NCBI GenBank assembly: GCA_965240325.2
Contig: OZ251226.1
Coordinates: 3,162,001-3,226,000 of the forward strand
Direction of reading: 5' to 3'
Length of the DNA stretch: 64,000 nucleotides
From: Rebecca billardiae RCC1528
Lineage: Eukaryota > Protista > Haptophyta
Shown here: piece after piece, positions 1-64,000 of the stretch
Numbering within the stretch: position 1 is the stretch's first letter
Layout: each line of letters begins with the position of its first letter
Program-made: the position numbers and the translations under genes
Notes under the pieces: generated by a model
The model's input: the letters and a program-made list of their open reading frames with translations, nothing else
The model's database searches: none
What the model was told of the DNA's origin: nothing

Positions 1-208
1 CGGTGCACGCGACGCGCCACCCGCGTGCGAGCCGCCGCCGCCGGCGACGCAGGACGAGCTTGGCTGGAGCCATCTCGCACGCCGCGCCTGGCGAAGCCGA
101 AAAATGTTGGTCGGTGCACGCGACGCGCCACCCGCGTGCGAGCCGCCGCCGCCGGCGACGCAGGACGAGCTTGGCTGGAGCCATCTCGCACGCCGCGCCT
201 GGCGAAGC
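1..208. repeat. Tandem duplication, 111-bp period (97 bp identical: 1-97 = 112-208)
   Basis: CGGTGCACGCGACGCGCCACCCG...CCTGGCGAAGC occurs at 1 and 112. It may extend left of the window. Confidence 0.9.
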
Positions 209-504
209 AGGCGGCAGAGGCCGGCGCCGGAAATCGATCTCCTGGGCGGCAGAACAACCCGGACAGACTGTTTGTCCGGGAGCAGCGCCCTTTGAGGCGA
301 TGGTCTGGTAGAGGGCGATGTGGCTGATGAGCGGCGCTGGCGCCCGGCGTTCTTGTCGTCCTCTTAGACAATCAGTTATTGTACCAATAACCCCACATAT
401 AGCTACGTATACATATATCGACTATCGTCACGACTATACGACTCTCGAGCTGCGGCGGTGACTCTCGATCGCGCGCTGGAAATGGCAGAGATGACGGCGT
501 CGTG

Positions 505-3500
505 TCAGGCGAGCACGAGCACCTCGCCGACGCTCCACGTCTTACCCGTCGAGGGCTCGTGCACGAGCACGCGGTGGATGCCCTCGAACTCGGGCACGAA
601 GCGCAGCCGCAGCCGCGACGCCATCGTGCTGAGCGAGCCGCCACTGCCCGTGGCCGCGCCATCCTCCGCATCGGCGGCGCTCGTGGGCATCACCGGCCCT
701 CGCGCGATGCTGCCCTCGAGCGCGCTCGACATCGCCTGCACGTACACGGACCAGCCCGGCACGACCGCGGTGGGCAGCCCGCAGTCCGTGCGCGGCTCGA
801 GCGAGAACTCGCACTCGCGGCCGAGGTGGCCGACGGAGCCCTCGGAGGGCGCGGGGTGCACGACCGAGGCGCGCGCGGCCGCGCGCGCGACGGCGACGGC
901 GAAGCGGTGGAGGACGAGCGGCCTCGCCTCCGCGTAGCCCGTGCCGGCGGTGAAGCCGACGTGCGCCCAGCCTCCGCTTGCGTTGAGCGCGGCGAGGTGC
1001 TCGGGCAGCAGCTCGGAGTGCAGCGCGGGCTGGGGCTCGTCGTCCACGTGCACGAGCAGCTGCGCGCGCGCGGCGTCGGCGACCACGCGCACGCTGTGCG
1101 TGCGCCCGTCGCCCAGCTTGGCGAGCGCGCGCCCCGCGCGCTGGTAGGTCGGCCTGCCGTCCACGTACAGCCGCACCGTGTCTCCGTCAAAGGTGACGGC
1201 CAGCGAGTGGTTCACGCCCGCCACGCCCGGGCACGCGCGGTTGCCGCACGGCACGCCGAGCATGCCCTCGGCCGAGCGCACGCCCGCGCCGAGCACGAGC
1301 AGCGCGAACGCCGGCGCCTGTGCGCGCGCGGAGGGTCGCGGCGGCGGCGCGCGCTCAGAGCGCGCGTGCGGTGGCGCCGCGCGCGCGCGCAGCCGCCGGC
1401 GCGCGCGCTCACCGGCCGGTGCATGGCGAGCCAACTGCCGTCGGTTGGCAGCTCGGCGGGCTCGACGGGCCGGTCCGGCGTGTCGCCGAGCTTGTGCGGC
1501 CGCCTGTCCAGCCCGTCGCTCTTGAGCACCGCGGCCGCGTCGCCCTCGAGCGCGCACACACTGAACACCGCCTCGAAGCCCTCCCCTACGCGCACGAGCT
1601 GCGCGGCGCGCGCGTGGGCGCAGGCGGCGCGCGCGCGGCGGGGCGTGTGAGGGCGCGGCGCGCGGGGCGGGCGCGCGCGCGTGCGCGGCGCGGCGCGGCG
1701 CGCGCGCACCTCCCGGGCGATGTGCGTCTCGACCGAGTTCGCCGTGCCGCCGTGCAGCACGTGCGAGCCGTCGTCCGGCGTGGGCGGCGCCGTGTCGTCG
1801 TACTGCAGCCGCGCGTACAGCCGCGTGGGCTCGCCGCCAAACGTCGGGATGGCGCGCACCTCGACGAGCGCGCCCGAGGGCGGCCACGGCGAGGCGAGCT
1901 GCCTCGAGAGCAGCAGGTGGTCGAAGAACATCGAGTCGCGGTCGAAGAGCTTCACCGAGATGGCGTGCTCGGCGGAGAGCGTGCCGAACTCGAGCTGCTC
2001 GTCCCACACGGGCGCGTCCGCGTTGTCGACGATCGACGTGCTGAGGCAGTGCGGGCACGCCGAGCACTGCCGCCCGCCGCAGCCCACGCTGAGCTCGACG
2101 TACGGGTCGGAGAGCGCGCCGTTCTGGTCGGCGGGCGGCACGCCCGTCGCGTTGAGCACGGAGACGCGCAGCCGCACCGTGCGCCCGCCGCGCACGTACC
2201 GCGCCCACGCGGGCGTGCGCGCGCCGGCGCCGAGTGGCCGTCCGCCCGCGCGCCAGCCGAGCACCGCGGTGAAGTTCTCGGCGCACTGGCGCAGCATGAA
2301 GTCGCACGCGTGCGGGTCGTCGCCGTACAGCGGCACGTGCGGCGAGGTGAACGGCTGGCGCAGCACGAACGGCTGGTTCGCGCCGTGCCGCAGCTGCAGC
2401 CGCACCGACCCCTTGAGGTCGGCGCACAGTCGGTGATGGCCAAGGATCTCGTTCATCGCGCGCGTGAGCGTCTCGACCTCGCGCTTGTGCAGCCCCACCT
2501 CGATCTTGGGCGAGTACGCGGTCTGGTTGGGCTCGAGGCGGAAGCCGAGCTTGGGCAGCTGCACCTCGTCCACCAGCGGCACCGCCGGGTCCGGGCCGAA
2601 CGTGCTCGCGCCGTCCGGGTCGTTGAAGGTGGCGGAGAGCTGCACGTCCGTCACCTCGACGCCAAAGTTGAGCGGGTTGTGTAGCGGCAGCTGCATCGCA
2701 AACGACACGCCCTGCTCCCAGAAGAGGAGCGTGGACATCATCGGGCCCCACGTGATGTGCGGCTTGCCCGCGAGCACGCGCCACGTGCCGTCCTCGCCGC
2801 CGCCGATCCGCGCCCGCACGCCGCCGCCCACCGCGCCGTCGGCGGCGACGGCGGCGGGCGCGTCGCCGTCCGGCTGGCCGTCGCCGTCCGCGCCGCCGAT
2901 GCCGGGCAGCCGCAGCGCCGGCAGCGTCATCGGCAGCACCAGCCGCTGCACGCCGCCGCCCGGCGCGTCGAACTCGAGCTCGAAGGCGAGGCCGAGGCTC
3001 TGCCCGCCCACCACCGCGCTCACCGCGTCGTTCAGCGCCGCGCCGATCGCGAGCGTGAGGTTGAGCTCGGCGTCGAGCGCGCGCAGCGGCAGCGCGAGCC
3101 TGCCGGCCGTGGGCGAGAGGGCAACCACCTCGCGCGCGCCGCTCAGCGTGACGCTCAGCCGCGGGCGCTCGACGGCGAGCTCCATGCGCGCCGGCAGCGC
3201 GGCCGCGGGCACCGCCACCCGGAACAGCGCGCCCGCCGGCGTCGTCTGCAGCAGGTGCCACGAGCCCGCGCGGAAGGACGGCTCCCACCAGCGCGCTGCC
3301 CTGTACAGCGCGTCGTCTGCGCGCAGCCGCGCCGCGCGCGCCTCCGCCGCGGCCGCGTCCGCGCCCACGCCCGCGCCCAGCCGCCAGAGCACGACGCGCA
3401 CGCCCGAGAGCGCGTGCGTGAGGAAGTCCGTCTGCTTGCCCGGCAGCCCGGAGAGCGAGAGCTCGAACCCGCCGCCGTCGCCGAGCCGCGAGCCGCGCGT

Positions 3501-3975
3501 GCCGCCGTCGAGCGCGTACGCGACGCGCGCGGCGAGCGCTGACAGGTCGCCCAGCTCGACGCTCATGCGCAGCGGCAGCGGCTCGGTGGGCGTGGCGGGC
3601 CACGCGGCGTGCCACGCGCGCACGCTCGCGACGCACACGCCCGCCAGCCGCACCTCCGAGCCGAACGCGGGGAGCGCGCCGCGCACGATGAACGCGCTCG
3701 GCAGCGCGCTCAGCCACAGGTCGACGGCCACGTCCAGCCGCGCGGGCGCGGTGCGCACGCTCGGCGCGTGCGCGCCGATCAGCGCGGCGCGCACGCGCCG
3801 CACGCGGTGGTGCACCGCGAGCGTGCTCAGGTCGATCACCGCGGAGCCGCCGACCAGGTGCACGCGCGACGCGCGCTTGCGCGCGCCCGCCACGCTGTCC
3901 ACCAGCGTGATCGGCCGCAGCGAGTCGAGCAGCTGCTGCCCAAAACACGACGATGACGAGCCAGAGGGCGGCGGC

Positions 3976-4009
<34 letters not shown>

Positions 4010-5714
4010 AGGGCGGCGGCGGCGGCGTGGCGGACGCGCGGCGGCGGCGCGAGGCGTGCGCGCCGGCGCGCGCGCCCGCCGCGCCCGCGCCGTCCGCCTC
4101 GGACCGCTTCTCCCCCGCGGCGCGCGCGATCGCCGACTCGGCCGCGCGCAGTGCGCCCGCGCCGCCAAGCCGCAGCGCGCCGCCCGACGCGAGGGCTGAG
4201 TCGATCTCGCCCGCGAGCAGCGTCGTCGCCGCGAGCGCCGCGCGCTCGCGCTGCGCGTCGGACGCGGCCGCGTCCGGCAGCACCGGCACCCACGCGCTCG
4301 CGCGGACGGGCATGTGCCCGCCGCCGATGCGCACGCTCAGCGTCTGCTCGGGGAAGCGGAGCGCCAGCAGCGGCGTGCCCTCGGGCGGAGGCCCGCGCGA
4401 GGCGGGCGGCGGCGATGGCGGCAGCGGCGCGCGCGCGTCGTCCGCGCCGCCCGCCGCGTCGGCGTCCGCGTCCGCGTCCGCGTCCGCGCCCGCGCCGCCG
4501 CCCGCCGGCTCGGAGCCGCCCGCCCCGCCGCCCGCCGCCTCCCCGCCCTCCGCGCCGCCGGGCAGCAGCTGCGGCGGGCGCAGGCGCGCGCGCGCCCCGC
4601 GCGCCTGCTCCCAGTACACGGCCGCCTCCAGAGTGGGCACGTGCACCAGGATGTCCGCGGCGTCGACGACGGACTCGGCAGCGCCCTCGTCGTCGGAGGG
4701 GACGAGGCTGGCCGAGCCCTGCACGTCCTGCGCGCCGAAGTGCAGCACGCCCTCCAGCGCCACCGCCAGCCCGTCCTGCGCGAGCATCTGCGCCGGCGGA
4801 CCTCCGTCGGGCGTGCCGCGGTCGCGCTCCGAGCGTAGCGCGTCGTTGCCGAGCGTGAGGGACGAGATGCTGAAGCGCAGGGCGGCGGAGTCGCGCGCGG
4901 CGCCGACGCCGTGCGAGGAGCACGAGCCGCGCTCGCACTCCACGTGCATCGCGACGCGCGGCTGCGTGCGCATGCCGAGCAGCCCGAGGCTGAGCTGCGC
5001 CTCCACCACCAGGCCCACAGCCGAGCCGTTCGCCAGCAGCGACAGCTCGCGCGCGAGCGCGTCGACGGGGCCGAAGTTGAGGCCGGCCGGGCCGACGAGC
5101 AGGGTCGACGGGCCCGGCGACACCTCCACCTCGCGGTCGATCCCGTTGCTCGACGACTCGAGCTGCACGCGCGTGGAGGCGAGCGGGTCGCCGCCGATCG
5201 CGCGCCGCACGTCGACCTCGAGCGCGCCCAGCTGCACGGAGAGCGAGAGCGGGTTGTGCACGCGCGCGCGCACCTCGTACTGCAGCGCGCTGGAGCACAG
5301 GCCGCCCACCTCCACCAGCTCCAGCTTGAAGCACCGCGCCGGCACCCGCCGGCAGCCGCGCAGCCGCAGCAGCTCGGTGAGCGCCCACGCGGCGCACACG
5401 AGCGCAACCAGCAGGAGCAGGCCCACGCAGCGCAGGCAGAGGGTGCGCGCGGCGCGGCGCGAGCGCGTGCGGGGCGAGAGCGGCGCTTCAGCGACGCCCG
5501 CTCCGCCGCTCCGCGCGGGCGAGCGCTCCGCCGAGTGCACGGGCGACGGGCGTGCAACGGGCGACGGCGCTTTGGGCGAGGCGTCATCAAACGCGTCGCT
5601 GTAGTCGTCGTCATCGGAGGCGTCGGAGCGCGGGAGCTTGCTCGACGGCGTCGATGCGCCCTCCTCCATCGCGTGCGAGCGCAGAGCCCCCGGCTCGAGC
5701 AGCCGCTCGGCCAT
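505..5714 (-). CDS. Large type II membrane protein: N-terminal TM, LEA_2/DUF3712-like beta domains, C2 domain, legume(L)-type lectin domain, C-terminal filamin/Ig-like fold. Exons 5714-1710, 1598-1413, 1317-505
   Basis: ATG 5714 (MAERLL). TM LCLRCVGLLLLVALVCAAWAL. LEA2-like RVHNPLSLSVQLGALEVDV and LHNPLNFGVEVTDVQLSATFND. C2: VRLRVSVLNATGVPPADQNGALSDPYV...APVWDEQLEF...VKLFDRDSMFFDHLL. L-lectin: GFEAVFS, SLAVTFD, AHVGFTAGTG. GT-AG introns 1599-1709 and 1318-1412 join ORF 1212..5801 to the end of ORF 505..5397. Confidence 0.75.
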
Positions 5715-6408
5715 GGCGATCCGGGGCACACGCGCTCGCGCGCCCGGGTGCAAAGGAGGCGGGCGCCGCCCTGCTTGAGTTCCCCGGGAGCCAGTGGCCA
5801 ATTGATCTCGTGCACGCGTGGATGCACAACGAGGGGAAGCAGACTTTCAGTTGGACTGCCATCGCCGTCGTCGTCGCTGCACCACAAGGCCGCACCAAGC
5901 TCAAAGCTGAAAGCGGTCAAGCGGAAGGGTGGTCAGGGTCGCCGACTCCAGCGGAGTCCGGCGCCGGAGGTTCACCTACAGATTTTTGGAGCGGAGCGGC
6001 CGCGCGGGGCCGCCGCCGCTGTGGCGGGCCGCTTGGGGCGTGCACGGCGTGGGCTCGTGCGGCCGCTGCTGCGCACGCCGAGCGATCTGGCGCGGTCTCG
6101 CGGCTCGTTGAGGGCCTCGCGCGCCGCAGCGCGCCGCGCGCCTTGCCTAGCTTCACCTGTCTCGCGCCTCGGCCGCCGTGCACGCATGCGGGGCCAAACC
6201 GCGAGCGGCTTATCGGCGTACCTCTCAGACTACCACGCTCGACTAGTCTTCACGAGTCGCAGCGTCGCGACGATATCCCATCGTTCAACGGAGGACCGTG
6301 ATGTCCAGGCATTGTTATTTGTTTTTGACGAGCGGCGCTTCACCAGGCTATCAAGTCGACAGTCGTGCTTTCACGTCGCGTCCGGCACTGACTGCGGCGC
6401 GCACAGTG

Positions 6409-9400
6409 CTAGGACTCAGACGCGACGGCGAACGGCGTTCCGATGGCGAGGTCCTGCATGCTGCGTGAGTTCGCGTGAGGCGCCTTGGCAGCAGCGCCAG
6501 AGACGATGCTCCGCCTCGCGCCCGTCGCGCCGGCCGCGGTGCCGGGCCTGTGCGCAGGCGTGTTGATCGGCAGCGACTCGGCGCGCAGCTCGAGCGGCAG
6601 TGGCTGCGCATCGGCGTTGTTCTGCGCGGGCTGGGCCGGCCCACGGTCGGCGAAGGTCACGCTCGAGGCGCGGTGCGGGATGGCGGTGCGCGGCCGCGGG
6701 CCTGGCACCGCGCCCGCGGCGGTCGGCAGCGCCAGCGTGCCCCGCGAGGCCCGGCTCCGCGCCAGCATGGACGGCGTGGTCGGCCGCGCACCCGCTGGGC
6801 CCGCCATGTCCGGCCGCGAGCGGCTGCGCGCGGGCAGCGGCTGCGAGCGCGGCACGCCGATCGATGGCGCGCGCAGCGCAGCCGAGGGCGCAGCCGGCGC
6901 CGCGGCCGGCGCCGGTGCGGGCGGCGCGAGCGACGTGCGGCTGTGCAGCGCCGCCGCCGTCTTAGGCCTCGTCCCCGCCTCGCGCGGGGCGCTCGGCGCG
7001 CCCGGCAGCGCGGGCGAGGCGCCGCCGAGCGATGGCGGCGCGGCCGAGAGCGGCCGCGCCGCCGCGTCGCGCGCGGCCATCGGCTCCGCCAGGCGGCGCG
7101 GCAGCGGCGGCGGCACGGCGGCCGCGGCCTGCGCGCGCGAGAGGAAGCTGACTGAAGGGCGCGAGGTGATGGACTGCAGCTGCGCGCGCTCCGCGGCGGT
7201 GAGCTCGCGCTGCGCGCCGCGGAACGCGCTGGCACTGGGCAGCGAGGTGACGCGCGGCAGCGAGCGCGCGGCAGGCCCGGCGGCGGCAGGCCCGGCGCCG
7301 CCGAGCAGCAGCGGGTCCGCCTCGTCCTCGCTCTCCTCCTCCTCCTCGAACAGCAGAGGCGACGCGCCGTCAAACCCACCGAGCGGGCCGAGCGGAGCCA
7401 GCTGCGGCGCGCCCTCGTGCGACGAGCGCGGCTGCCGGGTCAGCAGCGCGCCGCCGTCCGAGGCGCGGTGCGGCCGCGCGCGGGGCGAGCGGCGCGGCGT
7501 CAGGAACGACGGCTCCTCCTCCAAGCCGTCCGCGCCGCCGAGGGAGGCCAGCGGCAGCAGCGGCGAGACCGAGGCGCTCGAGCGCGCGGGCCGCCTCAGG
7601 TTGGCCGGTGAAGCGGACGGCGAGGGCGAGGGCGAGGGCGAGAAGAGCGAGCCCGCCTTGGCCCTGAGCGCGGGGTCGAGACTGGCGTCGGGTGGCAGCG
7701 GCGGCGGCGCGCGGCTCGGCCTGCGCTCGGCCTGCGCCTGCGCGCGCGACGAGTGCACGGGCGGCGGCAGCGAGGCGGCGGCGGCGGCGAGCGCCGCGGC
7801 GGCGACCGCGGCGGGCTTGGCGGACACGCCCGCCTCCACGATCGCGCCCGCAATCTTGTGCACGCGCGCGCTCACCCACTCCTGCATCCGGCTCGCGCGC
7901 TCGTGCAGCTCCTTCTCCCCGCGCGCGCGCAGCAGCTTGAGCAGGTCGGCCTCGGCGATCTCGAGCGCCTCGACGCCGCCGGACGAGTGCGACGCCAGCC
8001 GCCAGGCGAGCGCCGGGCAGAGCGTGCGCAGCGTGAGCGAGCACAGCACGTTGCCCACGCCCAGCACGGCGACTGGCAGGTCGCGCGGCGCGCTCGGCGG
8101 CTCGGAGGAGAGCCCCTTGGGGACGTGCAGGCTGGCGGCGGCCGCGCCCTCGCGCTTCTGCGCCGAGGTGGACGCGCTGTAGATGCGCGCCATCGACTGC
8201 GCGCGCTGCGCCTCGGCCAGCGCCCGGCGGTGCGCCGCGCGCACCGCCTCGCCGCCGTCCACAATCAGCTGGCACTCGCCGTGGACGATGATGCGCGCCG
8301 TGCAGCCGCTGCCCTCGCAGCCGCCGCCGCCGCCGCCGGTGGCGGCGGTGTTGGCGCTGCTCCCGCCGCTCGGCGCGGCGGCAGCCTTGGCGCCCGCCGC
8401 GCCGGCCGTCGCCGAGCCCTCCGCGGGCGCGGGCGCGGCCACGAGCACGGCCTCTCCGCGCGAGAGCCGCGCGCGCGAGAAGAGGGGCGCGATGCGCAGC
8501 ATCTCGCGCTCGGCCGCCTGCTCGGTGCGGTGGCGCGCCTCGACGGCGAGGTGCTCGGCGACGGCCTCCTCGCGCGCGAGCGTGTCGGCGAGGTCGGCGC
8601 TCGCGACGGCGGCCTGCGTGAGCGCCTCCGCCGCCGCCATGCTGCTCCGGTGCGGCGCGTGCCTCCGCTGCCGCGCGGGCGACGCCTCCTCCACCCCCTC
8701 GAACTCGCCGCCGCCGCCCGGCACGCCCAGCGACATGGTCGAGCGGTGCATGGGCGTGCGGCGCCGGCTCGCGGGCGAGGGCTCGTCGAAGGCCTCGAGC
8801 TCGTGCGCGTGCATGCCGCTCGAGACGCTCTTGCGCATCGACATCATCCGCCGGCGCCGCGCGGGCGACGGGTCGAGCAGAGCCAGCGGATCGGCACCGC
8901 CGTCGGGCGGCGAGCCCACCGCCGATTCGCCCATCGCCGCGACCGCGGCGCGTGCGCTGGCTGCAGCCGCGGGCTCGGCGAGGGACATGCTCATCCGGGG
9001 CGGGGGCGGCGCGAGCTCGCTGAGCGACATGCTCGCCCGATGCGACCCCGCCGGCGCGCGCCGCCGGCGCTCGGGCGAGGCCTCGAGCGAGGGCGCGTCC
9101 GGCAGCCCTCCCGCCGAGGAGACGCTCGAGCGCTGGGGCCGCACGCCCGGCCGCTCGGCGGCGCCGACGGCCGCGGGCGCGGCGGCGCGCGGCGGCGGCG
9201 TGTACAGCAGGTCGAGCTTGAGCAGCGCCTGCGCCGTGTCCCGCCAGCGCTCGAGGCACGCCTTGTCCAGCGCGTGCGCGCGGAACGCCGCCCTCGAGAT
9301 GCCGATCACCTCGACCGCCGTGCTCGCCTTCACCGAAGCGTCGGGCGCGTCGCCGAGCGCGGCGGCCATCTCGCCGATCGAGTCGCCCGGCCCGGCGGTG

Positions 9401-10884
9401 CGGTCGAAGCTCTCCCACTGGCCGCCGAGGCGGGTCGTGCTGGGCTCCTTCGCCTCGTCCGCCTCGACCGCCGCGCCCGCCCCCTTCCCGCCCATCGCCG
9501 CGACCGCCATCGTGACGGTGCTGGCATGCTCGCTCAGCTCGGCCGTCTCGGCCGCCTCCGAGCGCAGCCGCTGCGTGGACGCGCCGACCGGCACGTGCAC
9601 GGTGACGGCGCACTGGCCGCTGAGCACGACGAGCACGTCGGTCGGCGCGATGGCGACCTTCTTCGCCTGCAGCGCCGCCGCGCGCGCCCACGGCGGCGCG
9701 CGGATCCGCGTGCCCGCCGAGACGCGCGCGTACGCGATGCCCGCGACCAGCTCGCGCGCGGCGCGCTCGTCCAGCCCGGCAAAGAGCGGGAGCGAGCCGA
9801 GGCGCGCGAGCAGGATGTCCACGTCGGCGGGGGTGCGCGCGGCGCGCGCCTTGGCGGTGGCCGCGGCGAACGCCGCCTCCTCGCGCGCCGACGCGAGCAT
9901 GCGCTCGTCGAGCGAGCTGAGCAGCGTGGCCTTGGTGAGCAGGTGCACGTGCGCGCCCATCGAGATCACGGTCGCGTTGCGCACGAGCCCGTCGGTCAGC
10001 AGCGCCGCCTCGCCGACGAGCGCGCCGCGGTGGACGGTGGAGACCTGGCGGAGCGGCGCGCGCACGTCGATGCCCGAGCGCGTCGTCGCCTGCCGCACGA
10101 GCTCCCACCGCTCGCACGCCCGCCGGCGCGGCTCGTCGGCGTGCGCGAAGAGCGCAGGCGCCGGGCGCTTGTGCGCGTGCACGCAAATGTCGATGCTGCC
10201 CGAGCTCACCATGAAGCAGAAGTCGGCGGGCGCGCCCTGGCGGAAGAGCAGCTCGTCCTCGCCGAGGTAGCGCGACTCCATCGACTCGGCCAGCCGGCAG
10301 AGCGGCTCGCGCTCCCAGCTGCCGAACAGCTTGCCCGAGCGCAGCAGCGAGAGCTTCTCGTGCAGCTGCCGCTTGTACGCGGGCACCAGGTGCGCGAGCG
10401 CGGCGGCGCGGGGCACCTCGAGGAGGCAGCAGCCGTCGGCCTGCGCGGTCGCGATGTACTCGTTGAACGCGTTGTGCTCGTGCAGCTGAAGCAGCCCGAA
10501 CACGCCGCCGGTGCGCAGCAGGCGCGGCGGCGGCGCGCTGATGCCGCCGGCGAGCGTCTCGCCCGGCGGCACAAACAGGCCCGTCGTGATGTGCGGCTCG
10601 TTGAGCTCGACCGCGCCGTCGACGACGAAGTAGACGCCGTCTGGGAACGCGCTCGACGTGACGATCGTCGCGCCCGCCGCGTACGACGTGCAGGTCGAGA
10701 GCGCGAGCACCTTCTCGAGCGCGTCGTCGTCGATGGCGAGCTGCTCCATCGCCTTGAGGCCGCGCACGAGCGAGGTGATGCGCGCGTGCATAGTGGGACG
10801 CGCGCGCTCTTCGTCGGGCAGTGCGAGGAGCTGCCCCAGCCGCGGCGGCGCCGCGCCAGCGATCTGGCCGTCTGCTGGCCCCAT
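6409..10884 (-). CDS. Multi-cyclic-nucleotide-binding (cNMP/CAP-type) domain protein with long low-complexity C-terminus
   Basis: Repeated cNMP motifs: YAAGATIV...GVYFVVDGAVEL...GGVFGLL; LFRQGAPADFCFMVSSGSIDI...GALVGEAALL...RNATVIS; GPGDSIGEMAA...ASVKAST...VIGISRAAF. The start is uncertain (10884 MGPADG or the later MHARIT), and unrecognised introns are possible. Confidence 0.75.
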   Translation of the reverse strand: MGPADGQIAGAAPPRLGQLLALPDEERARPTMHARITSLVRGLKAMEQLAIDDDALEKVLALSTCTSYAAGATIVTSSAFPDGVYFVVDGAVELNEPHITTGLFVPPGETLAGGISAPPPRLLRTGGVFGLLQLHEHNAFNEYIATAQADGCCLLEVPRAAALAHLVPAYKRQLHEKLSLLRSGKLFGSWEREPLCRLAESMESRYLGEDELLFRQGAPADFCFMVSSGSIDICVHAHKRPAPALFAHADEPRRRACERWELVRQATTRSGIDVRAPLRQVSTVHRGALVGEAALLTDGLVRNATVISMGAHVHLLTKATLLSSLDERMLASAREEAAFAAATAKARAARTPADVDILLARLGSLPLFAGLDERAARELVAGIAYARVSAGTRIRAPPWARAAALQAKKVAIAPTDVLVVLSGQCAVTVHVPVGASTQRLRSEAAETAELSEHASTVTMAVAAMGGKGAGAAVEADEAKEPSTTRLGGQWESFDRTAGPGDSIGEMAAALGDAPDASVKASTAVEVIGISRAAFRAHALDKACLERWRDTAQALLKLDLLYTPPPRAAAPAAVGAAERPGVRPQRSSVSSAGGLPDAPSLEASPERRRRAPAGSHRASMSLSELAPPPPRMSMSLAEPAAAASARAAVAAMGESAVGSPPDGGADPLALLDPSPARRRRMMSMRKSVSSGMHAHELEAFDEPSPASRRRTPMHRSTMSLGVPGGGGEFEGVEEASPARQRRHAPHRSSMAAAEALTQAAVASADLADTLAREEAVAEHLAVEARHRTEQAAEREMLRIAPLFSRARLSRGEAVLVAAPAPAEGSATAGAAGAKAAAAPSGGSSANTAATGGGGGGCEGSGCTARIIVHGECQLIVDGGEAVRAAHRRALAEAQRAQSMARIYSASTSAQKREGAAAASLHVPKGLSSEPPSAPRDLPVAVLGVGNVLCSLTLRTLCPALAWRLASHSSGGVEALEIAEADLLKLLRARGEKELHERASRMQEWVSARVHKIAGAIVEAGVSAKPAAVAAAALAAAAASLPPPVHSSRAQAQAERRPSRAPPPLPPDASLDPALRAKAGSLFSPSPSPSPSASPANLRRPARSSASVSPLLPLASLGGADGLEEEPSFLTPRRSPRARPHRASDGGALLTRQPRSSHEGAPQLAPLGPLGGFDGASPLLFEEEEESEDEADPLLLGGAGPAAAGPAARSLPRVTSLPSASAFRGAQRELTAAERAQLQSITSRPSVSFLSRAQAAAAVPPPLPRRLAEPMAARDAAARPLSAAPPSLGGASPALPGAPSAPREAGTRPKTAAALHSRTSLAPPAPAPAAAPAAPSAALRAPSIGVPRSQPLPARSRSRPDMAGPAGARPTTPSMLARSRASRGTLALPTAAGAVPGPRPRTAIPHRASSVTFADRGPAQPAQNNADAQPLPLELRAESLPINTPAHRPGTAAGATGARRSIVSGAAAKAPHANSRSMQDLAIGTPFAVASES

Positions 10885-11466
10885 CGGGCGTGCGCCGTGG
10901 GCGGACCTCCCCGCCGGAGGGGGGCACAGCGTCGTGTGAATGTGTGTGTGTGCACCGGTCGGAATGATGATGACGACAGTCGTCGTAGATAATTGAAGAT
11001 GCGCGCTGGATTGTGTGGAGGCGGGTGGACCTTCCTCAGCCTCCCTCACCTGTAATCAACGAGCAATCTGTAAGTCATTGCGTAACGACGCTTTACCTGC
11101 GCCGGTGCGGGGACGTGATAATCACTATTGGCGGGACGTGGCGGTTCTTCGTCAACGCTCATATTTTGCCTTTTTGAATATGTGAACGATGTCTGACAGC
11201 GGGTCTGGCGCCGCGCGTTCGTTAATTGCCGCTCATCGGCGTTCATAGTGATCTGCAAACTCATCATTACGTGCTGATATTGATTTGGAGGAATCGGAGA
11301 GCTATCATACTTCACTACCCTTATTACCTTCTGCCCCTTGGCCTTGATGTAACGTCCAACTGGAATGATGGCCGCGGTGTAGTAGTGACACTGGTGACGT
11401 AGTGTCGATCGTGGCCCGGGCAAGGCTACCGAGTTCGCCGACCGCGGTCACCGCTACGACTACGAG

Positions 11467-14121
11467 TCAGCCGTCGGCCTCGTCCACGAGGAAGGTGAGC
11501 GCGCCGCCCGCGCGCACGAGCTCGGCGTAGCTCGCGGTGCGCACGAGCTCGACCGGAGGCGCGCCCTGTCGCGCGTCGGCCGCCACCCACAGCGCGTCGG
11601 CCGTCTCGCCCCGCTCGCGTGGCCGGCGCGTGACGACGAGCGTGCCGCCGCGCACGCGCAGCGAGACGCGCGCGTACAGCGGCGCGCCGAGCACGAGCTC
11701 GTCGGTGGCGAGGCGCAGCGGGTACAGCCCGCTCGCGGAGAGCAGGAACCACGCGCTCATCTCGCCGTTGTCCTCGTCGCCCGCGTACCCGCGCGGCGTG
11801 TACAGCTCGCGCAGCACGCGCCGGATCCACGCGCGCGCGCGCGCCGCGCACGCGCCCCCGTCCGCGCTCAGCATCGTGTAGAGCGTGTGGTGCGTGGGCT
11901 GGTTGTTGTGCGCGAGCTCGCCAAAGCCCTTGTCGCCGACCAGCCGCGCCTCGGTCACCTCGTGGATCTCGCCCCAGTAGTACAGGCTGGACGAGCCGTC
12001 GAACGGGCGCGTGAGCGCAGCCTGCACCGCCTCGCACAGCCTGCCCCCGTACAGCGCGCCCAGCCCGCTCACGTTGAACGGCGCGTAGAAGCGGTACTGC
12101 TGCGGCCCGCCCTCCGTGTAACCGCCGCCCCACACGGACATGGGCTGGCGGACGAAGCCGCCGCCCGAGCCGCGCGGCTGGAAGGAGGGCGGCCCGAGCT
12201 CGCGCTCGAAGAGCCGCGGGTACTGCGCCGCGCGCCGCTCGAGCTCGGCGCTGAGCGAGGGGTACGAGCCGTTGGCCGTGCACGCGAGGGCAGGGCTCAC
12301 GCCGCGCTCGCACAGCGCGCTCGCCGCCTGCGCGACCGCCCAGTCGGCGTAGTAGAAGTTGAGCGAGAAGGAGACGGACTCGCCGTGCGCGTCGGCGGGC
12401 AGGTAGCCGTGCCGCGCCATCAGCGCCTGCGACGCGCCGCGCCCGCGCTTCTCGCCGCCGCCCCCGTCCTCGGCGTCGCGCACGATCGTCCGCAGCGCCG
12501 CGCGCTCGTCAAAGCCGCCGATCCGCTTGACGAGCGCGTCCGCGAGCGTCACGTCCGACATCGTAGCGTGGCACAGCGCGCACGAGCGCGCGCCCGGGCT
12601 GGCCCACTGCGGCACCCAGCCGCCCAGCTCGTCCGCCGCGTGCAGCCAGCCGTCCACCATCCGGCCGAGCGTCTCCGCGTGCGCGAGGCCCAGCCACGGG
12701 TAGAGCGTGCGGTACGCGTCCCAGAAGCCAGAGTCGGCGACCAGCACGCCCGGCACCGGGCGCGCGCCCGTGTACGGCGACCAGTGCACCGGCCGGCCGG
12801 CCGCGTCGAGCTCGTGCAGGAAGCGCGGGAAGAGCGCCGCGCGGTACGCCGCGGTGTACCACACCACGCGCGCCTCCTCCCCGCGCCGCGCCGCGCGCGC
12901 CTCGGCGTGCGCCGCGCGCGCGCGCTCGTGCCGCGCGCTGCGCGCCGGCCGGCCGCGCGGCGCGGCCGGCTCGGCGCCAACCTCGTCGAGCGTGCTCGCG
13001 CCGAGCACCTCCTCCCAGCGCGCGGCGGCGGCGGCTGCGACCGAGTCGACGGTGGCGCCGTGCGGCACCTCCGCCTCCAGCGAGCGCGCCGCGTACTCGC
13101 CGTCGATGAACGACGTCGCCACGCGCGCCGTCAGCTGGGGCGCGCCCGACTCAAAGCCGAGGCTGAGCGCGTCGGGCTCGCTCTGCGCGCCCGAGTCTGC
13201 GCGCACGCGCAGCAGGTGGCGCACGGGCTGCGAGAATTGGAGGTGGATGTGCAGGCGGTAGTCCTCCGCGCACAGCGCCTCGTCGGCGCACGCGCTGCCG
13301 CCCACCGCCACGCGCACGCCCGCCTCGCCCACCCGCTGCACGCTCAGCACGGACGGCACGTGATAGTCGGCCAGCCTGAAGCGCAGCAGCAGCCGGCGCG
13401 TGCCGGCGCGCGCCGCGTCGTCGAGGTAGGTGACGGTGGCGATGGCGGCGTGCGTGGCGGGCGCGAGCTCGAGGCGGAGCGCGCCCTCGCCGCCCGGCAC
13501 GCTGCCCGCCGCCAGCGTCGCGCCCATCCGGTGCGGCGCCACGCTGAGCTCGCTGTACTCGTACCCGCGCCACGCGGCTCGCGCGGCCTCGCCCGCGTCG
13601 GCCGGCCCGCCCACGAGCGGCGTGAGCAGGAAGTAGCCGTAGTCGCCGATCCACGGGGAGGGCTGGTGCGTGCAGCGGAACCCGTGCAGCCGCCCGCCGG
13701 CGTCCAGCCCGGGCGACGCGCCCGACGGCTCGAAGATGAAGCCGTCGGTCGGAGGCAGGCGCGTCTGCACGACCCAAGCGTTGAAGCCCCACGGCAGCGC
13801 GACGAGCGGCAGCGTGTTGCCCTCGCTCATCGCCGAGTGGCCGGGGTACGAGCCCGCAAACACGTTCACGTACTCCACCAGCCGGCCACGCTGCTTCTCG
13901 CCGCCCTCGCGCGCGGCGTGCACACGGCGCTTCTCGAGGTTTGAAAGGTCCTCGCGCGGCGTGGGCGCCGGGTAGTTTGCGCGCCGCCGGCGGGTGTGGC
14001 GCTGACCACCGACGACCTCCGCGAACGGGCGGTTGGCGCTCGCTGCCGAGAGCACGATCAGCAAAGCGAGCGCGGCGCCGAGCCCGGCCAGCGCGCCCGC
14101 CACGGCGCAGCACGGACGCAT
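11467..14121 (-). CDS. Glycoside hydrolase family 92 (alpha-1,2-mannosidase-like) with N-terminal signal anchor, apparently intronless
   Basis: GH92 motifs GNTLPLVALPWG, RCTHQPSPWIGDYG, DSGFWDAYRTLYPW, YTEGGPQQY, HNNQPTHH, GDEDNGEMSAWF...GLYP. ATG 14121 (MRPCC) is followed by a hydrophobic stretch. Confidence 0.92.
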   Translation of the reverse strand: MRPCCAVAGALAGLGAALALLIVLSAASANRPFAEVVGGQRHTRRRRANYPAPTPREDLSNLEKRRVHAAREGGEKQRGRLVEYVNVFAGSYPGHSAMSEGNTLPLVALPWGFNAWVVQTRLPPTDGFIFEPSGASPGLDAGGRLHGFRCTHQPSPWIGDYGYFLLTPLVGGPADAGEAARAAWRGYEYSELSVAPHRMGATLAAGSVPGGEGALRLELAPATHAAIATVTYLDDAARAGTRRLLLRFRLADYHVPSVLSVQRVGEAGVRVAVGGSACADEALCAEDYRLHIHLQFSQPVRHLLRVRADSGAQSEPDALSLGFESGAPQLTARVATSFIDGEYAARSLEAEVPHGATVDSVAAAAAARWEEVLGASTLDEVGAEPAAPRGRPARSARHERARAAHAEARAARRGEEARVVWYTAAYRAALFPRFLHELDAAGRPVHWSPYTGARPVPGVLVADSGFWDAYRTLYPWLGLAHAETLGRMVDGWLHAADELGGWVPQWASPGARSCALCHATMSDVTLADALVKRIGGFDERAALRTIVRDAEDGGGGEKRGRGASQALMARHGYLPADAHGESVSFSLNFYYADWAVAQAASALCERGVSPALACTANGSYPSLSAELERRAAQYPRLFERELGPPSFQPRGSGGGFVRQPMSVWGGGYTEGGPQQYRFYAPFNVSGLGALYGGRLCEAVQAALTRPFDGSSSLYYWGEIHEVTEARLVGDKGFGELAHNNQPTHHTLYTMLSADGGACAARARAWIRRVLRELYTPRGYAGDEDNGEMSAWFLLSASGLYPLRLATDELVLGAPLYARVSLRVRGGTLVVTRRPRERGETADALWVAADARQGAPPVELVRTASYAELVRAGGALTFLVDEADG

Positions 14122-14352
14122 GGCGGCGGTGCCGGAGGCGTTCGCGCTGCTTTGACCTGTGACCTTGCCCTTGATCGAGGTCCGACGAGCCGCCAAGCGC
14201 GGGAGTTTCAATTTTGAGCACGCGTCTCTCAGTGCTCACCAGGACTCTCCGGCGGATTGGGATTGGCGGTCAGCACTCAGCATGGCGCCAACACGCCCCG
14301 GGGGGCAGGAGGAAACGTGATGTGGTGAAAGCACGCTGCACGCAAGCGCACC

Positions 14353-15777
14353 ATGCCCGTCAACGTGCGCAGGAAAGTGCGCGTCCTCCTCTTCGCGCTG
14401 GCAGCCGCTGCTTGGCTGAGCATGATGTGGAGGTCCGCCTTCATGGCGAGCGCCATCGACGGCATGCACATCGCACGACCGCCTCGCCCAGCCGTGGGCG
14501 CGAGCGCCATCGACGGCACGCACATCGCACGACCGCCTCGCCCAGCCGCTGGCGCGAGTGCCATCGACGGCACGTACATTGCACGACCGCCTCGCCCAGC
14601 CGTGGGCGCGAGCGCCATCGCCGGCATGCACATCGCACGAGCGCCTCGCCCAGCCGTGCGCGCACCCCCTGCCATTGTCGCCAGTAGGCCGCCCGAGGTC
14701 ATCGTCGCGATCGGCGTGCTCTCGGCGTGCGCGCACCGCGATAGACGCGACGCGATCCGCACCTCGTGGCTCAGGCCCGTCTTGTCCACGCCGCCTGGCG
14801 CCGCGTGGGCCGCGCGCTTTGTCATGGGCACTGGCGCGCAGTGCGAGAGCCTGGCAGATGAGCTGCACAACGAGCACAACTCGCACGAGGACCTGCTCGT
14901 GCTGGACGTGCCCGACGACGCGGATGGCGTCACGCGCAAGGCGTTCGCCTTCCTCGCGCACGCGGCAGCGGGGCCCTCGTGGGCGCCCGGCCTCACGCAC
15001 GTGCTCAAGGTGGATGACGACACGTACCTCAACATGAGCGCTCCGCTGCACGCCGCGCTCGGCGCGTGGCGCGCGCGCGTGGACGCGGGGCCGGACGCGT
15101 GGGGGGAGCACGTGCCTGCGTGCCTGTACTGGGGCAAGCCTACGCTCTTCCGAGCGCACGCGGGCGCGGAGCACAGTCGCTGGCACGTGCCGCCGTGGGT
15201 GTACGCGCTGCCGGGCGCTGCCGGGCTGCAGTACAACGTGGGCGGCGCGTACATGCTCTCCCGATCGCTCGCGGTGCGGCTGGCGAGGCGCATGGGCGCG
15301 CCCGGCTGGGCCCCGCCGTTCGACGACAGCTCGCTCGGCTGGCTCGAGGACGCCGCCGTCGGCCTCGAGCTTCGCCGCGCCGTCCCCCGACTGGCCGAAT
15401 GCGCCGCGCCCACGCACGCCCTCGACTGCCTCTGGACCAAGCCAGACGAGGCGACGGACTTCTGCGCGCCGGGGGCAAACGCGAGCTCGGCGCCGCCCGT
15501 GGGGTACGTCCACCACGTGTCTGCATCGCGCATGGGCGCGATGGCGATGGTGGAGGTTGGTGCTCAAGCGTGCACGCCGCTGCGCGAGGGAGGGCCGCGC
15601 GCGCGTGCGCGCATGCGTTTCAAGCGGCGCGGCCGTCCGCCCATCCGCGGCATCCGCCGCGGATTCAAGCGCGTGTGGGTGAGGCCAGTGAAGACGGAGG
15701 ACAAGGAAGGCTTTGCCACCGTGACGGACGTCATGGCGAGGGAGCCACTTGACATCTTCACTCCGGATGACCAATAA
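14353..15777 (+). CDS. Glycosyltransferase family 31 (beta-1,3-galactosyltransferase-like), type II membrane
   Basis: TM VLLFALAAAAWL; RRDAIRTSWL; ARFVMG; VLKVDDDTYLN (DxD); YNVGGAYMLS; LEDAAVGL; HHVS. Confidence 0.88.
   Translation: MPVNVRRKVRVLLFALAAAAWLSMMWRSAFMASAIDGMHIARPPRPAVGASAIDGTHIARPPRPAAGASAIDGTYIARPPRPAVGASAIAGMHIARAPRPAVRAPPAIVASRPPEVIVAIGVLSACAHRDRRDAIRTSWLRPVLSTPPGAAWAARFVMGTGAQCESLADELHNEHNSHEDLLVLDVPDDADGVTRKAFAFLAHAAAGPSWAPGLTHVLKVDDDTYLNMSAPLHAALGAWRARVDAGPDAWGEHVPACLYWGKPTLFRAHAGAEHSRWHVPPWVYALPGAAGLQYNVGGAYMLSRSLAVRLARRMGAPGWAPPFDDSSLGWLEDAAVGLELRRAVPRLAECAAPTHALDCLWTKPDEATDFCAPGANASSAPPVGYVHHVSASRMGAMAMVEVGAQACTPLREGGPRARARMRFKRRGRPPIRGIRRGFKRVWVRPVKTEDKEGFATVTDVMAREPLDIFTPDDQ
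14446..14657 (+). repeat. Coding tandem repeat, 54 bp x ~4 (ASAIDGxHIARPPRPAVG), in the GT31 stem
   Basis: Units start at 14446, 14500, 14554 and 14608. Confidence 0.9.
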
Positions 15778-15887
15778 CCAGGCATCACATCAGCGCGCAC
15801 ATGACTCATGTGCGCGCGGATGGCGTGCCTGTGAGTTGTGTCTGGAGTGGATGTGCCAAGTGGCTCCCACGCCATAGCATCCGTCAC
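15721..15887. repeat. 167-nt imperfect inverted repeat (fold-back) overlapping the GT31 stop codon
   Basis: GTGACGGA...GGGAGCCACTTG...GCGCGCACATGA-C-TCATGTGCGCGC...CAAGTGGCTCCC...TCCGTCAC. Confidence 0.9.
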
Positions 15888-17007
15888 GCGGTCCTATGGC
15901 TGCTGATGAGCCTCATTGCTTTGATCTAATTGATGGTACACACTGCTGTCGTCACTACTAGTATTACGGGCTACACTGTTAGCTACGACTAGTCACTAGC
16001 TGCTCGAGATATATATATATATGTATATATATTGGCAATATATATATTGATATATTGCCTATATATATACGCCTGCCCGTTGCATATACCACGTCGTTAA
16101 TAATAACTACTCATGGCCCGCGGTGCAGGGCGGAGCGCGCAGCGTGGAGCCCGCACCAGCGGGCCCGAACCACGTTTCAAAAAGATCTTTATGATCAAGA
16201 AAAAAGGGACGGGGGGCGGCGGAAAAAAAGGGACGGGGGGCGATTTTTAGGGCTGGCGGAGACCGAGTTTCGAGTTTTTGAGATCGCATTGAGAGGTCTA
16301 TCAGGCCAAAAAAAAGCGCGCCCAGCTGATTCCCTTAAGTAAAGTGCGATCTGGACGTCAGCTGGACGTGACATTAGTGTAACGGTTCGTTACGAGCGAA
16401 TCGTACTCGTCTTCCCGGATCGCGTGACGTCCGGACTGGGCCACATCCGGATCGCGGTCGGAGGTGACGTGCCCCGGCACGATGGGCGATGGCGGATATG
16501 CGGGACGGCGCCTGCACGTGCCTCCGGACCCGCCTCCCGCTTGCTGCTCACGCAGTCAGCTGCGACCGTGGCGCATGATCGCAGAAGCAGTGCCGGCAGT
16601 ACGGCCTGCATCAGCTAGTGCCGCGCCGTCGTGGCGCGCGCGGTACGGTTGCGCGTTTGCAGCGCTCGCCACTCGCCCTCGGCGACGGCACGCGCGTGCG
16701 GCTCAGGTGTGTCAAATGCGGTCTCGTCGGCGCGCTTTCGCCTGCCACCTCGTGCACCCGTGCCGCCAGTTTCATCGTCTTCATGAGGACTGCTGCTGCT
16801 GTCGCCATCCGCTCTCCATCACCCCGAGTCGCCGGTCGCGCGGCGCGCGCGGTAGGCACTAGGCAGGGCGTACGGTCACTCACCCGTGCAACGGGTCAAG
16901 TGGCCAGAGTACGTCTGGTCGTTGGCTGGCACGGGCCGCAGCGCTAAAGCACCCTGCTGTCACACCCGACTCCTTCAGTACTCCGAGCTCCGCGGCACGA
17001 CTCACTC

Positions 17008-17135
17008 GGCACGATCGCGGACGGGTCGGATCCGAGCTGATCAGCCAGAGTTGGACACAGTTTGGCAGCTACTAGTAGTAATTCCGATGCCGATGGCACG
17101 ATCGCGGACGGGTCGGATCCGAGCTGATCAGCCAG
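17008..17135. repeat. Direct repeat, 41 bp identical, 87-bp period
   Basis: GGCACGATCGCGGACGGGTCGGATCCGAGCTGATCAGCCAG at 17008 and 17095. Similarity continues imperfectly for about 20 bp. Confidence 0.85.
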
Positions 17136-17631
17136 TTGGACATTTGGAAGCTAGTTGTCAGACGGACGTCCGATTTGACGACCGGTGCCGGGTGCGGTCT
17201 CAGGTCCGCTGCTGTGATTGTGTGAAGTGTGAATGAGTCTCGCGGTCGCGCAGGCAGGGCGACGGTCGGACTAATATAGCTTCAGTCATCTCAGAACCGA
17301 CTTCAACTGGCGAACTGCCACTACGGCGGAGAGCCGCGATTGCACGGCCACCGCGGGCCCCCAACTGCGTTGATTCTATGCAGAAAAGGACCGCGGAACG
17401 CGGTCATAGTTTATTAATAGCTGCATCACTTATTGTCGTATCTTATATATGATCGGCTACGCCGATCGCTTCGGCGGGTAGTGAACAACGAAGTTGAGGG
17501 CGCACGGCCCTGGTAGTTGTCGCGTTCTTCACCGAATCACGATGCGCGCGCCCGCGCCGGCCGCGCCGCCGGCGCGGGCGCGAGTAATCGACGCGATCGA
17601 CGGCCCGTCGGGGGGCTGCGCCGTGTCGAAC

Positions 17632-18136
17632 TCAACGGCGCAGCAGCCGCAGCGCCTCCGCCCGGTGCGCTTCGGGCAGCCCTGCTGGGGCCGCGCGCAG
17701 CGCAGAGATCGCGCTCGGCAGCTCGCCCGTCTCAGCCTCGCACAGCCTTGCGCGCTCGGCGGGATCGGCGCAGCGTCGGATGAATGAGCTCGCAGCTCTG
17801 AGCTCGCAGCTCGTCGGCCGGTCGGCGGCGGGAAAGAGCGTCGCGAGCAGCCGCGGCTCGAGCCTGTCTCCGACCTCCCGCAGCCGCAGCAGCCGCTCCT
17901 TGCACGCCCTCGGCGTCTTCCCCTCGAATGCGGGCACAATGAGCTCCCCACGGCACGTGACACCCTGGATTGCGACCTTTGTCTGTCAGCCTCGCCGCCG
18001 CGTCGAGCGATGCAGTGCGAGGGCCGCTGTGCGCGTCGGCGCCGCCGCGGGTGCTGTCGACCGACGGCCTGGAGCGCGAGGGCGACTGCGAGCACGGGCG
18101 AGAGAGGAGCACGGCGTCGCCCGTAGCATATGCCAC
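17632..18136 (-). pseudogene. Frameshifted Myb/SANT-like domain gene fragment
   Basis: Removing one G from TGGGGAG (about 17946-17949) gives ...GRNPGCHVPWELIVPAFEGKTPRACKERL, matching the Myb repeat pattern W..I...F.G+T...C+ER. Confidence 0.4.
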
Positions 18137-18680
18137 CTCGCCATCGTCGCGGACTCGCCGCTCGCAGATCTAAGCCCAGCCTCGTCGCCAGCAAAACAGA
18201 TGTCCGCGCTCGGCCTCGTGCTGCGAGGACTGGCGCCCAGCCTCGTCGCCCGCAGATCTGCGCGCGCTGCTTGCCGCGCCGTCATGCGCAGCCAGAGAGA
18301 GAGAGGCTCACGGTCAGCACTCCGCACGCGGAGCCATCACAGCGCGGCCATGGTCATGGACGGCGCGAGCGTGAGGGCTTGGGCGAGCGACTTCCCGCGA
18401 ACATGCCGAGAGTTCAGCTGCGCGGGCGTGCGGCGTGGCGCGCGCGGGCGCGCGCATGGTCAGCTGGAAATACAGCGAGAAACGCGCCTCGCCCCCACGC
18501 GCCACGCGCTTTCGTTCGCACCCAGAGTACGCATTGCCCGCCTCTCAGAGGCTCCGTGTGGCTGCCCCAGCTTTTGTATCATCGCGCGAAGCCGTGTGAT
18601 GACGAGCAGTATTAATCAACGGGAGATAACTATCATGATCAGAAAGGATACGGTTATGAATCGCGCGCGGGAACCAGTTT

Positions 18681-20717
18681 CACAGTAAAAAGAAATCGAT
18701 TTTCGGCGTTACCGTAACCCGTCCGCACTTCCGCCCAGTGGGGATGCGCTGGAATTTTTTTCATGCCCCGTTCGCGGCACTTCGCGCCGCGCACAGTGGA
18801 GAAAGATCGGGCCGGAAGCCGTTTGAGCATGGTCGGTCGTGCGCACGCCCATTCGAATCGATGGCGCGCTCCGAGCGGCGGGCATGCGCGCATGTGTGCC
18901 GCGAGGGGGGCTGCGAGGCGTCGGCCGGCTTGCCAAGGCGGTTCCCCGGGGCGGCGTCACCCTCGCCCGCCCCTCCTCGCCCACCCTCGCCCCACGGGCG
19001 GCCACACGTGAGCTGTTAAGATGAGTTCACGGGGGCCGCGCGGCACGCGCGCGGAGAGGCGAGGAAGGGGTGTTTCGCGGAAAAACGTTCTATAGCATTG
19101 TGACCAACCCATGTGGGCACCCGCTCCACAAGTTTGCGCGCCTTCAAACCGCACACAGCGGCCTGAGGAGCTCCCAGACTGAGTTTCGCTCTTGAAGCCT
19201 GGTTTTGGGCCAGATCTTGGTGTGGATGTAGCGCGGCGAGGAGGCGCCGGGCGCGCGCCCGAGCTGCGTGCTGGCACTCGCCATGACCCATAGGCATCGT
19301 CCGTCGCGAACGACCCGGCTCGCCTCGACCTCTCCGACCCGCCGGGCAGCCACGACCGAGCACGGCACGACAATGGCCAAACCGGGAGGCTTCTCAGACC
19401 GCATGGGATGGGCATAGGCGCGAGAGAGGGCGCCCAGCGCGCTCTTGAGATGCACAGGAGCACGCACTGATGCGTATGGAACCATCCCATCACGATCGCC
19501 CCGACCTGGCGCGCCTTATCTGGCCCGTCAGGCTGCCCGCGCCGCCGCCGCCGCGCCATGCCGCCGCCGCGGGCGCCGCCGCACCGCGGGCACATGGGTA
19601 AGTCCGTATTCAACAAATACAGAATTTCCGGTGCGGCCCTCTTTTGGGCGGCAAGGTCGGTCTGGTCGACACCTGCCGCGCGGCATGGGCCACGGCGCGG
19701 CGAGGTGGCGGCTGGCGCACCGCGGCGTGGGCGGGATGGCTCGAGGACACCACCGCCCCGCCTCCCACGCCGCGCCGTGCGCGTGCGCCGTGCTCTCGTC
19801 GCGTACCGATTTTCCTGCGGCGAGCGACGTCCAACAGCGCGACCATGCCATCGCGCGACGAGGTGCGTTCAGCTCGGCGATTTGTCGTATTTGTTGAATA
19901 CATGCGGGTACGAATCGGCCGCAAGATGGCCTCGACGTACACGTCGAGAGCCACGCGCGCGGTGTGGAGTGGCACGCGACGCGGAGAGGGCGGGTGCGGT
20001 GCCGCGGGCGCGCGACTGGTCTAGAACATCCCAATGAAGCGCGGGACGGCGCTGCGCGCCTGTGCTCGCCGCCGTCTCCTCGCAGTCGAAAATATCTGTG
20101 CACCCTTCTGTCTGGCTAGTCGACCGGCCGGCACGCGGCACGCGAGCAGTGTGTGTGGGGAGGAGTGTGACATGGCAGGCTGTGGCGAGGTGGATGGTCG
20201 TGCAGGTCTACGCTAGGAAGGGCCGCTCCCGCGCTCGCGCGGTGCCTCGCGCACGCATCGTCGAGGACGAGCGTGTTTGAATGGCTCCGGAGAAGGCTTA
20301 CGATCGCTCGTTGATGGGCAGCGCGCGACACGTGCACACGACGAAGGTGACGACCAGGCACTCCGGCGAGGGCGGCTGTGCTGGTAGCAGACTGCATTCG
20401 GAGTAAGATGCGCCATCTTACGCGCCGCTTCGCCTCGCTGCATCGCCGCACTGAGCAGCAGGGCTCCACGCTCACGAATGGCTCACCACGAGCTACGTGA
20501 CCGGCCAGCCGCGTGCAACCCGGCGAGGCAGAGAGGGGCGGAGGGATGGGGAGGCTGGGTGGGATGTTGCAGTCCCATGCCCGGGGCACTCGCCAGGCGC
20601 CTGCGCGACCACCGTAGCGCCGTCTGTGCGCTCGTGCGGCCCGCGCGAGAAATTCCCCGAAAATCGGCTCGTGTCGGACGGGTTACGGTAACGATAATCC
20701 CGTTTTTGTTCACTGTG
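18681..20717. mobile_element. Putative non-autonomous DNA transposon with ~45-bp imperfect TIRs starting CACAGT (CMC/Transib-like termini)
   Basis: Left end CACAGTAAAAAGAAATCGATTTTCGG-CGTTACCGTAACCCGTCCG. Right end reverse-complemented CACAGTGAACAAAAACGGGATTAT-CGTTACCGTAACCCGTCCG. There is a 19-bp perfect core at 18707-18725 / 20675-20693. Only a TT dinucleotide is shared by the flanks, and there is no intact transposase ORF. Confidence 0.65.
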
Positions 20718-21548
20718 TTATCGTTCATATTCGTCAAGCTCTCCCGGACGCGCCGGTATTAAATGGGAGAGAATCAAGGGTCGTGCGTGAAGCGGTAGAA
20801 ATTCTTATGCTCATGAGATTTCAGGCTCAAGAATGGATTGCCACCCGCATTGACGTCGTATCAACAGATGACCAAAAGCATATCAACAATAGTTGCTTGC
20901 TAACCGTATGATACCAGGGCGCGCGGGAAGGTCGATTCAAGCTACCCGCGCAATACCATATCGCGTCGCTTTGATGAATCTGAGGAGTGAACAGCTATCC
21001 AGAGAATTCGTTCGATATCTCACCTTTTTTATGGTCAGTTCAACACACGAATCTTGACTATCAGAAAGGTATTAGAGATGACTTCGTCCTATTTGCTTCC
21101 GATTTCTTCTATTACTTACTATCCAAGGATTAAGGAGCAGTACAAACGCAATCATGAGCAGCGACTAATGGACTCAAATGCTGCGGTTTCACACCTAAAT
21201 CCACCTACAAAAATCCCCCAAATCCTGCGCGCATCCTCTTTTTTGTTTTGCGGAGCACGTGCGCCGCCCCCCCCCGGCTTTCGCTCACGCTCAGACCTTT
21301 CGGGGGGGCCGTGCGCCATGAGTCACTTAATACCGTGATGTGACTCGTGTTCACGAGCACGCGGTATATCATATATCATCACTGCGCTACTCACTCACTG
21401 CTGTCTGTGATGCTCCGCGTGGCACCGTCGGGCCATGCCGATATGCCCATCGGCATCGCCATCGGCAGGCTCGTGCGCGCTGCTGCGCCGAGTTCCGAGG
21501 GCGAGCGAGTGCCGGTGCTGCTGCTGCGACGACTGCAATTTGACGATG

Positions 21549-21550
<2 letters not shown>

Positions 21551-21615
<65 letters not shown>
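21551..21615. repeat. (AT)n microsatellite, ~65 bp
   Basis: Direct reading. Confidence 0.95.
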
Positions 21616-21616
<1 letters not shown>

Positions 21617-22867
21617 GAATATATTCGTCAGTATATCTCGTCGTCAACTTCGGTCAGGCCCACTGTATGAAGACCTGCAGCCCCCAGCAGGCAGAACGCA
21701 GCCCAGGCGGCCCCCAGTCCCAGGCTGGCCCTGCCCGCAGCAGTGTGAGTGGGGACGGGGATGGGCGTCGGAACGGCCCTACACCGGCCCAGCTGGGGGA
21801 GGCGGCGGGCCGGATTATCATATGGATTATATGGGGGGGGAGGAGCCGAGAGGGGGGGGGGGGGGGGGGGCGAGCTCAACCAGAATAACTTTTTCCAGAA
21901 CTACCAGGCCCATCAGAGACACAGACCATCTCCCACAAGTTATTAATTAAAGTACCTGAACCAGTCCTCAACCGCAAGGCCAACTACTCATACTGTGACA
22001 TCATCCACCACCTACTCGGAACCCAGTCCACAACGGCGAGGCCAACTGTGTGACACTGTACGTGTCACGCCTACTGTACATACTCGTCACATCAAGCTAT
22101 AGTCACTGGAGGCCTGTAGCCAGTCAGACGGTGTAGACCCCCTAGTGGCTATAACTAGTCCCTACATATATATCAACTCTCAACGGCTTCGACCAGTAGC
22201 TACCGCACGCCAGACGATTCAGGAGAGCCGTGCGCCCAGCGCGCGCCCTCGTGCCTGTAAAGTAGTGTACGTAGTCGGTGTCGTCTTTTAAAAATCATCA
22301 TCATACTCATACTATAGTAGAGCAGAATCGGTCCTGTCGTCGACGCGTCGTCTTTATTTCAGATATATATATATATTAAGCAAATAAAATTTTGATACTG
22401 ACATTGCTGCGTAACCAACTATGCAGAATTATTATAACTGCTACTTATGGCCCGCGGTGCAGGTTTATTATTAAGCAGTAGCTAATAGCTACTAGCTACT
22501 AGCTACTAATTATTATTTAATAAACATCACTTTTAAAATCAGGACGAACGGACGGCGGACAGCCTAGGGGCAGTCGACAGCGGCCGGACCGGACGAGCGC
22601 GCCTTGCACATATGCTTCAGCTCCAATGGGCTTGCTGACGCTGAGCAATCGCAGGAACGAAACTGCGGCGCGTAGACCGTAGTGCCAACAAGCAGACAGC
22701 CCGAACGTACAAATGCGACCACGCCGTCATTTCGCCTGGCATCAGGTGTCGTCGCGATGGTAAGCTGCGTGATCGTACGAAGCCATGCCGTGTTAGCTCT
22801 CGGCGTGAAGCCAGCAGCCTCGTAGAACTTGTGCTGTGAGTCAAGCCATAAGCGCAAAGCGTAATGC

Positions 22868-23227
22868 TCAGATGACCTTTTTTACTGGGACGAGCGACAA
22901 CGAGGGGAGAGCATGGCCACCGCTCGGGAACCCCTCACCCTCACGGTTGGCGGCCCTCTCGCACGGGTTGATCCCCTGCAGGGACAGCGCCGTGTCATAG
23001 AAGGACTTCTCCATCGTGAGGCCCACGAATGGGACGGCGAACAGGCCATAAACGCCAAAGTGCCTGAGCACCGTGTTCACGATGACAAGGGTGCCGCCAC
23101 GGTGATGCCCATACATCATTACCGCGTTGGGTACGACGACAGCAGCCCAGGCCATGGACCACGTCGAGGGATCCATCAAGGACGCGCCTTGCGCTCCTGG
23201 GGCCGCGGTTGCGGTCGCTGCGGACAT
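22868..23227 (-). CDS. Small (119 aa) hypothetical membrane protein
   Basis: ATG 23227 (MSAATATAAPG). Normal protein-like composition with two hydrophobic segments (WSMAWAAVVVPNAVMM; FGVYGLFAVPFVGL) and tail GFPSGGHALPSLSLVPV. Confidence 0.6.
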   Translation of the reverse strand: MSAATATAAPGAQGASLMDPSTWSMAWAAVVVPNAVMMYGHHRGGTLVIVNTVLRHFGVYGLFAVPFVGLTMEKSFYDTALSLQGINPCERAANREGEGFPSGGHALPSLSLVPVKKVI

Positions 23228-23885
23228 GATGCTCACTTGTTCCGCTCGGACGGTGCACAAGATTCGACGCTCGGCCAAGGGTGGTCGCTCGGCCGACGAT
23301 TCTCGCTGAACTTCTGGTCCCGCGGCAATTCCGGCTGCACGGTGACACCCGGACTTGGTGCCAGGATGCGAACACAATCCAGTCACGATGGCCGGCTCAT
23401 CAGGCGCGGGCGGCCATATCATGAAGCCTCCAATGCGGATGCCGGATGGATGTGATATCACTCCAGCATTCGGCAGTCGGTAAGGGCTGGCCTGCGCATC
23501 GTACGAGTTGCGTCCTTTGCCGCGAAAGCCGTGGGAGTCGTCGGACAGTGCCCGTGAGGCGCCCTGCGCTGCCCACCGTGACCGCCGTCGCCTCCTGTCA
23601 GCGACCCTCGCTGACAAAGCCAAATGTGGCAGTGCCAAGTGTGACATCAGCGCCCTCCGTTGCATGCTTGGACGTCAACGGCTCCCGACGCGTGGTATCG
23701 CACTTGCCAAGCTTCCCACGGGCGCGCACGGCATACCGGTCGTATTCGGTCCGATTTGTCCGTGAGTCAATTTTCGAGCGCGCCGGGCTGCGTGCAATTT
23801 CACTCATTTACAGCGGTGGCGCGTGCGCGTCGACGCCAGACGGTGCGTCGAGCTTCCGCTCGGCGATGGAGTGATGGGCGACTAT

Positions 23886-23887
<2 letters not shown>

Positions 23888-23928
<41 letters not shown>
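23888..23928 (+). repeat. Poly-G tract (41 nt)
   Basis: Direct reading. Confidence 0.9.
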
Positions 23929-23930
<2 letters not shown>

Positions 23931-26321
23931 GACGGCGAGGAGCGCTGATCCTGGTGTTTGTCTCTGCTGCTCGATCTGCTGCTACAGCTTGCTGACTCTG
24001 ACGCCTGCCCGTTGCATACCACGTCGTTAATTTACAGCGGCCAGTGGCCTCGGCAGTTGACACCGATCGCTACCACTGGGCGCAGGAATTTCGGGTGGGG
24101 ATTTTCTTTTCCGAATATGTTGGTGATGCCGTCAGAGCACCACCAACCTCTGCCGCTGGCGGCTGCGCTGACAGCGCGCTGGGCGGCGCTGGAGGGGCGA
24201 GATGGGCGCCGACTGCGCGCCCTCCTGCGGTGGTTGCGTGCCCGCGAAGGCGGTGCGCGTGGTTGAGCGCGGCTGAAGAGCAGCCATTTGCGTCGTTCCA
24301 CCGCTCGCCGTTCGGAATCACTGCATCCGCCGCGCCTCAGGCCATCGCGTGCGCCGCACCAACAAGGAAGTTGTGTGCATTCCTCGGCTGACTGCACGCG
24401 TGCCGCGAGCAGCGGCGTCGGCGTCCGGCACTTGGTTGCACTGGGCAATGTCCAGGTAGTTTATGCACGCGTCATCGCTCGTCACAGTACGCTGCCTGGC
24501 ATACGCATCTGCACGGGTCACACAGCCGTCAAAAGGCATGATCGAGCATCACGCAGCGGTTGGCATCGACCTACGGCGAGGGTCATGTGAGCATGCAAAG
24601 CACGGACATGCGCCCTTCTGGATAGTGATGTAGTGAGCACATTCCCGCGTGAAAGGAGCGCGCGCCATTCAGGCACCGGAAGCGGCGTCGGGGCTGGATG
24701 CTCACGTCTTAGGCAGGCTGATGCTGCCTTCCGGCTGCACGGGTGCGTCTATCAAGGCTGACCGTGTGTGCGCGATGCGCACCGTCAAGTTCGACACGAA
24801 CGTCCAGACGTGAGCTACTGCTTGACAAGGTAGTATACACACATTCATACACGCGCCGTGTCATCCGAGGAGGCACATACACGCAGGCAGGCCATCATGG
24901 GCCTCGTTCAGGTATATTCTGCATCAGCACGCATAGATGCACGTACTAGCTCGGGCCAAGATTGACGTCGGAGCACGAGTCAGGGAGTTCAATGCCGGGG
25001 CAGAGCTGGACAGCGGTCACGCGTGTGGCCACTCCGCGCGAGCGCACATGCTCCGCGTCACCGCATATCAGCATGGCGTGCGCTGCAACGTCATCGTCGG
25101 GCCAGAGCGCTTGTTCGACCAATCGGCTCGTATGAATGATGCAATCAGCACACCTGAACGCAGCTGTTCGGACCCGCGCTCATGCGCGGCGGCGCAAGGT
25201 AGCGCAGTGGGTACAGCGTAGGCCTCGCCGCGCGGAAGCGCATGCTCCGTGTGTGTCTCGCCTCGCATGGCGCACGCGGGCGACGGGCTGGCCGTGTGGC
25301 GGTGTGCACAGACAAGTGCTGGCCCGAGGCAAGTACAGCCGAATGCGATGCGCGGCGCGAAGCGGCGAATGGCACTTCAGCACGACTGCCCAGCCTAGCT
25401 CGCCGGCTCTGCGCTCGCGGGATCGTCCACACGCACGGGAGCGCGGCGCCGTCGCCCGCTCGCCCGAGACGCGCGCGTCCGCCGCGCAGCGCGCGGCTGA
25501 ATAAATGCAAGGCGGAAATAAAAAGCGCGCCGATTTTCTCCGACCCTGGGTGCCGTGTCCCCAGTGGATCTCGCCTGCCTGAGCTGTGTGCGTCTCTTAT
25601 TCTTAGTAAACTGTAGCGTCGCATCGCCACCGAAAACTCAAAACTTCCGGAACTTGGGCAGATCAAGCAGCATGCCTATTGCCTGAGTCTGAGAGTGCGA
25701 GGTGTGTACGGCGGCAAAGCAGCAGTTTCAATAATACTGAATACATACTGATGACTGTAATTGCTATATGACTATGACAATGACTATGCGACTTAGCAGT
25801 GACTTAGCGCCTCTGAAATAGTCTGATTCTGCGGCCGAGGAGCTACAAGACGGGAGATAACAGCTGGGGACACGGTACGGCAGCTTATTGACTGAGCCGT
25901 AGCTGCTAAGCTATACGGTGACCGGTAACGGTTGCCGATACCGGTGCCCCAATGGTGGCAGTGGCCAGTCGCGGGCAGTGTCACACTCGTGAGTCACAGA
26001 CTGTCCTGCGCAGAGTCCGCGCACAGCGCACTGGCAGCGCCCGCGGTGCCCGCAGTGCCCGCCCTGCCCGGCTACTCCGGTGCGGCCGCTGAGGGGCCCT
26101 GGCAGACCGATTTACCCCTACCCGCCTGGCGACAGCCGAGCTGCCGCGTCCCGGTACGATCCCCATCCATGTAGGCATACCGGGTACTGTCCGAAAGCCT
26201 CTGAATTCCCGGTAATCGGTATCATCATTGTCGCATCCAACAAATTATGCCGCCGAGGGCGCCTGCTCCCCGTGCGAACCGGCCGATGCCCGATGGAAGT
26301 GCGGCTATACTGCACGCGCAC

Positions 26322-27392
26322 CTACGGAGCAGTGTTCGTGCGTGCTGACGGTGTCGCCTTGGCGGCCAGCTTCTCCGCCTCGGCCGCCGCCGCGCCGGGC
26401 ATGATCTTGAGCGAGAAGTCGAGCACATCGTAGCCCTGGTGGTACGACTTGGAGATGATGTCCACGTCGGCCGATGCGTACTGTGTGAGATTGTCGATGG
26501 TGATGCCGCCGCTTGCCTCGACAAGCACGTGCGGATACGCGCGCTTGAGCTTGGCGGCCGCGTTCTTCAGCGCACCCGGATCCATATTGTCGAGCATCAC
26601 AATGTCGGCGCCGGCCGAGGCCGCCTCCATGCCCTCCTTGAGTGTGCGCGCCTCCACCTCCACCTTGGTCGAGAAGCCGCCTGCGCGCCGCGCCTTTTCG
26701 ACGGCGGCGGTGATCGAGCCGCAGCTCCAGATGTGGTTATCCTTCAGCATCACCATGTGCGACAGGTCGTATCGGTGCGTGTCCGCACCTGCAGCCCCAG
26801 CCCCGTCGCGGCGCGCGGCGCGCGGCGCGCGGCGCATGTCAATACCCGTGAGGGCTTGGCGCCGGGATCGGGCGGAGCTGGCGCGCATGGGACGGCGCGG
26901 TCGCGGATGAAGCCCACCTGCGACTAGCAATGCATACTTCTCGACGAGGCGAAAGCCGGGCGTCGTCTTGCGCGTCCCGGCGACGGCCCCTTTCCAACCG
27001 GCAGCGCGTGCTTTTTGCACTGCCGTCGCCGCACGCGTTGCCACGCCGCTTGCGCGCGAGAGCGCGTTGAGCGCCGTACGCTCCCCAAGGAGGAGCAAGC
27101 GAGCGGGTCCTCGGACGGTTGCGACGTGGAGCTTCCCCCCCGCGGGCACAGTGAGCGTGTCGCCCTCCCGCGCGTGCCACTCGATGGTGCACTCGCACTT
27201 CTCGAACACTGCGTCGACGAATGGCGAGCCGCACAGCATCCCGCTGGTCTTCGCGAAGAGGTGAGCGACCTCGGGCTTGGTGCCAACGACGAAGCCCCCG
27301 ATGTCGAAAGCAGGAGTGTCCTCGCGCAGCCAGTCGTGCACGGCCGACTTCCAGGCCGGCGGCAGGAGATCGGCGAAATTCACGGCCGCCAT
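26322..27392 (-). CDS. QPRT: Quinolinate phosphoribosyltransferase (nicotinate-nucleotide pyrophosphorylase). Exons 27392-26918, 26788-26322
   Basis: WLREDTP, LLLGERTALNALSRASGVAT, AGTRKTTPGFRLVEKY, HRYDLSHMVMLKDNHI, KVEVE, ADIVMLDNM, VEASGGIT, DFSLKI. The in-frame GT-AG intron 26789-26917 removes an Arg/Ala-rich insert. Confidence 0.96.
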   Translation of the reverse strand: MAAVNFADLLPPAWKSAVHDWLREDTPAFDIGGFVVGTKPEVAHLFAKTSGMLCGSPFVDAVFEKCECTIEWHAREGDTLTVPAGGKLHVATVRGPARLLLLGERTALNALSRASGVATRAATAVQKARAAGWKGAVAGTRKTTPGFRLVEKYALLVAGGLHPRPRRPMRASSARSRRQALTGIDMRRAPRAARRDGAGAAGADTHRYDLSHMVMLKDNHIWSCGSITAAVEKARRAGGFSTKVEVEARTLKEGMEAASAGADIVMLDNMDPGALKNAAAKLKRAYPHVLVEASGGITIDNLTQYASADVDIISKSYHQGYDVLDFSLKIMPGAAAAEAEKLAAKATPSARTNTAP

Positions 27393-27864
27393 CGTCAAAG
27401 TTGGTTACGTGGACGCGCAAAGAGCCTTTACCGTTAGACCTCTGACTGCCCAGTTTCTCACCCCATCACTTTCACTTTCGCTACATTCTCGGGCTTCTGG
27501 CACCACGTTCTCCGAACTTTCTACCCGCCGATTCTTGAATCGTACCCAGCGAGCGACCTCGACGATGACCGGTCCGTCGTTACAACTCGCGCTTTGATTC
27601 ACGAATGATAAAGTCACGGGCCGGGTCGACCGTTTTGAACGGTAGATTCTGTGCGCCTGCACCCGCTTCCCTCAGCATAAACTGGACGCGGCTTGACGGG
27701 ACTTCGATGAAAAACACCCCCTCGTGGACTGTTCCTGTTTAGGACGCATTATGCCCAACTTTTCATTTCAGGCGCGGCACGAAGGTCCAAGGAAGGAACG
27801 GCGACCACAACCCGTCCGTTGCTTTCCGCAGACGAACAGTCAACACCCTCCAACTCCCGCGGCG

Positions 27865-28182
27865 ATGCATCCGCTCTCTCCGCCAGAGACAGCTCCTCAG
27901 CCGCCCGCGTCAACACATCACCCGCAGCTCTCTTCCGTCCCCGAGCACGAGCCCGCGGTGCACTCAAAACTGGCTCCAATCCCGTCGCCGAGACCATCGC
28001 GCGAGCTCCACGTGGATATTGGGGCCATATCCGCGAAAAAGCCCAAGTGGGCCGATGCGCCACTCGCGCGGCGGATGAACTCGAGCGAGCTCAGCCCGAT
28101 CAGCAGCATTCTGCTGCAGCGGAACAGGCGAGCACTCGCGTATCACTTTGTCGAGCAGCACGCGCACCATCCCGTCGCCTGA
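27865..28182 (+). CDS. Possible small Pro/His-rich hypothetical protein divergent from QPRT
   Basis: ORF MHPLSPPET...RRMNSSELSPISSILLQR. No recognised domain. Confidence 0.25.
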   Translation: MHPLSPPETAPQPPASTHHPQLSSVPEHEPAVHSKLAPIPSPRPSRELHVDIGAISAKKPKWADAPLARRMNSSELSPISSILLQRNRRALAYHFVEQHAHHPVA

Positions 28183-29508
28183 GCCCTATAGCCCAGGTGG
28201 CATGCACGCGCGCGTGGGCGTCGCATCACTGTGCGCGGCAACGTTGTCCTAAGCTGAAGACCCGTCAGCATGCCACTCCTGGTGTGGCCCGGCACCTCTC
28301 ATTGCGAGCGGCGTGCCATGCAAAGACGGACAGTCAACCCGCTCTTCATCGTCCACTACCCTCTTCTGGCGATGCGCTGACGATGAGACGGCCCGGCGCG
28401 GCACGGCAGCCGGCGATCGCGGGGCGCAGCCGACCTTACACGGTACCGCACGTACCGTACTGTACTCGAAACTGACAATTCGACTTCTACCGTGTACGTA
28501 AGTCGGAGCCTAGGGTCAATCTGACCATTCGTCGCACTAATTATTATATGCGGTTTAATCACTCCTGGTCGACGAGTCAGTATCGTACTATTCGTACTTA
28601 GGCTCTAACTATAAACTAAATTGACACTCACAGGCGGCGGGGGGGGTATAGTGTGCAGCCTTGAGCCTACTGGGCGTATGGCGAGTATCATCGGACTCCC
28701 TGCCGGCCAGTCCTCCGGGCAAACTTATTATAAATAGAGTCACAGAGAGTACTAGAGAGAATTCTGATACAACCCGTCTCACTGTAACTGACTCTCCGAG
28801 TCGCGGCCTGTCGTCGGTCTCAGCTCACTGGCAATTGCTGCCGTTACTCTGACCGTGACTTACGGCGGTCAAGTGCGTGACATAAGAGCATCATCGGACA
28901 GACACAGACTTTGCTGGTACATGATTCCAGACTGTCACAGCAATTTTCCAGTGACGGCGGTTTAATTATTAATAATAAGAGTACTGCTATGGCCACTTCT
29001 GAATAAGTTCTGGACGGCCGACTCCGGTCCGAAACCGATCAGGCGGCGCGGCCTGACTCGATGAGATGCGGGTCATTGAACGTCACACCGCTCACGCTGA
29101 CGTAGCGTACGGGCTGTAAGCTACCGTGTACGTATCGTCATCTAACTCTGAATCAGATCATCTGAATCCGCGGCCATCGGCCAGAGTCGGCAGGGTGCTG
29201 ATGTACTGATGGTCGCTCGAAGTGATGCTGCTGCATATCGGTTCTGAGACGTGCTAAGCAATGTCAGTTACCGGGGCCGCCGTCAATGATATCATGTCCA
29301 TGATGATGAATAGTTATATATATAATTAATTTGAATATTCAGATGACACGAGCAGTCAGCAGGCGCGTAGTGGCAGTGAACTGACTATTGTAATGCGCTT
29401 TCGTCTGCTAATCATGACGGACCGAGTCGGCCCCTGACGCATCATCACTCTGGCACGCAATGTCGACTCGGCGCGTCTGATCGGTGATCCACGCGGCCAA
29501 TGCGGTAT

Positions 29509-30774
29509 TTAGAAGCTAGGATCGTGCCGAGCGGCCCCGGCGCGACCAGTCAACGCGGCCTCACGCGCTGAGCATCTCGTCCAAGTACGGTCCGCGGCGG
29601 CGCCATCGTCGCTCTCTGGCTCGCCTGCCCGTGCGTCGAACGGAGCCCAGCGCACGAGCCGCGCACAGGCCAAGGCACGCGTCCACAGCACGACCTTGAC
29701 CGTGTTCACCTGCATGCGCTCCTTGTGGGCCAACGCTGAGTGGTAGTGCGTGTACTTCCGGCCGAGGTCGCAGGGCGACGAGAAGCCGTACAGCGAGACG
29801 CGCTCGCACATGCCGAGCGCGAACCACACCCCGAGCGCGCCCGTCAGCCCCCCGGAGCCGAAGTGGAGGAAGAAAGTCCGGTATACCTCGGGCTCAACCA
29901 GGTGGCGCCGGGCGTGGCCGTCGCGCGCCGCTCGCACCATTGCGCTCGCCACGCGCTTCCCGGACTGCACAAACTGCAGCACGTGCTCCGTCGACCGCGG
30001 CGGCGGCGCCGCGGCATACAGGCTGTTGAGGATGCGGAAGTGCGTGCGGTTGCCCACGTACGGCCCGTACCGGCCGCCGGTCGGGTGGTCGTTGAAGCGC
30101 AGCACCGCATCGTGCTGGTCGATCGCGCGGCCGAGCCGCGCGCGCGAGATGAGCGTGGGCGCGCCGCCGACGACGGCGCACGTGCGGTAGCGCTGCCAGG
30201 CGCGCGCCGGCGCGCCCGACGTGAAGCCGAGCTCGGCCGCGAGCGCGCTGCCCTTGCGGTGGCCACGCAGCATGCCGTGTGCCGAGCCGCCGCGCGAGCG
30301 CCCATCGTGCCGGATGAGAGCACCGCGCCAGAGCTGCAGATCGGGCGCCGAGCCATTCCAGAACAGCCCGCTTGGCAGCGCGCGGAGGCTCGCGATCTGC
30401 TGACGGATCAGGCACACGTCAAACGCCACATCCGCCGAGGCCTTCCCCTGCACTCCCTTCTTCACCGCGTAGTCCGCATTCACACGCGTGCGCAGCTCGC
30501 ACGCCGAGGCGGTGACCGGGCTGAACGCGTACACGCGGCGGGAGTCGGCGGGATGCGGCTCGTCGTCGCGTAGCTGCGCGCTGCCATCAAATTCGCGACG
30601 GCCAGCGTTCATGCACGCAGCCAGGCGCTCGGCGCTCTGTGCTGTGTCCTGATCGGCGCGCACATCGCACACACGCGCAGTCGTCACAAAGAGCACCACT
30701 GCTGGCCACAGGTAGTGCGTGCGGATGGCATTTGGACAGTCTCGACGAAAGATGACGACCCCTCGGCCTCGCAC
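29509..30774 (-). CDS. Glycosyltransferase family 29 (sialyltransferase-like); 5' end uncertain
   Basis: Sialylmotif L RTCAVVGG...GRAIDQHDAVLRFN...YVGNRT. Motif S TGALGVWFALGMCERVSLYGF. Motif III HYH. No convincing in-frame ATG before the hydrophobic segment. Confidence 0.82.
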   Translation of the reverse strand: MRGRGVVIFRRDCPNAIRTHYLWPAVVLFVTTARVCDVRADQDTAQSAERLAACMNAGRREFDGSAQLRDDEPHPADSRRVYAFSPVTASACELRTRVNADYAVKKGVQGKASADVAFDVCLIRQQIASLRALPSGLFWNGSAPDLQLWRGALIRHDGRSRGGSAHGMLRGHRKGSALAAELGFTSGAPARAWQRYRTCAVVGGAPTLISRARLGRAIDQHDAVLRFNDHPTGGRYGPYVGNRTHFRILNSLYAAAPPPRSTEHVLQFVQSGKRVASAMVRAARDGHARRHLVEPEVYRTFFLHFGSGGLTGALGVWFALGMCERVSLYGFSSPCDLGRKYTHYHSALAHKERMQVNTVKVVLWTRALACARLVRWAPFDARAGEPESDDGAAADRTWTRCSAREAALTGRAGAARHDPSF

Positions 30775-31252
30775 ACCTCGGTGGACCGTCGAGGGCCCGG
30801 CGGTGGCCGTCGTGGCGACGCGTCGCGGCCGGTCGCGATGGCAACCAAGCGGCGATGCCGAGTTCCCCGGCCGCCCGGCGCGGCGACAACGACAGACGAC
30901 GCACGTCCGATATTTTTACAAAAATCAAAAGCGGGCCCGAGAAGCCAGCAGAATAAAGGGCAAGCAGAACAGTGGCAGCACGATCGCGCTACAGCATCAG
31001 GTTGCAGTCGCGGCGGCAGAGGGCTGAACGCGGGCCTAAATCACTGAACCCTGCGGCCGTATCTATATCTACGTGCCCGCGTGGCGTGACAGTACCAGGC
31101 CGAGTGCGGCAGCGTCACGTGCACCTCGAGGAGGGACGCGACCGCCGAAGCTGGCTCGCCGTCGTAACGTTCGTCACTCGTCAGCCTCGGAACGCAGACC
31201 CGCACGGAGCAGCGTCCTCGCCGCCGAGCAGCACCTCCGCCGCAGGCCCACG

Positions 31253-32839
31253 TCATCGAGCAAAGCCGCCTGTTCTGACTGCGCCCCTGACCGATGAGCC
31301 CGCCGTCATCTCGAGGGCGGGTTTGGCCGGACTGCTCGTCGCCTTGGCGAGGTCGAGTGGTGGTACGGAGCGCGTGTCGGATGCGGCAGCCGGATCGGCC
31401 GCGGCGCCTTGGCCGGGCGCCGACCCTGCGCCGCTCCGCGCGCCCTCGCTCGCAGGCCGCGGCATGCTACGCGCCAGCGCCGCGCGCGAGCCCCAGAACG
31501 TGTTGCTCGAGTGCGTGAGGCTCTCCCACTCCGACGGCTTGGGCTGCGTGCGCGGCGGTGGCAAGGGCGCGGGGTCCTTGTCGTGGTAGCCCTTGTTGGT
31601 GATGATGTCGTACCCGTGCAAGGTGCTCTCCTGCGGCCGCGGAGGCGCACGGCGCGCGGAGCGGCGCGTGAGACGGCGCGTGAGACGGCGGCCCAAGCGC
31701 GCGCTGGCGGCGCGTGAGGCGCGCGGCGCGCGCGCGTGTACCTCGTAGCGGCGGTGCGAGGTGCGCTGCGAGGTGCGCGTCATCTCGGTCTCCGCCCTGG
31801 ACTCCTCCTTCTCCACAATCTCCGCCTCGCGCACCCACTTGCGCGCCTTGTGCTCGATCGTCTGCTGCTCGCGCTCGGCAAACTTGGAGTAGAGCGCGGG
31901 GTTCTGCACGGAGAAGTTGGTGATCGAGTACACGTGGCCCTCCGCGGACTGGTACGAGGGCGGCAGCTTGTTGAACGCCTTGTTCGGCTGCTCCGCCTGG
32001 CGGATCAGGGCGCGCAGCGACGCGGAGCGGCGTGTGCGGGCGCGGTCAGCAGCACGGCGACGCGCGCGAGCGCGCGCCCCACCGCGGCGGCGGCGGCGCA
32101 CCTTGGCAGCCCCCTCGATTTTGCGGTAGTGCTCCTCCTTGCGCGGGTCGTAGAACTGCGTGGTGAGCACGTTGTAGTCGTGCGTCGCCCAGTAGCGCTC
32201 GGCGGCCACGCGGCGCGCGCGCTCCGCCTCGGCGGCGGTGCGCTCCTCATGCTCGCGCTTGTACTGGTTGGAGAGCACGTTGTAGTCGCGCGGCTGCTGC
32301 GTGACCGAGCGCAGCTTGGTGTCCTCGCGCGGCGGCGGGACCTGCGGCCGCTGGTCCGGCGGCGTCCAGTGGTGCTCCTCCACGGAGAGCCCCGAGATGA
32401 TGTTGTACGGCACCATCGAGTCGAGCGGGTGCGCTAATCGCTGCTCGCGCTTCTTGACGGGGAACGTGAGCCCGAGCTCCTGCTGCGGGTCTGGCAGGCC
32501 GTGGCGCCGGCGCTGGTGGTTGAGCACGTCATGCGTCGAGCGCTGATTCGCGAGCTGCCGATCCATTGCCTGGTTCTGCGCGCGCAGCGTCTCCTCCTTG
32601 TCGCGCTCGCGCGCGGCCCGCTCGCGCGACTCGTCGCGCCACGTCTGCGTGATCGGGTTGTACTCGACCTGCTTGCGCGAGATCTCCGCGTGCGTCACGC
32701 GGCGCGGCTTGGCATACGCTTCATCTGTGAAGGGCCGGGTGGCCTGTGCGTGCTTGTAGAACGCGAGGCTCTCCTCCCAGCTCTGCGGCTCCCTCCCTTG
32801 GAAGTCTCGGTGGAGGGTCGTCGGCTCCCAGCCCGGCAT
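31253..32839 (-). CDS. Hypothetical protein with repeated Y-[ND]-x-[IL]-[ST] motifs and coiled coils, possibly axonemal. Exons 32839-32102, 31996-31742, 31630-31253
   Basis: ATG 32839 (MPGWEP). In-frame GT-AG introns 31997-32101 and 31631-31741 remove Arg/Ala junk. Motifs YNPIT, YNIIS, YNVLS, YNVLT, YSITN, YDIIT. Confidence 0.75.
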   Translation of the reverse strand: MPGWEPTTLHRDFQGREPQSWEESLAFYKHAQATRPFTDEAYAKPRRVTHAEISRKQVEYNPITQTWRDESRERAARERDKEETLRAQNQAMDRQLANQRSTHDVLNHQRRRHGLPDPQQELGLTFPVKKREQRLAHPLDSMVPYNIISGLSVEEHHWTPPDQRPQVPPPREDTKLRSVTQQPRDYNVLSNQYKREHEERTAAEAERARRVAAERYWATHDYNVLTTQFYDPRKEEHYRKIEGAAKVRRRRRGGARARARRRAADRARTRRSASLRALIRQAEQPNKAFNKLPPSYQSAEGHVYSITNFSVQNPALYSKFAEREQQTIEHKARKWVREAEIVEKEESRAETEMTRTSQRTSHRRYEVHARAPRASRAASARLGRRLTRRLTRRSARRAPPRPQESTLHGYDIITNKGYHDKDPAPLPPPRTQPKPSEWESLTHSSNTFWGSRAALARSMPRPASEGARSGAGSAPGQGAAADPAAASDTRSVPPLDLAKATSSPAKPALEMTAGSSVRGAVRTGGFAR

Positions 32840-32984
32840 CGTTATGGGCGTGGTGGCCAAGGGCCCGCCCGAAACGGCGCCACCGGACAGGTTCAGGTCA
32901 GCCCGGGTCCGGGAGGCCTGTGCCGTGCACTGTGCGTAGCAGTAAGCGACTTGAGACTGGTCCTATCGGTGGAGCCCGGTCTTC

Positions 32985-34154
32985 ATGTCGGCGGCGTCGG
33001 CCGGCGCGGGCGCGCTGCCGCCCGTCCCCGCGAACTGCGTCGTGACTGGCGGCAGTGGCTTCGTCGGCCAGCGTCTGGTTGAGATGCTCGTTGAACGTGG
33101 CGCCGCGCGCGTTGTCTCCTTCGACATTGCCCCACCGCCGCGCGACGCACTCGACGACGCTCGCGTGGAGTACGTGGTGGGCGACATCTCCAAGCTCGAG
33201 GACGTGGAGCAGGCGTGCAAGAGCGCAGACTGCGTGTGGCACGTCGCGGCCGCGGTCGGGCCGTACCACCCGGCCGAGCTCTACCTCGCCGTCAACCACC
33301 GCGGCACCCTGAACGTCGTCGAGGCCTGCAAGCGCGTCGGCTGCCGCAAGATTGTGATGAGCTCCTCGCCGAGCACGCGCTTCGACGGGAGCGACCTGGA
33401 CGGCGTGAGCGAGGACGAGCTGCCGGAGCTGCCCATGCGGAGCTATCTGCAGGAGTACGCCGAGTCCAAGGCGCTTGGCGAGCTCGCGCTGCGCCATGCG
33501 TGCTGCTCCGAGTTGATGACGGTCGCGGTGGCGCCGCACCAGGTGTACGGGCCGCGCGACACTCTCTTCCTCACCAACGTGCTGGAGGCGGCGGGGCTGG
33601 GCCGGCTGCGCGTCTTCGGCCGCGGCCGCAACCGCATCTGCTTCTCGTACGTCGACAACTACTGCCACGCGCTCATCATCGCCGAGCGCGCGCTCCGGCC
33701 CGGCTCGGCCGCGCTGGGCGGGTTCTACATCGTGACGGATGGTGAGACGCACACGTACGCGGAGGGGTACGACTACTTCTGGGAGGTGCTCGACCGCGCG
33801 ATCGTGGCGATGGGGTTCCCGTCGATCACGCGCAAGCTGCACCTGCCCGAGTGGCTGCTGTACGCGCTTGCGCACCTCTCGCAGTGGGCTGGCCGCCTGC
33901 TGGGCGTCAAGTTCAAGCTCAACCCATTCGCCGTGCGCGCCGCGACGATGCATCGATGGTTCAAAATCGATCGAGCGCGCCGCGACCTCGGCTACTCGCC
34001 GATCGTCCCGTACGCCGAGGGCTGGCGGCGCACGCACGAGTGGTTCCGCGAGCACTGGCTGCCAACCTTTGACCCGGACGCGGGCATGCGCATCGCCCAG
34101 CAGACGCGCACAAAGATCGGCCACCAGGAGCGCACCGCCGCCAGCACGCAGTGA
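32985..34154 (+). CDS. NSDHL: Sterol-4-alpha-carboxylate 3-dehydrogenase (NSDHL/ERG26-like 3-beta-HSD)
   Basis: VVTGGSGFVG Rossmann motif; VNHRGTLNVVEAC; YAESK catalytic YxxxK; PHQVYGPRD; FSYVDN; ARRDLGYSP. Confidence 0.85.
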   Translation: MSAASAGAGALPPVPANCVVTGGSGFVGQRLVEMLVERGAARVVSFDIAPPPRDALDDARVEYVVGDISKLEDVEQACKSADCVWHVAAAVGPYHPAELYLAVNHRGTLNVVEACKRVGCRKIVMSSSPSTRFDGSDLDGVSEDELPELPMRSYLQEYAESKALGELALRHACCSELMTVAVAPHQVYGPRDTLFLTNVLEAAGLGRLRVFGRGRNRICFSYVDNYCHALIIAERALRPGSAALGGFYIVTDGETHTYAEGYDYFWEVLDRAIVAMGFPSITRKLHLPEWLLYALAHLSQWAGRLLGVKFKLNPFAVRAATMHRWFKIDRARRDLGYSPIVPYAEGWRRTHEWFREHWLPTFDPDAGMRIAQQTRTKIGHQERTAASTQ

Positions 34155-34754
34155 GGCTACGTCTTGGCACCGCGCCTGCCATCTGCGGCCTGGCGGCGCA
34201 GCAAGCGGATCGTCTGATGCGGAAGCGCGTGGGCGTGCTGGTCACTGGTCAGCGCGGAGCGTGCACAGGCCTCGGGCTGGTACGACGTCCGGCGAGCCTG
34301 AGCTGACTGTTCGTCTCCGAGTGGGACCTCGCGGTCGGCTCGCTCTCGGCCTCTCACTCTGAGAGTCTGCCCTCTGGGCTGCCAGGCTGAATGGACGACA
34401 CTGGCATGCTATATTGCTTTTAGAAGCTTCTCCATCTCAGACTGTAAGCTACGCGTGGAGGACCACTTCAGACCCACAAGAACTTGCGACGCTGGGTAGT
34501 GCGACGCGCATGCTGCCACGCGGTCGCGCACGGCCCTCGGGCATGGCGGCGGCGCCCGCATGCGCACGGGCGCACGCGTGGGCGATCAATAATTAATTCG
34601 CCGCCCGAAGGCAGCGCTGATTTTGGCGCGCCGTGGATTCTGCTCGTCGGCAAAAAATCCTCAGGCTGCTGGGCCGACGTCGCTTCGAGTCGGGCCGGCC
34701 GGGAGCTCGGAGCACATCAGCGTAATCGACGTGCGCTGCCGGCGCCCGGCGGCG

Positions 34755-37014
34755 ATGAGGGCGTTGCGGCTGCTCTCGTGCGCACTCGTGGTATTGGGCG
34801 TGCACCTCCTGTGCGAGCCTGCCTCCACTTCGGCAGCTCCTGCGGCGCGCTGGTCGCGAGGGCTCTCGCATGGCGCCGTCAGCGTCGGCGTGCGGAGGCG
34901 AGCGTCGCGCGCTGCAGCGCCAGCGGTGAGGATGGGCATTCCAAAGTTCTTTGGCTGGCTGTGCGAGCGGTACCCGCTCTTAAAGGACCACCTCCGCGAC
35001 GGCCCGTCGGTGATCGAGCGCGAGTTTGACGCCTTCTACCTCGACATGAACGGCATCATCCACACGTGCACGCACGGCGACGACCTCGCGTTTGGCGAGC
35101 AGCTGGACGAGGAGAAGATGTTCCGGCGGATCCTGCAGTACACGGACCGGCTGGTGAGCCTGGTGCGCCCGCGAAAGGTCCTCTACCTCGCCATCGACGG
35201 CGTCGCCCCGCGCGCCAAGCTCAACCAGCAGCGCAGCCGCCGCTTCCGCGCGGCGCTCGAGAAGAACGCCGACCGCGACAAGCTGATCGAGATGGGGCAG
35301 CTGGGCTCGGACGAGAGCATCTTCGACTCGAACTGCATCACGCCGGGCACCGCGTTCCTCGCGCGCCTCGGCGAGGTGTACAAGCGCTGGATCGCGTACA
35401 AGGTCGAGAACGACCCCTCGTGGTCGCAGGGGCCGACCGTGATCTTCTCGGGCGCCGACTCGGCGGGCGAGGGCGAGCACAAGATCATGGACTACATCCG
35501 CGAGCAGCGCGACGAGCCCGGGTACGACCCGTCGATGCGGCACTGCTTCTACGGGCTCGACGCGGACCTCATCATGCTCGGCCTCGTCACGCACGAGAAG
35601 CACGTCTCGCTGCTGCGCGAGCGCCCACGCTTTGGGCGCGGCCAGCCGCAGCGCTCGCTGTGGGTGGGCGACCGGCTGCGGATGGGCGCGGACGACTTCC
35701 TCTGCCTCGACCTGGGCGTGCTGCGCCGCTCGCTCGCGCTGCCCAAGAGCGTGCGCGCGACGCTCCCGTTCGAGGCCGAGGAGCGCCGGCTGGTCGACGA
35801 CTTCGTGCTGATCTGCATGCTCGTGGGCAACGACTTCCTGCCCGGGCTGCCGCACCTGGACGTGGCGGAGGGCGCGCTCAACATGATGCTCAACTGCTAC
35901 TACAGGCTGCTGCCCGAGCTGGGCGGCTATCTGACCGACGGCTCGGAGCTGCACCTCGCGCGCTTCGAGCGGTACCTGCGCCAGCTCGGCGCGTTCGAGG
36001 AGGCGCACTTCGCCGTGCGCGCGAAGAAGGAGCCGTGGGTGGACGACCTGCCGCGCTACCAGGACGCGTACTACCGGACCAAGTTTGGGCTGGCGGAGGG
36101 GGACACGGGCGCGCGCCGCCAGGCGGTGGCCGACTACATGCGCGGGCTGCAGTGGTGCCTGCAGTACTACCACGACGGCTGCTGCTCGTGGACGTGGTGC
36201 GCCTGCGCGCGGCACGCCGTCGCCGCCGCCCCGCGCGAGGGAGGCCGTGCGTGGGCGCCGCCGCTCGCGCCGTGGACGCACGCACGCGTGACCCGACACT
36301 CCGCGCCCGACCGGCACGCGCCGCGCGCGCCCGTCGTGCCGCGCCTCGGCGGTGGCTCGCGCCGCGCGCGCGCGCGCCACGCAGGTACTACCCGGACTTT
36401 TACGCGCCGCTCGTGTCGGACTTGGTGGGGCTCGAGTCCCTCAAGATCTCCTTCGCGATGGGCAAGCCGCTCTCGCCGCTCGTGCAGTTGCTCGCCGTAC
36501 TGCCGCCCGAGTCGAAGCAGCTGCTGCCACAGCCGTACCAAGCGCTCATGATGGTGCGCGCGCGGCCACGGACAGCGCACCAGCCAGCCGCCGCGCCGCA
36601 CTGGCACGCCGCGCGTGAGCGCGCGCGCGGCCGAGTGCCCACGCGCCTGATTCCCCCCGGCCCGTTGCTCCGCTCGGCGCGTCGCAGGAGACCGAGTCGC
36701 GGCTGATCGACGGGTACCCGACCTTCTTTGAGGTGGACCAGAACGGCAAGCAGCGCGAGTGGGAGGCCACCTCGCTCATCCCCTTCCTCGACGAGGAGAC
36801 GCTGCACGCGTCGGCCGCGTCGATCGGGGACGAGCAGCTCTCGCCCATAGAGGCCAAGCGCAACCGGCACGGAGAGTCGGTCCGCTTCGTACCGACGGGC
36901 AAGCCGCCGCCTGGCATGGAGGATTCGGCCCAAGCCAATCCGCCTCGTGCGCGCAAGCCGTCGGCACCTCCCGCGAGCAAACAACGTGTGGTGAAGGGAC
37001 ACCAGGCCGGCTGA
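34755..37014 (+). CDS. XRN: XRN-family 5'-3' exoribonuclease (645 aa, nuclease core only) with 59-aa N-terminal presequence. Exons 34755-36196, 36385-36553, 36688-37014
   Basis: MGIPKFFGWLCERYP, YLDMNGIIH, IDGVAPRAKLNQQRSRRF, FDSNCITPGT, GEGEHKIMDYIR, YGLDADLIMLGL, VGNDFLP, SWTWYYPDFYAP, QLLAVLPP, DQNGKQREWEA. GT-AG introns 36197-36384 and 36554-36687 restore the frame. Confidence 0.93.
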
Positions 37015-37339
37015 GCAGTGAGCACGCGTGAGGACAGGTCAGATCGCAGGCCGATGGCGTAGTCCTGTAGCTACAGCATGTCCCGCGCGCGGCCGGACGG
37101 GCGCTCCACCCGTCTCAGTGGAGCCAAGGCCCGGCGAGATCTCGGATCGGGGGCGATGCCGCTGCCATCGTGAAAATCAGACGACGAGGACTTGCTCCAT
37201 CAAGTTCCGTCACCCAGCGCAATCAGGCTCTCTTTCATCACTTTCACTTTGTTCAGGCTGCCCGGCTCACTTCACAGCGCGAAGAGCGGCGAAGCTCGAG
37301 TGGCTGGCGGACGGGCCGCCGGGCCCCGCGTCAGGAAGC

Positions 37340-40300
37340 ATGTCGACGGTAGTGGAGAAGATCCTCGACCGCTTCTCGACGGTGCTCGACATCAACCAGG
37401 CGACGCTCAGCGGCGCGATCGACATCCTCGTCGTCGAACAGCCCGACGGCACGCTCCGCTCCACTCCGTTCCACGTGCGGTTTGGCAAGCTCGAGATTCT
37501 CAAGCCGCGCGACAAGGTGGTGCACATCGCGGTGAATGGGGAGCCCGTCGATTTCATCATGCGCATGGGATCCTCAGGCGAGTGCTTCTTCGTCGACGAC
37601 AACATCGACGGCCTGGGCGAGGAGTCCGACGGTGGCACGTCAGCGGCGGACGACGAGCGCTCGCTGCCGTCGGCCACGTCCAGTCCGCGCAGCGTGCCGG
37701 ACGGCAGCGACTGGGGCCCGGACGGGCCGATGATGCCGTCGCGCCTCGAGCTGCCCGCGCCGAAGATGGGCGCGCAGGACGACGCCGCCGCGCGCGGGGG
37801 CAAGCAGCCACGGCGCTCGCGCTCGATCATGGAGTGGGCGTGGGGTGGGCTGCCGAGCAAGACGCGCCACTCGCGCCGCGACGCAAAGGCATCGCACGTG
37901 ACGCTCGAGCAGCTCGAGACGTACCTCAACGAGATCGGCGCGGAGGCCGAGCTCGCCAACTCGGCGCAGCTCGCCGGTGCCCTCGCCGCCACGTCGGACG
38001 CGGCCCAGAAGTCCGCCGCGGGCGTGTGCGTGCGGCTGCACCCCGCGGCTGACGGTGTGCGCTGGGCTGTGGAGATACGCCCAGCGGACGAGGCGGCGGA
38101 CGCGCACACGCAGGCGGCGTCGGTGGCGTCGAGCAGCGCGCCGCCTTCGGGGGTGCTCGCGCCGGCGCAGATGCCGATGGGCGCCTCGGCCTCGGCGCTC
38201 TCGCTGCCGCCGGCGCACGCGGACGCGGCCGGCGCGGAACAGCCAGGCAGTGGGCACGCGCTGCGCGGCGCTCCCGCCGTCTCCATTCAGATCTCACGCG
38301 AGGAGTCGCGCGACTCGAAGGGCGTGCTCGCCTCGCTCGAGCGCTCGGAGAGCGAGCTGAGCTCGACCACGCCCTCTCGAAGCGCGGGCGCGCGCGCTCC
38401 TGCCAGCGGCAGCGGATTCCAGCCACCGCCGGCCTCGCACGCACCGCCCGACGCGCCGCCGCCCGACGCCACGCCGGGCGGCGGCGGCAGCGGAGAGGTC
38501 GTCGTCGAGTTCTCGCTCTGCGGGGCGGAGCTGGACGCGGCGCTCGAGAGCGTGAGCGCGCCGAGCGCCTCGCCGTGGGCGCACCCCGAGCAACGCAGCG
38601 TCAGCGCCGCCACCGCCTCTGGGCCCGCCGCGGACGGCGCCTCCGCGGCCGCGCCGGAAGCGCCTGCCGTGCCAGCGCCGGCGGCGCCGCGATACGGGGC
38701 GCCGGCCGTGCGCGCGTGCTTCGACGCTGCGCGCATCTCGCGCGACGCGTTCCTCGCCTCGCCCGGGCTCGCGGTCGACCCGCGCATGCGCGTGCGCATC
38801 GGCGACGACGTGCTCCGCTGGGACGCGGCGGCGCCGCTGCTCGCCGCCCTCGCCGCGTTCGGCCGGCTGCCTGAGCAGCCGGCGCCGCCGGGGCAGGCTG
38901 CGGCCGCGGCTGCGGCCGCCGCCGCGGGCCAGGCGGGCGCCACAGGCTCGCCCGCGGCCGCCGGCGCCGACGCTCGCGGGCCGGGCGTGGGCCGCACGCC
39001 GTCGGAGGAGCGTCCCATCTCGGGGAGCAGCAGCGGCGGCTGGCGCTGGTTCGGCTGGGGCGGGAGCAGCGCAACCGCATCGCCCATGGTGGGCGCGACG
39101 GCGGCCGTGCCGCCGCCGAGCGTGCAGCCGCCCACGCCTACGCTCGCGTCGAGCGCTGCCGTCGAGCCCTCCTCCTCCTCCGGCTCTGTCCTCTCCGCTG
39201 CGGCCTCCGCCGCGGCGTCGGCCGCGGCGTCGGCCGGAGCCTCGGCGCAGAGTGCAGGGAGCGGCACGGCGGGCAGCTCCCCGCGCGTGGGCGAGATCGC
39301 GCCGCCCACGCCGCCGGCGCGGCCGCAGTCCTCGCCGGACAAGCGGCCGACGCCGACGCGCACGCGCGCGCCCGCGCGGCGCAAGGGCATCCGCCTGAGC
39401 CACGAGCAGCTCGCGTCGCTGCAGCTGCGCCCCGGGCAGAACACGATCACGTTCTCCGTGCACTCGTCGCTGCAGGGCACGCAGATGGTCTCCGCCGCCA
39501 TCTACCGCTGGGAGTCCCGCTCCAAGATCGTGATCTCGGACGTGGACGGCACGATCACGCGCTCGGACGTGCTCGGGCACGTGATGCCGCGCGTGGGCTT
39601 CGACTGGTCGCACTCGGGCGTGACGGCGCTGTACTCGCGGCTGCGGGACAACGGGTACCACCTCCTGTACCTCACCTCGAGGGGCATCGGCCAGTCCGTC
39701 TCCACGCGCGAGTACCTGATGGGCGTGCAGCAGGGCGAGACCAGCCTGCCGGACGGGCCGATCTTCATGAGCCCCACGCGGCTGATTGAGTCCTTCACGC
39801 GCGAGGTGATCTGGCGCAACCCGGAGGAGTTCAAGCGCGCGTGCCTCGAGGACATCCGCTCGCTCTTCCCGACGGACTTCAACCCGTTCTACGCGGGCTT
39901 CGGGAACCGGCGCTCCGACCAGGTCGCGTACAGCGCGGTCGGCGTGCCCGAGAGCCGCATCCTCATCATCAACTCGCAGGTGCGCGCGCACGCCGAGCGC
40001 TCACGTCGGCGCGCGCTGCGCGCAGCCCCGGCCGCGTTGTGGGCGCCGGAGCTGTGCGGCCTCACGCTGCCCCACTCGCGCGCGCGCGCGTCCGCAGGGC
40101 GTGATCACGCACACGAACCGGACGTACCTCAAGTCGTACCCGATGCTGCTGGAGCTCGTGCAGCACATGTTCCCGCCGATCGACACGCGCGACAGCCTGA
40201 GCGTGCTCGAGGCGCAGCAGGACTTTAACGCGTTCAACTACTGGCGCGCGCCGATCAGCGCGTTCCCGGACTCGTCCGACGACGACACGCACGAGGACGA

Positions 40301-40346
40301 GGACGGCGAGCTCGAAGGGGCCGTCGCCATGTACGGCTCGATTTGA
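37340..40346 (+). CDS. LPIN: Lipin / phosphatidate phosphatase. Exons 37340-39979, 40098-40346
   Basis: N-LIP INQATLSGAIDILVV...STPFHVRFGK. C-LIP KIVISDVDGTITRSDVLGH (DxDGT), FYAGFGNR, FNAFNYWR. Intron 39980-40097. Confidence 0.96.
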
Positions 40347-41745
40347 CATGACTACCGCCATGCGATACGGACTTCCTCGTATAGAAGTCGTTGGCCGACT
40401 GGACGACGACGTCATCGACCTGGGCCTCATCCGGTGGTAACTCCGGTCACCGAGACCGGAGTCGGAGTCGCCGAGTCCAGCGTCGTGGCTGCGGTGGACC
40501 GTGGTTGGCATCGCGTCGCCAATGGTGGTGTCTGATGAGCGATGGCAGTTGTCGTCGCAGTGCCGCAGTGCCGCCAGTCTGACGCGCGGCGCGCGCGGTA
40601 GCGACTAACGGCCACGAAGCGGATGACAAGTACGTTGGCCCCCGTCCGCCCCCGTGGGCGTGCGCCGATGTGGATCATGATATGGCCACTTTGGCCAGCA
40701 GCACGACCGTTGTCCCGCGAGTTCGGACCATCACACGTGTACTATATAGCTATATATATACTTATTGCCGCCTGCTCGGATGCCGACTACGCTCACATCA
40801 TTCTCAGACTGCGCCCCGGCCGATCAGTAGGCTCACACTGCTGGCGCGATCATCCGGATACTCCGCCAGCAGCCCGTGATGACGATCGATGAGCAGCACG
40901 GCAGCGGCGCACGGGCTGCCGGGCCCGCGGCCGGGGTCCGGGCCTCACGGACTAGTTATTTATACAAGACACCGTTCACTCGTTGGCGTTACAGTTATTA
41001 GTTAGACGTAGTTAGTGGCGTTACTGAATGAAGTAGCGCGCACCGCCGTTGTAGCGCAGTATATATATATATATAGAGACTCAGCAGCTAGCGCAGTCGT
41101 CTCGACTTCCGATCGATCGTCGCCGCCCCACCGCCTGCAGTCATAATCATTTGCCACACTGCCGACTGCGGGCGTCATGCTGAGACTATAATGATGAGTA
41201 CTGATGTATGACCGCCCTCTGTCCCGCCCTGAGAGTGCCTTCTGACTCCGCCGAGTGCGTGGCCCGCGGCGCCGGCCGCAGTCATCACCGTTCCGGGTTA
41301 GTATAGCAGCTAAATATAAAATTCTACGCGTGCACGCCATGATGATGACTTATTATTGACTACACGGAGTACTCGCGGCCCGATGAGTAGTGATGTGATC
41401 GGATTGATTCGTTCGGACTCAGCCTACGAAGTACGATATATATATATATATATACTACATATCATCAATGACTAGACTACTCGATCATCGGATGCGGTCC
41501 GCGATGGAGCAGCGCATCAGTCCGCACGCAGATCGATATCGTCCGCCGCGGAACGAACAAAAGTACGATATGCGAATTGATGACGACCAGACACGCGCGT
41601 GCTCACTGTGATGTACTGTCAGGCTGTAGTCAGTAGTGTAACTACTAACTCAACGTACGCCACAGGGCCTGCCTGATGGCGGCGGCGTACTCGGTAGTCT
41701 TGTCAGAACTCAGCCTGTGCAGAATGCGAACCGCCTCATGCGAGC

Positions 41746-42594
41746 TCAGAATACGGAGGACAGGGAGCTCTCCTTCAGCTTGACGCCCTTGTAGTACCCG
41801 GCGGGCGTGCGCTCAGCGCGGCCCCATCGGCGCATCATCAGCTCGATGTCGGCATCGCTGATCTTGTCCGACGCTGCCCTGTACTTAGGGTAGTACAGGC
41901 GGTACGCGCGCACCACGTCTGACTCGTGGCAACTCGCCGTGGGGACGAGCTCGAGCAGCTCCGCGGCGAACACCTCGAACTCGTCGCGACGCTCCATCCG
42001 CGCCGCGTTCTCCGCGCGCGACTCGAGCCTAGGCCGGATCACCTCGAAGAAGGCGGCCGCGATTGCAAACGTGCCGGAGAGCGAGAGCACGAAGCTCGTC
42101 GAGTTGTCCAGCGCGAGGAGGAGGAGGCGCTCGACGAGCAGGCCTCCGAGCGCGAAGGAGGCCACGACGCCGAGCTGCACGCCCAGTGGCACGTCGTACT
42201 CGTACCCCTCCGCCGCGTCCCTGGCCCACTGCTCGTCGCGCGCCCCTACCACGGCTGCGATCGCCAGCGCCACCCAGCGCGATGGGCGGACGTCAGTGCC
42301 GATGCCGAGCGGGGCGAGCCACGGGCCTGGGCCCACGGCGAGCGCGATGGCAAGCAGCACGGCCCCGATGGCGTCTGCCGCCCCCACGTGCAGCAGGACA
42401 TCGGCTGCAGATGTGGGCATATTTGCTCGCGAGAGCGCGTCCGCGCGTTGGCGCACGGCCGCGCCCGCATCCACGGTCGGCGCGCCGGCTTGGAAGCCGA
42501 CGGCGAAGGGCTCTGCCATGCGCACCAGAGTGCGGGCGACGCGCGGCGCTGCGAGGCACGCCCCGCGCGCCGTCGGAACTCCGATCGGGCGCAT
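41746..42594 (-). CDS. Hypothetical membrane protein (3-4 TM) with transit-peptide-like N-terminus and C-terminal winged-helix-like domain
   Basis: ATG 42594; Arg/Ala-rich leader ending RTLVRM; hydrophobic helices; soluble tail CHESDVVRAYRLYY...RTPAGYYKGVKLK. Confidence 0.7.
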   Translation of the reverse strand: MRPIGVPTARGACLAAPRVARTLVRMAEPFAVGFQAGAPTVDAGAAVRQRADALSRANMPTSAADVLLHVGAADAIGAVLLAIALAVGPGPWLAPLGIGTDVRPSRWVALAIAAVVGARDEQWARDAAEGYEYDVPLGVQLGVVASFALGGLLVERLLLLALDNSTSFVLSLSGTFAIAAAFFEVIRPRLESRAENAARMERRDEFEVFAAELLELVPTASCHESDVVRAYRLYYPKYRAASDKISDADIELMMRRWGRAERTPAGYYKGVKLKESSLSSVF

Positions 42595-42797
42595 GGCGGA
42601 CAAGGTGCGTGAAGATGACTTTCGCGCGTGTTCTCTCGACCGACTGGCAGAACTACTGTGCTGGCATCCTCCGTGGAGATGCTGTGTGACAACGTGCTTG
42701 GCCTTTGGCGCTTTGCTGAGCGGACCGCCGCCGCCATCCTGAATTTCTCGGTCGGCCCTGGCCCGCCTGGGTGAGAGCGAGCCCACGCGCGCGGGCC

Positions 42798-45700
42798 ATG
42801 TTCTCGTGGCTCCTGGGCTCGGGGCAGAGCATCCCCTATGAGTTCGGGGACGAGGACGAGGACTTCACAGGCAAGACCATCTGGAAGCTACGTGCCGGCA
42901 AGGACAAGAAGGCAAGCGCCGCGGCACCCGCGGCACGCGCGCGCAGCGAGCGGTGCGCGCGCATGCTGCGCGCGCGCGCGCGTGCGCTCAGACGTTGCGG
43001 GTGTGCGCGTCCTCGCGCTCGCCGGCCGATTCGTGTGCGCAGGACGGCAGCCCTGTCTCCATCTTCGTCTTCGACCTCGCCAACCGCTCGGAGACGGAGA
43101 AGGAGGCCGCGCGCAACGCGCTGAAGCGGTGCAAGACCATCAAGCACCCGTACATTGTGCGCTTCGTGGACGGCGCGGAGATGGCGGACAACAAGGGCGG
43201 CGGCATGCTGTACATCGTGACCGAGCCGATCTCGCCCCTCGAGCCCGAGCTCAAGCGCGAGGGCGGGCTGCCCCAGCCCGCGCTCGCGTGGGGCCTGCGC
43301 TCGATCGTGTCGGCCGTCGCGTTCCTGCACAAGGGCGGCATGATGCACGCGAACGTGCACCTCTCGTCCATCTTCGTGAACAAGGCGGGGGACTGGAAGC
43401 TGTCGGGGCTCGAGCTCGTGTGCTCCCCGCACACTGGCGGCGCCGACGCGCTCGGCGCCGTCAAGGAGCTGCTGCCGCGCAAGCTGCAGTCGCCCGAGCT
43501 CGCGCGCGGCCAGCTGGCTGTGCTCGAGCAGGCGGACGCGGGCGTCACCGACTCGTGGCTGCTGGGCGTGCTGGTGTACGAGGTGTTCAACGGGCGGCTG
43601 GAGCGGGCGGAGCAGCTGAAGAACACGACGCGCCTCCCGCCCGCGCTCGTCAAGCACTACACCCAGCTCCTCTCCGGCACGGCGCCGACGCGGCTGCGCG
43701 CGGCCGAGCTGCTGGGCAACGCTTTCCTCAACCACGCGTACTGCGGCACGCAGGAGTTCGTCGAGAACCTGAACGTGCAGGACGCGGCGGAGAAGGAGCG
43801 CTTCTTCGCGACGCTGACCGAGCACGTGTCCGAGATCCCGCCCGCCGCCGCCAAGTACAAGTTCCTCCCCGCGCTCATCCAGAACCTCGAGTACGGCGGC
43901 GGGTCGGCGCGCATCCTGACGCCGATGCTGCACATCGCAAAGGCGCTGAGCGAAGACGAGTTCCAGCGGCAGGTCGTGCCGATCGTGAGCAAGCTGTTCG
44001 CGAACAACGACCGGGCGATGCGGATGCCGCTGCTCGAGCTGCTCCCCTCCTTCGTCGCCTCCGTCCCCGAGCGCGTGCTCAACGAGAACATCTTCCCCTC
44101 GATGTGCAACGGCTTTGTCGACGCGTCGGCGCAGCTGCGCGAGATGACGGTCAAGGCGATGGTGCCGCTCGCGCCGCGGCTCAACCAGCGCTCGCTGGGG
44201 CACGTGCTGCGCGCGTTCGCCAACCTGCAGCGCGACGAGGAGGCCGCGATCCGCACCAACACCACCATCTGCCTCGGCAAGATCACGCAGTACCTCGACC
44301 CGACCTCGCGGCAGCGCGTGCTGATCGCGGCGTTCAGCCGCGCGCTGCTCGACCCGTTCCCGCCCGCGCGGCGCGCGGGCGCGCTCTCGCTCGCCGCGAC
44401 GCAGAGCTTCCACTCGGCGGCGGACTGCGCGCGCAAGATCGTGCCCGCCGTGGCGCCGCTCGCGATCGACCCCGACCCCGACGTGCGCAAGGCCGCGCTC
44501 CAGTGCCTCGCCGTGTACATGGCGAAGCTGGACGGCGAGTCGCGCCGGATGGCGGCGCGCGACGCGGGCGAGGAGGAGCCCAGTGTGCCGGACGCGATGG
44601 CCGTCGCGACCAACGTGGCGCAGGAGTCGGTGATGGAGAGCATGACGTGGGTCTCGTCGATGCTGGGCAAGGTGGGCCTCTCGGCCGCCGCCGCCGCCGC
44701 CGCCAAGGCCGCCGAGGCCGCCAAGGCCGCGAGCGCCAAGCCCAAGGAGGCGGACCCCTCGAAGCCGGCCATGCTCACGCCCACGCCCGCCGCGCCCGCG
44801 CCCGCGCCCACGCCGGCTGCGCCCACGCCGGCGTGCGGCGGTGGCGCGGGCGGCGATGGGATGGGCGTCGGCGCGGGCGCGGCGGGGAAGCCGCCCATGC
44901 AGCCAGCCGCGCCGCCCATGCAGCCGGCTGCCACCGCCCGACCGCCACAGCCCGCAGGTGCGAGCGCGCGCCGCGCTCGCTCCCGCACGCGCGCCGCCGC
45001 CCTCGAGCGCGCGCGCCGCCCCAGCGCGACCTCTCACCGGCCTGCCCCCGCGCGCGGCGCGTCCCTGCCGTGCGCGCTCGCAGCGCCGCCGAATGTCAAC
45101 GCGGGGGGCGTATCCAGCTCCAACCTGAGCGACCTGCTCGGCGACGCGGACTTCGACACGGCGTTCAGCGAGCCGTTTGCGCCGCCGCCCGCGCCGCCCG
45201 CAGGCCAGGGCACGCCGGTCGCGGCCGGCGGCGCCAGCGGCGGTCTCGCGCGCGCGGACAGCGGAGCGAGCGGCGGTGGAGCCACGCCCGCCAAGCCGGC
45301 GAAGCTGGCCGCGCACAAGGTGCGCTTGGCTCGCACCCGTCGCGAACCGCGCTCGCTCCGCGCGCGCCGACGGCTGCTCACGCGCGCGCGCGCGCGCTGG
45401 CGTGCGCCTGTGTACCCCGCGCGCAGGCGTCGGCCGAGTGGGCGGCGGACGACGACTTCTTCGCCGACTTCAACAAGCCCGTGGCGAGCGGCAAGCCGGG
45501 CGCGGCGCCGAGCGGCGCGATGGGCTCGATGGGCTGTGGCAGCACGGGGGGCATGGCGCCGTCGCTTACGCCGCCACCCCGCCCGCCGCCGTCGCAGCCG
45601 GGCCAGCCCATGCTGACGCCGCCGCCGCCTGCGCCGCAAGCCGGCCAGGGCGGCGCGCAGCCCGCCGGCATGCAGCTGGGGCAGCAGCAGCAGCAGCAGC

Positions 45701-46134
45701 AGCCCAGGGGCGCGTGCGGCGGGATGGGGATGGGCGGCGGGGCGGGGCCCGCGGCTGGCGGCGGCATGCCCATGCGGCCTCAGGGCGGCTGCATGCAACC
45801 GCCGCCAGCGCAGCCGCAGCAGCAGATGGGCGCGCGCCCGATCGGAGCGGCTCTGAGCGGCAGCTCCTCCCTCGCCGGGCTCGACCCACTCGCCATGCTC
45901 GGCCAGCCGTCGCAGCAGCCGAGGCCAACGCTGGCGCCGCCGCCGCCGGCCGGGCAGGCTGGCGGCATGGGCGGCATGGGTGGCATGGGGATGGCGCCCC
46001 AGCTCGCGCCGCCGCCTGGCGGCGCACCGATGCAGCCGCCGCCCATGGGCGGAGCGCCGCAGATGCCCGCGCCCGGCAGCGCGGGCACGAATAAGCTGGG
46101 CGCCAAGCGCACGGACGACTGGGACGCGTGGTAG
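42798..46134 (+). CDS. SCYL1: SCY1-like pseudokinase with HEAT repeats (SCYL1/NTKL/Cex1). Exons 42798-42911, 43043-44957, 45084-45319, 45427-46134
   Basis: DGSPVSIFVF...ARNALKRCKTIKHPYIVRF, LYIVTEPI, IFVNKAGDWKLSGLE, LFANNDRAMR, IRTNTTICLGKI, FSRALLDPFPPAR, C-terminal KLGAKR..DDWDAW. Intron 1 is GC-AG. Confidence 0.93.
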
Positions 46135-46401
46135 TATTATCAGGCGCAGCGGCAGGCTGGCCAACCCTGCTGGGCCGCGCCTAGCCCCTACTTTCTGCAT
46201 AGACCTCCGGCGCCGTGCGGCCGTGGAATCGCCGCCCACGTTACTATGCGCTGGCCTTCGGCTTCGGTCTGCAAGTATATCCATACACGTACAGTATCGG
46301 GGGGTATTGCAACCGAAAAGGCGCGAACGGCGCCTTCTCGAGTCTCGACATCGCAATCGAATTCCGCCGCATAGCCCGCATTGGACCGAAGACGCGCGAG
46401 G

Positions 46402-47469
46402 ATGCTCGTCATCGCACGCACGCTGCTCGCGCTTGCGCTGCTTGCCGCATGCGCCGCTGGTGCCGCACCGACGCTCAGCCCGACCGCCTCTGGTGCTGCC
46501 GCGGCTAAGAGCCAGCTGCTATCCGCGCTCGGCGCGCGCGCAGTCGATCCGGTCCTCGCGAGCCCGGTGACCGGCGCGCCGCTTGCACGCGAGCGCACGG
46601 TGATCGGAGGACGGGTGTTCATTGCGTACCGCGAGGAGGGCGACGACGATGTGCGCGCGTATCGGGATAACGGCAACTACGTCGATCTCACCCCCGGCAG
46701 CGCCGAGCCGATGGCCTCGCCGCAGGAGCTGCTCAGCGCGCTCGCGCAGACGTTCTCGCCCGAGCAGTTTGGGCGCGAGTTCTTCCGCAACCCGTACATC
46801 TCCTTCCTGTACGAGCGCGGCTGGAGGCAGAGCTTCGACGCCAATGGGTTCCCCGGCATCGATCGCGAGTTCGAGGAGGTCCTCAAGTTCATCGGCCCCG
46901 TGGCGGACGGGGGCACCGTGCTCGACATGTCGTGTGGCTCTGGGCTGATGACGCGCCGCCTGGCGGGCTCGGGCCGGTTCGCACGCGTGATCGGCGCGGA
47001 CTACTCCGAGTCGATGCTGCAGGAGACGGCGCGTCGGTTCCGCGAGGGCGGCTCGCCGCCGCCCGACCTCGTGCGCTGCGACGTCGCGAAGCTGCCGATG
47101 CAGACTGGCTCGATCGATGCCGTGCACGCTGGCGCTGCGCTGCACTGCTGGCCAGACGTGGCCGCCGGCCTCGCCGAGATCCGGCGCGTGCTCAAGCCGG
47201 GCGGCGTCTTCTTCGCCACGACGTTCCTCACTTCAGCCACCATCAACGCGGGCACGCGCAACATCGGCGGCTCGGTCGGCCCCGGCTTCCGCTTCTTCGA
47301 GCTCGACGAGCTGCGCACGCTCTTCGAGGAGGCGGGCTTTGAGCCGCCGATCGACGCGCGGAAGGAAGGGCGTGCATGCGCGATCGTCAAGGCGGCCACG
47401 CCCGCGGCAGACTCAGCGAGCGGCGTGGCTGGCGGCGCGCCAGCCGCTGACGCTTCGGACGACCTGTAG
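46402..47469 (+). CDS. Class I SAM methyltransferase (Methyltransf_11/UbiE-like), similar to plant plastid/plastoglobule methyltransferases; signal peptide
   Basis: Signal MLVIARTLLALALLAACAAG; FRNPYISFLYERGWRQSF..GFPGIDREF; VLDMSCGSG; DYSESML; DAVHAGAALHCWP; RVLKPGGVF. Confidence 0.88.
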   Translation: MLVIARTLLALALLAACAAGAAPTLSPTASGAAAAKSQLLSALGARAVDPVLASPVTGAPLARERTVIGGRVFIAYREEGDDDVRAYRDNGNYVDLTPGSAEPMASPQELLSALAQTFSPEQFGREFFRNPYISFLYERGWRQSFDANGFPGIDREFEEVLKFIGPVADGGTVLDMSCGSGLMTRRLAGSGRFARVIGADYSESMLQETARRFREGGSPPPDLVRCDVAKLPMQTGSIDAVHAGAALHCWPDVAAGLAEIRRVLKPGGVFFATTFLTSATINAGTRNIGGSVGPGFRFFELDELRTLFEEAGFEPPIDARKEGRACAIVKAATPAADSASGVAGGAPAADASDDL

Positions 47470-47686
47470 GCAGCCACCGAGTACTGTCACACGCGTCGGT
47501 GGTCCAGCGACCAGCTATCAGCAGTTGAGACGTTCAGCTCACTACAGCATATCAGCCATCAGCACCTGCCCACTGACCAAGGGCGTATTAAAATACACTG
47601 ACGGCCACAAGGATCGAGATCCAGTGCAACATACACCAGCCGGGTGGAAAGCGGGCCGGCGGGTCGGGCATTTTCAACCGGTGGCC

Positions 47687-49372
47687 ATGGCGGACGGCCC
47701 CGAGGCGGAGCAGAAGGAAGTCGAGGCGGAAGCGCTGGATGATCACGCGGCCCCGGCTGCCGCCGGCACGTCGCGACTGCGCCCTGCCGTATGTGCGTGC
47801 TGCGTGTTTGCCGGCGTCGCGCTTGTTCCGTTGCTCATCGTCGCCCTCCAGCCGCGAGCACACGCTGCGCTCCCACCGGAGCCACCGCCGTCGCCGGGCA
47901 TGGCGGACGCGCACCACCGGGTGGTGAGCGTCCCGACGGGCGCGCGGCTGGCGTATGCCGAGCAGGCATGCGCTGGCCACTTCATCTCGCGGCTCATGCC
48001 TGCGCTCGACACGTGCCTCGAGCACGCGCGCGCGCTGTGCTACCGGTACGCCACGCACTCAGGCGGGAGCGAAGCAGGCGAGGGCATGTGCTTCGGCTGC
48101 ACAGGCGGGCACGTGCGGCGGCGCGTGCAGCAGGCGAAGTTTGACATCTTTGAGCTGGCTTCACTTCCGTCGAACTGCACCCATCGGCATCCGCCTCCGC
48201 CACCACTCCACGTGGGCACAGGCAGCGCGCCGCACCCACCGCCAGCGCGCGGCGTCGCACGCTCTGCGCCGCCTTCCCCCTCGCCCAAGATCGCCAAGTC
48301 GGATCGCGTGTCGGGCTGGCCGGCCGTCGACGAAGACGCCGTCTTTGGCGTCGAGTACCCCGGCTACGCGTGCGGCCGCGGCGTGCAGGACCTCGTCGCG
48401 GTCAACGTGCCGTCCGCGGGCGTGTGCCGCCAGCTGATTCTGCGCGAGCAAGGGGTGGGCGCCGCGCTGCAGGCGGGCACCCACTTCTCCTTCTCGCCCG
48501 TCCACCGAAACTGCATGCGCTGCTCGGCCGCGGCGGTGGGGCGGCGATTCGAGCAGCCCGCATACGATGTGTGGCGCGCGTTCATGAGCCCGCCCCCGCC
48601 GCTGCCTTCGCTCCCGCCTGCACCTCCGCCGCCGACGCCGCCGACACCGCCGCCACGCAGCGCGCCGCACGAGCCGCCACCGCCACCGAGCCCGCCGCCA
48701 CGCGCGCCGCCTAGCGCACCGCCGCCCTCGCCCGGCCACGGCATCGTGTACCCAGACTTCGCGTGCGGTGGGGAGCTGTGGGCCATGCACGGCACCGAGG
48801 GTGGCACGTTTGCCTTCGCCATGAACTCGGCCGCTGAGTGCGCACACCTTGCGCAGCGCGGCGACGCGACGAGCTACTTTGCTTACTCACGCTCCACCCG
48901 CTTCTGCTGGGGCTGCACAGCGGAGCAGCTCGCCAAGCGTGTGCCCAACGATCTGTACGACATCTACAGATCGGCCGCGTTCTCGGGGCACAGGCCGCGG
49001 CGCAGACGACCACCGCCGCCGAGCCCGCCGGGCAGCCCGCCGCCGCTGCCACCGCCACCGTCTGCCGCGGCGCCGCCACCCCTCATGCTCTCGCGCACGC
49101 TCGTGCACGACGGCTGGGCGTGCGGCGGCACGGTGTGGGGCATGGTGCTCGGCAACTCGGCTGGCGGCTTTCTGTGGGGCAAGTCGTCGCCGCGTGAGTG
49201 TGCGCGCACGATCCTTGCAGACGTGGGCGAGGCTCAGGCGCTGCCCTTCTTCGCGTGGTCGCCCACCACGCAGATCTGCTGGAGCTGCACGGAGGAGCAG
49301 ATGCGGCGGCGCGTGCGCGACGAGCTCTACTCCATCTACGCCGTGCAGCCGTTCGCCCATCCTGCCGGATGA
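47687..49372 (+). CDS. Type II membrane protein with four Cys-rich PAN/apple-like repeats separated by poly-Pro linkers
   Basis: ATG 47687 (MADGPE); TM CCVFAGVALVPLLIVAL; 4x pattern AC[GA]...C...CxxC...R...[YF][DS][IV][YFW]. Confidence 0.75.
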   Translation: MADGPEAEQKEVEAEALDDHAAPAAAGTSRLRPAVCACCVFAGVALVPLLIVALQPRAHAALPPEPPPSPGMADAHHRVVSVPTGARLAYAEQACAGHFISRLMPALDTCLEHARALCYRYATHSGGSEAGEGMCFGCTGGHVRRRVQQAKFDIFELASLPSNCTHRHPPPPPLHVGTGSAPHPPPARGVARSAPPSPSPKIAKSDRVSGWPAVDEDAVFGVEYPGYACGRGVQDLVAVNVPSAGVCRQLILREQGVGAALQAGTHFSFSPVHRNCMRCSAAAVGRRFEQPAYDVWRAFMSPPPPLPSLPPAPPPPTPPTPPPRSAPHEPPPPPSPPPRAPPSAPPPSPGHGIVYPDFACGGELWAMHGTEGGTFAFAMNSAAECAHLAQRGDATSYFAYSRSTRFCWGCTAEQLAKRVPNDLYDIYRSAAFSGHRPRRRRPPPPSPPGSPPPLPPPPSAAAPPPLMLSRTLVHDGWACGGTVWGMVLGNSAGGFLWGKSSPRECARTILADVGEAQALPFFAWSPTTQICWSCTEEQMRRRVRDELYSIYAVQPFAHPAG

Positions 49373-49537
49373 CCAGACGCCGCCTTGGTCCGCCGCAGCC
49401 GCGCGTTACGGCGCGGTGCGTGCACTAACAATAATGATGATCAAATAAGCGTCAGCCACCTGATAACGACGACGACCCCGGGCCTCAGAAGAGTCGGGCC
49501 GGTCTGCCTGTCAGAGTGTCAGGCCTCACCGTCAGGC

Positions 49538-50846
49538 TCAGGGCCGGCGGCCGCCACCGCGGCCGCCTCCTTGGCCTGGCAGGTTGCGCAGGACCGGCTC
49601 GGTCGCCTCCGCAGGCGGCTGCATGCCGTACTGCAGGTAGAGCGGCGCGAGCGGCACCGCCATCATCGCGTGCATCGCCTTCTGCTGAGCGCTGAAGCGC
49701 ATCGTCGCCGCGAAGCCAAAGTCGAGGCCGAGGCGGCCAGCCCAGCAGTCGAGGATGGCGATCGCCTGGTTGAGGTTCGCCTCGAGCAGGCTGTTCAGGT
49801 CGGCGTGCTCTCGGGCGTAGACCACCTTGAGCATCTCGCGCAGCTTCTTGGCCGTCGCCGCCGCCACGTCTGGCGCTGTCTGCGCGAGCGCCCACGCCTC
49901 GCCGCCTGGGGCGCCGCTGTCGGCCGCATCGGCGGCAGGCGCGGCCTGGGCGGCCGCTGCGCCGGCGCCGCCGGGCGCAGCACAGAAGAGCACGCGCGCC
50001 ACCTCCTCGCGCGCGAGGATGGGGCTGAGGCACGCGAGCGTGTCACGACAGACGCGGTGCGTCGCGTCGGAGAGGCTCGCGTCGCGCTGCACGCGCGGGC
50101 TCGCCCAGCCCTCCAGCTGCCCCTTGCTCGCGTCGAGGTACGAGAGCCACGCGTCAGGAGCGGAGCGGATGTACGCGGCGACGCGCCCGCCGTCCGCCTT
50201 GGAGAAGTTGACGCGGCCCGAGGAGCGCTGGCCGCGCCAGAGCACGCTCGAGACCCACTGCGCGCAGCCGATCACAATCTGCTGGCCGAAGCGCGCGGCG
50301 ACGCGCTCCGCATCCTCACGGAGCAGCGAGCGCACCGCTGCGTACAGCCCAGCAACCTCGGCCGCCGCGTACGGCGCGCTGCGGTCGAGGGCCTCGAGCG
50401 CCTTCAGCCGCGTCTGCAGGGGGAGCGACGCGTCCCCGATCGTCCTGGCCGCCTCGGCGCCCTGCGACTGCATGCGCTGCTTGAGCGAGGCGCACTCGGC
50501 CTTGTGCCCGTGCTTCCAGTTCCGCTTCTGGCACGCCGCACTGCAGTCTGCGAGCAGGCGCGCGCAGGGGAGGGCGGCGCGCGTGGGGCCACGGGCGCGC
50601 GCGCTCAGGAGCAGCAGCGCGCACCGCGCGGCGCGCACGCGCGCGCGCGCATGCGCGCGGCGGCGGAAGCGAGAAGGCTCACGCACATGCCATGGAGGCG
50701 CAGCCACCGCATCGTTTGCTCGCCCCGGGAGCGCCACACACGTCGCACTCGGGCTTCTCGGCGCGATGCACCGAGGCGGTGGCGATGGGGCTCATCCCAG
50801 AGGCGACATAGCGCGCGTTGACCTCATCCATGCTCGTCACCTCCAT
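49538..50846 (-). CDS. MYND-type zinc finger protein. Exons 50846-50687, 50547-49538
   Basis: Splicing 50548-50686 gives CDVCGAPGASKRCGGCASMAYCSAACQKRNWKHGHKAEC. Confidence 0.88.
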
Positions 50847-51042
50847 CGTCGCCGTCGTCGTCGGAAGCGCTGCAGAGCGCTTGCGCGGGCCGTGCCTTTC
50901 CCGCCGCCCGGTGCCGACAACCCACTGATGGTTACCCGTCGTGCGCCGAGCGAGCGCCCGCGCCGCGGCCGGTGGCATCAGGCAGACAGGCACCGGCCCG
51001 GGCGGGCGCTCGAGATTCGCTTGCTGCAGGCGTGCGGGCGCG

Positions 51043-53545
51043 ATGGGCCGCACCTCAGCGGCCGACTCGGGGGCTCGCCGCGAGCCCGAGGTGCGGCGTA
51101 TCTCAACAGATGACGCGTTCGCTCAGCGCGTCCACCTCCAGCTCGAAGAGGCGCGCGCATCAGGCCGGCAACGCAGGCTACGCGTGAGTGGTCCGCCCCT
51201 GGTCGTCGCAGTGCTCGCGCTTACGTGTGCGCTGCCGCTGCTGTGGTTGGTCGCCTCTTTGGACGAGGAGTGGCTCAGCTCGCCCATCTTCTGGAGCTCA
51301 CTCTTGCTCATCACCGCCGCGCTCCCGCTCATCCTCGTGTCTGTGCAGCCGGTCGATACTCGCGCGGTCATCGCAACAAGCGTCGTGAGTGCGATGTGGC
51401 TGCTCATATTCTCATCGGGTGCCGCGCTGACCATCATGTTCGACTTCAGCGTGTGGTGGCGCCTCCCAGCATGCGGCACGCTGGATCATCTCTATCTCGA
51501 GTTCACGCTCGAGGCGATTGGCTTTGTTGTCTATGGCGCTGGCGGCTGCCAGCTGATGCTGCTGCTGGCGCTCCGCTGCGTACGTGGCGCACGCGGCATC
51601 CCTGCTCCTCGCTTGCTCGGACGGACGTGGATGACGGTGGGCGTGTGTTACGTCTACTTCGCGCTGGCCCAGCTTATACTCTCCGCGTACATCTTCGCCG
51701 CGCTCTCGTTGCGCCGGAGCGGCGCGCTGATCGCCACGGTGCTGCTGAACGACGTGCACACCGCGTGCTGGGCAGCCTTTTTGCTCACGCCGCAAAGTCG
51801 GCAGCGCACGCACGCGTGGCTCGCTGAGCGGAGCGACGGGGTCTCGACTGCCGCGGGCGTCGCCGCGATCATCGGCGGCTCCACCCCGCAGGACGTCATC
51901 CGCGCCGGCCGGCGGCGCATGCGCGCCATCGTGCCATCCCAGCTCGAGCACATCCGTGCTGACAGCGACAGCGCCCATGGCCGCGATGGCAGTCAGAATG
52001 CCAAGAAGAAGGGCGGGGTTGGCGCCGCGGCACGGCCGCCGCGGGAGCACATCTTCGGCAAGAACGTACCCGGGGACAACCAGTGGTATCAGCGCACCGA
52101 GCCAGCCGACCTTGGCGGCGTGGACGCCTTTGTAAGGTGCGAGGCAGCGCAACACCCGGCACACGCCGCGTCCGCGAGCGCGCGCGGCCACCAAAGGCCA
52201 TGCGTAGCGGCCTCGCCACAGTGCTGTCATTGGTGGCTGCCTGCTCACAGTGACCCCGCCCGCACGTGCTTCATCCGCGCGCCACACGCGGCGCAGTCAC
52301 AGCTGGCACGACGAGCCCGACGACAAGTGGGCCGCGCTCCAGCAGTGGACGCGCACATTCCAGCGCACGCACGGCCGCGAGCCTCGACTCTGGATCGACC
52401 GGGCGTGTCTCGACCAGCACGCGATTCTTGAGGAGCTGACGCAGCTCCCCGTGTACCTGGCCGGGTGCAAGCAGCTGCTCATCCTCGCCGGCGGCACCTA
52501 CCAGCGAAGGCTCTGGTGCGTGGTCGAGCTCTTCATCTTTGTGCTGATGGGCGGGAAGGCAGTCGAGCTCGTTGTCCTCCCGTCCCTCGGCGGGGGCGAG
52601 TCGGACGCGGCGGCGGCTGAGCTGAGTGCGTTCAGGGCGGAGAGGTGCGACTGCTCCGTGCCCGCGGACTACGAGCGGCTGCTCGGCTGTGTCGAGGCGG
52701 CGTGCGGCTCGTTGCCTGCCTTTGACGAGCGTGCACGCGCGCTGCTCCTCTCCGCGCCCAAGTCTGAGCTGCGCGCCGGCGGGCTGCCGCCTCGACTGCA
52801 GATGCTGGCAGCGAACAGCGGAGGCGGCGGCGGCGCGAGGAGGCGCGAGGCGAGATGGCGCGCAACCCTCGGCCGCCCCGCCGCGTGCTGCTGTGTGCTC
52901 CTGGCCGTGTACGTGTGCGGCGTGGTCGCAGCCGTCGTGTGGTTCAGCCTGCCAGCGCTCGCGGCGTGCGACGCGTGCGACGCGCTGCTCGCGCGCACCG
53001 CGGTCGGCGAGCAGGGCTGGCACAGGAGTCCGGCCGAGCGCGGCGGGAATCTGGTGCTCTTCTCCTTCTCGGGCGCGGGCCTCGCGGGCGACGGCGTCGT
53101 CGCGCACGCCGAAGCGCAGCGGGAGTGTGCGGCGCGTGGGGCGCGGCTGGCGAGCGTGAGCACGCGCGCAGAAAACGAGCTTCTCGAATGCCTTCGGCGT
53201 GGCACGGCCACACGCTTCCCGGTTTGGATCGGGCTCTTGCGCAACCCTGGCGGCGATGACCGCGAGGCACCAGGCGCCTGGCGCTGGGCGGATCAAAAGC
53301 TCGCGCGGCCCGCCACGCCCGGCCACTTCTCCAACTGGGCACGGGGAGAGCCAGCAGACACGCGCACAGTGAACGCCTCGCTGCGCGAGGCCAACTGCGG
53401 CGCAATGGACGGCAAGGGTGAGTGGCTCTCCGTGCCGTGCGAGCCCGCTAACCGCGGTTCTGCACTGCCCCTGGCGTGGCTGTGCGAGCGACCTGCACGG
53501 CGACGGCGCCGGTCGTACTCATCTTCTATCTGGGCGGCATCGTAG
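51043..53545 (+). CDS. 780-aa receptor-like protein: ~6 TM, TIR-like domain, TM, C-type lectin domain. Exons 51043-52136, 52297-53545
   Basis: Intron 52137-52296 yields DAFVSHSWHD, followed by LWIDRACLDQ, LPVYLAGCKQLLILAGGTYQRRLWCVVE. TM CVLLAVYVCGVVAAVVWF. CTLD AEAQRECAARGARLASV...ENELL...VWIGL...WRWAD...FSNWARGEP...NCGAM...GEWLSVPC...WLCE. Confidence 0.85.
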
Positions 53546-54089
53546 ACTACGTGTGACTGCATGCTGCTCGCGGGGTGCACGACGTGGAAGACGTGCTGCA
53601 TGAACGCCTACCACGCCCGACTCGCCCGAGCAGACGAGCAGTCAGCAGGTGCCACATCGGCCCGAGCGTGGTCCGGTCGTCCAGTCCTACTGAGACTAGG
53701 ACATCTAGTCCGAGTTCGAACGCACGTCGACCGGATCTTACTGGACGACTTATATTCGATAGCTAGTAGCCGTAGCAGCGGCCCGCGCGGTACTTGGTAC
53801 GGACTACGATTCGGCGACGCCGGCGACGGCCCGCGGGCCGCGCTCGGGCAGTCGGGCTCTGGCCCTGGCCCGCTGGGCTCTGACTTCTCATTCTGAGTCT
53901 GGCCCCGCCGGTCCAGTGACACAGAGTCACTGCATGAGTACAGTGACGATGAGTACTCCTGTCTGAGTGTCGCTCCGTCACGGTCCGTGGTTGATCATGT
54001 CGGGACGAGTGAGCACTGACTCTGATGATTGCTTGCTTGCTCTGGCGCGCATGCGCGCACGCACGAGTAGTCGGACAATATCGGCTCGA

Positions 54090-54920
54090 TCAGAGCCAGA
54101 GCTGTGCGATCAGCTCAGCCGCGTCCATCTCAGCGCGCTCGGCATCGGTCATCGCAGAACGCTGCCTTTGCTCACGCTCATGATGCGCCCTCACCGCGCT
54201 CAGTAGCACGCGATCAGCGGCAGCGAGCTCCGTCTCCAGCGGCCTCGCGGCGCTTCCTACCGCGCCCGTCTCATCATGCAGCCGCAGGTCGAAGACCAGC
54301 GGGTACTGCAGCCGCGGGCCCGTCCCAGACTCGACGTCAATGTCGGCCGGGATGGGCAGTGCAACCAGCCCGGAGTCACGCAGCGCGTTGAGCAGGGCGC
54401 TGTCGTAGCCAAACGCGCCCCAGCGCCCGATTGTCTGCGAGAGCAGGCACACTGGCCGCGCAGGACATCGGCGCAGCAGCTGCGCGAGCAGCCTGCACGC
54501 TAGCATGGCGGTCTCCTCCGAGTAGACGAGCTCCGAGCCAATGTATGCGTCGAAGGGCGGCAGCTGGTCAAAGGCAGGGTGGCGCCAATCGAGCTCTGCC
54601 GTGGTGACACGAGCCCGGGCGTGGTCTGGAGTCACGGCCTCCACGATGCTTCTGAGGTTGTCCAGGGCGCCGCCTTCTCTCATCTCGCTCATGCACACGA
54701 GCTCGATGTCTGGGCGCACAGTCGCGAGCACGATGCCGACATACCCAGTGCCCGCGCCGAGCTCGAGGACGCGTGCGCCGCGGGGCAAGCGACGCACGGC
54801 ACACTCAAGTAGCGTATGCGCGGCAGGCCACACGCGCCGGCTGCAGTGGCCCGAACGATCCGGCATGCGCTGCAGGACGTCCGCCGCGACCGCGTCGAGG
54901 CCCTCCTCCATGGAGTCCAT
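54090..54920 (-). CDS. METTL21/EEF2KMT-like protein lysine methyltransferase (Methyltransf_16)
   Basis: RVWPAAHTL, RVLELGAGTG, AELDW, YIGSELVY. Confidence 0.85.
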   Translation of the reverse strand: MDSMEEGLDAVAADVLQRMPDRSGHCSRRVWPAAHTLLECAVRRLPRGARVLELGAGTGYVGIVLATVRPDIELVCMSEMREGGALDNLRSIVEAVTPDHARARVTTAELDWRHPAFDQLPPFDAYIGSELVYSEETAMLACRLLAQLLRRCPARPVCLLSQTIGRWGAFGYDSALLNALRDSGLVALPIPADIDVESGTGPRLQYPLVFDLRLHDETGAVGSAARPLETELAAADRVLLSAVRAHHEREQRQRSAMTDAERAEMDAAELIAQLWL

Positions 54921-55106
54921 GCCTGACGCCTTGGCCGGATGCACTGCTCTGCCGGCAAGCTCATGCGCGCGGCGCCCACCCGGACCGGAGGCACCGGGAC
55001 GGAACCAGTCCGGCGAGCGGCTTCGCCTCCGCACTTTCGGCGGTTCAGCAAAGGAAGGAGCAGGATGGCGGCAGCCCAGGCCTGAGCACAGGCGCCCTCT
55101 GCAACA

Positions 55107-57530
55107 ATGAATGCCCTGGCAGCCGCGCGCCGGTCTGAGCGGGAGGACGGCCCGCTCGACGTGCTGCTACGCAAGTACGATGCCGAGCCCCCCTTCCCGC
55201 GCGACGCGCCCGTCGACGGCGTGGTCGACGAGATCAGCGCGGCGGACGTGCTCGAGCTGCGCGAGCGCATGCGCGCGGCGGCCGCGGCCGAGGACTACGG
55301 ATACGCGAGCCAGCTCAAGCGCGCGGAGACGGACCTGATGACGCTGGGTGCGGAGATCCTGCGCGTGGATAACGAGCGCGTCGCCGCCATCGCGTGCGAC
55401 GAGTTCGACGAGGCGAAGGCGCTCGCCCTCAGGAAGGTTTGGCTGCAACGCGATGCGGCGCGGCGCAAGGCGCTGGCCATCGCCGCACGCGGCGACCCAT
55501 CGCCCGTGCGGCTGGAGCCACCGCCCGAGCGGGTGGGCTCGGACGCGGACCTCGACCTGGCCGAGCCCCTCGCCGACGCCGACCGCGCGCTCGCCGAGCC
55601 GCTGATCGAGGCCTTCGGTCTGCGGATCGCGACGGCCGCGCTCTCACAGCACTGGCGCGCGCGCGCGGCCGCGCTGGCGCAGATGGCGCAGCAGCTGGAG
55701 CGCGATGGCGAGGCGCCCGCGCGCGCGCTCGAGGCCGATGTTGCGCTCGCCGCGGTCGCGCCCGTGCGCCGCGCGCTCTCGTCCGAGCCCGTGCTCCCGC
55801 ACTCGGTGCTCGCGGCATGCACGTTTGTGAGCGCACTCGCCTCGGGCGCGGAGCGCGCGCGCGCGCATGCGGATGGGGAGCCGGCCAGTGGCACAGGCGC
55901 GATGGGCGATCGCAGCTCGCTCGACGGCTTCGTGCGCGCGGGCGTGCTCACTGCCCTTGTCGCCCGCGCCGCCGACGCCCACGAGCCATCCCGCGCCGCT
56001 GTCTCCACGGCCGCGCACGCGCTTCTCAACTCGGCCGCCGTGCCGCCCGCCGAGGCGGTGCCGGCCGCGCTGCGCCTCTTCGAGGAGGGCGCCGAGGGCG
56101 AGGGCGGAGGGCGGCCGTGGCGCGTGTCGGTGCTGTCGCTGCAGATGCTGCGCGTCGCCGCGGAGCGCACCGCCCTCGCCGCCGACGCCGCTGCTGCCCG
56201 TGCCGCCGCATCGGCGAGCAGCGGTGTCGACGGAGCACAGGGCGGCGACCGCGCCGTCGCAGCCGCGCAGCCGCCGGCAGCAGACGACGACGCGGCCTCG
56301 CAGGAGGAGGGCATGGTGCAGATCATCGTGCGGCACCTGCGGCACGCCAAGTCAGAGGTGCGCGTGGCGGCAGTCGAGGCGGCCGCCTCCGTGCACGCCC
56401 TCTCGGCCGACGCGTCCGAGGCCATCTTCGCCGCCGCGCCGGAGTCGCTCGGCAAGCCGCTCGCAGTCGCGTGCGCGCGCGCGGCGGCGGCGCGCGAGCA
56501 GGCGGCCGCAGAGCTGCGTGCGCAGGCGGCGGTAGCGTCGAACGCGATGTTCGGTATGTTCGGCTGGGGCGGCGGGGCGCAGCAGCCTCGCCCATCAGAG
56601 GCGGCATCAGCTGATGACGACGCGAGCCGGGCCGAGCAGCGCACTGCGGAGGCGGCTGCGGCGGAGCGTGCGGCGGCAGCAGCCGCGGAGGCGGAGGCGG
56701 AGGCCGCTCTCGCCGCAGAGCGGACGGCGGCGGAGGCGGCGGCGGCGCGTGCGGCGGAGGCGGGGGCGGAGGCCGAGCGAGTGGCCGCAGAGACCGCCCG
56801 GCGCGAGGCTGCCCAGCGCGCGACGGAGGAGGCGGCCGCAGAGCAGCAGGCGGCAGCTGAGCGGGCGGAGGCTGAGCGCGCGGCAGCGGCGGCTGCAGAG
56901 CAGCAGGCGGCAGCTGAGCGGGCGGAGGCTGAGCGCGCGGCAGCGGCGGCCGCAGAGCAGCAGGCGGCAGCTGAGCGGGCGGAGGCTGAGCGCGCGGCAG
57001 CGGCGGCTGCAGAGCAGCAGGCGGCAGCTGAGCGGGCGGAGGCTGAGCGCGCGGCAGCGGCGGCCGCAGAGCAGCAGGCGGCAGCTGAGCGGGCGGAGGC
57101 TGAGCGCGCGGCAGCGGCGGCTGCAGAGCAGCAGGCGGCAGCTGAGCGGGCGGAGGCTGAGCGCGCGGCAGCGGCGGCCGCAGAGCAGCAGGCGGCAGCT
57201 GAGCGGGCGGAGGCTGAGCGCGCGGCAGCGGCGGCCGCAGAGCAGCAGGCGGCAGCTGAGCGGGCGGAGGCAGAGCGCGCGACGGCAGAAGCTCAGGCAA
57301 CTGACACTGCGGCCCTGGATGCACAGGCGGCCGCTGAACGAGAGGCGGCCATGGCAAGAGAGGCGGAGCGCGCGGCTGCGATGCGGCGCATCCAGGAGGA
57401 GCGCGCGGCAACACGCATGCAAGCTGCCGAGCGAGGGCGCGCCACACGGACCAAGATGCTGGCGCCATCCATGCCGGGCGCGCGACTTGCCCGCCGTGTC
57501 CCGCCGCCTGCACCGCCGCCAGCGACGTGA
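55107..57530 (+). CDS. CEP104-like protein (coiled-coil + TOG/HEAT) with Ala/Glu tandem repeat and IQ-like motif
   Basis: AAAEDYGYASQLK...LGAEI...AAIACDEFDEAK and AEPLIEAFG...SQHWRARAAAL resemble the CEP104 central region. AATRMQAAERGRATR is IQ-like. Confidence 0.65.
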   Translation: MNALAAARRSEREDGPLDVLLRKYDAEPPFPRDAPVDGVVDEISAADVLELRERMRAAAAAEDYGYASQLKRAETDLMTLGAEILRVDNERVAAIACDEFDEAKALALRKVWLQRDAARRKALAIAARGDPSPVRLEPPPERVGSDADLDLAEPLADADRALAEPLIEAFGLRIATAALSQHWRARAAALAQMAQQLERDGEAPARALEADVALAAVAPVRRALSSEPVLPHSVLAACTFVSALASGAERARAHADGEPASGTGAMGDRSSLDGFVRAGVLTALVARAADAHEPSRAAVSTAAHALLNSAAVPPAEAVPAALRLFEEGAEGEGGGRPWRVSVLSLQMLRVAAERTALAADAAAARAAASASSGVDGAQGGDRAVAAAQPPAADDDAASQEEGMVQIIVRHLRHAKSEVRVAAVEAAASVHALSADASEAIFAAAPESLGKPLAVACARAAAAREQAAAELRAQAAVASNAMFGMFGWGGGAQQPRPSEAASADDDASRAEQRTAEAAAAERAAAAAAEAEAEAALAAERTAAEAAAARAAEAGAEAERVAAETARREAAQRATEEAAAEQQAAAERAEAERAAAAAAEQQAAAERAEAERAAAAAAEQQAAAERAEAERAAAAAAEQQAAAERAEAERAAAAAAEQQAAAERAEAERAAAAAAEQQAAAERAEAERAAAAAAEQQAAAERAEAERAAAAAAEQQAAAERAEAERATAEAQATDTAALDAQAAAEREAAMAREAERAAAMRRIQEERAATRMQAAERGRATRTKMLAPSMPGARLARRVPPPAPPPAT
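56838..57280 (+). repeat. Coding minisatellite, 57 bp x ~8 (AEQQAAAERAEAERAAAAA)
   Basis: Units start at 56838, 56895, 56952, 57009, 57066, 57123, 57180 and 57237. Confidence 0.95.
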
Positions 57531-57730
57531 TCATTTTTATTATCACTATCAGCTTTCCCAGTAGGAAGGCGCCGATCGGCAATCTGCCTCACGACCGTCG
57601 ACCTCGGCGTGCACAGTACAGCCGCCTGCTTCAGAGGCATGAGGGCCAGGTCGGAGGATCCGCCAGGCGCCATCGTGGTCCTGTGAGTGTGACGCGGGCC
57701 ACGCGGCCCACGGGCGCATGGCTGCCGGAC

Positions 57731-59194
57731 ATGCCTCGCAAGCGTGTCCGCGATGAGCGCGGCCGCCCAGAGGAGGCGGCCGCGGCGTCCGGCGCGGGTG
57801 GCGGCAGCTTCTACGACGCGGACGAGACTAGTCGCTACTCGGCCGCCGCCGCGCGCACAGGCGTGCAGCGCGAGCTCACGCAGCGAGCGCTGCGCACGCT
57901 TCACTGGCTGTCGGGCTGGGCCGAGGGCGAGCGGCGCGTGCTGCTCGAGCTCGGCTGCGGCGCGGGCGCGAGCACAGAGGTTGCCGAGGAGATCGGGCAC
58001 CGCGTCATCGGGCTCGACAGCTCGATGAGCATGCTCCGCGCGCGGCCGCACACGCCGTGCAACGACGTGCTTCATTGGGATCTTTGCGCTGGGCTTCCGC
58101 TGCGCAGCGGTGCGCGCTTCGATGGCGGCTTCTCGATCTCGGCGCTGCAGTGGCTGCTCGCGCCGCCGGCGGGCGAGAGCGCGCGTGCACAGGCACTCTT
58201 CGCCGCGCTGCACGCCAGCCTGGCTGACGGCGCCCACTTCGTCGCGCAGATTTTCCCGAGGGCGCCGGCAGATGCGGCGGCGCTCGTGTGTGCAGCGCGG
58301 CGCGCAGGGTTTGGCGGTGGCCGTGCGTTCGCGATGGTGGACATGCCACACGCGAACCGGTCGATGCGGCTGTACCTGTGCCTGTGCAAGGCTGCCCTCG
58401 GCGCGGAGCCGCCGCCCGCCGCCCCGCCGCTCTGCCCGTGCGCCTGGCCGCTCGGTGCGACGTGCGCGCTCGCCCTGAGGGCGGAGCGGACGGCGCGCGC
58501 CGGCGCGGGCGGAGGGGTGGCGTGCGCGGGGGGCTGTGCTGAGCTCGGCGCGGGGTCCGACACATGCCTTGAGCGCCTGCGTGCGCTGCACTACGGGCAC
58601 GCGCGCCGCGCCCAAGGCCAGCTGCAGCAGCTGTGGGCAAGCTCCGGCCTCAGCAGCGCGGCGCAGGCGGAGCGACGAGCGTGGCTCAGCGCCACGGCGG
58701 AGGATGGCCCTGACCCCGCGGAGGCTGATGCGGCGCTCGCAGGCGCTACCGCCGCTTTGGGCGGCTCGGCCTGCGCGGCGGTGGGCACGGGACTTCAAGC
58801 GCCTACCGGCGAGCGAGCGCGCAGCATGACGACCAAGAGAGATGACGCGGCGCCGCCCCCTGCCGGTGCGACCCCCACGCAGCTCGATGCGTCAGGCGCT
58901 CAGCTGGAGGTTGAGCAGGCGCTGTACAGACGGCGCGCGCTCGTGGAGGCGTGGTTCGCCGGAGAGGCCAAGGCGCACGCGCGCCAGCTCGGGGAAGCCT
59001 GGGCCGAGGCGCACGGGGAGGGCGTGGGTGCCGTGGCCCGAGCCGCCGAGGCGGAGGTGCACGCTCTGAGCTCGCTCCGCTGCTTCGGGATCGACGGCGC
59101 GGCAGCCGATCTGTATCTCGCCAGGCCCCCACAGCGCCGCGGCCGTGGGCCACCGCACAGGCTGGGGCCTTCAGGCGAGCAGCATCAGTCCTAG
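57731..59194 (+). CDS. BUD23: BUD23/WBSCR22-like SAM methyltransferase with atypical C-terminal extension
   Basis: RPEE...FYDADETSRY...VQRELTQRAL, LLELGCGAGAS, GHRVIGLDSSMSML, DLCAGLPLR...FDGGFSISALQWL, LFAALHASL, AGFGGG...VDMPH. Confidence 0.72.
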   Translation: MPRKRVRDERGRPEEAAAASGAGGGSFYDADETSRYSAAAARTGVQRELTQRALRTLHWLSGWAEGERRVLLELGCGAGASTEVAEEIGHRVIGLDSSMSMLRARPHTPCNDVLHWDLCAGLPLRSGARFDGGFSISALQWLLAPPAGESARAQALFAALHASLADGAHFVAQIFPRAPADAAALVCAARRAGFGGGRAFAMVDMPHANRSMRLYLCLCKAALGAEPPPAAPPLCPCAWPLGATCALALRAERTARAGAGGGVACAGGCAELGAGSDTCLERLRALHYGHARRAQGQLQQLWASSGLSSAAQAERRAWLSATAEDGPDPAEADAALAGATAALGGSACAAVGTGLQAPTGERARSMTTKRDDAAPPPAGATPTQLDASGAQLEVEQALYRRRALVEAWFAGEAKAHARQLGEAWAEAHGEGVGAVARAAEAEVHALSSLRCFGIDGAAADLYLARPPQRRGRGPPHRLGPSGEQHQS

Positions 59195-59284
59195 TATACT
59201 TATTCGTGATTTATTATTGGCTCCGGAGGATGTGGCGCCGGCCGCGGCGTATCGCGCACGGCTTAGGCTACTGAGTACTGAGTA

Positions 59285-62200
59285 TAGGGGGGCCAAAGTG
59301 GCACTGTGACGTGACTGACGGCTACGAGCGCTGGTCCTAGCGACGAGTGTTTAGCGCTGAATTGGGGCTGGATCATATGCCCTCTGGAGGGGTCTGGGCC
59401 AGCCAAGTAAAAAAATCAGGTGCACATACCCTGAATATAGGGCGTAACGGCTAGCATATGTACTGATTAGAATGAGCCTGAACTTATTGAAAACGGCATG
59501 TAACGGCTGTCTTATATGTGACATATAGACCATGTCGACTTCACTTTGATAGAGCATCTCGGCGAGATCGTTCTGAGTCCCCAGCAGCAGCAGGTCCCAA
59601 CATGCGATATAGGCTGTGTACTGGCAGGCTGTCAAACACGTAGTTTCCCGGAAGCCACTGGTCGTTACATACCCACCGTGTATATAGACGCCATGCTGAT
59701 GAATACAGTCTCGTCTGATCTCGAGCCGCGAGATACGTTTTCAGACTGTGTATACGGCCATGCGTACGGCGTATTGCAGACATAGTAGACCCAAAGCACC
59801 GGCCCCATGTCCTCAGCCCGGGAGTACTCTCGGTCATAATCAAGGTTTAAAGTCACTCGAGCCAACCGTCACCGCTCCATGGCCGAGACCTACTCTCGGT
59901 CATAATCAAGGTTTAAAGTCACTCGAGCCAACCGTCACCGCTCCATGGCCGAGACCTACGAGGCAGGTCAAATCTGTCGTCGTCGCAGTGCGGCACAGTG
60001 CCGAGCATGCGATTCGGCAGCAAACGCCTGCTCCAGGTGGTGGCTGGCGTCTCTGCACCAAACCAGGCCGGATGGGATCGGTCCATATATGTACGCCCTA
60101 CCCTGTTCCGCGCTATTCCTGGGCGTTGGGGCGGATATTCGGCCTACAGAGGCTGATCCGGCGCTGTTCGGCGCTCCTGTCTGGCTGCGCGGAGCCCAAT
60201 GGCAAGCGCCGGCGTGTGCAAGGTGTCAAGATTGAGACGGTCTCTGACGCTCCCGCCGGTCTTGGGCGCACCACGGTGCATTGAGGCCCATCTGCGTCTG
60301 TTTCTGCAGGCATGCGCGTCACAGGGGCGCGCTTGTAGGCACGGTCGAGTGCACGTCGGACCTGTCGAATGAGCCATCCGCTGCCTGCGAGCACGTCCGC
60401 GACGTCCTGAGAGGCGAATGGGAGGCGCCCCGACGCCATCTGGGGGCACGCGTGACCCATGCCCAACGTGCTGACCATCGCAAGTGCCACGGCAGGTGCA
60501 AACACGGGCCCTACGAGCGGAACATGACAGTTGCGGGCTCCGCGGAGGTGTTGCGCGCGAGCTCGCGCCGGTCTGCTGACGGCGATTCCGGCGCAGCACG
60601 GCAGGTTAGGCGAGCTGGGCATCCACGGATACACATGAACACTTGGGGCGAGCATCGATCTGGCCGGGGCGAGTTGATCTTGAGCCACAAGGAGGGGTAG
60701 CGTGACGGGCGTACGCAGCGCAGCAATTCAAGCCGGCCGACGCGCGCCGCGCACAGCGCGAGGTGGCCAAGAACCGGGTGGTGAGCCGCTGGTGGCGCAA
60801 AGACAAGGGTCAGAAGCGCCCACCAGGGTCACGCGCGCGCGTTCCCAAGACCATCTCGGCGTATCATGGGACGCGAGCGCGCGGCGGTCCACTGCCTCCG
60901 GCCGCTCGTGCTCGAGCGGAACCGAGCTCTGAGCGCCCCCAACGCGTCGGAGCTCGATTTTCGAGCGGGGTCCGAGAAAAAGGCTCCGCGCCACCCTCCG
61001 ATTGTCTCCGAAGGCCGAGGGCTTGGGGAGCAAACCCTCGGGATCGGGCGATGGCGACCAATCTGGCACGCACCACGCGCGCTGCGCAGGCTGATGCGCG
61101 GCCCTCGCGGCGCGCACGCTCGCGCGCGCTGGGCGGATGGCACCGGGAGACATGGAGGATCATCCCCGTCCCTTCTCGCCCCGCACTCTCGCCTCTCTCC
61201 GCCGCGCAGGACCTGTTGCATTACGCCCGGCCCGGCCCGGTCTGCGGCCGCGCGCTCTCGAGGCTGCGCGCGTGGCCCATCCAGGGCGAGTTTCGAGGCG
61301 CTCTCGAGCTTGGCACGTCGGGGCATATACATGGGCAACTGCCGCAAGCGCTCGCGCCCGTGCGCGTGGCGAGTCGCCGGCGCTGGGCGATCTACTGAGG
61401 GTCGTGCAGTGTCGCAACTCAGCCGTCGACCGAGCTGCCATCCGCGTAGGGGTGCGTGCGCGCCCACTTACGGTCACGTCGGCGCGTCGAGGTGGGCAGA
61501 TTGCGGCCTATAGATGCTGCTACGATCATAGTAGGCGGCGTCGATCGCGAGCGTGCGTGCGGTAGCCTGAGCTGAGGCGCCGGTCGGTGCGCCGCGGCCG
61601 CCCGGGCGGCGCCGGGCACGACGACCGGAGTCAGAGGCGGCCGCAGACCGGGCGAGCGTGGTCGTGCGTTCGCTCAGGAGCTGATGGCGGCAGTCGTCGA
61701 CGGCGACGGGGCGGGCGCTTGTGCGCGAGGCTCGTCGTGGCCTGCAGCTTCGGCGAGCGTGCACTTCGTGCCGACGTGCGTGAGGATCGACTGGCTGCAA
61801 GCCTTGCTACAGGTTCGGGCGACATGCGTGCCCAACCGACGCGCCGCCGCCGCCGGCCAAAGCGAGGCGGCGGCTGCGCGCGCCTGCGCGCGCTGCTCGA
61901 GCTCATGCACCTTGGCCGGGAAGCTCGCGCCCATGCCTTACAAGGCTGCGGCGATCGCGGCGAGCTCCGGGCGCGCTCGGCGCGCAGCGCAGGCGCAGCT
62001 TGGCCGACCATCTTGCCGTGCGCGAGCAGTTGCTGCACGACGGTGAGCACGGCGTCGGCGGTCATCCATGGCACCTGCGACAGATGCTGGCGACCGGACA
62101 TATGCCTGGCCACACGCTGAGCCTCGGCCAGCTGCCTGCGGTGCGTCTGGGCTTTGAGCAGCAGGTAGTGAGTCGGCGCCGTCAGTTCAGCAGCGCCGAG

Positions 62201-63491
62201 GCGCACGCCTTGCAGGAACCGGCCGTCCACAAAGCACACGCGGCTGGTGAAGTTGTGCGGGAGCCACTGCGGCGCGAAGATGGCAAAGAGTAGGCGGTCA
62301 GGCGCCTGCGCATGCCACGCGCTCGGCAGTGCGGCCTCGTTGTCCGCCGTGAGCGCGAGCGCGTACACGTCGAGGCCGCCGGCCGAGCCGATGACGACGA
62401 GCGCAGCGTCCCACTGTCCAGGGTCGCCGTCTTCGAGGAGGAGGTCGATCTGGGGCAGAGATGGCAGCGCGGCGCTCGCCTGGCCCTCGTCAGGCTGCGC
62501 GCTTATCCGCGCGGCAGCTTCGAGCAGCGTACCTCCCGCCGTCAGCGCCGCAGGGCAGCGGCGGCCACAACCACGCGAGGGCCGAAGTCCAACGGACTCG
62601 CCGAGCGGGCAGGGGTGCGCCGCGACGGGCCGGGGGGGGGGTCGCGGCGCACCTCGCTCGCCCGATCCTGAGGCTTGCAAACCAAGCCCCCCAAAACGGG
62701 ATGGCGAGCACTGGGCGACGCGAGGGCCCGCCTGCGCAGCGCTCCCAAGGCCGCATGCGGGCGTGACAGCCGTGCGCGGGCACTTTGTGGGGGCTAGAAG
62801 ACCCGTAGGCAGCAATCGTGCCGCCTCGCCGACGCCCTCGCCGCCCTCTCCGCGCGCAGAGACCTGCCGGATGGCAAGCGCAGTTCTGGAGAAGGCCTGT
62901 CCGACGAGCGTGATGGGCACGCGTGCGCCCCTGGGGCATTCAAAGGTCGGCTTTTTCGCTTCTGCGAGATGGGCATGGGAGTACTCAATATCACTGCTTC
63001 GCCGGCAGCCATGCCGACATCGATCAGACCGCGCACACACGCTCGACAGCTGGCAGGCCAGCAACCGGTTGAAATGGCGGCGCGCGTGATCACAAGGCTG
63101 TCGGCGAGGAGACCGCAGTGCGAGCCAAAGGAGGGCGCGCAAGACATGCATCTCGGTCGTGAGGCGTGCATGAGCCGCGAGCACGGGCACGACGTGCACG
63201 GCAAAGCCCGTCATGCGCCTCGACGCGCACGCGCCGCGGCGGACGACCGAGCAGGGCGCGCGCAGGCTGGCCTTCTTGGCGGCGGCTGTCCGGGAGTGCC
63301 CGCGCACGCGCAACGCGTATTCAAAGAGCTCCCGGAAGGCATCGACTCCTAAGGGACGGTGCCTTTCGCCGCGCGAGGGGTTTGGGGGGCTTGGTTTGCA
63401 AGCCTGAGGGTTTGCTCCCCCAGCCGAGGGAGGAGCGAAAATGCGCCGCGGCTTTGATTTTCTTTTTTAAATGAGCGGTTTGGCCCCCCTA
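59285..63491. mobile_element. Putative 4.2-kb DNA transposon with 13-bp perfect TIRs (TAGGGGGGCCAAA), hAT-like termini, decayed internal ORFs
   Basis: 59285-59297 is the reverse complement of 63479-63491. Right-end subterminal motifs recur inverted internally (63381-63405 vs 62671-62695, 25 bp; 63406-63420 vs 61025-61039, 15 bp). Confidence 0.55.
59825..59956. repeat. Perfect 66-bp tandem duplication
   Basis: TACTCTCGGTCATAATC...CCATGGCCGAGACC at 59825 and 59891. Confidence 0.93.
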
Positions 63492-63874
63492 GCTACTGGC
63501 GGCACCATATATATATCAATCAAGCAGAACTTGACGTGGAGTCCCGGAGGCCGGGGCGAGGCCCGGGCGAACGGCCCGCCGGGCGGGCCCGCGGGGGCGG
63601 CGGCGCGTCAGCAGCACTCACTAGCAGTGTCTGCAGTCTCAGCATACTGGCACGCGTAGCTTCGGCCGGATATATGCGGACTGAGCGGGACTGCTGTATG
63701 ATATATGATAGTGCTGCTGCTGATTACTGAGCAGTATACGCCAATATATGACGTGCGATTGTATTAAATATATATGCATGTATTGTCCGCGTAGTCGTAT
63801 TGATGCCCAGGCTGCTGCCCGGGACTCCGGTCCGCAATGCTCCGGGCGCACTCGGGACCTGGTTCTGTCTGTGT

Positions 63875-64000
63875 TCAGAAGTCGGCGTCCCACATCCCAG
63901 TAGAGACCATGAGCGCTCGGAACTCTTCCTTATCGAGCAGCGTATCCTCGTCGCGGTCCGATTTGCTGAACATCTCCTGGATCTCGTCGGCGGTGAGGAA
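63875..64000 (-). CDS. 3' end of an EF-hand protein (gene continues beyond the window)
   Basis: FLTADEIQEMFSKSDRDEDTLLDKEEFRALMVSTGMWDADF*, with EF loop DRDEDTLLDKEE. Confidence 0.8.
   Translation of the reverse strand, partial: FLTADEIQEMFSKSDRDEDTLLDKEEFRALMVSTGMWDADF

Follow-up and report, generated by a model that had tools for sequence, protein, structure and literature searches.

Introduction

TIR domains are a common currency of bacterial, plant and animal immunity, and the HET domains of fungi are their least understood relatives. Activation by clustering is a general rule for the TIR enzymes that cleave NAD+. The consensus blocks of HET domains are S-Y-x-W-G, W-I-D-x-L-C-I-x-Q and R-x-W-x-x-Q-E. 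In plant TIR domains, the glutamate of the WCxxE motif is established as the catalytic residue (PMC9153377), and a TIR protein of Chlamydomonas produces 3'cADPR in a glutamate-dependent manner (bioRxiv 10.64898/2026.04.20.719644). Enzyme activity, NAD+ cleavage included, has not been demonstrated for HET domains (PMC10197012, PMC10890737), whose length is about 220-240 amino acids (PMC12881547). In the fungal protein BH, a HET domain is combined with a lectin fold, and it is the lectin fold that sets the recognition specificity (PMC10890737). Among haptophytes, TIR genes of Gephyrocapsa (Emiliania) huxleyi are expressed during virus infection, and also in virus-resistant cells (PMC12489294). 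Marine phytoplankton harbour very large repertoires of HET-like TIR domains, which are unstudied.

The gene described here lies in a 64,000-nucleotide stretch of DNA (the window) and sets a HET-like TIR domain between two other parts, a conserved membrane module of six helices and a recognition domain predicted to face outwards. It is a compact candidate for the coupling of surface sensing to internal chemistry of the TIR type; the stimulus could be viral or bacterial, or could come from a grazer or a mate.

Results

Gene structure

Sequence comparison confirmed that the locus is a genuine two-exon gene of a very GC-rich, pavlovophyte-type haptophyte alga. The features of the gene are listed in Table 1. 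The spliced translation, from the ATG at 51043 to the TAG at 53543-53545, is 780 amino acids long and free of internal stops. The reading frame switches from frame 1 to frame 2 at the intron, where the junction codon ag/t encodes serine and restores the sequence DAFV-S-HSW. The motif DAFxSHSWHD is near-invariant in the family and uninterrupted in an alignment of 40 relatives, and only this junction rebuilds it. GT at 52132 and AG at 52249-52250 were rejected as splice sites, as their use broke the frame or the conserved motif. The sequence GTGAGT at 51185-51190 was likewise rejected as a donor; it is coding, because relatives carry the motif RLRVSGPP at the same place.

Table 1. Coordinates of the gene and of its encoded domains within the window
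Feature	Position	Strand	Residues	Description	Basis
Exon 1	51043..52136	+	1-364 and two bases of the codon for 365	Predicted cytosolic N-terminus, six TM helices, helical linker, and GVDAFV at the start of strand A of the TIR-like domain	ORF, sequence
Six-helix membrane module	51196..51786	+	52-248	Family-specific	AlphaFold model, hydropathy
Linker	51787..52104	+	249-354	Cytosolic (predicted)	Family alignment, model
TIR-superfamily, HET-like domain	52105..52762	+	~355-520	~165 aa, split by the intron	
Intron	52137..52296	+		160 nt, GT..AG, phase 2	Comparative evidence
Exon 2	52297..53545	+	365-780, plus stop	Remainder of TIR/HET-like domain, TM7, C-type lectin domain	
Glu442 codon	52526..52528	+	442	GAG, candidate catalytic Glu of WCVVE	Read from sequence
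Seventh TM helix (TM7)	52880..52954	+	560-584	Hydropathy 2.76	Hydropathy, long helix in model
C-type lectin-like domain	53009..53497	+	~603-765		Pfam Lectin_C, CLEC4D alignment, Atlas

The spliced protein aligned with the homologues P0001 (E 1e-70) and P0002 (E 8.5e-63), and was colinear with them over the junction, the TIR-like domain, TM7 and the lectin domain; the exon 1 product was also colinear with P0002 and P0012. The GC content at codon positions 1, 2 and 3 was 0.67, 0.52 and 0.81 in exon 1, and 0.72, 0.58 and 0.84 in exon 2, while the intron was flat. The homologues that are colinear across the junction and this codon-position pattern, present in the exons and lacking in the intron, indicate that the gene is more than a chance arrangement of reading frames. 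Poly(A) tails, a sign of transcript origin, were sought on the contigs that encode P0012 (L001) and P0001 (L002), and none was found.

An automatic gene caller had recorded the unspliced ORF of 462 amino acids (P0049) on two assembled contigs, which would suit the view that the gene model is an artefact. Two distinct or decayed genes would then be present, a six-helix ORF (51043-52431, reading through the intron) and, from 52250, a TIR-lectin ORF. However, the read-through tail beyond residue 364 had no homologue. The exact restoration of DAFVSHSWHD by a GT-AG splice, the colinear alignments and the fit of codon-position GC to both exons but not to the intron also argue against this view, which we regard as highly improbable. 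The original prediction had placed the entire set of domains after one intron. The single intron and the coordinates of all domains were borne out, but the intron falls 3' of the six-helix region and the linker rather than ahead of the TM helices, and splits the first strand (strand A) of the TIR-like domain.

Six-helix membrane module and linker

The AlphaFold model of the exon 1 product (pLDDT 78.7, pTM 0.71) contained six TM helices, at residues 52-73, 81-100, 106-139, 148-180, 188-220 and 227-248. No relative of this module with a solved structure was found in the PDB, where only generic helical bundles were matched (Z up to 8.5), and a scan of this part against Pfam and NCBIfam gave no match. 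The closest shapes in the ESM Atlas were haptophyte clusters (TM 0.58 and 0.54). THH1/TOM1 and GPR137 were weak Atlas leads, with a score of 0.82 that is at chance level. A word search with the six-helix region returned solely the unspliced ORF of the window itself (P0049), and homology of the module was seen by aligning the N-termini of proteins that had been matched through the TIR domain. Motifs shared across the family are LP.D.R in TM2-3, R..L.R.W before TM5 and, in the linker, AAGIAAL.G. The linker comprises the conserved HAWLAERSDGVSTAAGVAAIIGG...RRRMRAI helices, modelled at residues 250-313, and a low-complexity stretch; its family consensus in the alignment was P..R.RV..WL...G....AAGIAAL.G......A...FR.V.

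The joint conservation of the six-helix module and linker with the TIR-like domain throughout the family, shared motifs included, and the presence of the module in most members that have no lectin might indicate that the module is itself the effector. It would then act as a channel or pore whose gating depends on the attached TIR-like domain or on the nucleotide that this domain makes, leading to ion flux or membrane damage, and the lectin would do no more than position the protein. Against this stand the lack of similarity to solved channels or transporters and the fusion of the TIR/HET-like domain elsewhere to very different partners, including H-NOX, TPR and DUF285, a variety which fits a domain that serves as an output attached to sensors. 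A channel or pore therefore seems quite improbable to us.

TIR-superfamily, HET-like domain

The motifs FVSHSW (residues 362-367), LWIDRACLDQ (396-405) and LWCVVE (437-442) were all present as had been predicted from the sequence. The model of the domain was confident (pLDDT of about 90 over residues 1-155 of the exon 2 product), and strand A was absent from it because this strand is encoded on exon 1. Structural alignment of the model with VIA-align matched the TIR domains of SARM1 (Z 7.9) and RPP1 (Z 7.4), followed by TIR-1, MyD88, SpbK and ThsB. Among the best 30 matches, 29 were TIR, ThsB, SEFIR or nucleoside deoxyribosyltransferase structures, with middling Z scores (5.7-7.9), 102-130 aligned residues and a sequence identity to the TIR chains of just 8-14%. 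The top Foldseek match was RPPT-TIR, with a probability of 0.95. When the family profile was compared with the PDB, all five matched sequences were TIR domains; RLWCvvEl was placed on STWCLNEL of SNC1 and SSWCLDEL of AtTIR, and DAFVSHSWHD on DVFLSFRGHD and on DAFISYSEHD of Toll-like receptors (TLRs).

The domain nevertheless falls below the Pfam thresholds. The window protein gave no match to Pfam TIR or TIR_2 even at E values up to 1, and none to HET. Pfam HET (PF06985) was matched by 21 of 40 relatives (best E 1.2e-4), the scores shown being under the gathering score, and TIR_2 by 18 of the 40 (best E 9e-4), where the one score shown, 13.4 bits, fell short of the cut-off of 28; in a scan of whole proteins, HET was detected in just 2 of 49 relatives at E up to 0.01. 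The Atlas neighbours of the domain bore the names HET or TIR, and the E. huxleyi relative P0043 was labelled by its source as a heterokaryon incompatibility domain protein. Blocks of the HET type were recognisable as SHSWHD, WIDRACLDQ and RLWCVVE, in a domain of about 165 residues compared with 220-240 for HET. The profile comparisons and the model thus place the middle domain in the TIR superfamily, within a HET-like branch that is sub-threshold for both Pfam HET and Pfam TIR_2. The TIR-like domain of the original prediction stood the test of fold, which in TIR structures is flavodoxin-like alpha/beta, with the SARM1 and RPPT-TIR matches to the model and the TIR-only profile matches in the PDB, but this is not a standard TIR domain.

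Seventh helix, topology and C-type lectin domain

TM7 has three cysteines at its start (residues 562-564) and is preceded, on the predicted cytosolic side, by ARRREARWRATLGRP; a conserved CxxC lies directly outside the helix. Counting lysine and arginine on the flanks of the helices gave 19 on the putative inside and 4 on the putative outside, although two arginines in the TM5-TM6 loop fall on the outside and run counter to this topology. From the charge distribution and the biology of the domains, we infer that the N-terminus and the TIR-like domain are cytosolic and that the lectin is outside the cell or luminal. This agrees with the predicted arrangement of six helices with the N-terminus inside, a cytosolic TIR domain and an external lectin. 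With the TIR-like domain predicted inside and the lectin outside, the protein looks like a surface receptor.

The C-terminal domain matched Pfam Lectin_C (PF00059) with an E value of 5.2e-9 and 37.3 bits against a cut-off of 22.6, over profile positions 6-99 of 107. CLEC4D (E 1.7e-5) and tetranectin were matched by phmmer, and 29 of the 30 nearest Atlas clusters were Lectin_C (scores 0.93-0.94). All four cysteines of the canonical disulfides were present (642, 732, 746 and 761), as was the WIGL core, in the form VWIGLL, and a single N-x-S sequon was found at Asn724. The lectin part of the AlphaFold model stayed below a pLDDT of 50 owing to its sparse coverage in the sequence alignment, and Foldseek listed lectin domains at poor rmsd.

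EPA (53348-53356) replaces EPN and WLS (53423-53431) replaces WND, as had been read from the sequence at the outset, leaving Ca2+/sugar site 2 incomplete. The full triad, EPN or QPD together with WND, is what marks genuine carbohydrate-recognition domains. No member of the four lectin-bearing homologues had both EPN/QPD and WND, and the long loop varied among the four in length and sequence. The C-type lectin domain, claimed as a complete fold, was thus upheld at the sequence level by the above-threshold Pfam match, the four cysteines and the WIGL core, but not with respect to the EPN/WND triad. The designation of the protein as glycan-sensing is unsupported, as the sugar/Ca2+ site is incomplete and the long loop is variable.

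Distribution of the family and origin of the lectin tail

The same architecture was found in three homologues, namely P0001, P0002 (Pavlovales sp. CCMP2436) and P0012, and the claim that one gene joins six TM helices, a TIR-superfamily domain, a seventh helix and a C-type lectin domain was well founded, as judged from the spliced product and its colinear homologues. Most relatives terminate directly after the TIR-like domain. In an Atlas cluster of 116 members, 22% carried Lectin_C. None of the 80 environmental loci with the TIR-like motif had a lectin downstream, a word search with TM7 and the lectin alone gave no match at E up to 0.001, and no relative was found on viral contigs. In the tree of TIR domains, the four lectin-bearing proteins formed one group (support 83/86). 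In these comparisons, the core of six helices and TIR/HET-like domain is widespread in marine protists, the lectin tail marks a small subfamily of Pavlovales type, and the lectin is a late, lineage-restricted addition to this core. The absence of the lectin from most relatives means that the core must work without it.

Candidate catalytic glutamate

The GAG codon of Glu442 lies exactly where it had been predicted. The Trp-Cys of the motif was invariant and the equivalent of Glu442 was conserved in at least 90% of 49 relatives, and of 40, and the family profile aligned this residue with the glutamate of WCLNEL in the SNC1 and AtTIR TIR domains. Its assignment to the catalytic position of WCxxE is therefore in keeping with both the alignment to plant TIR domains and the conservation in the family. 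By analogy, the window protein may cleave NAD+. If Glu442-dependent NAD+ cleavage is real, the HET-like branch would gain its first activity, and there would be a way into the study of cell-death or second-messenger signalling in haptophytes.

Many TIR domains signal by homotypic assembly alone, and the filaments of MyD88, TRAM, TRIF and MAL were among the structural matches. The protein could likewise be a non-enzymatic surface or adhesion protein, in which the TIR/HET-like domain is only a protein-protein scaffold, as in the adaptors of animal TLRs, with no NAD+ chemistry. The target of its lectin-like domain would then be the covering of the algal cell itself, a scale polymer, a mineral or a partner cell. 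[quoted passage not shown] However, retention of the glutamate and of the preceding Trp-Cys in at least 90% of relatives is expected of an active site more than of a scaffold, and the best structural and profile matches include the NAD+-cleaving TIR proteins SARM1, RPP1, SNC1, RPPT and ThsB. We consider a non-enzymatic role unlikely.

Discussion

Beyond the architecture, what is said here of the protein is interpretation. The reading that we favour, with some reserve, is that of a multi-pass, receptor-like membrane protein in which input from the lectin is coupled to output from the cytosolic TIR-like domain. A ligand, which might be a protein or surface polymer as easily as a sugar, would dock on that face of the lectin domain which bears the variable long loop. 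Docking may alter how the membrane module clusters or packs and so bring the cytosolic TIR-like domains together. As is the case for other TIR proteins, their self-association could then lead to cleavage of NAD+ or production of a nucleotide signal at Glu442, or else have a scaffolding or cell-death effect. The unit of six helices, linker and TIR-like domain would be the ancient working core, and TM7 with the lectin an input module gained in one subfamily of Pavlovales type. A role in immunity is suggested by the domain families. It is also conceivable, though doubtful, that haptophytes and their neighbours make general use of the HET-like TIR domain as an output enzyme coupled to receptors, releasing an NAD+-derived messenger (an isomer of cADPR or a nucleotide akin to it) on engagement of a sensor, and that this gene is its lectin-gated version. 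If so, these domains would play a role like that of cyclases and kinases in animals, and the protein would be the first known multi-pass surface receptor to signal through a TIR-type enzyme.

No published description of the architecture of six TM helices, TIR domain, TM helix and C-type lectin domain was found. The G. huxleyi TIR genes share their host group, the haptophytes, with the window gene; they were defined by Pfam TIR families and reported without additional known domains, and the paper makes no mention of a six-helix module, of a TIR domain between TM helices or of a C-type lectin domain (PMC12489294). The best matches of the C-terminal domain were animal C-type lectin receptors (CLEC4D/MCL, langerin, BDCA-2 and Dectin-1), with which it shares the four canonical cysteines and the WIGL core. 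Those receptors cross the membrane once, in type II orientation, and signal by way of ITAM/Syk, whereas the lectin of the window protein is joined to a TIR-like domain and its Ca2+/sugar triad (EPA, WLS) is incomplete.

As in animal TLRs and TLR-like TM-TIR proteins, a recognition domain (predicted here to be extracellular), a membrane span and a domain of the TIR superfamily (predicted here to be cytosolic) are combined, and strand A reads DAFVSHSWHD in comparison with DAFISYSEHD in box 1 of TLRs. Unlike TLRs, the window protein has no LRR (no Pfam match) and has six extra TM helices. The order is also inverted, with the TIR-like domain between TM6 and TM7 and a C-terminal ectodomain, and the TIR-like domain is HET-like and keeps the candidate catalytic glutamate. 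With the NAD+-cleaving TIR proteins (SARM1, the plant TNL/TIR-only proteins RPP1, SNC1, RPS4 and RUN1, the bacterial ThsB and SpbK, and the Chlamydomonas TIR) the window protein shares the fold and the Trp-Cys-x-x-Glu helix, which falls on the plant WCLxEL, but its loop between strand A and helix A reads SHSW and not SFRG.

The fungal BH protein, whose HET domain is the presumed executor of cell death, is soluble and cytosolic, unlike the window protein with its seven TM helices. The lectin fold of BH is of the fungal fruit-body (actinoporin-like) type and binds a PII-like protein, while that of the window protein is C-type and lies beyond a membrane helix, and the HET domain of BH type has 220-240 residues compared with about 165 for the domain described here, which is below the Pfam HET threshold. 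Both nevertheless unite a TIR-related domain of HET type and a recognition domain of lectin type in a single polypeptide, and the three motif blocks S-aromatic-x-W, W-I-D-x-x-C-x-x-Q and R-x-W-x-x-E of BH have recognisable counterparts in the window protein.

Gene structure and splicing

The DNA around the gene has a GC content of about 70%. A frame-1 ORF includes the hydrophobic region and terminates in GGVDAFV, and a frame-2 ORF carries SHSWHDEPDD and continues to the stop codon. Removal of a 160-nt phase 2 intron with GT and AG bounds gave a CDS of 2343 nt, encoding 780 aa without internal stops (the window protein), in which the split codon ag/t supplies the serine of DAFV-S-HSWHD. Only the junction 52136/52297 preserved the frame. 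The splice rebuilt DAF[VLIM]SHSWHD, a motif that is uninterrupted in 40 aligned relatives. Single colinear alignments crossed the junction, TM7 and the lectin domain in two homologues, P0001 (aa 178-719, E 1e-70) and P0002 from Pavlovales sp. CCMP2436 (aa 87-694, E 8.5e-63). At codon positions 1/2/3, exon 1 had a GC content of 0.67/0.52/0.81 and exon 2 one of 0.72/0.58/0.84; in the intron it was flat (0.76/0.72/0.70). Comparison with relatives thus supports the predicted splice, and it is unlikely that the fusion is an artefact of the gene model. On re-reading, the coordinates, motifs and Glu codon of the original prediction were all correct; its intron, placed upstream of the TM helices, was not, as the intron interrupts strand A of the TIR-like domain.

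Two Logan contigs, from runs ERR14847151 (L003) and ERR14847148 (L004), both carry the unspliced ORF and stop at an identical point, just ahead of a GGC-rich low-complexity stretch. At this shared end the assembly probably broke off within sequence of very high GC content.

The N-terminal part of the upstream neighbouring ORF contains a Cys/His pattern (C..C...W.HGHK.EC) which resembles the latter half of a MYND zinc finger; a Pfam scan of this ORF at E<=0.001 gave no match.

Features of the gene and its surroundings, in window coordinates
Feature	Position	Strand	Detail
Upstream neighbour, 399-aa ORF	49541-50737	-	ORF reading
Match to L003 and L004	~50043-52750
Two-exon gene	51043-53545		First ATG 51043; stop 53543-53545
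Intron	52137-52296		GT 52137; AG 52295-52296
Glu codon	52526-52528		GAG
GGC-rich low-complexity stretch	~52815-52850
Three adjacent Cys codons	52886-52894		TGC TGC TGT, aa 562-564
Juxtamembrane CxxC	52967-52978		Cys589 and Cys592
Downstream neighbour, 314-aa ORF, Methyltransf_16 (lysine methyltransferase)	54093-55034	-	Pfam E 2.9e-13

The middle domain

A Pfam scan of the window protein matched neither TIR nor HET. Exon-2 residues 1-155 were modelled by AlphaFold with 49 sequences at pLDDT ~90, and the middle-domain model, which lacks strand A, was compared exhaustively with solved structures. The top match was the SARM1 TIR (Z 7.9, 113 residues aligned); RPP1 TIR (Z 7.4, 130 residues), C. elegans TIR-1, MyD88, SpbK and IL-18R-beta were also among the leading matches, and 29 of the 30 top rows were TIR, ThsB, SEFIR or related nucleoside deoxyribosyltransferases. 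Foldseek gave RPPT-TIR first (probability 0.95, E 0.03). All five matches of the domain-family profile to PDB sequences at E<=10 were TIR domains, with SNC1 the best (E 0.025); the profile places RLWCvvEl on WCLNEL, and its N-terminal motif aligns with DVFLSFRGHD of AtTIR and DAFISYSEHD of a TLR. The single scores are modest, but assignment to the TIR superfamily is secure because fold, profile and motif evidence agree.

When the isolated domains of 40 relatives were compared with Pfam, 21 matched HET (best E 1.2e-4), 18 TIR_2, 4 TIR and 2 ThsB_TIR; whole-protein scans of 49 sequences gave only two HET, one TIR_2 and no TIR matches at E<=0.01. Neighbouring Atlas clusters came from haptophytes and bore the names 'heterokaryon incompatibility domain' or 'TIR domain'. 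The middle domain is HET-like within the TIR superfamily, and the predicted TIR-like domain stood in fold and motifs but not as a Pfam TIR. Family alignments showed invariant H, S, W and D (of SHSWHD), W-x-D, P and R-x-W-C, and the WCxxE Glu was kept in at least 90% of relatives. HET is described as a remote TIR relative retaining the functionally important glutamate (PMC9153377, citing PMC4986451). According to two papers, enzymatic activity of HET is yet to be demonstrated (PMC10197012, PMC10890737), and NAD+ cleavage by the middle domain is therefore a reasoned proposal.

Atlas fusions of the same TIR-like fold with H-NOX, TPR or DUF285 modules come from haptophytes, oomycetes and diatoms, and include an 89-member haptophyte cluster (H-NOX) and oomycete and diatom clusters (TPR repeats). 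The HET-like TIR domain looks like an output module reused widely in marine protists.

The lectin domain

Pfam Lectin_C matched the window protein at E 5.2e-9 (37.3 bits, cut-off 22.6). The top solved relatives of the domain were CLEC4D, tetranectin, langerin and BDCA-2, Lectin_C accounted for 29 of the 30 nearest Atlas clusters, and the canonical Cys 642, 732, 746 and 761 and WIGL were all present; the AlphaFold model of this part was unreliable (pLDDT <50). Judged on its primary structure, this is a genuine C-type lectin-like domain, as predicted. The Ca2+/sugar site is incomplete, with EPA instead of EPN and WLS instead of WND, which had also been read correctly. Across the four lectin-bearing homologues the long-loop region shows large differences in both length and sequence; P0001 has EPN but WFG, and the long loop is nearly absent from P0002. 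The proposed glycan sensing was not borne out, as nothing favours glycan binding in particular. A purely adhesive or scaffolding protein is a rival reading. Just outside TM7, P-x-x-A-x-C-x-x-C was invariant in all four homologues; its CxxC could be a disulfide or a metal site.

Membrane module and topology

The AlphaFold model of exon 1, built with a 30-sequence alignment (pLDDT 78.7, pTM 0.71), contained a long N-terminal helix continuing into TM1 (aa 19-73), further helices at aa 81-100, 106-139, 148-180, 188-220 and 227-248, and four soluble helices after TM6 (aa 250-313). Among solved structures, its only matches were helical bundles of a generic kind, with Z no higher than 8.5. The closest ESM Atlas shapes were two haptophyte clusters, one with 116 members, 22% of them carrying Lectin_C. 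The N-terminal alignment showed family motifs before TM1 (R-x-R), between TM2 and TM3 (LP.D.R), before TM5 (R..L.R.W) and after TM6 (P..R.RV..WL...G....AAGIAAL.G); the 6TM module and linker are therefore a conserved unit accompanying the TIR-like domain. A TIR-gated six-helix effector is a second rival reading.

Helix flanks carried 19 K+R on the putative cytosolic side and 4 outside, and the flank preceding TM7 is ARRREARWRATLGRP. This count supports a topology in which the N-terminus and TIR-like domain would lie inside and the lectin outside, and thus favours the topology originally proposed; an outside location fits a disulfide-bonded lectin domain. Three adjacent Cys lie at the putative cytosolic edge of TM7, where the homologues P0002 and P0012 have a single Cys. 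The cytosolic edge of a TM helix is a typical S-acylation position.

Distribution

A word search gave 48 relatives, chiefly from marine metagenomes and transcriptomes but with sequences of Diacronema lutheri, Pavlovales sp. CCMP2436 and Emiliania huxleyi among them. The typical relative has several TM helices, then the TIR-like domain and a short tail; with the window protein counted, only 4 of 49 sequences carried Lectin_C. No downstream lectin domain was found in the best 80 of 116 environmental stretches encoding a TIR-like domain, and no relatives were found in viral contigs. In the TIR-domain tree the four lectin-bearing proteins and one long-branch sequence formed one group (support 83/86), with the window protein sister to P0001 (91/90). 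Because the lectin-bearing proteins group together, TM7-lectin may have been gained once.

The P0002 gene (MU631741.1, 1501-3972; L005) has the same architecture and at least two introns, at sites which differ from the single intron of the window gene; members of the subfamily thus do not share the positions of their introns. P0012 and P0001 are each one uninterrupted ORF on a ~2-kb JGI contig, which fits transcripts of the entire fusion in relatives. Poly(A) was absent from both contigs, and their samples are presumably MMETSP culture transcriptomes.

Proposed function and comparison with known systems

No paper was found in the literature on a TIR or HET domain linked across the membrane to a C-type lectin domain, in agreement with the original prediction, nor on the 6TM-TIR family. 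The window protein is a TIR/HET-superfamily receptor-like protein bearing a lectin-like ectodomain. The 6TM-TIR-TM7-lectin architecture is secure; the function is inferred, and a receptor-like protein is the most economical reading. The variable extracellular lectin-like domain would bind a ligand, binding would change the association of the membrane modules, and this would gather the cytosolic TIR-like domains together. Clustering is the general activation rule of TIR domains. The output might be Glu442-dependent NAD+ chemistry, or else signalling through assembly. A second-messenger role would be no less likely than a suicide NADase, because the output domain is joined to many kinds of sensor.

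There are precedents for this receptor-like reading. In Podospora BH, a HET domain gets its specificity from a lectin fold (PMC10890737), a green-algal TIR produces 3'cADPR (bioRxiv 10.64898/2026.04.20.719644), and in Gephyrocapsa TIR genes are expressed in virus-resistant cells (PMC12489294).
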